Positions 1 through 38,435 of a DNA stretch of 38,435 nucleotides are shown here, piece by piece (the stretch's first letter is position 1; the number at the start of each line of letters is the position of its first letter). The notes under the pieces are model-generated. The model did no database searches and was not told the DNA's origin. It saw only the letters and a program-made list of their open reading frames with translations. Source of the DNA: a virus (taxonomy: Duplodnaviria > Caudoviricetes); IMG/VR virus record IMGVR_UViG_3300020045_006043, positions 1-38,435 of that record. One strand, given 5' to 3'. Both the position numbers and the translations under genes were made by a program.

Positions 1-121
1 CGCTGCGAATAGTGTTGTAATGCAGCCCTGTTTTACGGGAAACAGCCGAAATACGGCTGTCCTGCAAAAGCTCAATTATTGTCTCTAATGTCAGCATATT
101 TGCGTACCTTGTTAAAAATCA
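1..121. repeat. Direct terminal repeat, left copy (circular-assembly overlap)
   Basis: Identical to 38315-38435; it lies partly inside a gene, so it is most likely assembler overlap on a circular or permuted genome. Confidence 0.95.
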
Positions 122-123
122 TA

Positions 124-156
124 TTGACTTGTGCAAAAACAAACCTGATAAGTCAA
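124..156. promoter_or_regulatory. Divergent promoter/operator region between the HTH-primase operon and the AAA operon
   Basis: Inverted repeat TTGACTT (124-130) ... AAGTCAA (150-156) gives a TTGACT -35 on each strand in a short AT-rich gap between divergent genes; the -10 elements are poor. Confidence 0.45.
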
Positions 157-195
157 GGTGCAAGAAAAGAAGTCAACCACAGAAGGAACGATAGA

Positions 196-1044
196 ATGAG
201 TATTGCAGACCGGGCTAAAAAGCCCGAGCACGAACCTATGATTGCCACCATTTTAGGCGGACCCGGCACAGGCAAAACAAGTCTTGCCTCGACATTTCCC
301 AAACCATTATTTTTACGTACACAGGGCGAGGCTATTCCGCGTGACGCGGCGAATGGTCCAGACAGTATTGAGGTCACTAGCGTTGCCGACCTGTTTGATA
401 TTATGCTTGATCTTGTCAAGGAAGAACATGACTACCAGACAATTGTCATTGATAGCGTAACCGGCCTTGAAGCGCTGTTTATCGCTGACGTACTGGCAAA
501 TGATCCGAAAGCACGCGGGATTGCTCAAGCTTTAGGTGGTTGGGGCGCTGGTGCCGATGCTGTGGCCGCACAACATGCCAGAGTGCGTCGTGCCGCGGGC
601 GTTATTCGCGACCGTAAAGGCTGCAATGTGCTGTTTATCGCCCATGCGGATATTGGCCGTATCGACCCGCCAGACAGTGAGGGTTACAATCAATACAAGC
701 TCCGTCTGTCCAATAAATCGATGATGCCTTACGTTGATAGCGTGGATCTTGTGGGCTTTCTCAAGCAGGAAACAATCCTAAAGGGCGATGAAGGCGCAAA
801 AAAAGCGATCACCACTGGCGACCGGGTGCTTGTGACCTATTTGCAGCCTGCCAGTGTTTCCAAAAACCGCTATGGCATTACGGACGATATTACAGTGACG
901 CAGGGCGAAAACCCCTTGTCAGAGTATCTGATGCCTTTGGCTCCAAAGCCCAAGCGGCAGCCGAAAAAGGTTGTTGAGGTTGAGTCTGAAACCCCCGCCA
1001 ATGAAACAAGCGAAGAAGTAGCAACAGAAGGAAGTGTAGCATGA
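196..1044 (+). CDS. AAA_24 / Sak4-like ATPase (ssDNA-annealing recombinase)
   Basis: Walker A GGPGTGKTS, Walker B TIVIDS, FIAH motif, KNRY near the C-terminus; start moved to ATG 196 behind AGAAGGA; followed by SSB and exonuclease. Confidence 0.85.
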   Translation: MSIADRAKKPEHEPMIATILGGPGTGKTSLASTFPKPLFLRTQGEAIPRDAANGPDSIEVTSVADLFDIMLDLVKEEHDYQTIVIDSVTGLEALFIADVLANDPKARGIAQALGGWGAGADAVAAQHARVRRAAGVIRDRKGCNVLFIAHADIGRIDPPDSEGYNQYKLRLSNKSMMPYVDSVDLVGFLKQETILKGDEGAKKAITTGDRVLVTYLQPASVSKNRYGITDDITVTQGENPLSEYLMPLAPKPKRQPKKVVEVESETPANETSEEVATEGSVA

Positions 1045-1586
1045 GTTTCTGGAATCTTGATGATGGCGAGAGCGCCAAAGACGTAGGCACGAATTATGAC
1101 GCAGGCGGCGGTAATTTCGACCCTATACCGGACGGAACAAGCGTTCTGGCGATGATCGACGAAGCCAAATGGGACACCAACAAAGACAACGACGAGTATT
1201 GCTCGCTGCGCTATGCGATTGTTAAGCCGGAAGCTTATGCCAACCGGAAGGTGTTCCAAAAGCTATGGCTGACAGACCCTAAACCCCACACTAAGGACGC
1301 AGCGAAAGACCGCGACAAGGCCAAGCGCATGCTGGCTGCTATTGACGCCAATGCAGGCGGGAAGCTTATGAAGCTAGACAAGCGCCCGACCAATGAAGAT
1401 TTGGCCGTATGTCTCACCAACAAGATGATGGTCATTCGCCTTGGTGTTTGGGACATGGATGGCAAGTCGGGCAATTGGGTACAGGCCGTTTCGCCAAAGA
1501 GCGCGGAGATCAGTGAAGCCAAAGCGAAGCCTAAGACTAAGCCGAAAGCGGCGTTCGATGATATTGATACAGATATTCCGTTTTAA
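1041..1586 (+). CDS. DUF669-like single-stranded DNA-binding protein
   Basis: FDPIPDG motif, RKVFQKLW, acidic SSB-like tail DDIDTDIPF; ATGA overlap with the AAA gene. Confidence 0.8.
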   Translation: MSFWNLDDGESAKDVGTNYDAGGGNFDPIPDGTSVLAMIDEAKWDTNKDNDEYCSLRYAIVKPEAYANRKVFQKLWLTDPKPHTKDAAKDRDKAKRMLAAIDANAGGKLMKLDKRPTNEDLAVCLTNKMMVIRLGVWDMDGKSGNWVQAVSPKSAEISEAKAKPKTKPKAAFDDIDTDIPF

Positions 1587-1606
1587 TCGCGGTCAAAAAC
1601 ATGTTT

Positions 1607-1636
1607 TGGGGAGCCTTACGGGGCTTCCCATTTTTT
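1607..1636 (+). terminator. Intrinsic terminator-like hairpin after the SSB gene
   Basis: TGGGGAGCC-ttacgg-GGCTTCCCA followed by TTTTTT. Confidence 0.65.
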
Positions 1637-1656
1637 ACACAAATGGAGATAGAGTG

Positions 1657-2523
1657 ATGATGCAACAAAGATCGCCTGAATGGCATGAGGCACGAAAAGG
1701 CCGTGTAACTGGCTCTATGGTAGGGGCAATCCTTGGCCTCTCGCCATACATGACCCGTGGCGGCGCTATGCGCTCTATGGTCCGTGACGCGCTGGGACTA
1801 GAAAGCGAGTTTACTGGCAACGTCGCAACCGAATGGGGAACCTATAACGAAGCAGGCGCTATCGTAGATTTTACGATGCAGACCGATATAAGCGTAGAGC
1901 CATGCGGGTTTTATGCATATGAGGATTGGCTTGGTGCCTCGCCGGATGGCTTGACCAGCGATGGTGGGCTACTGGAGGTAAAGTGCCCCTTTGGCATTCG
2001 CAACGATCCAGCGCCTATATTCAAGACTGTCTTTGAGCAGCCGCATTATCTAGCCCAAATGCAAATTCAGATGTTTGTGACAAGCAAGCCCCATTGCTGG
2101 TTTTTCCAATGGACGCCGCATGGTAATTTGTTGCGGAAAGTTGATTACAACCCGCATTGGATTGAAGAAAATCTGCCAAAACTTGCGCAATTTTATGCGC
2201 AATATCTGGATGAAGTCAAAGACCCGACGGACCATGTTGGGCCATTGCGGGTGGAGTGTGACACACCCGAAGCATATAAAATTATGCGCGAATATGACGA
2301 GCTGTGCGAGCAGATCGACAATGCAACCGAGCGCAAGAAAGAAGTTTTGGGCGAGTTGGTTACAATGGCAGGCGGTAAAAATGCGCTCATTGCCGGACGT
2401 AAGCTGACACAGGTCAATAAAGATGGCGCAATAAGCTACGCGAAGGCGATTAAGGAGCTTGCGCCCGATGCCAACCTTGAACCTTACAGGGGTAAGCCTA
2501 GCAGTTTCTGGGTTGTGAAATAA
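1657..2523 (+). CDS. YqaJ-like (lambda exonuclease family) recombination exonuclease
   Basis: QRSPEWHEARKGRVTGS, LGASPDG, LLEVKCP and YLAQMQIQM motifs; start at 1657 behind GGAGATAG. Confidence 0.9.
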   Translation: MMQQRSPEWHEARKGRVTGSMVGAILGLSPYMTRGGAMRSMVRDALGLESEFTGNVATEWGTYNEAGAIVDFTMQTDISVEPCGFYAYEDWLGASPDGLTSDGGLLEVKCPFGIRNDPAPIFKTVFEQPHYLAQMQIQMFVTSKPHCWFFQWTPHGNLLRKVDYNPHWIEENLPKLAQFYAQYLDEVKDPTDHVGPLRVECDTPEAYKIMREYDELCEQIDNATERKKEVLGELVTMAGGKNALIAGRKLTQVNKDGAISYAKAIKELAPDANLEPYRGKPSSFWVVK

Positions 2524-4329
2524 ATGCAGTTGCGCCCCTATCAGCAGGCGGCTTGCGATGCTGTGATGGAGTGGGTGCGGGGTAGCGTTGATCCATGCGT
2601 GGTTGACGCGGCACCGGCCGCCGGTAAGAGCTTTATGATAGCCAGCCTGTCGGACCGCCTCCACCAGATAAGCGGCGGTAAACGGGTGCTTGTACTGGCC
2701 CCATCAAAAGAGCTTGTTGAACAGGATTTTGAAAAATTCCTGCTTACTGGCAATAACGCCTCAATCTTTTCAGCGTCGGCAGGCAGGAAGAGCACCCGCT
2801 ATCATGTTGTGTTCGGCACGCCACTGACCGTCAAGAACGCCATATCGCGTTTTATCAGTGGGTATTGTGCAGTGATTGTCGATGAAGCGCATGGCATGAC
2901 GCCAACGATTACCGAGATCATTGACGAAATGCGGGTAGGCAATCCAGCCTTGCGCGTCATTGGATTGACCGGCACGCCCTACAGGCTGGGCAGCGGCTAT
3001 ATTTTCCGCATATGGCCAGACGGCCACGCTAATGGTGATGATGTTACCCGAGAACCTTATTTCACAAAATGCGTTTATCGCGTTAGCGCCCGCGAAATGC
3101 TGGATGAAGGCTTCATCACGCCCATGAAAATAGGCGCGATCAACAGCGCGGAAGGTGGCTACGATACCAGCGGGGTTATCGTCAAGGCCAATGGTATGCT
3201 GGATGAGCGCACAGTAGAGCAAGCGTTCGTCGGCCATGGCCGCAAGACAGCGGCAATCGTGGCGGACGTTATCGAGCAAGCCCGGTGTAGGCATGGCGGG
3301 ATTATGTATTTTGGTGCAACAGTGCAGCACGCCAAAGAGATATTGGCTAGCCTGCCGCCAGAGACAAGCGCACTGGTGACAGGCGACACCAAAAAGCCCG
3401 AACGCGAACGGATAATCCGGCGCTATAGGGCTAAAGAAATACGCCATCTTGTGAATGTCGGGACACTAACCACAGGGTTTGATGTTAGCCATACAGAGAC
3501 GATCGCCCTGCTACGCTACACTGAAAGTGCGGCGCTGCTACAGCAGATCATGGGGAGGGCTTGGCGACTTGACACCGATAAACAAGACAGCCTTTTACTG
3601 GATTATGCCAGCAATGTAGAGCGACACTTCCCGGATGGTGATATTTATAATCCGACAATCAAGGCAGGCAAGATAGGCGGGGGCAATGGTAGTGTAGAAG
3701 CGCAATGCCCCGATTGCGATCATGTCAATATGTTCAGTCTTAACCCTGATAATGCGGATTATGTTCCAGATAAGCACGGCTATGCACTAGACGTTTTTGG
3801 GGAACCGATACAGACCGAGTTTGGCCCGCTTCCTGTCCATTATGGCAGGCGCTGCTTTGGCATGGTCAAGACCGCCGATATGGGGAAATACACCCGCTGC
3901 AATTACCGCTGGACTGGCAAGGATTGCCCGCATTGTGGAGAGAAGAACGACATTGCGGCCCGATATTGCTATGAGTGCAAGGGTGAGATTGTGGATCCCA
4001 ACGAGAAGTTGGCTGCTGATTTTAAGGCTCTGAAAAAAGACCCGACGCAGCCGCAATGTGATAAGATTGTTTCGATGGTGACAAAGGAAGGGGTTAGCGC
4101 CAGAGGCAACACCACGCTTAGGGCTGACTTCAAGACGCCTTATCGGCAGTTTAGTATATGGTTTATGCCAGAAAGCCCCATGAAGGCCAAGAAAACAGAA
4201 TATGCAGCTTTTTGTGAGGCGACGGATAATGGCACTGAGCAGCCGGATACGATAACCTATGTCAAGGACGCCAGTAGCTCCTTTTACCGGATATTGGCGT
4301 ATAACAGGCCAGAGGACATGTTAGAATGA
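2524..4329 (+). CDS. SF2 DEAD/DEAH-box helicase with C-terminal Zn fingers (RadD/YejH-like)
   Basis: LRPYQ Q-motif, APAAGKS, DEAH, TGTP, LTTGFD, QIMGRAWR; CxxC pairs in the C-terminal part. Confidence 0.92.
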   Translation: MQLRPYQQAACDAVMEWVRGSVDPCVVDAAPAAGKSFMIASLSDRLHQISGGKRVLVLAPSKELVEQDFEKFLLTGNNASIFSASAGRKSTRYHVVFGTPLTVKNAISRFISGYCAVIVDEAHGMTPTITEIIDEMRVGNPALRVIGLTGTPYRLGSGYIFRIWPDGHANGDDVTREPYFTKCVYRVSAREMLDEGFITPMKIGAINSAEGGYDTSGVIVKANGMLDERTVEQAFVGHGRKTAAIVADVIEQARCRHGGIMYFGATVQHAKEILASLPPETSALVTGDTKKPERERIIRRYRAKEIRHLVNVGTLTTGFDVSHTETIALLRYTESAALLQQIMGRAWRLDTDKQDSLLLDYASNVERHFPDGDIYNPTIKAGKIGGGNGSVEAQCPDCDHVNMFSLNPDNADYVPDKHGYALDVFGEPIQTEFGPLPVHYGRRCFGMVKTADMGKYTRCNYRWTGKDCPHCGEKNDIAARYCYECKGEIVDPNEKLAADFKALKKDPTQPQCDKIVSMVTKEGVSARGNTTLRADFKTPYRQFSIWFMPESPMKAKKTEYAAFCEATDNGTEQPDTITYVKDASSSFYRILAYNRPEDMLE

Positions 4330-4748
4330 ACCTGAAGGATTTACCGTTTCCTATTTTTGGCGACACTAGCTTTCGCGGAAAATGCCCCCACGAACATGTG
4401 GAGCAGGCGTCGTTCTTTAGTCGATTGCGACGTGAGTATTCCGATAGCTATGGGCTGATTGCGATCCATCCGCGCAATGAGGGTTTAAAGACCGGCGGGC
4501 AATTCTCGACGGTGATAAAGCATAGCGCGGAAGGTATGACGCCGGGGGCCAGCGACATAATCATTCCTGCCTGCCCATCTTTTGTCTGTGAATTGAAAAG
4601 GCGCGATCATACGTTATCAGCGTGGCAGGACGGGCAGCAGGAGTATCTTGCAGCGGCACAGGCCAATGGCGCGTTTGTATGCGTTGCATTGGGCGCTGTA
4701 GGGGCTTGGGAAGCCTTTGAGGCGTGGAAGGCCATCGCACGTGGCTGA
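4326..4748 (+). CDS. VRR-NUC domain nuclease (Holliday junction resolvase-like)
   Basis: EHVEQ, HPRNE, EGMTPGASD, ELK, Q..YL motifs of the PD-(D/E)xK VRR-NUC family. Confidence 0.85.
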   Translation: MNLKDLPFPIFGDTSFRGKCPHEHVEQASFFSRLRREYSDSYGLIAIHPRNEGLKTGGQFSTVIKHSAEGMTPGASDIIIPACPSFVCELKRRDHTLSAWQDGQQEYLAAAQANGAFVCVALGAVGAWEAFEAWKAIARG

Positions 4749-4749
4749 T

Positions 4750-4980
4750 ATGCTTATACGGCCTCAGGAGTGGCTTAATAAGCTACTAACCGGGCAGATT
4801 GAAATGAGCCAAGCGCCAGAGGCTATTCAAAGTTGGGCGAGGTTCGCGATTTTTGAGGGGGCAGAGGCGATCTTGAGAATGGAGGAGCTTGAGGATAGGC
4901 GGGCTGCGCTCAAAAAAATACCGGATAAAATCCGGCCATATGTTGAAGCTGAAATAAAACGACTTTGGGCTTGCAAATAA
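4750..4980 (+). CDS. Hypothetical phage protein
   Basis: ATG 1 nt after the VRR-NUC stop; helical 76-aa ORF ending the operon. Confidence 0.7.
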   Translation: MLIRPQEWLNKLLTGQIEMSQAPEAIQSWARFAIFEGAEAILRMEELEDRRAALKKIPDKIRPYVEAEIKRLWACK

Positions 4981-4998
4981 ATCGCGTCTGTGCAATGT
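4971..4998 (+). promoter_or_regulatory. Candidate sigma70-type promoter for a small RNA
   Basis: TTGCAA-N16-CAATGT; same TTGC-type -35 and 16-17 bp spacer as the other promoters in this genome. Confidence 0.4.
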
Positions 4999-5003
4999 TT
5001 GGT

Positions 5004-5062
5004 TTTCCTACTATCTCCTAATGTGGGTAAGAGGGCTGGCTCATCACCGGCCCTCTTTTTTT
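5004..5062 (+). ncRNA. Candidate anti-Shine-Dalgarno small RNA
   Basis: 5' segment CCTACTATCTCCT complementary to the phage RBS AGGAGATAG, followed by a terminator; no + strand ORF here. Confidence 0.5.
5029..5062 (+). terminator. Intrinsic terminator between convergent operons
   Basis: AAGAGGGCTGG-ctcatca-CCGGCCCTCTT followed by a T-run. Confidence 0.85.
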
Positions 5063-5522
5063 ATATCAAGCGTGCGTCGTATGTGATTGTGATTTTGTGA
5101 TCTCGTGCGGCGGTAATTAAGTCCTTTGCAGCCATGCCGGGTAAGCCGTCATTGCGAATGCCGTAGGATAGTAAAGCCCTTAAAAGCGCCTTTGATCCCA
5201 TTTCACAAGACAGATAGCGGTTATCGTGATTTTCTGCGTTTTTTGTATTCCCTAGAGCGCGGCCATCTTCTGCCCTTTTCCTGCGCTTTTCCCGTTCGTT
5301 CAAAATATAAGTATTGACTACCTCTATTTCACCTTGGGATGGCTTGTGGCCATCTTTTAGTGATTTGGCGTAATCTGGTTTTCCGAGGGATTCAGCGCAT
5401 AATCTGGACATGCTGATCTTTAGTCTAGCGGCTTCCTTCTTTATTTTTGTGTGGAATGGGTGGGCATCTTTACCCGGCATAAATCCAAACCGCATCATCT
5501 TATGCTCTTCCATCATCATCAT
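5061..5522 (-). CDS. Hypothetical protein, possibly with an N-terminal HTH-like region
   Basis: ATGA overlap with the upstream regulator gene; basic and helical. Confidence 0.65.
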   Translation of the reverse strand: MMMMEEHKMMRFGFMPGKDAHPFHTKIKKEAARLKISMSRLCAESLGKPDYAKSLKDGHKPSQGEIEVVNTYILNEREKRRKRAEDGRALGNTKNAENHDNRYLSCEMGSKALLRALLSYGIRNDGLPGMAAKDLITAARDHKITITYDARLI

Positions 5523-5770
5523 TTCTCTCGTTTTGGAAAATCATCCACGGTCAATTGCTTGCCCTGTTTTTTGGCAATTCCGATCAAGATTGGCCAGTAC
5601 ACGTCAGGGATATACCCGCTGCGATTAACCCAGCTTTTCACCGTCGCAGGACTAAAATAACGGCCAAGGCTATTGCCAATAAGGCTGGCCACCGCATTAA
5701 CCCCGCCGAACATTTCCACAATGCGGGAAGTGCCTGCATTGACTGGCTCTTTTTTAGGTCTGCCCATCAT
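5519..5770 (-). CDS. Cro-like HTH regulator (carph-isopro-like)
   Basis: IVEMFGGVNAVA...PATVKSW..SGYIP..YWP.L pattern of Cro/YdaS-like phage regulators; RBS AAAGGA; first gene after a divergent promoter. Confidence 0.75.
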   Translation of the reverse strand: MMGRPKKEPVNAGTSRIVEMFGGVNAVASLIGNSLGRYFSPATVKSWVNRSGYIPDVYWPILIGIAKKQGKQLTVDDFPKREK

Positions 5771-5793
5771 TATCCTTTCGTTGTTGAGCGCCC

Positions 5794-5821
5794 AACATAG
5801 TCACATAATAAAAAGATGCAA
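5794..5821 (-). promoter_or_regulatory. Promoter for the Cro-like gene
   Basis: TTGCAT-N16-TATGTT on the - strand. Confidence 0.55.
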
Positions 5822-5834
5822 TGCGATTTATTTA

Positions 5835-5862
5835 TTGACGCAGTGAATTTTATCTATATTGT
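5835..5862 (+). promoter_or_regulatory. Promoter of the rightward early operon
   Basis: TTGACG-N16-TATTGT, followed by RBS AAGGAG and ATG 5884. Confidence 0.7.
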
Positions 5863-5883
5863 GGTCACCAAGGAGATAGAGAG

Positions 5884-6153
5884 ATGACGTTACCACAGAC
5901 ATTGATTGCCGAACTTGAGAAGCTGGACGACGCGCAGATATTTGAGCTGCTCGGTCATATCGTTGATCCCGGCAAGGATAGCCCATTCACCATTTCCCCA
6001 TATTTGCAGGATTGTCTTATGGATATGTCGGACAGCTATGGCATAGCGCGTTACGAATACCTCGCTGACAGCACCAACGACACATGGACGCAAACGAGCG
6101 ATCAGGTTTATGACGACCTGCGCGCCGATGAAGCTGGAGTGTATGCGAAATGA
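5884..6153 (+). CDS. Acidic hypothetical early protein
   Basis: Strong RBS AAGGAGATAG; first of a chain of overlapping small ORFs. Confidence 0.8.
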   Translation: MTLPQTLIAELEKLDDAQIFELLGHIVDPGKDSPFTISPYLQDCLMDMSDSYGIARYEYLADSTNDTWTQTSDQVYDDLRADEAGVYAK

Positions 6154-6359
6154 GCATACAGGATCACATACGCGCTCTGTATAATGATTACACAAAAGCC
6201 CGTGATGCCTTGGATTATGCACAATACGGCACTCCATCTGTGAATAATCGTGAGTACGCCAAGCTAGACGATGCAGTAATAGACGCGCACGACAAGCTTA
6301 TGGATGCAATCAAGATCGTCACAGGTCTTACAAGCGATGAACTGGAGAAAATACGGTGA
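6150..6359 (+). CDS. Hypothetical protein
   Basis: ATGA overlap, GGAG upstream. Confidence 0.75.
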   Translation: MSIQDHIRALYNDYTKARDALDYAQYGTPSVNNREYAKLDDAVIDAHDKLMDAIKIVTGLTSDELEKIR

Positions 6360-6595
6360 AATACACACATATTCCTGAATATGAGCGTGCAGAAGAAGCC
6401 GCACAGCGTGGCGATAAAGACGCATACGCAGGCATTATGGAGCCGGTGATGAAGCGCCGAGGCCGATTCAACCCGGACGCGCCCAAGACAATACCAGCCA
6501 AGCATTTGATCTTTGATGCGCTCATGTTCACCGCTGGCGCTGCCAGCCTTGCATTTGTGGCGCTTATGATCGCTGTTGCAGTGGGGGTGGTGTGA
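6356..6595 (+). CDS. Hypothetical protein with C-terminal TM helix
   Basis: GTGA overlap, GGAG RBS, hydrophobic C-terminus. Confidence 0.7.
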   Translation: MKYTHIPEYERAEEAAQRGDKDAYAGIMEPVMKRRGRFNPDAPKTIPAKHLIFDALMFTAGAASLAFVALMIAVAVGVV

Positions 6596-6741
6596 TGAGC
6601 GAACCTCCAGAATGGCTAAGCGCGGTTGGGGCTACTTGCGCTTCTTTCCTTGTCATATCCGCATTTTATGACCGTCGCGTTGGGATGGCTCTTTTTTGGC
6701 TGGCGATGCTGGCGCTTAACATATGGGGTGTTGCGACATGA
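6595..6741 (+). CDS. Small two-TM membrane protein (48 aa; not in ORF track)
   Basis: MSEPPEWLSAVGATCASFLVISAFYDRRVGMALFWLAMLALNIWGVAT; TGATG overlap. Confidence 0.6.
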   Translation: MSEPPEWLSAVGATCASFLVISAFYDRRVGMALFWLAMLALNIWGVAT

Positions 6742-6851
6742 TAGATTGGCGGAAACCCATACCATTTAAGCCGACCGAGAAAAAGGACGGTGACCTTGTA
6801 TTAACATCACGCGGATGGCGTGTCGTAGGAGAAAAACCATGTTCAAAGTAG
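6738..6851 (+). CDS. Small hypothetical protein (37 aa; not in ORF track)
   Basis: MIDWRKPIPFKPTEKKDGDLVLTSRGWRVVGEKPCSK; ATGA overlap, fills the operon gap. Confidence 0.5.
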   Translation: MIDWRKPIPFKPTEKKDGDLVLTSRGWRVVGEKPCSK

Positions 6852-7219
6852 GTGATACGGGCAAGACCCGTGGCGGTCAGGATTATCGGGTTGTCTGTGT
6901 GGATGCCGAGGGTGACAACCCAGTCGTTGCGTTGATTAGGGGCGATAATGAAAAGGATTTTCCTGTCACCTATAAGGGGAAGGGAAATTTTTTCATAGAT
7001 GGTGAGCACCCCTTAGACCTCATCAAGCAGCCAGTTCGTGAGGTGGGGTATGCTGCCATGTATCGAGATTGCTCCGGTATTATTGAGCACGACATTCCCG
7101 AACTAGCTATCGCACGGGCGGAAGGCAACGACGGATACTCCGACCGCTTTCTTGAAGCCACATTTGAGGACGGCAAACCCGTTGAAGCGCGTATCGTATT
7201 TGTGGAGGGTGGGGAATGA
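6839..7219 (+). CDS. Hypothetical phage protein (FKVG..KTRGG..RVVCVD type)
   Basis: AGGAG RBS before ATG 6839; pattern typical of phage accessory proteins. Confidence 0.75.
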   Translation: MFKVGDTGKTRGGQDYRVVCVDAEGDNPVVALIRGDNEKDFPVTYKGKGNFFIDGEHPLDLIKQPVREVGYAAMYRDCSGIIEHDIPELAIARAEGNDGYSDRFLEATFEDGKPVEARIVFVEGGE

Positions 7220-7497
7220 CCGACAAGCCAACAGTGACGCAGGCGGATCGAGTGGCCGCTGCTGCGTATCAACGACAGCCTGTTGCGACGGACAGTAACC
7301 CTCTCGATCAAGCGTTCGCCGCGCACCGCAAAGCCGCGATCAAAGAAGCGGTGGGTGATCCAGTCGCCTATATGTATACACTGATACGCGGTGGCGAGGG
7401 GTTTATACAGCGCAATAGGGCCAACATGGACTCGCGCTATTGGCTTGAAACACCGCTTTACGCCCTCACCAGCGCGAAAGGTCAGGGCGATGAGTGA
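7216..7497 (+). CDS. Hypothetical protein
   Basis: ATGA overlap, GGAGG upstream. Confidence 0.7.
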   Translation: MTDKPTVTQADRVAAAAYQRQPVATDSNPLDQAFAAHRKAAIKEAVGDPVAYMYTLIRGGEGFIQRNRANMDSRYWLETPLYALTSAKGQGDE

Positions 7498-7843
7498 TCT
7501 TGTTGAACGCGTAGCCAAGTCCATTTATGAGACTGTTCACATCGCCAAAGACGGTTTTATCGTTATTCCTTGGGGGTCTGGCGGGATGGAGCTTGAAAAA
7601 GAGCAAGTATTCTGCCGTAAATTGGCAAAGGCTGCAATAGAGGCTACAGAACCAGCCGACCGCATCGCCGCGCTGGAAGCTGAGAATAAGCGGTTGCGAG
7701 AGGCTTTGGGAGAGATCAAAGAACTGCCCGGCGAGCTTAACCTATCCAACTACGATCAGGATGATGTTGCGGCTCTCAATGCGTCGCACATTGAGGCATT
7801 TAACATTGCCGACACAGCCCTCGCACAGCAGGGGGCGGAATGA
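7490..7843 (+). CDS. Coiled-coil accessory protein (Ea22-like style)
   Basis: MSDLVERVAK start; ADRIAALEAENKRLREAL coiled coil. Confidence 0.7.
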   Translation: MSDLVERVAKSIYETVHIAKDGFIVIPWGSGGMELEKEQVFCRKLAKAAIEATEPADRIAALEAENKRLREALGEIKELPGELNLSNYDQDDVAALNASHIEAFNIADTALAQQGAE

Positions 7844-8106
7844 TGATAGGTCTTAATTTCCTCATTGAAGGGCGTCCCTATGCGTACAGGCAATGGCCTG
7901 CCGTCCCACGTCAAGGTGACATTGTAAAACTACACAATCCGTTGCGCGAGGATGGCGTTCGTTATCCGGCACGTGTGCTACTCGTTGTTTGGGGATCGCG
8001 TGAGGAGTCGTGGGCTGGAAAATTGCTAGAATGTGAAATTCATATCGCTTGGGATGACAACATAGCTATTCCCCAAATAGAGATGGTGCAGCATGACCCT
8101 CTCTGA
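7840..8106 (+). CDS. Hypothetical protein
   Basis: ATGA overlap within the early operon. Confidence 0.65.
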   Translation: MMIGLNFLIEGRPYAYRQWPAVPRQGDIVKLHNPLREDGVRYPARVLLVVWGSREESWAGKLLECEIHIAWDDNIAIPQIEMVQHDPL

Positions 8107-8455
8107 CCGCGTGGCCGCTAAGCCTTCCGCAGTTTATAAAAATCGCATGCAGCGTTATGCGGATGATGTTTGGCTTATATGGTCAAACAAATGGGGCTGC
8201 TGGTATCGCGACAATTCTGCTGGATATACAAGCGACATAGCGCAGGCCGGATTATATAATCGTGCCAAAGCGGAAAAGCATTACACAGCAGCAAACCTAC
8301 CAAAAAGTTACCGTGACACCGAGCCATTTCCCCTCTCATCAGTGCGAGAAATGCTGCTTAGGCGGCGTGACCAGATCGAGATAGAGGCAGCCGATAAGAT
8401 TGCTCGTATCAATGACGCACTGAATGGGAGGCTAGCACATGCAAAGCCTGAGTGA
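8093..8455 (+). CDS. Hypothetical protein (WLIWS...W.R...AGYT.DI..AGLY type)
   Basis: Aromatic motif common in phage accessory proteins; overlaps its neighbours. Confidence 0.7.
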   Translation: MTLSDRVAAKPSAVYKNRMQRYADDVWLIWSNKWGCWYRDNSAGYTSDIAQAGLYNRAKAEKHYTAANLPKSYRDTEPFPLSSVREMLLRRRDQIEIEAADKIARINDALNGRLAHAKPE

Positions 8456-8738
8456 TCGCGTGGCCGCGCTTTCCGGGCCTGATAGGGAAGTGGATGCTGA
8501 GATAATGAGGGTGGTTAAGACGGCGAAATTCGTTGCTCCATGCTACACTGCCTCTCTGGATCATGCCATGACATTGGTGCCGGAGGGTTTTGACCGTTGG
8601 GCTGTCACTGCCCGAAATTCGGCTGTCTGCGCACGCTCAGATGGAGTTGAGTATCAAGTGCGCTTACTGGATTGGGTCTTTGCCGCCACTCCCGCCCTCG
8701 CCCTTTGCGCTGCAGCGTTACGCGCGAGAGGGTTGTGA
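8439..8738 (+). CDS. Hypothetical protein (GPDREVDAEI...YTASLD.A..LVP...ATPALALCAAALRA type)
   Basis: GGAGG RBS; recognisable phage accessory pattern. Confidence 0.75.
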   Translation: MQSLSDRVAALSGPDREVDAEIMRVVKTAKFVAPCYTASLDHAMTLVPEGFDRWAVTARNSAVCARSDGVEYQVRLLDWVFAATPALALCAAALRARGL

Positions 8739-8831
8739 GCACCACCCCAACTTACTGGAAAGGAATGAGATTATGGCCGAAATATCGCCACAGCGCATCA
8801 CCTGGGAGGATGTCGCCAAGGAAGCTTTGGA

Positions 8832-9215
8832 ATGACAAAAAACCGAATATACTACATCGACATAGGCCCATATCCTGCGCATATTGGATTTACTGCCTGC
8901 CCCAAGATATTCAGGAAGGAAATGAAGCGCATAAGCGGTGAAAGCGATGTTGTGTTTATGCCAGAACATGCCGCAGCCGCCACGCACGCCCTTCTGAATA
9001 ATGACGGTGAGCTTTGCTGCATTATTACTTATGACAAAACAAGGAATATATCAAAGCCACAAATAGCAGCGCTGCTTGCGCATGAGGCAGTGCATTGTGC
9101 GCAAAAACTATGGGAGCGTATTGGCGAACATAGGCCCGGTGATGAGGCAGAGGCGTATCTTGTGCAGGCTATCACACAAGGATGCCTTGCGCAGCTGTGG
9201 GGTAATGAGGTATAG
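8832..9215 (+). CDS. HExxH (zincin-like) hypothetical protein
   Basis: LLAHEAVH followed by DEAEAY. Confidence 0.7.
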   Translation: MTKNRIYYIDIGPYPAHIGFTACPKIFRKEMKRISGESDVVFMPEHAAAATHALLNNDGELCCIITYDKTRNISKPQIAALLAHEAVHCAQKLWERIGEHRPGDEAEAYLVQAITQGCLAQLWGNEV

Positions 9216-9274
9216 GATGCACAAGACCCCCGCACGCCTCTCTATGAAGCGCACCATGCGGGGGGGGCACTGAA

Positions 9275-9392
9275 TTGCCGGGCCGGCGCTCCGTTAGGGT
9301 CGGGGGACTTGTCGGCCTCCTACTCGTCGCCATGCGAGGATTGGCAAGCTGCGTGACTCCAGTAATGGCTGACAGCCGGGAAAGACCGGCAA
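9275..9392 (+). ncRNA. Candidate multi-stem structured RNA
   Basis: Closing stem TTGCCGG/CCGGCAA; arms GGCCGGC/GTCGGCC, TCC..TCG/CGA-GGA and GCTG/CAGC with CCA-GTAA-TGG (GNRA loop). Confidence 0.55.
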
Positions 9393-9403
9393 CAGTTTCG
9401 AGT

Positions 9404-9528
9404 TAAGCGGGCGGCACGGATGGACGTGCACTGACTGAAAAAGTAGGACCACAAACGGCAGTCAGTTCGACAAACAAGCAGTGGGCGAAATAGTGCGTCC
9501 AAGCCGGTATCAAGCCCGGCCCCGCGTA
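9404..9528 (+). ncRNA. tRNA-like RNA with expanded anticodon loop
   Basis: Acceptor GCGGG/CCCGC; D-arm GCAC-ggatggac-GTGC; stem CTGACTG/CAGTCAG with a 21-nt loop; extra arm; T-arm GCCGG-tatcaagc-CCGGC. Confidence 0.65.
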
Positions 9529-9535
9529 TTGAATT

Positions 9536-9600
9536 GGGTTCTGTCAGGTCTAGGCTTGAACGTCTGATAGAGGTAAGTGAATGATTGCTGCATTCAGCCC
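9536..9600 (+). ncRNA. Candidate three-way-junction RNA
   Basis: GGGT/GCCC closing two hairpins, CTGTCAG/CTGATAG and TGAATG/CATTCA. Confidence 0.4.
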
Positions 9601-9603
9601 TTT

Positions 9604-9650
9604 GGGTGACGGCGGTAGGACCGGGGGAACCTAGTCGGAAGTCGCCACCC
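9604..9650 (+). ncRNA. Candidate long hairpin RNA with purine-rich internal loop
   Basis: GGGTGACGGC/GTCGCCACCC stem, GGTA/GGAA-type internal loop, GGAA tetraloop; followed by TTTCCTTT, so it may also terminate transcription. Confidence 0.45.
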
Positions 9651-9708
9651 TTTCCTTTAAGGTCCACCACCACATTAAAGGTTGTCAGCGCTTTCTTTAA
9701 AGCCCCAC

Positions 9709-9741
9709 AAAACAAAACCCCTTCCATTGCTGGAAAGGGGT
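9709..9741 (-). terminator. Terminator of the late (structure/lysis) operon
   Basis: - strand CCCCTTTCCA-gcaa-TGGAAGGGG then TTTTGTTTT. Confidence 0.75.
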
Positions 9742-9800
9742 ATGATTCGTTTTTACGGTTTTTCGTGTGTTTTTCTTAAATTATCTTTTAATATCAATGG

Positions 9801-10304
9801 CTATCGGGGTGATTCGTTTAACCCAGCTACCCATTCAACAGCACTCTCAAGCTTGGCGGTGTTTTCGGTGCATATCTCAGCGTCCAGCACCGATATTGTT
9901 ATTGTAGCCAACTCGGTTTGCGCGGCGCTTCCTTCAGATACTCCGGCACCGCCACTTGTGGGGCTGGTGTTGGCGGGGCTGCTATGTACACGGGTTTGCA
10001 GTTTTTGGGCGTACACGCGCTCGCGAACATCATTACTGCGCTTGCTATCATCAGCTTTAGTGGCATATTCCGTTTCCTTATTCCTACGGGCTATCTCTGC
10101 ATCGGCCTTAGCCTGTGCGCTTGCCGCTTCACACTTGGCGATCGACGCCTCAAGATTAGCTATCACAGCCGCCGATTTTGCCGTTTCTAGCGCGTGGGAG
10201 TTATTTGCCCACCACAGAGCGCCAAGTAGCCCTAGGCACGCTGTAGACGGCACTAGCCAACGCCAGTTACCCCCTAACCACAAGAGGATGCTTCCGGGGA
10301 TCAT
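9801..10304 (-). CDS. Rz-like inner-membrane spanin
   Basis: N-terminal TM segment, then an Ala-rich coiled coil; last gene of the lysis cassette; contains a nested lipoprotein ORF. Confidence 0.75.
   Translation of the reverse strand: MIPGSILLWLGGNWRWLVPSTACLGLLGALWWANNSHALETAKSAAVIANLEASIAKCEAASAQAKADAEIARRNKETEYATKADDSKRSNDVRERVYAQKLQTRVHSSPANTSPTSGGAGVSEGSAAQTELATITISVLDAEICTENTAKLESAVEWVAGLNESPR
9899..10066 (-). CDS. Rz1-like outer-membrane spanin lipoprotein (55 aa, nested; not in ORF track)
   Basis: MPLKLMIASAVMMFASA-CTPKNCKPVYIAAPPTPAPQVAVPEYLKEAPRKPSWLQ: signal peptide, lipobox-like ASAC, Pro-rich; RBS TAAGGA. Confidence 0.7.
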   Translation of the reverse strand: MPLKLMIASAVMMFASACTPKNCKPVYIAAPPTPAPQVAVPEYLKEAPRKPSWLQ

Positions 10305-13165
10305 GTTGTCACCGTCATGTTGATTACTCTCTCGGTTGTTTCGCCACCGCGCGTAACGCTGAAAGTCACAGGATAGACTGTTGTGCGTCGCATTCCCATA
10401 GTCCCGCTGATAGGGTGAAGGATTTTCCCAAGGTCAGCCGCGAATAAAGCCATGTCCGTATAATCATCCTCGACAAATTGCGTGTAGGTCATCAAGTCGT
10501 TAGCGACAGGTATCACCCCATTGTTGAGCGTGATAGGCCCGTCTAGCACTGCATCGGCGCGGGGGATCGTTGCCACCACATAACTGTCAGGCAATAGTGC
10601 AGACGTGCTAGGTGCCCCCTTAAACGACGCATTTAGGCAATCATATTGCAGGACAGAGGAACCCGTCTGCCCACCTACATGATATTCAATCGTTGCAGGA
10701 ATTGCCGTGATGTTATTGCGAAGCCTCAATCTGCCCGTGATAGGAACCTCAGAACTACCCCATGCCGCACGGTCATAAACCTCAAAGCCGATAGTAGACT
10801 TGCCGTTTGTGCCATCCAGCGGACGCTCCGCAGGCCCTGCATGCGTGCAATGCTCGACAATAAAATCACCATCGTCGGACTTGTACCCGTGGTTGTTATC
10901 CGTCGCATAAACATCGTTGAAGATGGCGCCATAAACCGGACAACCGATGCCGCCATTTGACGGCAGATACACCTGAATGAAATTGCTGTAGCGATTACCA
11001 ACGCCGCCAGTACCATCGTTATATTCAACGCCGCTTGCGTGTAGCGTGTTGTTCCGGCTGACCAGATACACGGGAGCGTCCATCGTATAGTCATAGAGAT
11101 ACTGCCAGACAGTCGTGCCATCTGCGATAGACGAACCTGTGCCAGTTGGCCCAGTGCCGTTAAACTCGCATGTGCCGAGCGTTGTGGCCTCGTATATCTT
11201 GCCGTCATTAATACAGCGCTTATACGTGCTACTAGGGTTTCTCACGCGATAATAGGCATAAGCATAGGTCACGAGATTATCAGGCGAGAATGACCGATGT
11301 TGATAAAGATCGCTATGCACGCCCTCGTTTTCGTACCAATTCAGAACATCGGCATGCTTGCGGAAAGTGTTATTTTCCGAAATGATATAGATGTTATCAT
11401 CCGCAAAGACGCCGCGTGGCTGATCCTCATAATAGGCCGGATTAAACGCCAGAATATCCTGTGCCGTATACTCAGTGACATTATTATAGAAATGCGTGTA
11501 GCGAACACCATGCGCCCGGATAATGTCCGAAACACCGCTAATGATGTTGTCGCGCACGATAAGCTGCTCACCGTGGAACGCCTCAACAACCACAGGGAAC
11601 TTAGCAGCCTCGCCACTGGCCTCGGGATCAGTCGCACCAGACTGGAACGTGTACCCGATATTACAATGATGGATGCACAGCTTAAGATATGTGGAACCAG
11701 TCGGGATGTTGGAGCGCCATAGCCTGTTGGCAGAGCTTGACCCAACAACATCAATATAGCTCAGATCAACACCGTGCGAACAAGACGTAATCTGCCCCAC
11801 CAGCTTAGGGTTGTGCCCCGACGCTTTGGTGACCCATAAGCCGCCCGTTCCGAAGTTTTTCTCATTGCACGTCATCGACGCGCTATAGTCGCCATCTTGG
11901 CATTCCAGCTTGTACCAGCTTGTACCGTCTGGCGTGATAGCATTAAAGGCCGTCACAAAAGATGCAGAGCTGCTACATGTGCTCACCCTGCCCGTTGTGT
12001 CCTGCCCTTCATATCCGGGCCACTCTGTAACCGCATTGCGTGCCAGTTGTTCGCGAACCCAAGCCCTTCCTGATTGCCGCCCGTCAACACCAAGCACTGG
12101 CCGACCTGCTGTGCTATGCACCGTAGCCGATAGATTGGTTGTCCGCGTTGGCCCGTTGCTTGCGTCGGCATCGGTCTGGATAATCGGGATAGTGCGAGAG
12201 CCTGCCAGTGCCTCAGGTATACGCGTGCCAGTGGTTCGCAGATAAAGGATAGCTGATTTAGGATCGCGGAAAACTTCGAGATAGGTATCCCACCCACTGC
12301 CTAATGTGATGGCCTCGGTTGAGCCGTCCACAAAGGGGAGCCGCGCCACAAGAAGGCCAGCAGGATCATTGGCATAGAGGCCGTCAAACACATCACCCAG
12401 ATCATTAGTGACAACCACGTCAACAAGTGTCGGCTGCAACTGCTTCCGCATGATGCATCGCATATTGCCCGCATAGCTCAGGCCCTTCGTGATCGTCACA
12501 TAGCCCTGTGTCACTTCAACCGTGATGGCAGTGTTTGTGCTTTCCCAGTTGGCGGTTGTTACCTCAGCACCAGAGGCGTCAATAACACTACCCCCAGCCG
12601 TGCTGGCGTCGGTGATGATCGCCAGTGGTGTTGCCACCCACCTAAACGCTAAATCGCCGTCAACGATATAAGAACCAGTGCCGCTTGGCCCGGAACCAGC
12701 CGCTGCCGATACGCCGGAACCTTTGCGCAGGATCACTTGATAGATTGAACCATTGGCAAAAACGAATGTGTTCGCACTCCAGCCCGTGCTGTTGGCATAG
12801 GCCACGGGATTACTGACATAGATAGCCTCGCCATCCCATAGAATTATCGCGTTATTGCCAGCACCAGAAGCGCCGGTTGCAAGGCGAATATCATAGGTGC
12901 CGGGACGTTCAAAATCCCAACGGAACTTGTAGGTAAACGAGCCGTTGGCGTGCGTCCCTTTGAGGTAATCCGGGAATGATCCTGATATATCGGACGTGTT
13001 GCCCGTTGGCATAAGGATATTGTAATAGCCATAACCAAGGGCTGGCGTATAGGCCAGAGCATCATCAGTGCATGGCAGCATGTCATAGGTATCGCCGCCG
13101 GTTGTGGCTGATATTGGGCCAAGCGTGGTCCCGCGAAAATATACGCCATCTTTCAATAATGTCAT
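10301..13165 (-). CDS. Large multidomain beta-helix protein (putative polysaccharide depolymerase / head-fibre body)
   Basis: Pectate-lyase-like strands (IHHCNIG, IVRDNIISG, FYNNV, ISENNTF); two G.GP.GTGS.I.DG modules; Ig-like segments; GAGG RBS. Confidence 0.65.
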   Translation of the reverse strand: MTLLKDGVYFRGTTLGPISATTGGDTYDMLPCTDDALAYTPALGYGYYNILMPTGNTSDISGSFPDYLKGTHANGSFTYKFRWDFERPGTYDIRLATGASGAGNNAIILWDGEAIYVSNPVAYANSTGWSANTFVFANGSIYQVILRKGSGVSAAAGSGPSGTGSYIVDGDLAFRWVATPLAIITDASTAGGSVIDASGAEVTTANWESTNTAITVEVTQGYVTITKGLSYAGNMRCIMRKQLQPTLVDVVVTNDLGDVFDGLYANDPAGLLVARLPFVDGSTEAITLGSGWDTYLEVFRDPKSAILYLRTTGTRIPEALAGSRTIPIIQTDADASNGPTRTTNLSATVHSTAGRPVLGVDGRQSGRAWVREQLARNAVTEWPGYEGQDTTGRVSTCSSSASFVTAFNAITPDGTSWYKLECQDGDYSASMTCNEKNFGTGGLWVTKASGHNPKLVGQITSCSHGVDLSYIDVVGSSSANRLWRSNIPTGSTYLKLCIHHCNIGYTFQSGATDPEASGEAAKFPVVVEAFHGEQLIVRDNIISGVSDIIRAHGVRYTHFYNNVTEYTAQDILAFNPAYYEDQPRGVFADDNIYIISENNTFRKHADVLNWYENEGVHSDLYQHRSFSPDNLVTYAYAYYRVRNPSSTYKRCINDGKIYEATTLGTCEFNGTGPTGTGSSIADGTTVWQYLYDYTMDAPVYLVSRNNTLHASGVEYNDGTGGVGNRYSNFIQVYLPSNGGIGCPVYGAIFNDVYATDNNHGYKSDDGDFIVEHCTHAGPAERPLDGTNGKSTIGFEVYDRAAWGSSEVPITGRLRLRNNITAIPATIEYHVGGQTGSSVLQYDCLNASFKGAPSTSALLPDSYVVATIPRADAVLDGPITLNNGVIPVANDLMTYTQFVEDDYTDMALFAADLGKILHPISGTMGMRRTTVYPVTFSVTRGGETTERVINMTVTT

Positions 13166-13410
13166 TGTGGTGCCTCTGTAACATCGAACGCGCCAGTGGT
13201 GGTGTTGAACGTGTATTCAACGCCGGGAGGCAGCCCCGTAGCTGTACCAGCCGTAAATGTGCCGGACCCGCCAGAACTGGTAATGGTCGCGGAATACTCC
13301 TCAAACCATTGTGCGTCAGCGAGTGCGCCTACAATCTCAAGGCCCCCGCCCCCGCCGCCAGTACCCGCAGTTTGCCCCTGCAATCCAAGCCCTAACCCTA
13401 GCCGCATCAT
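13162..13410 (-). CDS. Head-fibre-like anchor protein (82 aa)
   Basis: MMRLGLGLGL N-terminus, Gly linker, then the first half of a putative-Ig (He_PIG-like) domain. Confidence 0.6.
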   Translation of the reverse strand: MMRLGLGLGLQGQTAGTGGGGGGLEIVGALADAQWFEEYSATITSSGGSGTFTAGTATGLPPGVEYTFNTTTGAFDVTEAPQ

Positions 13411-13411
13411 A

Positions 13412-13882
13412 TCAAGAAACCAATTCGTAATGCGGGCCATCAATAAACGCAGTGCGGCCAATCTTGCGCCGCGCATCGACATAATCATTCACCGCCCGCT
13501 TCATCGCAGCCTCGCCCAGTGGCATAAAATTGATTGTTGACCAATTCCCGCCCCAGCGAATTTGCACGTTTTCCTCTCGCGCCGCTTCCTGCATCGCCGC
13601 TGCGATAGGATACATCAGGGGCCACTCCCATCGCGGCTGACTGTTAAACCATGGAACAAGATCAACGGCATGACCATAGTTGTCATCCTGCTTGATATGC
13701 TTGCTATTCAGTGTTTTGGAAACACCCCGTGCGACATAACTTTTCTGTGTGGTGATGCTGCGCAATCCCTCTTGCACCGTGAAGTCTTGGCTTGTCAGCT
13801 TGATTGCACGCTTGACCACTGCCACAAGTTTAGGGTGAACGCCGGTCAGATTAGCGATGGATTTAGAGCCTAGGCTATACAT
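13412..13882 (-). CDS. Endolysin, peptidase M15 family (L-Ala-D-Glu peptidase-like)
   Basis: EGLRS, SKH, GHAVDL, RWGGNW and DGPHYEL motifs. Confidence 0.9.
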   Translation of the reverse strand: MYSLGSKSIANLTGVHPKLVAVVKRAIKLTSQDFTVQEGLRSITTQKSYVARGVSKTLNSKHIKQDDNYGHAVDLVPWFNSQPRWEWPLMYPIAAAMQEAAREENVQIRWGGNWSTINFMPLGEAAMKRAVNDYVDARRKIGRTAFIDGPHYELVS

Positions 13883-14105
13883 CTTTTTTCCCCTGATCAA
13901 CATAGCGCCCGAACACAATCAGGGCGAACAACAGCATGGCAATATAGCGCGTGCCGGGTATCTCAGAGCGCAGATCATCCGGTATCAAAGGCCACGAGGC
14001 CATAAGGATCGTGCCGAAGATGGAAAGCTGCACCGATAGCCAGCGCCACGATTGCCGCCAGTCTGGCACCAGTTTTGTTTTTAGCTTCTCGGTCACGATG
14101 GCCAT
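13875..14105 (-). CDS. Holin-like membrane protein
   Basis: LVPDWRQSWRWLSVQ, two TM segments, charged C-terminus; directly upstream of the endolysin. Confidence 0.75.
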   Translation of the reverse strand: MAIVTEKLKTKLVPDWRQSWRWLSVQLSIFGTILMASWPLIPDDLRSEIPGTRYIAMLLFALIVFGRYVDQGKKDV

Positions 14106-14272
14106 TTCCCCGCGCTATACGCCGCGATGCCAATCAACGCGGTTATGATGATTTTGACGACAGCTCCCCACAAGCCTTTGCCCAAGTCCTGATAGAAGCT
14201 ATCAATCATTTCTTTCCGAAGGCCCTCGACAATCGCCGTCACGTCTGCATCGGTTAGGTTTCGGTCGCTCAT
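14093..14272 (-). CDS. Small membrane protein, holin/antiholin-like (59 aa; not in ORF track)
   Basis: MSDRNLTDADVTAIVEGLRKEMIDSFYQDLGKGLWGAVVKIIITALIGIAAYSAGKWPS; TAATG overlap, AGGA RBS. Confidence 0.7.
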   Translation of the reverse strand: MSDRNLTDADVTAIVEGLRKEMIDSFYQDLGKGLWGAVVKIIITALIGIAAYSAGKWPS

Positions 14273-14697
14273 TAATGCGTCCTATTATGAAATGGATTGA
14301 GGCGATGAAGGCCACTAATATGAGCAACCCCATGCCCTACCCCCCAGAGAAACAGAACCACCATTTGCATTAAAAGCGCAAAATCGAGACCGTAAAGATA
14401 AAAGCCCGCGTCATTGCCTGACCATGCAAAGGCCGTATGCCAGCCGATCATTACCCCATAAATTCCGCCTATGACTTGCTGGTGCCGCCCCAAGGGGTGA
14501 ACCAACACCGCAGCAGCAGCTATGAGGTCCATAGCCCAGAACCACGACCACGGGGTATAGTTACCGCTCAGTTCAACGAATATCTGGCAGACAACCCAAT
14601 TGCCCAGCATGATAAATGCTGTCCGCTGCATAGTGCTATGGTTAAGCAGCAGCGCCATCACGCATAGCAGGCCAAGGGCTATCCCAAATTCAGGCAT
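14272..14697 (-). CDS. Polytopic membrane protein (about 5 TM)
   Basis: Very hydrophobic 141-aa ORF co-oriented with the late operon. Confidence 0.7.
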   Translation of the reverse strand: MPEFGIALGLLCVMALLLNHSTMQRTAFIMLGNWVVCQIFVELSGNYTPWSWFWAMDLIAAAAVLVHPLGRHQQVIGGIYGVMIGWHTAFAWSGNDAGFYLYGLDFALLMQMVVLFLWGVGHGVAHISGLHRLNPFHNRTH

Positions 14698-14782
14698 TTT
14701 TAGTGGCCTTGACTGGCTTCGATGGCTTTACAGCCGCAATTTTCTTTGTGCCTTTTGGTGGCTTTTTCGTTCCGCCGCTCAT
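14690..14782 (-). CDS. Lys/Pro-rich micropeptide (30 aa; not in ORF track)
   Basis: MSGGTKKPPKGTKKIAAVKPSKPVKATKNA; AAGGAG RBS; overlaps both neighbours. Confidence 0.55.
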   Translation of the reverse strand: MSGGTKKPPKGTKKIAAVKPSKPVKATKNA

Positions 14783-14958
14783 TCTTCTGCTCCTTTCGGT
14801 TGTGCACTTTGCGCGTCGGCTTGCGCCTCAATCTGCGCATTGATAAGGTTCAACATAGGGATGCACATGCGCCCCGGCAATTCATGCAGGCCCAGCACAA
14901 TCGCGTTAAGCTGTTCTCGCGTTAGTGTCAGTGTTACGGTTTCCATTTCCATCGTCAT
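14779..14958 (-). CDS. Small tailspike-associated protein / chaperone (59 aa; not in ORF track)
   Basis: MTMEMETVTLTLTREQLNAIVLGLHELPGRMCIPMLNLINAQIEAQ...; starts 2 nt after the tailspike stop. Confidence 0.7.
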   Translation of the reverse strand: MTMEMETVTLTLTREQLNAIVLGLHELPGRMCIPMLNLINAQIEAQADAQSAQPKGAEE

Positions 14959-14960
14959 TC

Positions 14961-17153
14961 CTATGCCGTTGTGCTGTCTGTTATAAGTCCTAGTGTAGCC
15001 AGTTGTGTTAGCAGGCTAGCTAAACCAGCGTTACCACCCCTCGATCCTGTGATCGTTGGCTTGGCCACCTCTGCGCTACCATAAAAGCCTATGCCAGTCT
15101 CGCCCACGATTATCCGCGATAGCCCGCTTGTGCCGGACCGCAGACGCACAGGGAGATTGCCTCTTGAGCGCACGTCCATATAGGCATTGGTGACGCTATC
15201 AGAACCCGGCAGAATAGTGGCTGTGTTGACGCCACCAAAAAGGTCTAAATGGGTATCGGCGCTAGGGATGTTAATCATCCGCACTTGCCGCAGGCCGTTC
15301 ATGTAGAAGTCGTGCCCGCCGGTTCCCTTGGTTTTATAATCCAGGCCGATATTGGTATCCGTACCATAGGCTTGCAGGATAGGCGCTCCCAGAGTATCGC
15401 GCCCGAATATCTCCAGCCCATTCACTTTGCGGTCACTGGTTATCCTCAAGCTTGTGACAGCCGATAAAGCCAAACGCTCTGCAAGACTTGTGCGATACCA
15501 TTCATGGTAGTCATCGAGCGTACCAATAGGACCGATACCGATTTTAGGGCCAGTCTCGGTTGCCGCAATATAGCCAATGCCCGCCGCCTGATTGGTGGCA
15601 GTCAGCACGCCCCAATCCTTCATCGGGGCAACAGGGCCGGTCATCACATTACCGGGGGCTAGTGTCGAGGTAGGATCAAACGTCGCGAATACGGACCAGC
15701 CTGTATGACTGGCAGGACCGCACGGCCAAATGTCTTTGTAGGTATTGGTATCGCGGCCACGCAACGAGCCGACCGCCAGAACGCGGTTATTCTGCCCCTC
15801 AAAATAAGCCCGTTCTTTTGCAAACCCGCCGCGTTGCATCATCGTGATGTTGAAAACATTGTTAAATCGGGCGTTATTGGAAGCCCCGCCAAAGAACCAC
15901 ATGTCGTTAATGTTGGTGGGGTTGTCTGCATCCATATCAAGGCCAGCATATTGGCGATGATAGGTGCCCGCTTCAGTGGTGGCATATGGACCAGCAGGGG
16001 ATACGCCAGAGATAGGCGACAGGATAATCTCTGTCAGTGATAGCAGTTCGTTAACAGACCAGCGCGACCGCGTGCCGTATGTGGTGGAAGTCAGATAGAA
16101 TTGCGCCCATCCCGGTGCGCAATCGACACCAGCGGCAACCGTAACCTTTAGCTGTGTACCAGCGTTGTAAGGCTCAATCGTGATCGCTGTATCGTTGTTC
16201 GTGCTGCCTTGGTTGAAATTGCAATTGACGAAATAACTTTCCAGCGATTGCTTGGCAGTGGAGCCACGAATAGACAGCGCCGGTCCAGTGGTAGGTGCGC
16301 CGAAGCTGCCGTTAGTGATTTTCAGTTCACCAATGCCCCAGAAGCGCGAAGGCTCGACACCGGCGATTGAAAATACGTTCTGCAAATAGGTGTTGGCGCT
16401 CAAGCCAATATCGAGATTGCGCTGGTTGCCGATGAGCATCAGGTCGCTGCCCATGACGTTCGACACGCCAAGCTGGCTATCAGTGCCGTCTACAGAGAAG
16501 CCCGCAACCGTTTTGTCGCGTATCGTCATGTTATAGAATTGCGCGTAGAACAGCCGACTAGCAGCAGAACCAGTGATGCTTACACCATAATCAGACGTTC
16601 CGCGAAGCTGCAAATCATGGGCACTACCATAATCAAAGCCGGTCCACAAAAGCGATGTATCTTGGAAAACACTGTTAGCGCCATCGCCAAAGATCACTTG
16701 GCCCGCGCCAGTCATTGCTATGTCAACATCGGTCCCCGCGTCGTATAGCCCTGCAGGCACATAGAGGGGCTTTTGGTCGGCATTAGGCAGCGTGGCAGAT
16801 GCCGAAGTCGTCGTCGCCAAAAAGGCTGTAATCGCATCCGTTACGGATGGATTTACAGACCACGACTGCGCCAGAATATAGCTTTGATTGACGTTCGTAG
16901 CATCCAGCGTTGTCTCTAGCGCTTGAATAGCCTCTTTTGCCGTCTGGTTATCAGGAATTGTTACCCCTGAGAATACGCCAAGATCAACAGCGCTGGCGTC
17001 AATACCGATGGCCGTGGCGTTCGCCTTGCCGCCAATGCCGCCGACACCATCAAAGGCAGCATCCGCCGTCGCTTTCAGGTTTGTAAAATTAGCATCCACC
17101 TCGGCATATGTCAGGGGCGAACCTTTAACAGCGCGTAAAACAATGTCCGTCAT
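14961..17153 (-). CDS. Tailspike / receptor-binding protein with beta-helix domain
   Basis: N-terminal anchor LRAVKGSPLTYAEVDANFTNL; LYVPAGLY at the beta-helix start; C-terminal KPTITGSRGGNAGLASLLTQLATLGLITDSTT. Confidence 0.85.
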   Translation of the reverse strand: MTDIVLRAVKGSPLTYAEVDANFTNLKATADAAFDGVGGIGGKANATAIGIDASAVDLGVFSGVTIPDNQTAKEAIQALETTLDATNVNQSYILAQSWSVNPSVTDAITAFLATTTSASATLPNADQKPLYVPAGLYDAGTDVDIAMTGAGQVIFGDGANSVFQDTSLLWTGFDYGSAHDLQLRGTSDYGVSITGSAASRLFYAQFYNMTIRDKTVAGFSVDGTDSQLGVSNVMGSDLMLIGNQRNLDIGLSANTYLQNVFSIAGVEPSRFWGIGELKITNGSFGAPTTGPALSIRGSTAKQSLESYFVNCNFNQGSTNNDTAITIEPYNAGTQLKVTVAAGVDCAPGWAQFYLTSTTYGTRSRWSVNELLSLTEIILSPISGVSPAGPYATTEAGTYHRQYAGLDMDADNPTNINDMWFFGGASNNARFNNVFNITMMQRGGFAKERAYFEGQNNRVLAVGSLRGRDTNTYKDIWPCGPASHTGWSVFATFDPTSTLAPGNVMTGPVAPMKDWGVLTATNQAAGIGYIAATETGPKIGIGPIGTLDDYHEWYRTSLAERLALSAVTSLRITSDRKVNGLEIFGRDTLGAPILQAYGTDTNIGLDYKTKGTGGHDFYMNGLRQVRMINIPSADTHLDLFGGVNTATILPGSDSVTNAYMDVRSRGNLPVRLRSGTSGLSRIIVGETGIGFYGSAEVAKPTITGSRGGNAGLASLLTQLATLGLITDSTTA

Positions 17154-17740
17154 TTACCTTTGGCCCGCCAATGAAACCCGTAGCCAGTCTGGCCGGATTG
17201 TGATTGCTGAAAAAATGCCGTAAACCCTGTCAGGCTTAACGCCGTAAGCTGAACCCACATATCATTGTTGATACTGGCGTTGCCGATGATTGTAAGCTGG
17301 ACATTAACCGTCGCCAAATCCGTAAATGGAATCGGGAATGTACGCGGAATAGCGCCCTCGCCTTGTGTGATCGATACTTGGCCCCATTGCTCTATCAGGC
17401 TGTTTGTCTGGCGCTCATAGTAGCCGTTAGCATTAGATCCATACACAATATCAGACGCACGAATGAAAAACAGGTCATCCCGTGTTGCCGCAGTGCCCAA
17501 TCCCAGCGCCGTACGCGCCGCAGAGGCTGTCGCGCCACCTGTGCCGCCAGAAGTTATAGGAAGTGCCGCAGAGCCATTCAGGAAACCCTCAAGAGTAGGG
17601 TTAAATGTGTTACGCGTGGCCGCCATCAAAGCGCGGATAGCATTGTCCACATTCGCCACAGGCATGCCTGTGTTGACGTTAATTCCGTCAAGTGTTGTGT
17701 TGCTGGCCGGTGTCGTTGACCAATCGAAAACATCCGCCAT
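17150..17740 (-). CDS. Short tail fibre with gp53-like C-terminal domain
   Basis: WSTTPASN virion anchor, GGTG..ASAARTALGLG repeat, NGYY...LIEQWG...FPIPF. Confidence 0.8.
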   Translation of the reverse strand: MADVFDWSTTPASNTTLDGINVNTGMPVANVDNAIRALMAATRNTFNPTLEGFLNGSAALPITSGGTGGATASAARTALGLGTAATRDDLFFIRASDIVYGSNANGYYERQTNSLIEQWGQVSITQGEGAIPRTFPIPFTDLATVNVQLTIIGNASINNDMWVQLTALSLTGFTAFFQQSQSGQTGYGFHWRAKGK

Positions 17741-17777
17741 ATTTTACGCGCCTCTTGAGTTGTGGTATAGTGGCATA

Positions 17778-17969
17778 ATGAGTAGTGAATTGCAACTTAT
17801 TGCTGTGACAATGACAACGGGCGCAATTCGCGAAGCTTGGCTAATTACACGAGGGAAAAGGCGCTCTTTCATGCGTGGTTCTCTTCTTTCTTTAGGGCGT
17901 ATTGCCGGTAAGATAAGGCGTCGATGCCGCACCGATTGCGCCCGCTACAGGCTTCGTTCCCCTAATTAG
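17778..17969 (+). CDS. Candidate opposite-strand moron (63 aa, basic)
   Basis: Extended -10 TGGTATAGT (17763-17771) a few nt before the ATG, so leaderless; lies in the gap between ejection and fibre genes. Confidence 0.35.
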   Translation: MSSELQLIAVTMTTGAIREAWLITRGKRRSFMRGSLLSLGRIAGKIRRRCRTDCARYRLRSPN

Positions 17970-19487
17970 ATCGGCCAATCCCTTAGCCCCTGCTCCCTGC
18001 CTGCCAGTCAATAGCCATTCCGCAGCCTTTCCGCCTGTATTGGTGTATGGCAACATAGCAGCGCCGCCAAGGATTGCAGACGTAGGCTCAACATATCCAG
18101 CACCACCGAGTAGCGCCATTAAACGCCCCGCCGTTCCGCTGTCAGGAACCGATGAAGGCAAAACAGATTGCGCGTCATTGGCAAGCCCCTGCATAAGAGC
18201 CTCACCCTTTGCAGATTGGCCTTTTCGTGTGCTGCTATCCATTACTCTAGATGCTGTACGAAGTTGCCCCGGTGTAAAAACGCCTTCCCCCGCCTTAGAT
18301 GCCGCATTTTGCACCCGCGTAAACTTGGCGAACCCTGTGTTTATATTGCGCAATTGCTTGGCATATTTAGGGTTTTGACGCGCGGCCATTTCTCTAATAC
18401 TGGCTTGTGCCTCGCGCAGTAGCCCAGCCATATCCGTGGCATCAGGATCAGTGCTTGTCCCGTATGTCCGTATACGTTTTCCCAACCGGCTTTCGGCCTT
18501 TTTAAGCGCCTCGCCAGTCATCATGCCGTTTTGGTCAAAGAACTTGCCAATATCGCTTTGAATGATCTTGCCTAGCTGCGCCTCGCGCTCAGGCAACAGC
18601 GTACTGGCCTCTGACGCTATGTTCTTCATATCATCAAGGAATTGCGTGTCTGCCTGTGTTTTAAGGTTTGGCAAAAGGTCATCGTAAGCCTTACCCAACT
18701 GCGCTTCAACAGAAGCCACCGCATCATAACCAACATCCGTGCCTTTGGGCAGGCTTTTGCCTATGCTTTTCAAAGGCTCATTTAGGGCCGCTCGGTTAAA
18801 ATCTTCAACGCTCCGGCGACGGGCTTGCGTGATGAGATCCCCCACGACAGGGATGCTACTGGCCTTATCCTCAAAGCCTTTGACAATGCGACCGGCACGG
18901 CTTCCTGTTGCCCCCATAATCTGCCCCGGCGTCATTCGCACACCTTGCGCCTTAAGCCTCTGAACAACCGGCGCAACCTTAGGGCTAACAGCCCGCGCAA
19001 TACCGCCGATTGCCTTTTGCCCTACCTTGCCCGCTACCGCGCCTAATGCTGCATCTTGCAGTACGCCTGAAACATCGCGCTTATCAGATAGCAAGGCGCC
19101 ACCGATTGCGCCTTGGGTCAAAACTCCACCGGGGATAGGCAGGGTAGCGGCCACATTGCCAACGAAGCGACCAGCGCCAGAGCCGCGTGTTGGGCTTGCT
19201 GCCGCTGACTGGCGCTGCGTAGCCTCACTCTGTCCTACTGTTGCCGGGATACCAAGAGCATTGCCCAGAGACCTTATAGGCTGTGCAATGCCCACTTTCT
19301 CCGCGCCTGTTTCAAGCCATCGCGCCGCATTGTTGAAAGGCTGCATAATACCTTCACCAACGCCTTGAATAAATGACGTCGGCTTACTTTCCTGCGACTT
19401 CCCAACACGCGCCATAAGCTGTGCGCGGGTAGTGCCTTCCGGGACGTTGCGAACGATAGTGCCGTCTGGCAATCTTACATCAGGCAT
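17892..19487 (-). CDS. DNA ejection / internal virion protein (large)
   Basis: MPDVRLPDGT..NVPEGTT start; Ala/Gly-rich helical; VPDSGTAGR motif; position in a podovirus tail module. Confidence 0.75.
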   Translation of the reverse strand: MPDVRLPDGTIVRNVPEGTTRAQLMARVGKSQESKPTSFIQGVGEGIMQPFNNAARWLETGAEKVGIAQPIRSLGNALGIPATVGQSEATQRQSAAASPTRGSGAGRFVGNVAATLPIPGGVLTQGAIGGALLSDKRDVSGVLQDAALGAVAGKVGQKAIGGIARAVSPKVAPVVQRLKAQGVRMTPGQIMGATGSRAGRIVKGFEDKASSIPVVGDLITQARRRSVEDFNRAALNEPLKSIGKSLPKGTDVGYDAVASVEAQLGKAYDDLLPNLKTQADTQFLDDMKNIASEASTLLPEREAQLGKIIQSDIGKFFDQNGMMTGEALKKAESRLGKRIRTYGTSTDPDATDMAGLLREAQASIREMAARQNPKYAKQLRNINTGFAKFTRVQNAASKAGEGVFTPGQLRTASRVMDSSTRKGQSAKGEALMQGLANDAQSVLPSSVPDSGTAGRLMALLGGAGYVEPTSAILGGAAMLPYTNTGGKAAEWLLTGRQGAGAKGLADLIRGTKPVAGAIGAASTPYLTGNTP

Positions 19488-19490
19488 GGA

Positions 19491-20258
19491 TCACTCCGGC
19501 AAGTCGTTAAAGTCGATAACGCGGCTTTGGGAGCGCGGCTGCACCTTGCCCGCCGGTTTCGCGCCCTGCTTTTGCAATTGAGCTTTTTCTGCCGGTGTCG
19601 CCAAACCTAATTTATCAAGCTGCCTCAAAAGCGCGTTGTAATTACCGCCAGCGCCCATAAACCCGCGCTTATATGCGCCTTCATACGCGCCAACGGATTG
19701 CTGGAATGTTTTGTCGGTTTGCTTAACATCAAGGTTGGCAACATTTCTTGCAATCAGGTCAACGTCGCTATTTGACATTGGTGTAAATGGGTTTTTACCG
19801 CCGTTTTGGGCGGTAAGCTTCAATATTTCAGCCAACGCGCCGCCAGCTTTGAGCGTCCCAGCACCCGCCTCAACATCAGCGGCATTGGTGCCGCCCCACC
19901 CCGCCATCGTCGGTGCCATAAACCCTGTGGCGAACAAGCCTTCTTCTGACTTTTTCTTCAACTGTCGCGCCAGAAGGAATTTCTTAGCGGCATCCAGTCG
20001 AACGGATTTAAGCGCCTCCGGTGTTAACTTACCCGGCTCACCCTGTGCAGCGAGATCGCGCTCCGCCTTGATTGTTTTGGCACGCTGTTCGCGGACTTGC
20101 AAAGGCGCAATCGCCGCATCCTGCCCCATTTGCTGCCGCGTGCGCTGGTTGCCAAGCTGCGTGCTTTCGACCTGTGCAGGCAATCGCGGATCAGCGGGGC
20201 TAATCTGCGTGAAGCCCTGATTGCTTTGCTGCGCGTATCGTTCCCAAGGTCCGGCCAT
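19491..20258 (-). CDS. DNA ejection / internal virion protein
   Basis: MAGPWERY start, SNSDVDLI motif, VIDFNDLP end; synteny. Confidence 0.65.
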   Translation of the reverse strand: MAGPWERYAQQSNQGFTQISPADPRLPAQVESTQLGNQRTRQQMGQDAAIAPLQVREQRAKTIKAERDLAAQGEPGKLTPEALKSVRLDAAKKFLLARQLKKKSEEGLFATGFMAPTMAGWGGTNAADVEAGAGTLKAGGALAEILKLTAQNGGKNPFTPMSNSDVDLIARNVANLDVKQTDKTFQQSVGAYEGAYKRGFMGAGGNYNALLRQLDKLGLATPAEKAQLQKQGAKPAGKVQPRSQSRVIDFNDLPE

Positions 20259-21127
20259 TATTGAGCACTCCTCCAGCTATTGGGGTTAGCGGGATCCCCG
20301 CCGACATATTGGAAACCGTCAACCACTTCACCCTGTTTCGGCCCCTGTGGCTGTCCTACAGTACGCGCAACGCGATAAGTGCCCGTTGGGCCTGCAACAG
20401 CAATAGGGTTCTTAATGTCCTGCATCTGCGCAAATTGCGCCTGTTGCTCTGGCGTCATACGGTTCCATGCGGCTAAATCCGTTTCCATAGACGACGGACC
20501 GGGGTTTTGCTGCTTGAATATCTCTTTCGCAACCCAGTCCTTAATAGACTGCCTTCGCTCTTCATCCCGCAAGGCAAGCTGCTGCTGCTGTGCCTTTTGC
20601 TCTTGCACATAGGGCATATATGTCGCCTGCCCACCACCTGCGGTCTGGAGCGCGTCACCAATAATACCGAGAGTGTTCCAGCCCCGGCCACCTTGATCCC
20701 AAGTGCCAAGCTTTTGCGGCTGCACATCGAGAGGCTGCGCCTGCATGACGCCAATATCTTGCGGGTTCTGGATAAGGTCGCTCAAGCCCATTGCCTGTGG
20801 CATTGGCTGCTGTGGCGCTGTAATCATATTCGCTAAACTCACCGGCTCTTTCCTTCCCTTAACCGCAGTATGCCAGTGCGGGCCTGTCGCATGTTTCGAT
20901 GGATTAGAAACCTCATCAATAGCCTCTACAACATTCCAGCCATCGCGCTGCAATCTATCACGAAACTGGTCAAATGTCTGTCCCTCGATAGGCGCAATAT
21001 CCCAAGCATTTCCTGCGATATGGTGCGAACGTGGGTTTGCCCGCCCTAGCGCCGAATTAGGATCGCGCTTGTTGCCGGTTATTCGGACGCCGGGGAACGT
21101 CTGCGCAAGATATTGCCCGAAGTCCAT
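20258..21127 (-). CDS. Ejection protein with N-terminal M15/LAS-like peptidase domain
   Basis: SHHIAGNAWD ... GPHWH Zn-ligand pattern; Gln-rich C-terminal half; ends in GGDPANPNSW. Confidence 0.65.
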   Translation of the reverse strand: MDFGQYLAQTFPGVRITGNKRDPNSALGRANPRSHHIAGNAWDIAPIEGQTFDQFRDRLQRDGWNVVEAIDEVSNPSKHATGPHWHTAVKGRKEPVSLANMITAPQQPMPQAMGLSDLIQNPQDIGVMQAQPLDVQPQKLGTWDQGGRGWNTLGIIGDALQTAGGGQATYMPYVQEQKAQQQQLALRDEERRQSIKDWVAKEIFKQQNPGPSSMETDLAAWNRMTPEQQAQFAQMQDIKNPIAVAGPTGTYRVARTVGQPQGPKQGEVVDGFQYVGGDPANPNSWRSAQ

Positions 21128-21128
21128 C

Positions 21129-21794
21129 TTAGCCTCGGCCCATAGACGCAAACGATGATGCCGCCTGCCCTGCCCCAGCCAAAAGCTGGCGACCTATGCC
21201 GCCAGATGTTGAAGTACCGCCACCAAACAAAGAGCTTAGCCCACCAGCCAGCGCGTTTGTACCAACATATGGCAATTCCGCGCCTGTGCCAGCCGCAGCA
21301 AGCAATGAGGCTAGGCTAGACGTTTGGCCTTGCATTGGAGCCGCCGCCGCGCTTTGCTGATTGGCGCGCTCCTGCGCATAGTTCTGATACAGAACATTAT
21401 TTTGCGCATCGGCAAGATTGCGTGATAAAACGTCCGTGTGCGCTCCCGATCCATATCGCCCCGCCATGCTGAATTGTGAATTAGCCTGATTGGTAACGTC
21501 CCGGCTGGTCTGGTCAAGGATACCCTGCAAGCCCGGATTATTTGACGGGTCAAGATATTTCCCGCCGATCACGTCGCTATAATATTGCTGCGATTGCTCG
21601 GTAGCAGGCTGCCAGCCCTGATAGGTTTCCGTCGCTTGCGGGATTGTGCCTGTAACCGTATTAGTCAGGTTCTGTAGATTGCCCTGATTTTGGTTGAACA
21701 CGTCCTGCACGCTACTTGCAGCGGCCTTCGCATAGGGCTGCGCCCATTTCTGCGCCGAACCGCTTGTAGACTTTGCGCCTCCAGACAACCCCAT
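21129..21794 (-). CDS. DNA ejection (pilot) protein, P22 gp7-like position
   Basis: Q/S/A/G-rich; NSQFSMAGRYGSGAH motif; follows the gp14-like gene. Confidence 0.7.
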   Translation of the reverse strand: MGLSGGAKSTSGSAQKWAQPYAKAAASSVQDVFNQNQGNLQNLTNTVTGTIPQATETYQGWQPATEQSQQYYSDVIGGKYLDPSNNPGLQGILDQTSRDVTNQANSQFSMAGRYGSGAHTDVLSRNLADAQNNVLYQNYAQERANQQSAAAAPMQGQTSSLASLLAAAGTGAELPYVGTNALAGGLSSLFGGGTSTSGGIGRQLLAGAGQAASSFASMGRG

Positions 21795-22163
21795 TTAAAC
21801 TTCCTTCCTCAATTCAGACTGCCAGAACTCGTAATCATAGGGCCGCATTTCTCTCTCCCACCCCTTCCGGCTGGCAATCGTCACGAACAATGCGCCTATA
21901 TCTTTTGCCCATCGTTCGACCTGTTTAATCGTTACACTAATCAGTTGCGTTTTGCTACCTATTGCAGCCATGACATGCACCTCAAAAGCGCCGGTCGGGA
22001 AATGCTTATTCTGTGTCAGAATGCAGGCTGCCTGATCGCCCCAAACCTGTATGCCGCCAGAATTAACCTGTGCGTCCAGCCACTCGATTGTGTGCGTGCG
22101 GGGGTCCAGTATCTCATAGAACCCGTCTCGGTGAAAATTGTACAGGCTATTAGTAGTGGTCAT
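21795..22163 (-). CDS. GNAT-fold virion assembly protein (P22 gp14-like position)
   Basis: VERWAKDIGA.F..IASRKGWER pattern; synteny between nozzle and ejection genes. Confidence 0.65.
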   Translation of the reverse strand: MTTTNSLYNFHRDGFYEILDPRTHTIEWLDAQVNSGGIQVWGDQAACILTQNKHFPTGAFEVHVMAAIGSKTQLISVTIKQVERWAKDIGALFVTIASRKGWEREMRPYDYEFWQSELRKEV

Positions 22164-22347
22164 TCCATGCACTCCCATCCCATGTGCGCACGACGCCCGC
22201 TACGCTATTATAATAGGTGAAACCCGGCATAGGATCAGCGGGGTCAGTCTCCAGCGACATAAACGGATAACCCTGCAGCACTGGATTAACCTGTGTCGAT
22301 ACAATGCGCATCCAGTCGGGCAGAGATGAGAGAAAGGAAGGTATCAT
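22150..22347 (-). CDS. Small tail protein (needle/plug position)
   Basis: DPADPMPGFTYYNS...WDGSAW motif; ATGA overlap with the nozzle gene. Confidence 0.65.
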   Translation of the reverse strand: MIPSFLSSLPDWMRIVSTQVNPVLQGYPFMSLETDPADPMPGFTYYNSVAGVVRTWDGSAWNDHY

Positions 22348-23750
22348 TGCCGCACCCCACTTGCTGCCTGAATAAGTGACGCATCAAGGACATAGGTCCA
22401 TTCTGCGCCTTCCGCGAAGATCAGGCGAGGCTGGATATATCGGCCATGCGTGCGGATGGCTATATCACCATTGGGACGGATGTTCCCGCCGATGGCGTGG
22501 ACAGGTGTATTACCCAAGCGCTTTTGAGCGTCGATGGACAAGGACAACCCACTGGTAGCATCCGTATCAACGCGAACCGAACGGATGCGAATATCACGAC
22601 CGGGAACAGGCTCCATCAGCGCCATCTGGATATTGGCCTCAGCCGTCGTCTGCGCACCAAATGCACCCAACGTGCCATCATTCGCGGCGATCATCAGGAA
22701 AGGATTAGACGCCTGCCATATAGGATCATCGAACGAACCCGGCACCGTCTCAATACCACCCGGATAGAGAGCGCCTATCTGTTCAAGTGTGAGTGATTGT
22801 GTAGCCCCATAAGACACCGCGAAGAAGTCGCCATCAACATCGGTCCAGCGATCCAATTCCCAGTTATAGCACCACAAGCGCCGAGGCATGGCCCACACAA
22901 CCAGCTTTCGGATTGGGTCCACTGACACACTGACTTGCGCTTCAATATCGGCCACCGAATAATGCCGGAAAAACGTCTCATCAACCTTGTTTGCGCCGAT
23001 CATCACAACAGAGCCATCAGACATAGCCATGAAGCCGCGCTGGCTGATAAAATACACCGTACGACCCACCTGCGCGATGCTGTATGCCGATATGCAGCCT
23101 ATGCCTGTACTGATTTTGTCAAACTGGAATATGAAAGGCGTGCCGACATATTGACCCCGCCAAATCTGCTCCCGCTGGAACACCAGAAGATATTCACCAC
23201 CGGCTAGACCCGTGACTTCTCCGCCATCCGGTAAAATCTGTATGTCTGACTGATCTGTGCCAACCGTCCAGCCCTCAGCGTTATTGATAGCGGACCAATA
23301 GACCGTGCTATTAGCGCTATCAACGCCGGAGATGACCACAAAATCCTTGACGGTCGTAATATACAGCCCGTTTGGTGGCGTTCCACCCAATGCGGCAGCC
23401 GTGCCCGCGCTAATGTCATATTTAACAGGCGCGGAACCCTGTACCCCGATGGCAAGGTCGCCAAATTGTGCAAATTGCCAGCGGTTTGTGTAGCTATCAG
23501 CCAAGGCCAGCACCCAAGAGCCGCCAGCGTAGGAATATAACCCCGCGTCTGTGCCAACCAGTAAAGCATTTGTGCCATCAATACCACGAAACGCCTGACC
23601 GCCACGATATGTGGACGGTAAAGCGTCCGTAATGGCTGAATACATTTTTACCGGACCATAGCCTAAAGGCGTGGCAAAAACATTCCGGGCATAAACAAGG
23701 TTTTCATGACCGAACGCTGGTAAATCAGGTGTCCAAGGGCCTAACTTCAT
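22344..23750 (-). CDS. Tail nozzle / hub (P22 gp10-like beta-propeller)
   Basis: GPWTPD start, WQFAQFG, VYWS, IGC, VYFISQRGF; about 470 aa downstream of the adaptor. Confidence 0.8.
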   Translation of the reverse strand: MKLGPWTPDLPAFGHENLVYARNVFATPLGYGPVKMYSAITDALPSTYRGGQAFRGIDGTNALLVGTDAGLYSYAGGSWVLALADSYTNRWQFAQFGDLAIGVQGSAPVKYDISAGTAAALGGTPPNGLYITTVKDFVVISGVDSANSTVYWSAINNAEGWTVGTDQSDIQILPDGGEVTGLAGGEYLLVFQREQIWRGQYVGTPFIFQFDKISTGIGCISAYSIAQVGRTVYFISQRGFMAMSDGSVVMIGANKVDETFFRHYSVADIEAQVSVSVDPIRKLVVWAMPRRLWCYNWELDRWTDVDGDFFAVSYGATQSLTLEQIGALYPGGIETVPGSFDDPIWQASNPFLMIAANDGTLGAFGAQTTAEANIQMALMEPVPGRDIRIRSVRVDTDATSGLSLSIDAQKRLGNTPVHAIGGNIRPNGDIAIRTHGRYIQPRLIFAEGAEWTYVLDASLIQAASGVRQ

Positions 23751-23899
23751 GTAGTCCACACCTGTTGACTATCTGATAGCAACGTCCACTCCTCATCAAG
23801 AACGTAGTCATCCTCGACATAGTAGGACGCGAAATAAGGTCGTTCATTAGGCTGCAGCACCCAATCTTGGGCCAGCACCGATGTTTCCACCCATGGCAT
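23747..23899 (-). CDS. Acidic Trp/Tyr-rich small protein (50 aa; not in ORF track)
   Basis: MPWVETSVLAQDWVLQPNERPYFASYYVEDDYVLDEEWTLLSDSQQVWTT; TGATG and ATGA overlaps fill the gap exactly. Confidence 0.75.
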   Translation of the reverse strand: MPWVETSVLAQDWVLQPNERPYFASYYVEDDYVLDEEWTLLSDSQQVWTT

Positions 23900-24501
23900 C
23901 AGAAATACTCTGCCTGCACAGTGTCAATCAGATTGCCTCGGCGGCGACGGCCATCATAAGCATTAATCTCAGCAATCGTGCCTTCAACCTTTTGGTTGAT
24001 CAGCACTGCACGATCATCATTCCATCCGCGAGATTCAGCCTCCACCAATGCACCGTTTAAGTATAGGTCAGGGTGCTGCTCTAACAGCCAGTTTGAGGGG
24101 TTTGTTGCTGATAGTGGGGTCAATGTCCTCAGATAGGTCATTGTGACCGTGTACGCTGCATCAGGGGCAGGCCCCAAGCGGATCAATCCACCGAAGATAG
24201 AGAAGTTTTCCGGCAATGCAGGCGTTGAACGCGCCCACTTATTGAGAAAATCGTCAGCCGATAGTTGTGGCATCGGGCGATTATCATCAATGCGGATCGA
24301 CATGGAGCCTTTATAGTCGGTCGGCATAGGCAGCGTTGCATCAGCAGGAATAGACGCGGTGCCCTCTGTATCCAGATTGTACAGGCGGCGATTAAAGCTG
24401 GCTTCTGCAAGCTGGATAAACTCAGGGATGTAAGGTTCCAGCGTGTCATCATTCATGCGGTCCATAATGGCCAGCACGAGTGAGTTATAATCTGTAATCA
24501 T
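23899..24501 (-). CDS. Head-tail adaptor protein
   Basis: ITDYNSL, IPEFIQLAE..FNRRL, P.PDAAY, SNWLL..HPDLYL.GAL motifs. Confidence 0.85.
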   Translation of the reverse strand: MITDYNSLVLAIMDRMNDDTLEPYIPEFIQLAEASFNRRLYNLDTEGTASIPADATLPMPTDYKGSMSIRIDDNRPMPQLSADDFLNKWARSTPALPENFSIFGGLIRLGPAPDAAYTVTMTYLRTLTPLSATNPSNWLLEQHPDLYLNGALVEAESRGWNDDRAVLINQKVEGTIAEINAYDGRRRRGNLIDTVQAEYF

Positions 24502-24728
24502 TCCGCGCCCTTTCTAGGACGGCCCCGGCGCTTGGCTGGTTCTTCTATGGTTGGTGCTACTTTAGGCTCGACCTCTTCGGGAGCCTCTTGCACTTCGATG
24601 TGCGTCATCAGATTAAGCGCGGTGTCATCATCATCTACCGTGACAGGCTCATGGCCGATAAACCGGACGCCGTATATGGAGACCTCGCTATGACCGTTGG
24701 TATATTGTCCAATAAATCTAAAGCGCAT
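24498..24728 (-). CDS. Hypothetical protein with basic KRRGRPRK tail
   Basis: GGAGG RBS; usual position after the capsid genes. Confidence 0.75.
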   Translation of the reverse strand: MRFRFIGQYTNGHSEVSIYGVRFIGHEPVTVDDDDTALNLMTHIEVQEAPEEVEPKVAPTIEEPAKRRGRPRKGAE

Positions 24729-24737
24729 AGGGCCTCC

Positions 24738-24767
24738 AAAAGGTTGGGGCCAGCCGAAGCCAGCCCC
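24738..24767 (-). terminator. Terminator after the capsid/decoration genes
   Basis: - strand GGGGCTGGC-TTCG-GCTGGCCCC (cUUCGg loop) then AACCTTTT. Confidence 0.75.
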
Positions 24768-24774
24768 GGTAGTG

Positions 24775-25200
24775 TTATTCTACAACGTACATGACACTCA
24801 GATAGAGAGTGCCAGCCGCACCAGTAGCAGCGTTAGTGCTAGCCGTACCGGTGATCAGTGTCTTGGCTGTGTATTTATAGCCAAGGCCAGTGACTGCCAT
24901 TGCGCTGGATGCTGCACCAGTCTGGCCCACCGTTGACGCTGCAAACAGGCGATCTGGATCAACAGAATCACCAATGTTTAGCGCCAGCGATGGAGAGCCG
25001 CCCGTGTCCATATCCGTGCTTTCGAGATAGGCATGGAGAACGCGGGCGCCAGCAGGCAGATAGAAGAAATTGATCGTATCCGCTGTGCTAGGGGCCGCCG
25101 AACAGGCGACCTCAGCGTAGGCAGAAAGAACAACCTGTGCAGGACCACCAGCGGCAATGCCAGTTTTGTCACGGATTTTAACCGAATTATATGTAGCCAT
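24775..25200 (-). CDS. Capsid decoration / cement protein
   Basis: LPAGARV, DMDTG, LNIGD..DPDR; beta-rich; directly after the capsid gene. Confidence 0.75.
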   Translation of the reverse strand: MATYNSVKIRDKTGIAAGGPAQVVLSAYAEVACSAAPSTADTINFFYLPAGARVLHAYLESTDMDTGGSPSLALNIGDSVDPDRLFAASTVGQTGAASSAMAVTGLGYKYTAKTLITGTASTNAATGAAGTLYLSVMYVVE

Positions 25201-25212
25201 GTCAGCGGCTCC

Positions 25213-26316
25213 TTATACTTCTGCAGCAGGCGAAACAGTCGCCGTGCCAGTGGTTGCGAAAAAGCCGGTTACGACGCCATGATCCTTGAAAAAATCAGTG
25301 TCGTTAACGCCAGTACCGAAGATGATCTTGCGGACGCCGTAGATGCTATCAACCGCGATACCGTCCTTGTCGTCATAATCAAACTGCTGGGTTACAGTCT
25401 TCCAGCGCTTGGCGTAAGCAACAGCAAGAGCCTGCGCACCACACAGATAGACTGGCGTTACGTTGGTTGTGCCGCCAGAGCCAAGGTTGGCATAGATTGG
25501 CAAATCATCAACTTCCTTGACGATGGCGCCATTCCACATGATGTCGCCGCCTTCGAAAAGCTTGGACGCCTGCATCTCCACAACCGTATTCGCAAGCACT
25601 TCCGTATCAAGGCTGTCACGCAGATTCTTGAACGAATGTGGGTTTGCAAACACAACCCAATACCGCTTGCCGTTGCCCGGATCGCGCATAGGGCGAAGCT
25701 TTGGATTGGCAGTCTTGGCTTTCAAGATCATCGCATCGAGAGCGGTGAAATTGAACAAGTCAGCCGTGGTATCGAGCAACAGAAGATCTGCCGAAAGATC
25801 GGTCAAACCCGGAGAAGCAGCACCAAAGACTACACGGTCATTATTCTCTACCAACCATGAATCAGCGATAGAGGAAGTGCGCGACGTAAAGGCAGTGCCT
25901 TTGAGCGAACCGAGCGCCGTGATGATAAGATCGCGGGTGTCTTCCATCGCCCAATCAAGCAAGGTCGCACGTGCAGCCTGCCGAAGCGAGATAGCGGAAC
26001 GCTGCTCTGACATTTCAGCGACACGAACCGCATTGCGGCGCTTGTCCACATAAATGCGCATCGAGCGGGACGCCATGTCCTCTTCGTTGCCTTCCAGCGT
26101 AGCAGTGCCGGTTGTCGCATCGTTCTTGAGGCGATTCACCAGAGCAATAGTGATGCTATCGCCGCTCTTTTTGGTGAGGTCTTCCTTGACCTGAATAACA
26201 GCCGCTTCATTGGTTCCCATAAGAGCCTTGAAGCCGCCTTCCTGAATATATTCGGAGAAGAACTTGTCTTCCCACTGCTGGACAACCAATCCGGTTGCCG
26301 GTGTCGTATCTGCCAT
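25213..26316 (-). CDS. Major capsid protein (DUF4043 / N4-gp56-like)
   Basis: EDLTKKSGDSIT, LEGNEE, LCGAQAL, FDY, DHGVV motifs; follows the scaffold. Confidence 0.9.
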   Translation of the reverse strand: MADTTPATGLVVQQWEDKFFSEYIQEGGFKALMGTNEAAVIQVKEDLTKKSGDSITIALVNRLKNDATTGTATLEGNEEDMASRSMRIYVDKRRNAVRVAEMSEQRSAISLRQAARATLLDWAMEDTRDLIITALGSLKGTAFTSRTSSIADSWLVENNDRVVFGAASPGLTDLSADLLLLDTTADLFNFTALDAMILKAKTANPKLRPMRDPGNGKRYWVVFANPHSFKNLRDSLDTEVLANTVVEMQASKLFEGGDIMWNGAIVKEVDDLPIYANLGSGGTTNVTPVYLCGAQALAVAYAKRWKTVTQQFDYDDKDGIAVDSIYGVRKIIFGTGVNDTDFFKDHGVVTGFFATTGTATVSPAAEV

Positions 26317-26341
26317 GTTAAAATCCTTCTAAGGGAAAACA

Positions 26342-26355
26342 CCGTCTCACGACGG
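26342..26355 (-). promoter_or_regulatory. GNRA hairpin in the capsid-gene leader
   Basis: CCGTC-GTGA-GACGG on the - strand, between the scaffold stop and the capsid RBS. Confidence 0.5.
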
Positions 26356-26364
26356 GAAACTCAA

Positions 26365-27051
26365 TTAACCCAGAATATCCTCAAGTGGCTTCGGCCCGGT
26401 CCATCCCGGTCCGCCTCTACCGCCTTTACTCTGCGCGTTAGCTAAGGATGTTGGCGCTTTCAGCCCGATCTCCGCTTTCAATTCCTCTCGGATCTCAGCT
26501 TCAATCTGCGCACGAGTTTGTGCAGTTGTCAAACCCTTGGCCTCGTGAATTTTCTGCGCAACACCATAGGCATAAGCTGCCGGGTCTGGAGCACGCTTCA
26601 ATTCCTCAACCAAGAAAGGATTGGCCACAGCCGCTTCCTTAAACACATCTGCCATCTCGTCGTAATCATCCCACTTCTGCCGCGCCAGTGTCTCAGTAAT
26701 CTGGACCTTGGCTTCAAGGATACGGGTTTCAGCGCGTCCCATGATCTGTTGAGCGAATAGCTCTACTGGATCATCTTCTTCGACCTCACCACCTTGCTGC
26801 TGTGCATAATAGGCTTCAAACTGCTGCAAGCGTTCCTGCAATAGACGGGCATTTTCTTCTGCCGCCTGTCGCTTTGTCCGCTCATCCTTGAGGGCTGCTA
26901 CTGGTATGTGACTTTGTTCCGGCTCTTCGGATGCTGGCGGCTCATCCTGAGGTTCTTCAGCCTCTACGCCCTGTTCCTCAACCTGTGGCTCTTCGACTTC
27001 CGCCTCTTCACCACCACCGAGAATATCGCCCAAACTTGTGTCGTCTACCAT
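26365..27051 (-). CDS. Scaffolding protein
   Basis: Acidic N-terminus, IPVAALKDERTKRQ, DPAAYAY, APTSLA; upstream of the capsid gene. Confidence 0.85.
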   Translation of the reverse strand: MVDDTSLGDILGGGEEAEVEEPQVEEQGVEAEEPQDEPPASEEPEQSHIPVAALKDERTKRQAAEENARLLQERLQQFEAYYAQQQGGEVEEDDPVELFAQQIMGRAETRILEAKVQITETLARQKWDDYDEMADVFKEAAVANPFLVEELKRAPDPAAYAYGVAQKIHEAKGLTTAQTRAQIEAEIREELKAEIGLKAPTSLANAQSKGGRGGPGWTGPKPLEDILG

Positions 27052-27061
27052 ATAAACCCTT

Positions 27062-27134
27062 TTCAACCTTTAACGGCGTTGAACCGAACCGACCGTAGAG
27101 CGTCGTCCCCTTAGAAGCGCCCATAAGGTCGGCG
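27062..27134 (-). promoter_or_regulatory. Three-hairpin leader upstream of the scaffold gene
   Basis: CGCC-gaccttatg-GGCG, CGAC-gctctacg-GTCG and TTCAAC-gccgttaaag-GTTGAA, the last abutting the RBS. Confidence 0.45.
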
Positions 27135-27151
27135 GCACCATAAGTTGCATA

Positions 27152-27385
27152 TTACAACTTATCTCGTTGAACAGCAAGGGCATTAACTTGATCAACCCAT
27201 TGCCGCATTTCAGGCAATAATTCCGCATAAACTTCATCCGGTTCGCGGGTTGTGGCGCGAAAAGCATTGCGCACACGCTTATCATCCGCGGCTCTGATCG
27301 CTATCGCATATTGAGAGCCTAAATCGAACGTCTCAAGAGAATAAACAAACCCCGGCATTTCCGGGCAGTCCAACCACTCTGTCAT
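27152..27385 (-). CDS. Hypothetical protein
   Basis: ATGA overlap with the portal stop. Confidence 0.6.
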   Translation of the reverse strand: MTEWLDCPEMPGFVYSLETFDLGSQYAIAIRAADDKRVRNAFRATTREPDEVYAELLPEMRQWVDQVNALAVQRDKL

Positions 27386-29274
27386 AAAAGCCCCATCATT
27401 GCCGTAACATTGGCCTGCCGCGCCTTCTCAGCCTCTGCCAGAGCTTTTGTCTGCGCGTTCTGCATATCCGTCACAACGCCAGCCTTCTTGGCCTCAGCAT
27501 CAGCGATGTTGCGAATAGCCTCGCTTTCCTTTTTATTAATATCAGCCTCAGCATCACGCATCTGCATTTGCTGCATCATCTGCATTTCAGGCGTTGGCTG
27601 CTCTTGCTTACCCTTCATGTTCTCGATGATCTCAAGCAGCTTATCCTTGTCGCGCAGGCTGGACGCTGTAACCAGTAATTCCAGCGCCTCAGGCGGTAGC
27701 TGAGTCATGGCAGGCATCATCTTGCTCAGCATGTCAAACTGTTCAGCGGCTACCGTTGGTGTGTCCATGCCCTCATCGATCACAATATCAACGTCCATTT
27801 CCACGACATTGTTCTCGATCTCGACAACGGCATTGGCCATTGGATCACGCGCCAGCATCGCAAGCTTCATCTGCGCATCTGGATCGCCCTGCAAGCGCTC
27901 CTCTGCCACTTGCATCATGGTCTTGGGGATATTCAGGCCAGCCCAACGGATATTACGCTCATCATCCGTTATACGCATCCAGCGGGGGGCATCCCAATAT
28001 TGCTTAATGCGTGCCCATATCGAGCGATACACGTCAAGAGATAGCCCTCGCAATCGATCCATTAGGTGAGCGACTTCAACCATGCCACCTTGCTGCTGTG
28101 CAAGGATAGCGCGACCGGATGCATCGTTCTCGTTCTTGCCTGCCAATGCCGCGTTAGCGCCTAACAGGTCAATCTCGGACTTGGCTTCCTGCAATAGCTG
28201 GAAATTGGCAGCCGCCATATCGCCGGTTTGCAGAACCTCGACTTCCCCCGGATCACCGAATAATACACCATCGGCCTTAGACAGCTCACGTTTGATCTCG
28301 GACGGGTCCATGCCACCAGAGCCAGCAGACACACCGCGAGAGACGCGCACCTGACGTGTGCTGATAAGATGCAGGCCTTTTGAGCGGCGCTTGTTAATCT
28401 CATCTTGCGGGCTAATCATCATGCGGACTTCGCCATAACGGTTATTGTCACGGTCCACATAGAGCGAGGCAACCTTAATCGGACACTCTGGCTGGCCATC
28501 AACATCAAGATATGGCGACGGGGCAGGTTCGACTAAAAACCCACCTTTCGTGTAAAAGCAATAGAGCCAATCACCGTCTGGACCGAGGTAATATTCCTCG
28601 TTAATCCGCACACGCTTGCGCTTGTAATCCGCCCATATGTTAAACTTAGGCCGGTCATCATAGGTTTCCGTGTTGCGCGCCTGCGACCATGTTTCCTCGA
28701 TCAGTTCATCTTTGCCGGGGAATTTACGCTTTGCCTCTTCTACGTCCATCCATGTGACAATACCCTGATAAGTCGCATCAGACATGTCATGTTCGTAGGA
28801 GTATGGGTCATAGTAATGACGATCCCACGGGATTTTAACGATGGTCGGATCAACGCCGGTTTTTGTTTCCTGCACGCCGATCATAATGGCGCATGAACCT
28901 TCCACCAGCAGATAGTCAAATGCAGCCGAACGCTTTCTATCCCAGTCCTGATCGTCGCAGACATAGCGCAACGCATCTGTCGCAGCCTGTGCCGATCCAT
29001 CATCCTTTGGTGTGCGCGGGAAAGCTTTCGGGTCTTTACGCATTTGCGTTTCAAGGCCCTTGAGGAAATTGACCTTGCGCTGAATACGGTTGTAGATGAC
29101 TGGCGGCTGACCACGCTTCTTGAGCGCAGACAGCTCCGACGCGGTTAACTGCTTGCCGTTGGTGTAATCCCTGTCGCGCTCCGCCAATTCACGGGCTTCG
29201 GACATGCTATCCTCTGCCTCTTCGAAGCGCCGCGTGTGGTGGCCAATATCATATGCGTTCACGCCGCTTTCCAT
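27382..29274 (-). CDS. Portal protein (P22-like)
   Basis: RGQPPVIYNRI, YYDP, SPQDEINKRRSK, SGRAILAQQ, and a Gln-rich C-terminal barrel. Confidence 0.92.
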   Translation of the reverse strand: MESGVNAYDIGHHTRRFEEAEDSMSEARELAERDRDYTNGKQLTASELSALKKRGQPPVIYNRIQRKVNFLKGLETQMRKDPKAFPRTPKDDGSAQAATDALRYVCDDQDWDRKRSAAFDYLLVEGSCAIMIGVQETKTGVDPTIVKIPWDRHYYDPYSYEHDMSDATYQGIVTWMDVEEAKRKFPGKDELIEETWSQARNTETYDDRPKFNIWADYKRKRVRINEEYYLGPDGDWLYCFYTKGGFLVEPAPSPYLDVDGQPECPIKVASLYVDRDNNRYGEVRMMISPQDEINKRRSKGLHLISTRQVRVSRGVSAGSGGMDPSEIKRELSKADGVLFGDPGEVEVLQTGDMAAANFQLLQEAKSEIDLLGANAALAGKNENDASGRAILAQQQGGMVEVAHLMDRLRGLSLDVYRSIWARIKQYWDAPRWMRITDDERNIRWAGLNIPKTMMQVAEERLQGDPDAQMKLAMLARDPMANAVVEIENNVVEMDVDIVIDEGMDTPTVAAEQFDMLSKMMPAMTQLPPEALELLVTASSLRDKDKLLEIIENMKGKQEQPTPEMQMMQQMQMRDAEADINKKESEAIRNIADAEAKKAGVVTDMQNAQTKALAEAEKARQANVTAMMGLL

Positions 29275-30530
29275 GCGCCATCGTCCTCATTGGTTTTGCG
29301 AAACGCACGATCCCAACGGTCATGCGGTTTTTTCGTAGCGTCTGCTTTAGGCTTATAACCTGTTCTGCGCAATTCTTCTAGTGCATAGCGTAGAGCGTCA
29401 ATTGTGTGGTTATTCTTGTCGTCAAGACACGGTAATATCTCTTCGGTCTGTGGATCAACCTTGTAACTGTAGAGCGTCAATTCCTCCACGACCTTCTTGC
29501 AGCGAGGATGCACGATAATATCAAACGAGCGCAGAAACTCTATGCCATCCTCAATTGATCCGGGGCCTTTGATCGCCTGTGTTATCCTGAAACCCTGCCG
29601 CTTCATATAGCTTACCGTCTCAGGTCTGGCGCTATCAGCGCGAATGAGCCACTTTCGCGCACCTTCAATTGTATCGAATAGAGCTGGCGTCTTGTCTATC
29701 TCGCAGCCCACCTGCCAAGCTTCGCGGTCCACATAGAGCTTCCGGCCATCAACATAACATCGCACCAACACCGTAGGATCAACAGCAAAGCCCCAATCGG
29801 CACCAAAGCGGAAAACAGCATCGGAAGGCGGCGTGAACTCTTCCACAATCCAGTTACGAAACACCCTCGCTTCGCTGTTCATGCTGTACTTGCCTTCCCA
29901 GACATGCAGAAACTTATCAGGGTCGCGCCTGCGATCATCCTCAAGGTCAGCCTTAAGCTCTGGTGGCAACCAAGGATTATCGTTGTAATTGACCTCGAGC
30001 ACAACAGCACCAGTTGGCGGATTGGATCCGCGCAACAGCACGTCAACAGGGTCGGTAGGTTTGGCAGGGTTCCAGCTAAACCAAAGCTCAGACCCCGGCT
30101 TGCGGATTGTTGGCCGCAACAGGTCTAAGCTGCGCTGCGATAGTGATTGCGCTTCCTCAACCCACGCAACATCAAAACCCTCCAACGACTTAATGCTGTC
30201 AGCCGTGTGGTTTTGCATGCCTTGGAAAATAATAACACCGCCGCCGGGTGTTCTGATCTCAGCCTCTAATATCTCGAATTGGCTGATAACACCAAGCTTG
30301 CGGATTTTATCTTCCACTAACAGCTTCACCGAGTTTTTAAGGGACTTCTGCACTTCACGAACGCAAGCGGCTCTGGTGCCGGGTTCCATGATGCATCGTT
30401 CTATCAGTAATTCAGCAAAGAAATGGCTCTTGCCCGATCCTCGCCCACCATGCGCACCCTTATAGCGCGAGGGCTTGAGGAAAGGCGCAAACTTACGCGG
30501 GGTCTGTATCTGTAGGATCGACAATGACAC
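29259..30530 (-). CDS. terL: Terminase large subunit (PBSX/Terminase_3 type)
   Basis: HGGRGSGKS Walker A, WVEEA Walker B, FSWNP, GADWGF, DSARP, NHTIDALRYA. Confidence 0.95.
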   Translation of the reverse strand: MSLSILQIQTPRKFAPFLKPSRYKGAHGGRGSGKSHFFAELLIERCIMEPGTRAACVREVQKSLKNSVKLLVEDKIRKLGVISQFEILEAEIRTPGGGVIIFQGMQNHTADSIKSLEGFDVAWVEEAQSLSQRSLDLLRPTIRKPGSELWFSWNPAKPTDPVDVLLRGSNPPTGAVVLEVNYNDNPWLPPELKADLEDDRRRDPDKFLHVWEGKYSMNSEARVFRNWIVEEFTPPSDAVFRFGADWGFAVDPTVLVRCYVDGRKLYVDREAWQVGCEIDKTPALFDTIEGARKWLIRADSARPETVSYMKRQGFRITQAIKGPGSIEDGIEFLRSFDIIVHPRCKKVVEELTLYSYKVDPQTEEILPCLDDKNNHTIDALRYALEELRRTGYKPKADATKKPHDRWDRAFRKTNEDDGAWKAA

Positions 30531-30891
30531 GCTCTATGCGTTGTGTAGTCTGGATAGGAGCACCATCCTTGCCAGTCAATTCCGTACCCTTAACTTCGCG
30601 CCAATCAGCCGGGAAACGAGCCGCCATCGAGCGGCTGTAAAGCGATGCTTGGAACCTATCAGCAGTGAGGTTTGTGCGGCCCTGTGTCTCCCACCAAGCC
30701 TGAGAAAGCTCCATTGCATGTGTAAAGGCTTGCGAAAACTCTGGGTGTGCAGATGGCCAGTCGCGCTCTAATGTTGTGCGTCCTAGCGACAGTTCTGCGC
30801 ACATTTCAATGACCGACATGCCTTGGCGACCTAGCTCTACAACCTTGTCGCAATAAGCTGGGTCATATGTTGTTGGACGGCCTCCAGCCAT
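30493..30891 (-). CDS. terS: Terminase small subunit
   Basis: GRPTTYDPAYC N-terminus, HTH, HPEFS, ELTGKDGAPI; directly upstream of TerL. Confidence 0.88.
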   Translation of the reverse strand: MAGGRPTTYDPAYCDKVVELGRQGMSVIEMCAELSLGRTTLERDWPSAHPEFSQAFTHAMELSQAWWETQGRTNLTADRFQASLYSRSMAARFPADWREVKGTELTGKDGAPIQTTQRIERVIVDPTDTDPA

Positions 30892-30898
30892 TAATCAC

Positions 30899-31180
30899 CT
30901 ACGCCGTAATCACTGCGATTTTATCGCCGGGGTTTACCTCAATATCAATGAAGCCCGTTGCCTTGAGTAGCAACCCTGTTGCCGTCGCCGTCGGGTTTGT
31001 GCCGAATGCCAAGCGCACATCTTCCTCAGCCTCTATGCGTGCGATTGTCGCGCCCGGTGGTGTTGCACCAGTCTGTGCAGATGTTCCTGATACTGATCGC
31101 GTCTCTGCGCCAATGAACCCGCGATAGATTGGAGTGGCATGGCCACCACGTCCGGCAAAATATGCAATCTGTAAAGCCAT
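30899..31180 (-). CDS. Small beta-rich virion protein (candidate head-spike base)
   Basis: SGTSAQ..ARIEAEEDVRLAFGTNPTAT...V.PGDKIAVI; first gene after the late promoter. Confidence 0.6.
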   Translation of the reverse strand: MALQIAYFAGRGGHATPIYRGFIGAETRSVSGTSAQTGATPPGATIARIEAEEDVRLAFGTNPTATATGLLLKATGFIDIEVNPGDKIAVITA

Positions 31181-31205
31181 GACAATCCCTATATGTTGAT
31201 ACCGC

Positions 31206-31234
31206 ACAATACGCGATGCTGGTGTTAAATGCAA
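31206..31234 (-). promoter_or_regulatory. Candidate late-operon promoter
   Basis: TTGCAT-N17-TATTGT on the - strand, about 25 nt upstream of ATG 31180. Confidence 0.55.
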
Positions 31235-31542
31235 GGCGTTGGATAAACCCTCATGCCTCTTGTTGCGCGCTGCCTGTTGATCGCATTAACCTTTAGATCA
31301 TATATGCGGACAGCTTCATTGATCTCTCGCTCCATCCTAAGGCGATCAATATACAATTCAACCAACCAATCCCGCTGCCAAGCACTATCTATGGCCTCGT
31401 CCAGCGTATCCTTTTCAGGATCAACCTTTCCACCCCACCCCTCTTGATCGCTAGTAGCGAAAAACATAATTGTTAAAATTATGAAGAATGTAACACACCC
31501 CACCAATACACTTAGCGCCATCGGATTTACGTAACTCACCAC
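31225..31542 (-). CDS. Hypothetical protein with N-terminal TM helix
   Basis: GGAGATAG upstream; hydrophobic N-terminus. Confidence 0.65.
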   Translation of the reverse strand: MVSYVNPMALSVLVGCVTFFIILTIMFFATSDQEGWGGKVDPEKDTLDEAIDSAWQRDWLVELYIDRLRMEREINEAVRIYDLKVNAINRQRATRGMRVYPTPCI

Positions 31543-31696
31543 CTATCTCCCTCTAAAAGCAAGGCTTCCAACCTTAACCTTAATCTACCGCACACGAGTA
31601 ACCGCTCAATGTGCAGCGCTGGCAGGTTTTCCCCTAAACGGGAGGTTGGATTTTTAGGCTACGCCTGCAATAGCCCGTATGCGCCAGCTATGAAAC

Positions 31697-32074
31697 TTAT
31701 TGTGCCATGTCTTGTGGCTTATCATCGATCTGTTTGTCAAGCCAATGATCCAACGCTTTCATCGCCTTTGTGGCTGTGGGTGTTGCCAGAGCCTTCTCGC
31801 CCATTTCCGATGCCGCGATTGCATAAATGGTGTTTTCTGATGGAAAAATGGCCTTAACGCACAGCATGGACAAAAACACAATAATCGATGTTTTTAGTAT
31901 TTTGCGATTAGCACCCAATTGTTCATCGGTTGCGCCACAATCAAGCATTGGCAAAAACACAAAGGCCGATACTAAGGCGACAAAGGCCGAAACAAGGACT
32001 AAAATTCCTGCAGAATTATTCACACTGCCGAACACGTCAGCGGCATATAATAACCATGATAGACTATTCATCAC
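31697..32074 (-). CDS. Membrane protein (2-3 TM)
   Basis: NSLSWLLYAADV ... PSENTIYAIAASEMGE pattern. Confidence 0.8.
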   Translation of the reverse strand: MMNSLSWLLYAADVFGSVNNSAGILVLVSAFVALVSAFVFLPMLDCGATDEQLGANRKILKTSIIVFLSMLCVKAIFPSENTIYAIAASEMGEKALATPTATKAMKALDHWLDKQIDDKPQDMAQ

Positions 32075-32271
32075 ACAACCTTCCTAATCACAGAGCTTTC
32101 CCCGCTTTTGCGATATTGCTTAAGTGCAAATTCCGCAGCTTGTTTGTGCGTATCAAATTTCCACCTTGTTTGAGGCGATGAGGTCCACCTATGCATATTA
32201 TACTCCGGCGGCATTTCCATCGGTAACGGCCTCGAAGATGTCACAAAACAATAATGTTCGTCAGTCATCAC
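32071..32271 (-). CDS. Hypothetical protein
   Basis: Overlaps both neighbours; GAGG RBS. Confidence 0.65.
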   Translation of the reverse strand: MMTDEHYCFVTSSRPLPMEMPPEYNMHRWTSSPQTRWKFDTHKQAAEFALKQYRKSGESSVIRKVV

Positions 32272-32921
32272 ATCACCTCTGGTTTAATGTTGTATTTGTT
32301 AAGTGTTGCGACGATCATTCGCAGCAACGGCCAGTTTTCACACTCTCCAGCACGCATTGAATCAGCATAGCTTTGCATATTGCGGATCTCAAAGTTATTC
32401 GCCACAATCTCCCGCGCCTCTTTCAGCCGCCACTCTGCCAGTTCTTCCGTGGTGAGGGTGTAGGGCCTTTCATCTCCCATACCCTCTTTTAGCGCCCGTA
32501 TAACACCCAAAATTGAATATTCGCCATCCCAGTCGCCGTTGATAATGTCATCACCATCTGACTGATCTACCACCGTTGCCAATATCTCCCTCGCCCGTTT
32601 CAGATATGGATCAACCGGTGCAAGGTCGGGATATTTCGCGACGGCGGCAGCTTTCCACGCTCGGAGTTGCTCAACTTGAAGCTCAAGCTCCTCTCCACTC
32701 ACAAACTCGTTGTCATATAGCATCTCTTCCGGCCTATTGCGTAAGGGTGGGCATTGGTCATCAAAGTGAAGGCCCCTCTCAGTAAACACATTAAAATCTG
32801 GTACCCCACCATTCTCATATTCGATGTTATACCAACTACCAAGGCGAGGCTTTCCCTCCCTCAGCTTCACCGGCGTACCATCGTGCAGCATCAGCGGTTT
32901 GTTTATGTCAAAGTTAGTCAT
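32268..32921 (-). CDS. Hypothetical protein, partial paralogue of 33125..34147
   Basis: FDINKPLMLHDGTPV...CPPLRN domain; AKYPDL motif. Confidence 0.8.
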   Translation of the reverse strand: MTNFDINKPLMLHDGTPVKLREGKPRLGSWYNIEYENGGVPDFNVFTERGLHFDDQCPPLRNRPEEMLYDNEFVSGEELELQVEQLRAWKAAAVAKYPDLAPVDPYLKRAREILATVVDQSDGDDIINGDWDGEYSILGVIRALKEGMGDERPYTLTTEELAEWRLKEAREIVANNFEIRNMQSYADSMRAGECENWPLLRMIVATLNKYNIKPEVM

Positions 32922-32925
32922 TGGC

Positions 32926-33132
32926 TTAATCCTTAGCTTTCAGATATGCTTGATATTCAGCGACGGCTGTAGGGTTTTTCCAACCATCCCACGGCGGTTG
33001 TGGTGGGCCGAATGAAGGGCATGGCCCCGTTTTACAAGCGCCTGTACAATGACACTCCTGAATTCGAGCATATTTCTCCAAATACTGCTCTGGGATTGGT
33101 GTGCCATCCGTGTAGTGGGTGTATTTACCCAT
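32926..33132 (-). CDS. Small Cys-rich hypothetical protein
   Basis: CHCTGACKTGPC cluster; GGAG RBS before ATG 33132. Confidence 0.65.
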   Translation of the reverse strand: MGKYTHYTDGTPIPEQYLEKYARIQECHCTGACKTGPCPSFGPPQPPWDGWKNPTAVAEYQAYLKAKD

Positions 33133-34147
33133 TACGCTTCTCCCATGCGTAGAGTAGGCCGACACCTGTATCTGTATCAGACAAGTCAATCTCATCCACA
33201 AGCCAGCCTATATCTGCAGCCGCCGCAAAAGCCAAAATTTCATCCTTAAGCGCCCGGTCTGGATCAGGCACCAAGTCTGGATGCTTCGCCCGTGCGGCTT
33301 CGAGTTCTTCCTCAGCGGCAGTCAGTGAGGACCGCAAACGATCATTATCATGGATAAGCGCTGCTATCTCTGCATCGCGTGGATCGACAGCGGGTGAAAC
33401 ATGACCCAACGACGTCGGCTTGCCCTTAGGCCAAACGTCAATCCATGACTCTAGCGTAGCCTTATCCGGAAAATCAGAGTAATGCCCCTCATCCTCCGAA
33501 AAATCAGGCTCAAAACCCCGACGCTGCATAAAATCGCTATGAGGCTCTGCCACAAAATTGCGCAATGGTGGGCAATGGCCGGAAACATGTGAGCCATCAG
33601 CGCGAAACCACTTATACGGGATAGGAAGGCCATCATCCTCTGATTTAACCTTGTAGATTCCCTCTGCGGTCAATTTCTTGTAGATCCTGACAGGCGTCCC
33701 ATCGTGATATTCAAGGTGCCTGTTTATATCAAAATCAACCTCAACACCCGGCAAATCCTCCATTAATTCCTTGATGTATTTCTTTTCGCCAAACTCCACA
33801 CCCTTCTTGCGGTATCCAATGATGTCGCTTCCATCCCCCCTATGCTGCCAACTTATGGCATAATTAATTGTAGAGGCCCCATTTCGCAAAATAATTGCCC
33901 TGCGATCACCATCCCAATCATCCGGCGCTGTGTCACCACCAGCCCAAGGCCAGTAGCCTCGCTCAATTACGCTATTAGCCCAATGGTCAGCGGGCAGGCG
34001 GATCGTTGCTACGTTTTTCCAATAAATGTTGGAAATGGGCGTTACACGATCCTCCCATCCCGCGATATTGGTGACGCGAATTTCTCCATCATCCGCCAGC
34101 CATTTAGGCCGCTTGCCGTTTACTTCAATCTCTGGTCCGTATGTCAT
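33125..34147 (-). CDS. Multidomain hypothetical early protein
   Basis: YGPEIEVNGKRP.WL, PWAGGD.APDDWDG, DIIGYR, an HDGTPV domain and a coiled coil; TGATG overlap. Confidence 0.8.
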   Translation of the reverse strand: MTYGPEIEVNGKRPKWLADDGEIRVTNIAGWEDRVTPISNIYWKNVATIRLPADHWANSVIERGYWPWAGGDTAPDDWDGDRRAIILRNGASTINYAISWQHRGDGSDIIGYRKKGVEFGEKKYIKELMEDLPGVEVDFDINRHLEYHDGTPVRIYKKLTAEGIYKVKSEDDGLPIPYKWFRADGSHVSGHCPPLRNFVAEPHSDFMQRRGFEPDFSEDEGHYSDFPDKATLESWIDVWPKGKPTSLGHVSPAVDPRDAEIAALIHDNDRLRSSLTAAEEELEAARAKHPDLVPDPDRALKDEILAFAAAADIGWLVDEIDLSDTDTGVGLLYAWEKRNG

Positions 34148-34344
34148 CAGAAAATCTCCCACCATTTCTTTTTGACCTTCAAACGTGCAATCTGAAAGTC
34201 AAGCTCAGTTCCTAAAAGCTTCAAACGTAGAACTTCCTCCATATTTTGTTGAATGCAAGCATGTTGCTCATTGATAACTGCGATCAACTCGTCACGGCTC
34301 ATATCCACCAACGGGACGCCTCTGTAGCTGTGCACCGGCATCAC
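34147..34344 (-). CDS. Hypothetical protein
   Basis: Overlapping start and stop codons; KKWW tail. Confidence 0.65.
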   Translation of the reverse strand: MMPVHSYRGVPLVDMSRDELIAVINEQHACIQQNMEEVLRLKLLGTELDFQIARLKVKKKWWEIF

Positions 34345-34556
34345 ACATCCCTCATCATATTTTGCGCCTCGCGTAGCCTGTCAGCCTCTCGCTTACCCCT
34401 GATAGGCTTATCCACCTGACATGCCAGCCGACGCAGCCTAGAGGCCAGCGCTGCCCGTTCTGTGGTGGTATCACTCATCAATGCTAGCACAAGTGCGTCA
34501 AGGTCTGATGGCCGTGGTCCACGTTCGACCGGACGCGCTTTGCGAAACGGGTTCAT
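34341..34556 (-). CDS. Hypothetical protein
   Basis: ATGA overlap, AAGGG RBS. Confidence 0.65.
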   Translation of the reverse strand: MNPFRKARPVERGPRPSDLDALVLALMSDTTTERAALASRLRRLACQVDKPIRGKREADRLREAQNMMRDV

Positions 34557-35107
34557 AATCCCTTAGCCTTGGCGATTGCGGCCATTGCCTTCTCTAGCCA
34601 TACCGCCGGTTCACCTGCCTCGTCGTAGCCATCCCAATTTGCAGCCTCTTCCAACGCATCCAGCAAATCAGGCGCGGCGGAAATTAGGTGCGCGTTGGCG
34701 ATCTCTATATCGCGAGGATACCGAACAGGCTCCGTGCCCTCCTCGCCTTTGGGCGCTGGATCGTGGCCCGGCTGGCAGATCGCCATAGCCACGTCGTGCT
34801 CAGGCCCAAATATAACACCCCTGTATCCGCAAGAACAATCATTATCATCCTCAATGCTTTTTAAATGCGTGCATAAACTCCAAGGACCAGCCGTGTGTTT
34901 TGCCTCGCTTGCACTTTTCCTTTTGCCGTGCTCGGCTTGCAGCCGCTTTGTTAACAATCCGACTGCTACATCATTCCCACCCCGATCATACACCGCCTGC
35001 GCAGCCGCGACTATCGCCTGCCTTGTTGAGGGTAGGTAATTTGACAACTGAGTGCCTACCTCCGTTAGGATTGTGTCAGCCATTGCCTTGTAATCTGGTT
35101 CCATCAT
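34553..35107 (-). CDS. Hypothetical phage protein (KHT.GPW...ANA.LI.AAPDLL.AL type)
   Basis: Widespread phage accessory motif; AAGGAGATAG RBS. Confidence 0.8.
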   Translation of the reverse strand: MMEPDYKAMADTILTEVGTQLSNYLPSTRQAIVAAAQAVYDRGGNDVAVGLLTKRLQAEHGKRKSASEAKHTAGPWSLCTHLKSIEDDNDCSCGYRGVIFGPEHDVAMAICQPGHDPAPKGEEGTEPVRYPRDIEIANAHLISAAPDLLDALEEAANWDGYDEAGEPAVWLEKAMAAIAKAKGL

Positions 35108-35415
35108 CTATCTCCTTTAGCATTTCTTCTAGCCTCAAAACCTCGCACAACGATATCAACATCACAGCCAATGTATTTTGCAACAATCTCCGGATCCAAT
35201 CCGGTCCTGAAATAATAATCCAGAAGCTCTGATATTTTTTCCCATTTCTTTTTTTCTTTCAGGTCGGATAATTCCTTGCCGGTAAGCTTGTCGCCAATTT
35301 CATCGGAATACTGAGGTTTAACCCTTTTTGGCTTTTTCCTTCCGGTATCTTGGAAAAGATTAACCTTCAGTGGGTCCAGCAAAGGCAAGTCTACAGCTTT
35401 TTTAGGATCAAACAT
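35104..35415 (-). CDS. Hypothetical basic protein, possible C-terminal HTH
   Basis: Start moved to ATG 35415 behind AAGGAGATAG; GLDPEIVAKYIGCDVDIV is HTH-like. Confidence 0.7.
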   Translation of the reverse strand: MFDPKKAVDLPLLDPLKVNLFQDTGRKKPKRVKPQYSDEIGDKLTGKELSDLKEKKKWEKISELLDYYFRTGLDPEIVAKYIGCDVDIVVRGFEARRNAKGDR

Positions 35416-35438
35416 ATCATCTATCTCCTTGTCCACAC

Positions 35439-35466
35439 ACTATACATGCCTAATTATATAACGCAA
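35439..35466 (-). promoter_or_regulatory. Promoter of the leftward early operon
   Basis: TTGCGT-N16-TATAGT on the - strand, preceded by TG. Confidence 0.7.
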
Positions 35467-35479
35467 TGCATCTTTTTAT

Positions 35480-35910
35480 ACCTACACACTATTATTAAAA
35501 CACACTCTCACACAATAGAATAGGATAGTGGAAATCTCTAAGCTTTTTACTACGATTTATGTGTTTGATTTATATAGATAAATTACTGTTTTAATTCACA
35601 GGATAGCAGGATAGTAAGAGATATATATATAGGGGGTATGGGGGCGAAGCCCCCATCATGACACTTCCGTCATTCAAAAATAAATATAATATATAAGGAT
35701 TATATAGACTTAATATCTATAAATGCAGAAAATCAACTCCCAATCCTATATCCTTTATATAGGTGAGTACAAGGGTCCTCTAAAACCGTGTCTGGACTAT
35801 TCTGCTATCCTGCTATCCTGTACACTTTTTTACTGTTTTAGCCTGCAATTTCAGTATGTTACACAATAGTAAATGACTTGCTATTCTGTGGTACTCTGTA
35901 ATCCTATTTG
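35480..35910. other. Putative replication origin
   Basis: Most AT-rich non-coding stretch; CAGGATAG iterons in inverted clusters; GCGAAGC hairpin; next to the primase 3' end. Confidence 0.65.
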
Positions 35911-35964
35911 CAGGATTTTGCCCTAAAAGGACGCGGAAAACCTTGGCTTTTTATCAACAGCCTG

Positions 35965-38235
35965 TCAACTGGCCAGACGATATTTTTCTGTCTTGATCTT
36001 GGAACGTGGCGAGATAACAATCTCAATCTGGACAAGGCCATCATTGACCATCTTATCCAGTTCCGCCTTTATATCCTCCCGGCGATTGCTGCGCAGGCGA
36101 TTATAGACAACCCCGATTGTCTCCCCATCACCGTCGATGATGTTGGCGATCTTAGCCCTGAGCGCCAGCGATGGTGCATCCTTGACCCGATCATTAGCCG
36201 TCACCAGTCTGATTTTCTCGTCAACATCACGGCGGACAAGCGCAAATGCCCAGCGGACATGTTCGCCCGTCCTGATGCCTTCCGCGACAGCCAGAATAAG
36301 CGACACCTTAGCCATTAGCTCATATGCGCCCAGATACAGGCTCTCCAGGCCCGTCTTACCCTTATGGGCCACCGCTTGATCCTCAAACCACTCCAGCGCG
36401 CTCTCAAGCATGTTTGCGGCCATTTTATCGCTAGGGATCGCTGTGCGCTCGCCATAATACTCGACACGGCTCGCGCCCTGTAAATCGCATTCGCCGCCAT
36501 GCGCTAGATGCAGCAGGATAGCCTCGTAGCTGGCGGGCAATGGCGTTTTGACAAAACCCGGCTTTGAACGTGGTGCTGTGTCGCGCTCGTTGAACAATAG
36601 CGACCGACCTATGAAGCCATTGGTAGCGCTCTGAAAATCCACCAATTCATCAAATGTCACTGGTGTGGTAAAGCCCATCAGAGACAGAAATGGCCGCTGC
36701 AGCCCTTGATCTATATTCTCCAGCATAGTGCTGATAGATTCCATACGCGACAAAAGACGCGGCGTTTCTCCACTTGCATCCGCCTGCTTGGACAGTTGGG
36801 ACAACTCTTTCAGCAGCCCGGATCGTATTTCCTCTTTGGCGTCGCCGGTCAAAAGCAGGTAGCCATCCGCCTTGGAATAAGCGGCCATAAGCATCCCGAT
36901 CACTCCGTCAAGGTAGGATGCCCCACCACGCTGCTGTGCGTTTTTTACCTTCTGTAGAAAGATGCCAATTTCATCGATCACATAAAAAGAGGCTTGGTGG
37001 CGCGTAAGGTTTTTGACAATTTCCTGCTCTGACTTAATCGCACCATGCGTAGCTGGAGCGATGCCCGCAGCCCTATGGAGCGCGGTGACAGATTGCTGGA
37101 TGCTTTCCTTGCCAGTGCGCGATCCCGCTACGCAAAATGCAAACAAATTGGATGTCACACCGTCCATCCCATCGATGTAGCGAAGGCCAGCAATGTTACC
37201 GATAGCCGTTAGCGCCGCTGCTACTGCGATATTTTCACGCGGTCGGCGTGATTGGTTCTCTATCCACTTCGCGATTTTACCGACAAAACCCGGCGGTATT
37301 TTGAGATCAACACCAGAAATGTCAAACGGAAGGCCGTCATGTTCGCCCTCTGAAAAATCAAACTGAACATCAGGGGAGAACGTCACCGGCATGAGCCAGC
37401 CACCTTGCTCTGCATGGAATATCAGCGTGCCTATAGTGACCGGATTAGCAGCCCTACCGAAACTGTGCCATTTATAGGGCATATGGCGCTCATCATGCTT
37501 GGGCGACTTGGCAGACCATCGCTCCCATAGATCATAGCCAGCCCCATGTGTCGCTTGATGGATGGCCATGCCCACACGTATCCAGCTTTCATAATCGAGA
37601 TCATCATTGGCAACATAGTGCAGCATGTCCTCTATATCGTCATGCGTAACATCTATGGATTGACCGTTGTAATCCGTGCGGACACGCTCAGGACGACGCA
37701 ATAGATCGACAAGCCCGGATGGCGCTTCACCAATCTCGCAAGGTTCGCCATCGGCTGTGTAGACACTACCAGACGCATGTCGCGATCCGGGCCCGACAAC
37801 ATAGCCGGACGACTTAAAGTCGATGCCAGGATAATCCTTGAGCGATGATAGAAGCGACACAGTTTCTGGCATGGAAAAATACAAGTGCCGTGATCCACCG
37901 CCGGAACCCGTCATCACAGACAGACCAGCGCCCGCTATTTCAGGGAATTGCTCCAGCAATCTGGTGTAACTGTCTATGCCACCATTTCGGGCGTCAACAT
38001 CAACCACAAGCAAGCCACGGCACAGGACACCATACCCTGTGGCGAAATGCCCCGCCTCTTCCATATTCTCAATCTGCTCTTCCGACCACAATGGCGTATG
38101 TTGCCAGTTTGAGGCGCGGGGATGTTTGCCAACAGCGGGGCAATCCTCATCGCCGCACTCGCAATGGGTTTTATGGTCAAAGCGATAGAGCGGGAAGATT
38201 GAGATCCCGGCGTCCATAAAATCACGGTACAGCAT
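35965..38235 (-). CDS. Bifunctional primase-polymerase with PriCT-2 and DUF3987-like helicase domain
   Basis: CECGDEDC..GKHP, VVDVD, TGSGG..HLYF, GYVVGPGS.H; Y..WI.VGMA.H..W..WS; GSRTGKE, IDEIG, NGFIGR. Confidence 0.92.
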   Translation of the reverse strand: MLYRDFMDAGISIFPLYRFDHKTHCECGDEDCPAVGKHPRASNWQHTPLWSEEQIENMEEAGHFATGYGVLCRGLLVVDVDARNGGIDSYTRLLEQFPEIAGAGLSVMTGSGGGSRHLYFSMPETVSLLSSLKDYPGIDFKSSGYVVGPGSRHASGSVYTADGEPCEIGEAPSGLVDLLRRPERVRTDYNGQSIDVTHDDIEDMLHYVANDDLDYESWIRVGMAIHQATHGAGYDLWERWSAKSPKHDERHMPYKWHSFGRAANPVTIGTLIFHAEQGGWLMPVTFSPDVQFDFSEGEHDGLPFDISGVDLKIPPGFVGKIAKWIENQSRRPRENIAVAAALTAIGNIAGLRYIDGMDGVTSNLFAFCVAGSRTGKESIQQSVTALHRAAGIAPATHGAIKSEQEIVKNLTRHQASFYVIDEIGIFLQKVKNAQQRGGASYLDGVIGMLMAAYSKADGYLLLTGDAKEEIRSGLLKELSQLSKQADASGETPRLLSRMESISTMLENIDQGLQRPFLSLMGFTTPVTFDELVDFQSATNGFIGRSLLFNERDTAPRSKPGFVKTPLPASYEAILLHLAHGGECDLQGASRVEYYGERTAIPSDKMAANMLESALEWFEDQAVAHKGKTGLESLYLGAYELMAKVSLILAVAEGIRTGEHVRWAFALVRRDVDEKIRLVTANDRVKDAPSLALRAKIANIIDGDGETIGVVYNRLRSNRREDIKAELDKMVNDGLVQIEIVISPRSKIKTEKYRLAS

Positions 38236-38411
38236 TAAACTGACCGCGCTTGAAAGTAATCGGAAAGCGCTTTTATCGTGGCATAGCTTGGACTGGCCGC
38301 GCGGCCATCACGAACGCTGCGAATAGTGTTGTAATGCAGCCCTGTTTTACGGGAAACAGCCGAAATACGGCTGTCCTGCAAAAGCTCAATTATTGTCTCT
38401 AATGTCAGCAT
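38235..38411 (-). CDS. Small HTH DNA-binding protein (58 aa; not in ORF track)
   Basis: MLTLETIIELLQDSRISAVSRKTGLHYNTIRSVRDGRAASPSYATIKALSDYFQARSV; TAATG overlap with the primase. Confidence 0.85.
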   Translation of the reverse strand: MLTLETIIELLQDSRISAVSRKTGLHYNTIRSVRDGRAASPSYATIKALSDYFQARSV

Positions 38412-38435
38412 ATTTGCGTACCTTGTTAAAAATCA
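38315..38435. repeat. Direct terminal repeat, right copy
   Basis: Identical to 1-121. Confidence 0.95.

What the first reader, a model, noticed from the sequence alone, without database searches (positions are those of the whole stretch)
9404..9528. tRNA mimic with intact elbow but a 21-nt loop in place of the anticodon
Seen, in tRNA order: acceptor stem, 2-nt linker, 4-bp D-stem with a GG-containing loop, 7-bp stem with loop AAAAAGTAGGACCACAAACGG, a long variable region with an extra hairpin (GGGCG/CGTCC), and a 5-bp T-stem with 8-nt loop TATCAAGC. There is no CCA. ACAAAC occurs in both unpaired regions. Established: tRNA-shaped scaffolds are processed by RNase P, as the P1 C4 antisense RNA is. 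Inference: a non-decoding RNA that displays guide or protein-binding loops, or decoys tRNA-targeting defence nucleases.
Basis: partly seen in the sequence, partly recalled or inferred. Interest (0 to 1): 0.7.

Follow-up and report, generated by a model that had tools for sequence, protein, structure and literature searches.

The report
tRNA shell carrying swappable RNA pseudoknot
This phage has a tRNA-shaped gene with no anticodon, holding in its place a conserved insert predicted to fold as a knot; hundreds of other phage sequences keep the same frame around different inserts, so it is likely a natural, host-processed carrier for exchangeable RNA decoys whose targets are untested.

Summary
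Real, and larger than reported. 9404-9528 belongs to a widespread family of phage tRNA-shaped RNAs not found in Rfam 15: covarying acceptor stem, C8-G9 linker, 5-bp D stem with GAWGGA loop, invariant A48, 8-nt T-loop, no encoded CCA. 101 of 118 D-arm-seeded loci carry the matching T arm and acceptor strand (controls 12-22). The anticodon/variable region is a 41-208-nt insert: 310 inserts fall into 262 classes, and 8 of 11 pairs with homologous flanks hold unrelated inserts. The window's insert is one of 8 distinct members of a class seen only inside such shells. Covariation supports two helices and a loop-loop pseudoknot (CCAC 9449-52 with GTGG 9481-84; A-U here, G-C in 7 relatives). I found no self-targeting signal, partner gene or expression data. 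Best reading: an RNase P-matured natural 'tRNA scaffold' displaying aptamer-like RNA decoys for host proteins (0.45). The scan noted similar shells on other DNA, probably including this family (e1-3291758); none of the notes I saw describes this pseudoknot.

The parts
9404..9411 (+). Acceptor-like stem, 5' strand (7-bp register 9405-9411; predicted RNase P cut before 9405)
   Evidence: family covariation; cut site inferred
9412..9413 (+). C8-G9 linker (C in place of tRNA U8)
   Evidence: CG 150, CA 11 of 161; the descriptor required C[AG]; one search found it without that requirement
9414..9429 (+). D arm: 5-bp stem, GATGGA loop with G18 G19
9430..9502 (+). Exchangeable insert in place of anticodon and variable arms; member of a conserved 8-sequence class
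9430..9466 (+). Insert helix P1 (9430-37/9459-66) with 21-nt loop holding conserved AAG-N-AGG-R-CCRC
   Evidence: 7 of 7 pairs counted have a change on both sides, 87.5% of cells paired
9447..9486 (+). Predicted pseudoknot: CCAC 9449-52 with GTGG 9481-84, A9448.G9485 (G.A in some relatives), G9447-C9486
   Evidence: 100% of cells paired, one both-side change, in the window itself; A.G/G.A swap seen in alignment
9469..9499 (+). Insert helix P2 (GAC 9469-71 with GTC 9497-99) enclosing conserved AACAAGCAG 9473-81 and GAAATAG 9487-93
   Evidence: 4 of 4 family pairs have a change on both sides, 78% paired; 3 of the 4 pair in the window
9502..9520 (+). A48, then T arm GCCGG/CCGGC with 8-nt loop TATCAAGC
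   Evidence: A before the T stem in 97 of 101; among 8-nt loops, position 6 A in 89 of 89 and 75 of 75, positions 3 U and 4 C nearly invariant
9521..9528 (+). Acceptor-like stem, 3' strand; no CCA follows
   Evidence: NCCA in 6 of 232 family members
9228..9264 (+). Neighbour: abiF-like hairpin with no AbiF (Abi_2) gene in the genome
   Evidence: Rfam RF03085, 37.3 bits vs cut-off 37; PF07751 0 of 1
9369..9392 (+). Neighbour: short hairpin motif shared with unrelated phages
   Evidence: all 20 phage records hit match within 9367-9402; near 9 of 233 family elements
9717..9741 (-). Terminator-like hairpin closing the converging late operon; the element is the last part of the + strand operon

Best explanation
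The element is a tRNA-shaped shell with no anticodon, likely cut out of the phage's early transcript and protected by the host's tRNA-maturing enzymes, and it displays an exchangeable insert, here a predicted kissing-loop pseudoknot, that likely acts in trans as an aptamer-like decoy for a host protein such as a defence effector. Shown: the shell is conserved and covaries across hundreds of phage sequences; the insert differs between phages with homologous flanks; this insert class is conserved in fold and unpaired bases; no same-strand gene follows it in this phage; no phage protein travels with it. Inferred: transcription from the early operon; RNase P cleavage before 9405 and 3' trimming; protection from decay, as in the engineered tRNA scaffold; exchange of inserts by recombination in the near-invariant D and T arms; binding of a host protein. 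Odds for the steps: shell as a processing and stabilising chassis about 0.75; insert as the business end about 0.7; partner is a host protein about 0.6 given the first two.
For: Shell: 101 of 118 and 84 of 109 D-arm-seeded loci have a T arm plus complementary acceptor strand (controls 12-22 and 8-18). All four Watson-Crick pair types occur at acceptor pairs 2-7. G at +1 in 52% vs 22% and 29% at the neighbouring positions, U-1 41%, A73 45% of 232, as expected for a 7-bp RNase P substrate (recalled rule). Same-strand tRNA genes lie next to it in phiKX1, L563 and L579. Exchange: 8 of 11 pairs with both flanks homologous have inserts at baseline identity, e.g. L026/L089 with flanks 97-98% and insert 51% (baseline mean 48%). 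Insert under selection: the whole structure has 86% of cells paired vs 64% in shuffles, 0 of 500. 10 of 18 scan hits carry the GYGG partner that was not in the pattern, and all 10 lie in tRNA-shaped frames (6 standard, 4 divergent, the latter judged by eye and pair counts). A second class was inside a shell in 8 of 8 hits, and in L447 the shell has decayed while the insert is intact. No gene partner in cis or trans. An orphan abiF-like hairpin lies beside it here and in L023; abiF motifs neutralise AbiF toxin in trans (10.1101/2025.04.15.648962, passages).
Against: No binding partner is identified, and expression and processing are untested. Over all 233 inserts the folding z-score is no better than flanking DNA (median -0.26 vs -0.29), although MFE folding ignores pseudoknots. 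230 of 310 inserts have no relative, so their conservation is not shown. The pseudoknot helix rests on one both-side change plus the A.G/G.A swap; 3 of its 5 pairs never vary. The structure was written by hand from these same 8 sequences. The window copy has an A.G mismatch in the acceptor and lacks the inner pairs next to P1 seen in some relatives. C8, the 8-nt T-loop and stems that often run past 7 bp (30 of 232 reach 14) may hinder RNase P. No host RNA that the insert could mimic was found in 401 or 151 genomes. abiF adjacency is 2 of 233 and the window's hit only just passes the cut-off. RNase E-like RNWUU sites are not clearly above shuffles.
Confidence: 0.45

Rival explanations
1. The shell is the active part: an anticodon-less tRNA elbow mimic that soaks up tRNA-binding host factors or tRNA-targeting defence nucleases, with the insert a tolerated passenger.
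For: The shell is by far the most conserved part. Inserts vary 41-208 nt and on average fold no better than control DNA. 13 of 310 inserts hold tRNA T-loop relics.
Against: Within classes the inserts keep invariant unpaired bases and covarying helices. The same insert persists in divergent or decayed shells (L574, L575, L585, L447). Anticodon nucleases read the anticodon loop, which is absent (recalled).
Confidence: 0.15
2. The insert binds a small molecule (for example a nucleotide immune signal or a metabolite) as a free riboswitch-like sponge, or is a ribozyme.
For: Compact two-helix-plus-pseudoknot fold with many invariant unpaired purines, the pattern typical of riboswitch aptamers and small ribozymes (recalled). 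No common downstream gene, so not a cis switch.
Against: No Rfam riboswitch or ribozyme family matches any class member at E<=10 (the weak twister-sister hit in L585 lies outside the insert). Stoichiometric sponging needs very high RNA levels.
Confidence: 0.15
3. It is a C4/CI-like antisense RNA whose loops pair with phage or host mRNAs.
For: Works-like precedent: C4 is RNase P-processed and its variable a' loop sets specificity (PMC5320573, passages). One 10-nt antisense match to each window loop exists.
Against: Own-genome matches equal controls. The two-loop test gave 4 sites vs 0-5 in 21 other genomes. The loop is engaged in a pseudoknot and is conserved, not variable, across unrelated phages. 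No tyrosine integrase. Host mRNA targets were checked only by one BLAST of one other insert.
Confidence: 0.12
4. It is a processing signal in cis: the shell only directs RNase P cleavage of the polycistronic transcript.
For: It often sits among tRNAs or before terminase or HNH genes.
Against: Here and in phage DMCA a converging gene follows. It does not explain conserved inserts.
Confidence: 0.07
5. It is a decayed tRNA, an attP relic or an intron-bearing tRNA.
For: The T-loop resembles a tRNA T-loop with one extra base; no CCA.
Against: The non-canonical features are fixed across the family rather than random. Inserts share no conserved ends or core. No tyrosine integrase.
Confidence: 0.04

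Closest known systems
Engineered tRNA scaffold of Ponchon and Dardel (PMC3753655, passages)
   Same: Acceptor stem, D and T arms kept; anticodon stem-loop replaced by an RNA of interest that is then processed and protected by host factors.
   Different: That one is man-made on a canonical tRNA body. This is natural, has C8, a 5-bp D stem, an 8-nt T-loop and no encoded CCA, and only 48 of 233 inserts are predicted to close with a single outer helix.
C4 antisense RNA of P1/P7 (Rfam RF01695; PMC5320573, passages)
   Same: Phage RNA on a constant multi-stem frame with a variable specificity region; RNase P processing (predicted here).
   Different: No model match. The insert is 41-208 nt and folded, not a 7-11-nt loop. 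No own-genome target signal; no integrase found.
YrlA-type bacterial Y RNA (PMC4201824, passages)
   Same: Non-decoding RNA with D and T arms; the M. smegmatis one is cut by RNase P and gets CCA added.
   Different: No Ro60/TROVE gene, no Rfam match, true tRNA order of arms, exchangeable insert.
tmRNA tRNA-like domain
   Same: Acceptor and T arm flank a large non-anticodon domain (recalled).
   Different: G3.U70 in 2 of 232, NCCA in 6 of 232; intact D stem; no tmRNA call by ARAGORN or Rfam.
T4 RNA C/D (species 1, 2) and T5 RNA1/RNA2
   Same: Phage tRNA-like stable RNAs of unknown role in tRNA clusters (recalled, and named in earlier scan notes; search gave no paper on them).
   Different: Sequences not compared here. 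This family had no match in 5,426 E. coli genomes and occurs mostly with Alpha- and Betaproteobacteria.
Phage RNA decoys: Racr anti-CRISPR RNAs (PMC10651486) and rAcrIIA1 (10.64898/2026.06.03.729762), both listing and abstract start only; pseudo-ToxI (recalled)
   Same: Phage small RNAs that jam host immune proteins by shape; the proposed role of the insert.
   Different: Those copy a known host RNA and have no tRNA shell. No host counterpart of this insert was found.

Membership tests
Decoding tRNA (RF00005) | Anticodon stem with 7-nt loop | tested here: not met
   21-nt loop on an 8-bp stem; ARAGORN 0, Rfam none
Decoding tRNA (RF00005) | U8, 3-4-bp D stem, 7-nt T-loop | tested here: not met
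   C8, 5-bp D stem, 8-nt loop across the family
Decoding tRNA (RF00005) | 7-bp acceptor plus 5-bp T stem; G18 G19 and U55 C56 A58 | tested here: met
   the window has one A.G mismatch; tertiary contacts are inferred
C4 antisense RNA | Match to the C4 covariance model | tested here: not met
   no hit at E<=10 against all Rfam 15 families
C4 antisense RNA | a' and b' loops complementary to two nearby sites in an own mRNA | tested here: inconclusive
   4 two-loop sites vs 0-5 in 21 control genomes; start-site test at control level; loop windows were offset by one base
C4 antisense RNA | RNase P processing | not testable with these tools
   only +1/-1 base biases
YrlA Y RNA | Adjacent Ro60/Rsr gene | tested here: not met
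   PF05731 0 of 1; no shared neighbour protein
YrlA Y RNA | Match to Y RNA models | tested here: not met
tmRNA | G3.U70 alanine identity and CCA | tested here: not met
   2 and 6 of 232; neither in the window
tmRNA | Tag reading frame / model match | tested here: not met
Known riboswitch or small ribozyme (insert) | Rfam model match | tested here: not met
   window and 8 loci of the class, E<=10
Known riboswitch or small ribozyme (insert) | Ligand binding or self-cleavage | not testable with these tools
   needs in-line probing and a cleavage assay
Type III antitoxin or Racr-type decoy (insert) | Similarity to a host antitoxin or CRISPR repeat | tested here: not met
   no Rfam hit; not found in 401 or 151 genomes searched
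T4 RNA C/D, T5 RNA1/RNA2 | Sequence and structure homology | not tested
   sequences not fetched; no T4 or T5 record among the 22 phage hits to the T arm

The most novel reading that the evidence does not exclude
Phages of Alpha- and Betaproteobacteria share a natural plug-and-play RNA display system: one non-canonical tRNA chassis into which a library of more than a thousand folded RNA modules (Chao1 about 1,460 classes) is swapped by recombination. Each module is a natural aptamer against a host immune protein or immune signal, an RNA counterpart of anti-defence protein islands, and this pseudoknot is one such aptamer.
Probability: 0.25. Interest if true: 0.92.

Novelty: new variant of a known kind. 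Interest (0 to 1): 0.76.

Why it matters
It would be a natural version of the laboratory tRNA scaffold, and a large pool of folded phage RNAs that ARAGORN and Rfam miss and that 5 cultured-phage records leave unannotated at this site. The invariant arms act as search handles, so the insert library can be listed and screened as a pool against defence systems. It also makes the old question of what anticodon-less phage tRNA-like RNAs do directly testable, because one member lies in Caulobacter phage DMCA, whose host is a laboratory strain.

Tried and rejected
No close relative of the locus: the upstream protein found 0 relatives; none of 44 endolysin-related loci held the T arm; BLAST of 9210-9800 hit only the upstream hairpin. 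Sequencing runs: none was listed. Two insert searches built on window-specific letters failed: the metagenome pattern gave 4 chance-like hits without a shell and the double-ACAAAC pattern gave 0; the class appeared only after the second D-arm scan. Partner protein: the largest flanking family was in 7 loci; across 22 genomes the two largest clusters (terminase and a chained structural cluster) reached 15. Self-targeting was negative. A host BLAST of one insert gave only chance matches (best E 0.3). RNase E motif: 29% and 28% vs 27% and 24% in shuffles. D-loop/T-loop covariation, prompted by a recalled likeness of the T arm to twister P4/L4: none seen. The DMCA neighbour is an ISL3-like transposase by eye, not TnpB. 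CsrA sponge: set aside because the GGA is the ordinary D-loop GG and most hosts lack CsrA (recalled). The - strand ORF 9320-9727 has no PHROG match. The automatic gene-orientation tally was discarded: spurious ORFs overlapped 70 of 134 elements. Whether each GTDB hit lies in a prophage was not tested. Literature: searches (exact motif strings, 0 papers) gave no description of this family. Fremin et al. (PMC10690425): passages read, no motif hit in the supplements searched, but files 1, 2 and 4 were not searched and may hold models of the D or T arm.

Full report
Setting. The window is a whole 38,435-base phage record with direct terminal repeats. Its capsid protein is 80% identical to that of phage Pan3. 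Recombination and helicase genes run on the + strand up to 9215; structural and lysis genes run on the - strand down to 9801. No tyrosine integrase, Ro60 or AbiF gene was found. The finding lies in the gap between the two operons, after an abiF-like hairpin and a short hairpin shared with unrelated phages, and before a terminator-like site.

Observation. ARAGORN and Rfam see nothing there. Small corrections: the D stem has 5 pairs, the central stem 8, and the acceptor has one A.G mismatch.

The family. The 18-base T arm occurs exactly in about 500 stored viral stretches and the commonest D arm in about 690; both are estimates from partial scans of 120 hits each. To avoid circularity I seeded on the D arm and looked downstream with no sequence assumption. 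101 of 118 distinct loci had a 5-bp hairpin followed at once by the complement of their own 5' acceptor strand, against 12-22 when acceptor strands were swapped between loci. A second D-arm variant gave 84 of 109 against 8-18. A descriptor found 161 distinct elements in real loci and 0 in shuffled ones. Fixed features: C8-G9; a 5-bp D stem whose fifth pair is G-C or U-A; loop GAWGGA; A before the T stem; an 8-nt T-loop with U, C and A at positions 3, 4 and 6; NCCA in only 6 of 232 and G3.U70 in 2. G is enriched at +1 of a 7-bp acceptor (52% vs 22% and 29% beside it), which fits RNase P (recalled rule, not a test). In GTDB, 108 loci held the T arm and 77 the full element by the strict descriptor; most titles name Alpha- or Betaproteobacteria. 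There was no match in the E. coli collection. Cultured phages Pan3, phiKX1, DMCA and QDWS595 carry it without annotation, and phiKX2 has the same T arm. Of 30 carrier records, 29 matched a T-arm pattern, nearly all once; G030 has two true copies. ARAGORN tRNAs lie within 1.5 kb in 17 of 92 loci with full flanks.

The insert is exchanged. Inserts are 41-208 nt. Of 11 pairs with both flanks homologous (not independent), 8 have inserts at chance identity and 3 have homologous inserts. 310 distinct inserts form 262 classes, 230 of them singletons. Against my reading, inserts as a whole fold no better than control DNA. Within classes, however, stems change in compensating ways while unpaired motifs stay. 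One class was found 8 times, always in a shell, and once in a decayed shell with the insert intact.

The window's insert. BLAST clustering left it alone. A larger set and a more sensitive alignment placed it with L259, L553 and L563. A pattern built from the conserved loop and linker gave 18 viral hits. 10 of them also had the GYGG partner, which the pattern did not ask for, and those 10 lie in tRNA-shaped frames: 6 standard and 4 divergent (the script's strict shell test failed on these 4; I judged them by eye and by pair counts). The other 8 look like chance coding matches and score at most 18.6 bits with the insert model, against 79.5 for the window, which is in the model. On the 8 distinct sequences, my hand-written structure has 86% of cells paired against 64% in shuffles (0 of 500) and 36-40% when slid. 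P1 has 7 of 7 and P2 4 of 4 pairs with both-side changes. The pseudoknot is fully paired, with G-C in 7 relatives and A-U in the window, and the adjacent A.G is G.A in four relatives. The fold is thus two hairpins whose loops kiss, with invariant unpaired AAG, AGG and AWCAAGCAG. No Rfam family matches, no neighbour protein is shared, and the motif was not found in 401 alphaproteobacterial genomes by pattern or 151 genomes of the phylum by model (samples only, no positive control).

How it most likely works. Shown: a constant tRNA-like shell, an exchangeable insert, a conserved insert fold, and no partner gene. Inferred: the RNA is made at the end of the early operon and is cut by RNase P and trimmed, as M. 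smegmatis YrlA and C4 are (PMC4201824, PMC5320573; passages). It is shielded from decay as in the engineered scaffold (PMC3753655; passages). It presents the pseudoknot in trans. With no phage partner and no base-pairing signal, a host protein is the most likely ligand, and the diversity of inserts suggests an arms race. The neighbouring orphan abiF-like hairpin fits a small island of RNA decoys, since abiF motifs neutralise their toxin in trans (10.1101/2025.04.15.648962; passages), but that adjacency is seen in only 2 of 233 loci. I put this reading at 0.45; shell-as-decoy 0.15, small-molecule sponge or ribozyme 0.15, antisense 0.12, cis processing signal 0.07, relic 0.04.

Comparison and novelty. 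It is built like the laboratory tRNA scaffold and may be matured like C4 and YrlA, but it fails the membership tests for tRNA, YrlA and tmRNA and has no C4 model match. Ten literature searches, one with the exact motif strings, gave no description. The library lacks most subscription journals, and three supplementary files of PMC10690425 could not be searched. Earlier notes of this scan describe anticodon-less shells with variable inserts on other DNA. e1-3291758 shares words with a family member and is probably the same shell; the leucine-type shells of other notes appear to be different bodies, which I could not check. These notes are leads, not support. Verdict: a real feature and a new variant of the non-decoding phage tRNA-like RNAs, with a pseudoknot module I found described nowhere; function untested; interest 0.76.

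Noticed in passing
window 9228-9264: Orphan abiF-like hairpin (Rfam RF03085, just over cut-off) with no Abi_2 gene in the genome; the same pairing with the shell in L023 (41.1 bits). Possible antitoxin mimic.
   Followed up: partly
window 9369-9392; L122, L123, L124: Hairpin motif nearly identical in unrelated phages of E. coli, Stenotrophomonas, Pseudomonas, Acinetobacter and cyanobacteria, mostly intergenic; no Rfam match and no paper with the string.
   Followed up: partly
window 9535-9660: A further long hairpin and a GC-rich stem-loop downstream of the element, so 9216-9720 may be an array of small RNAs (z only -1.2).
   Followed up: partly
L072:1531-1601 (-), L099, L170:36630-36695, L364, L385: Nested tRNA relics inside the shell; L072 scores 47 bits as tRNA; 13 of 310 inserts carry a T-loop-like word.
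   Followed up: partly
L442-L449: Second insert class with invariant GAAGCUGUAG and a GUA/GAA internal loop resembling a loop-E (bulged-G) motif (recalled); in L447 the shell has decayed.
   Followed up: yes
L328, L338: Insert hairpin whose loop resembles the window's abiF-like loop by eye; no Rfam hit at E<=5.
   Followed up: partly
L040, L086, L116: Insert class with GAGCCG...CGGTTC flanks that recall the base of group II intron domain V (recalled).
   Followed up: no
L261:1-249: A phage-encoded permuted tmRNA lies directly upstream of a family member.
   Followed up: no
L249 (G030:31249, 31452); L204; L054: Two shells in tandem about 200 nt apart in L249; two descriptor hits also in L204 (inside a large tRNA array) and L054; L397 has two on opposite strands.
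   Followed up: no
L574, L575, L585: Divergent shells (D loops ATGATGA, TAATGGT, GGCTGA) holding the window's insert class, implying further shell subfamilies that my patterns missed.
   Followed up: partly
L026, L089, L106, L317, L441: In several members, among them betaproteobacterial ones, the acceptor is sealed by a long extension ending TGATGGTG (17 bp or so), which may be an RNase III-type or CCA-blocking stem.
   Followed up: no
L216:1703-2296, L024:24-680: Two unknown 190-250-aa protein families often lie just upstream of the element and before terminase genes, in the slot of a late-gene activator (PHROG 15385, 21451; no function).
   Followed up: partly
window 5061-5770 (-): Small AT-richer reverse-strand island inside the early operon with no PHROG or Pfam match.
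   Followed up: no
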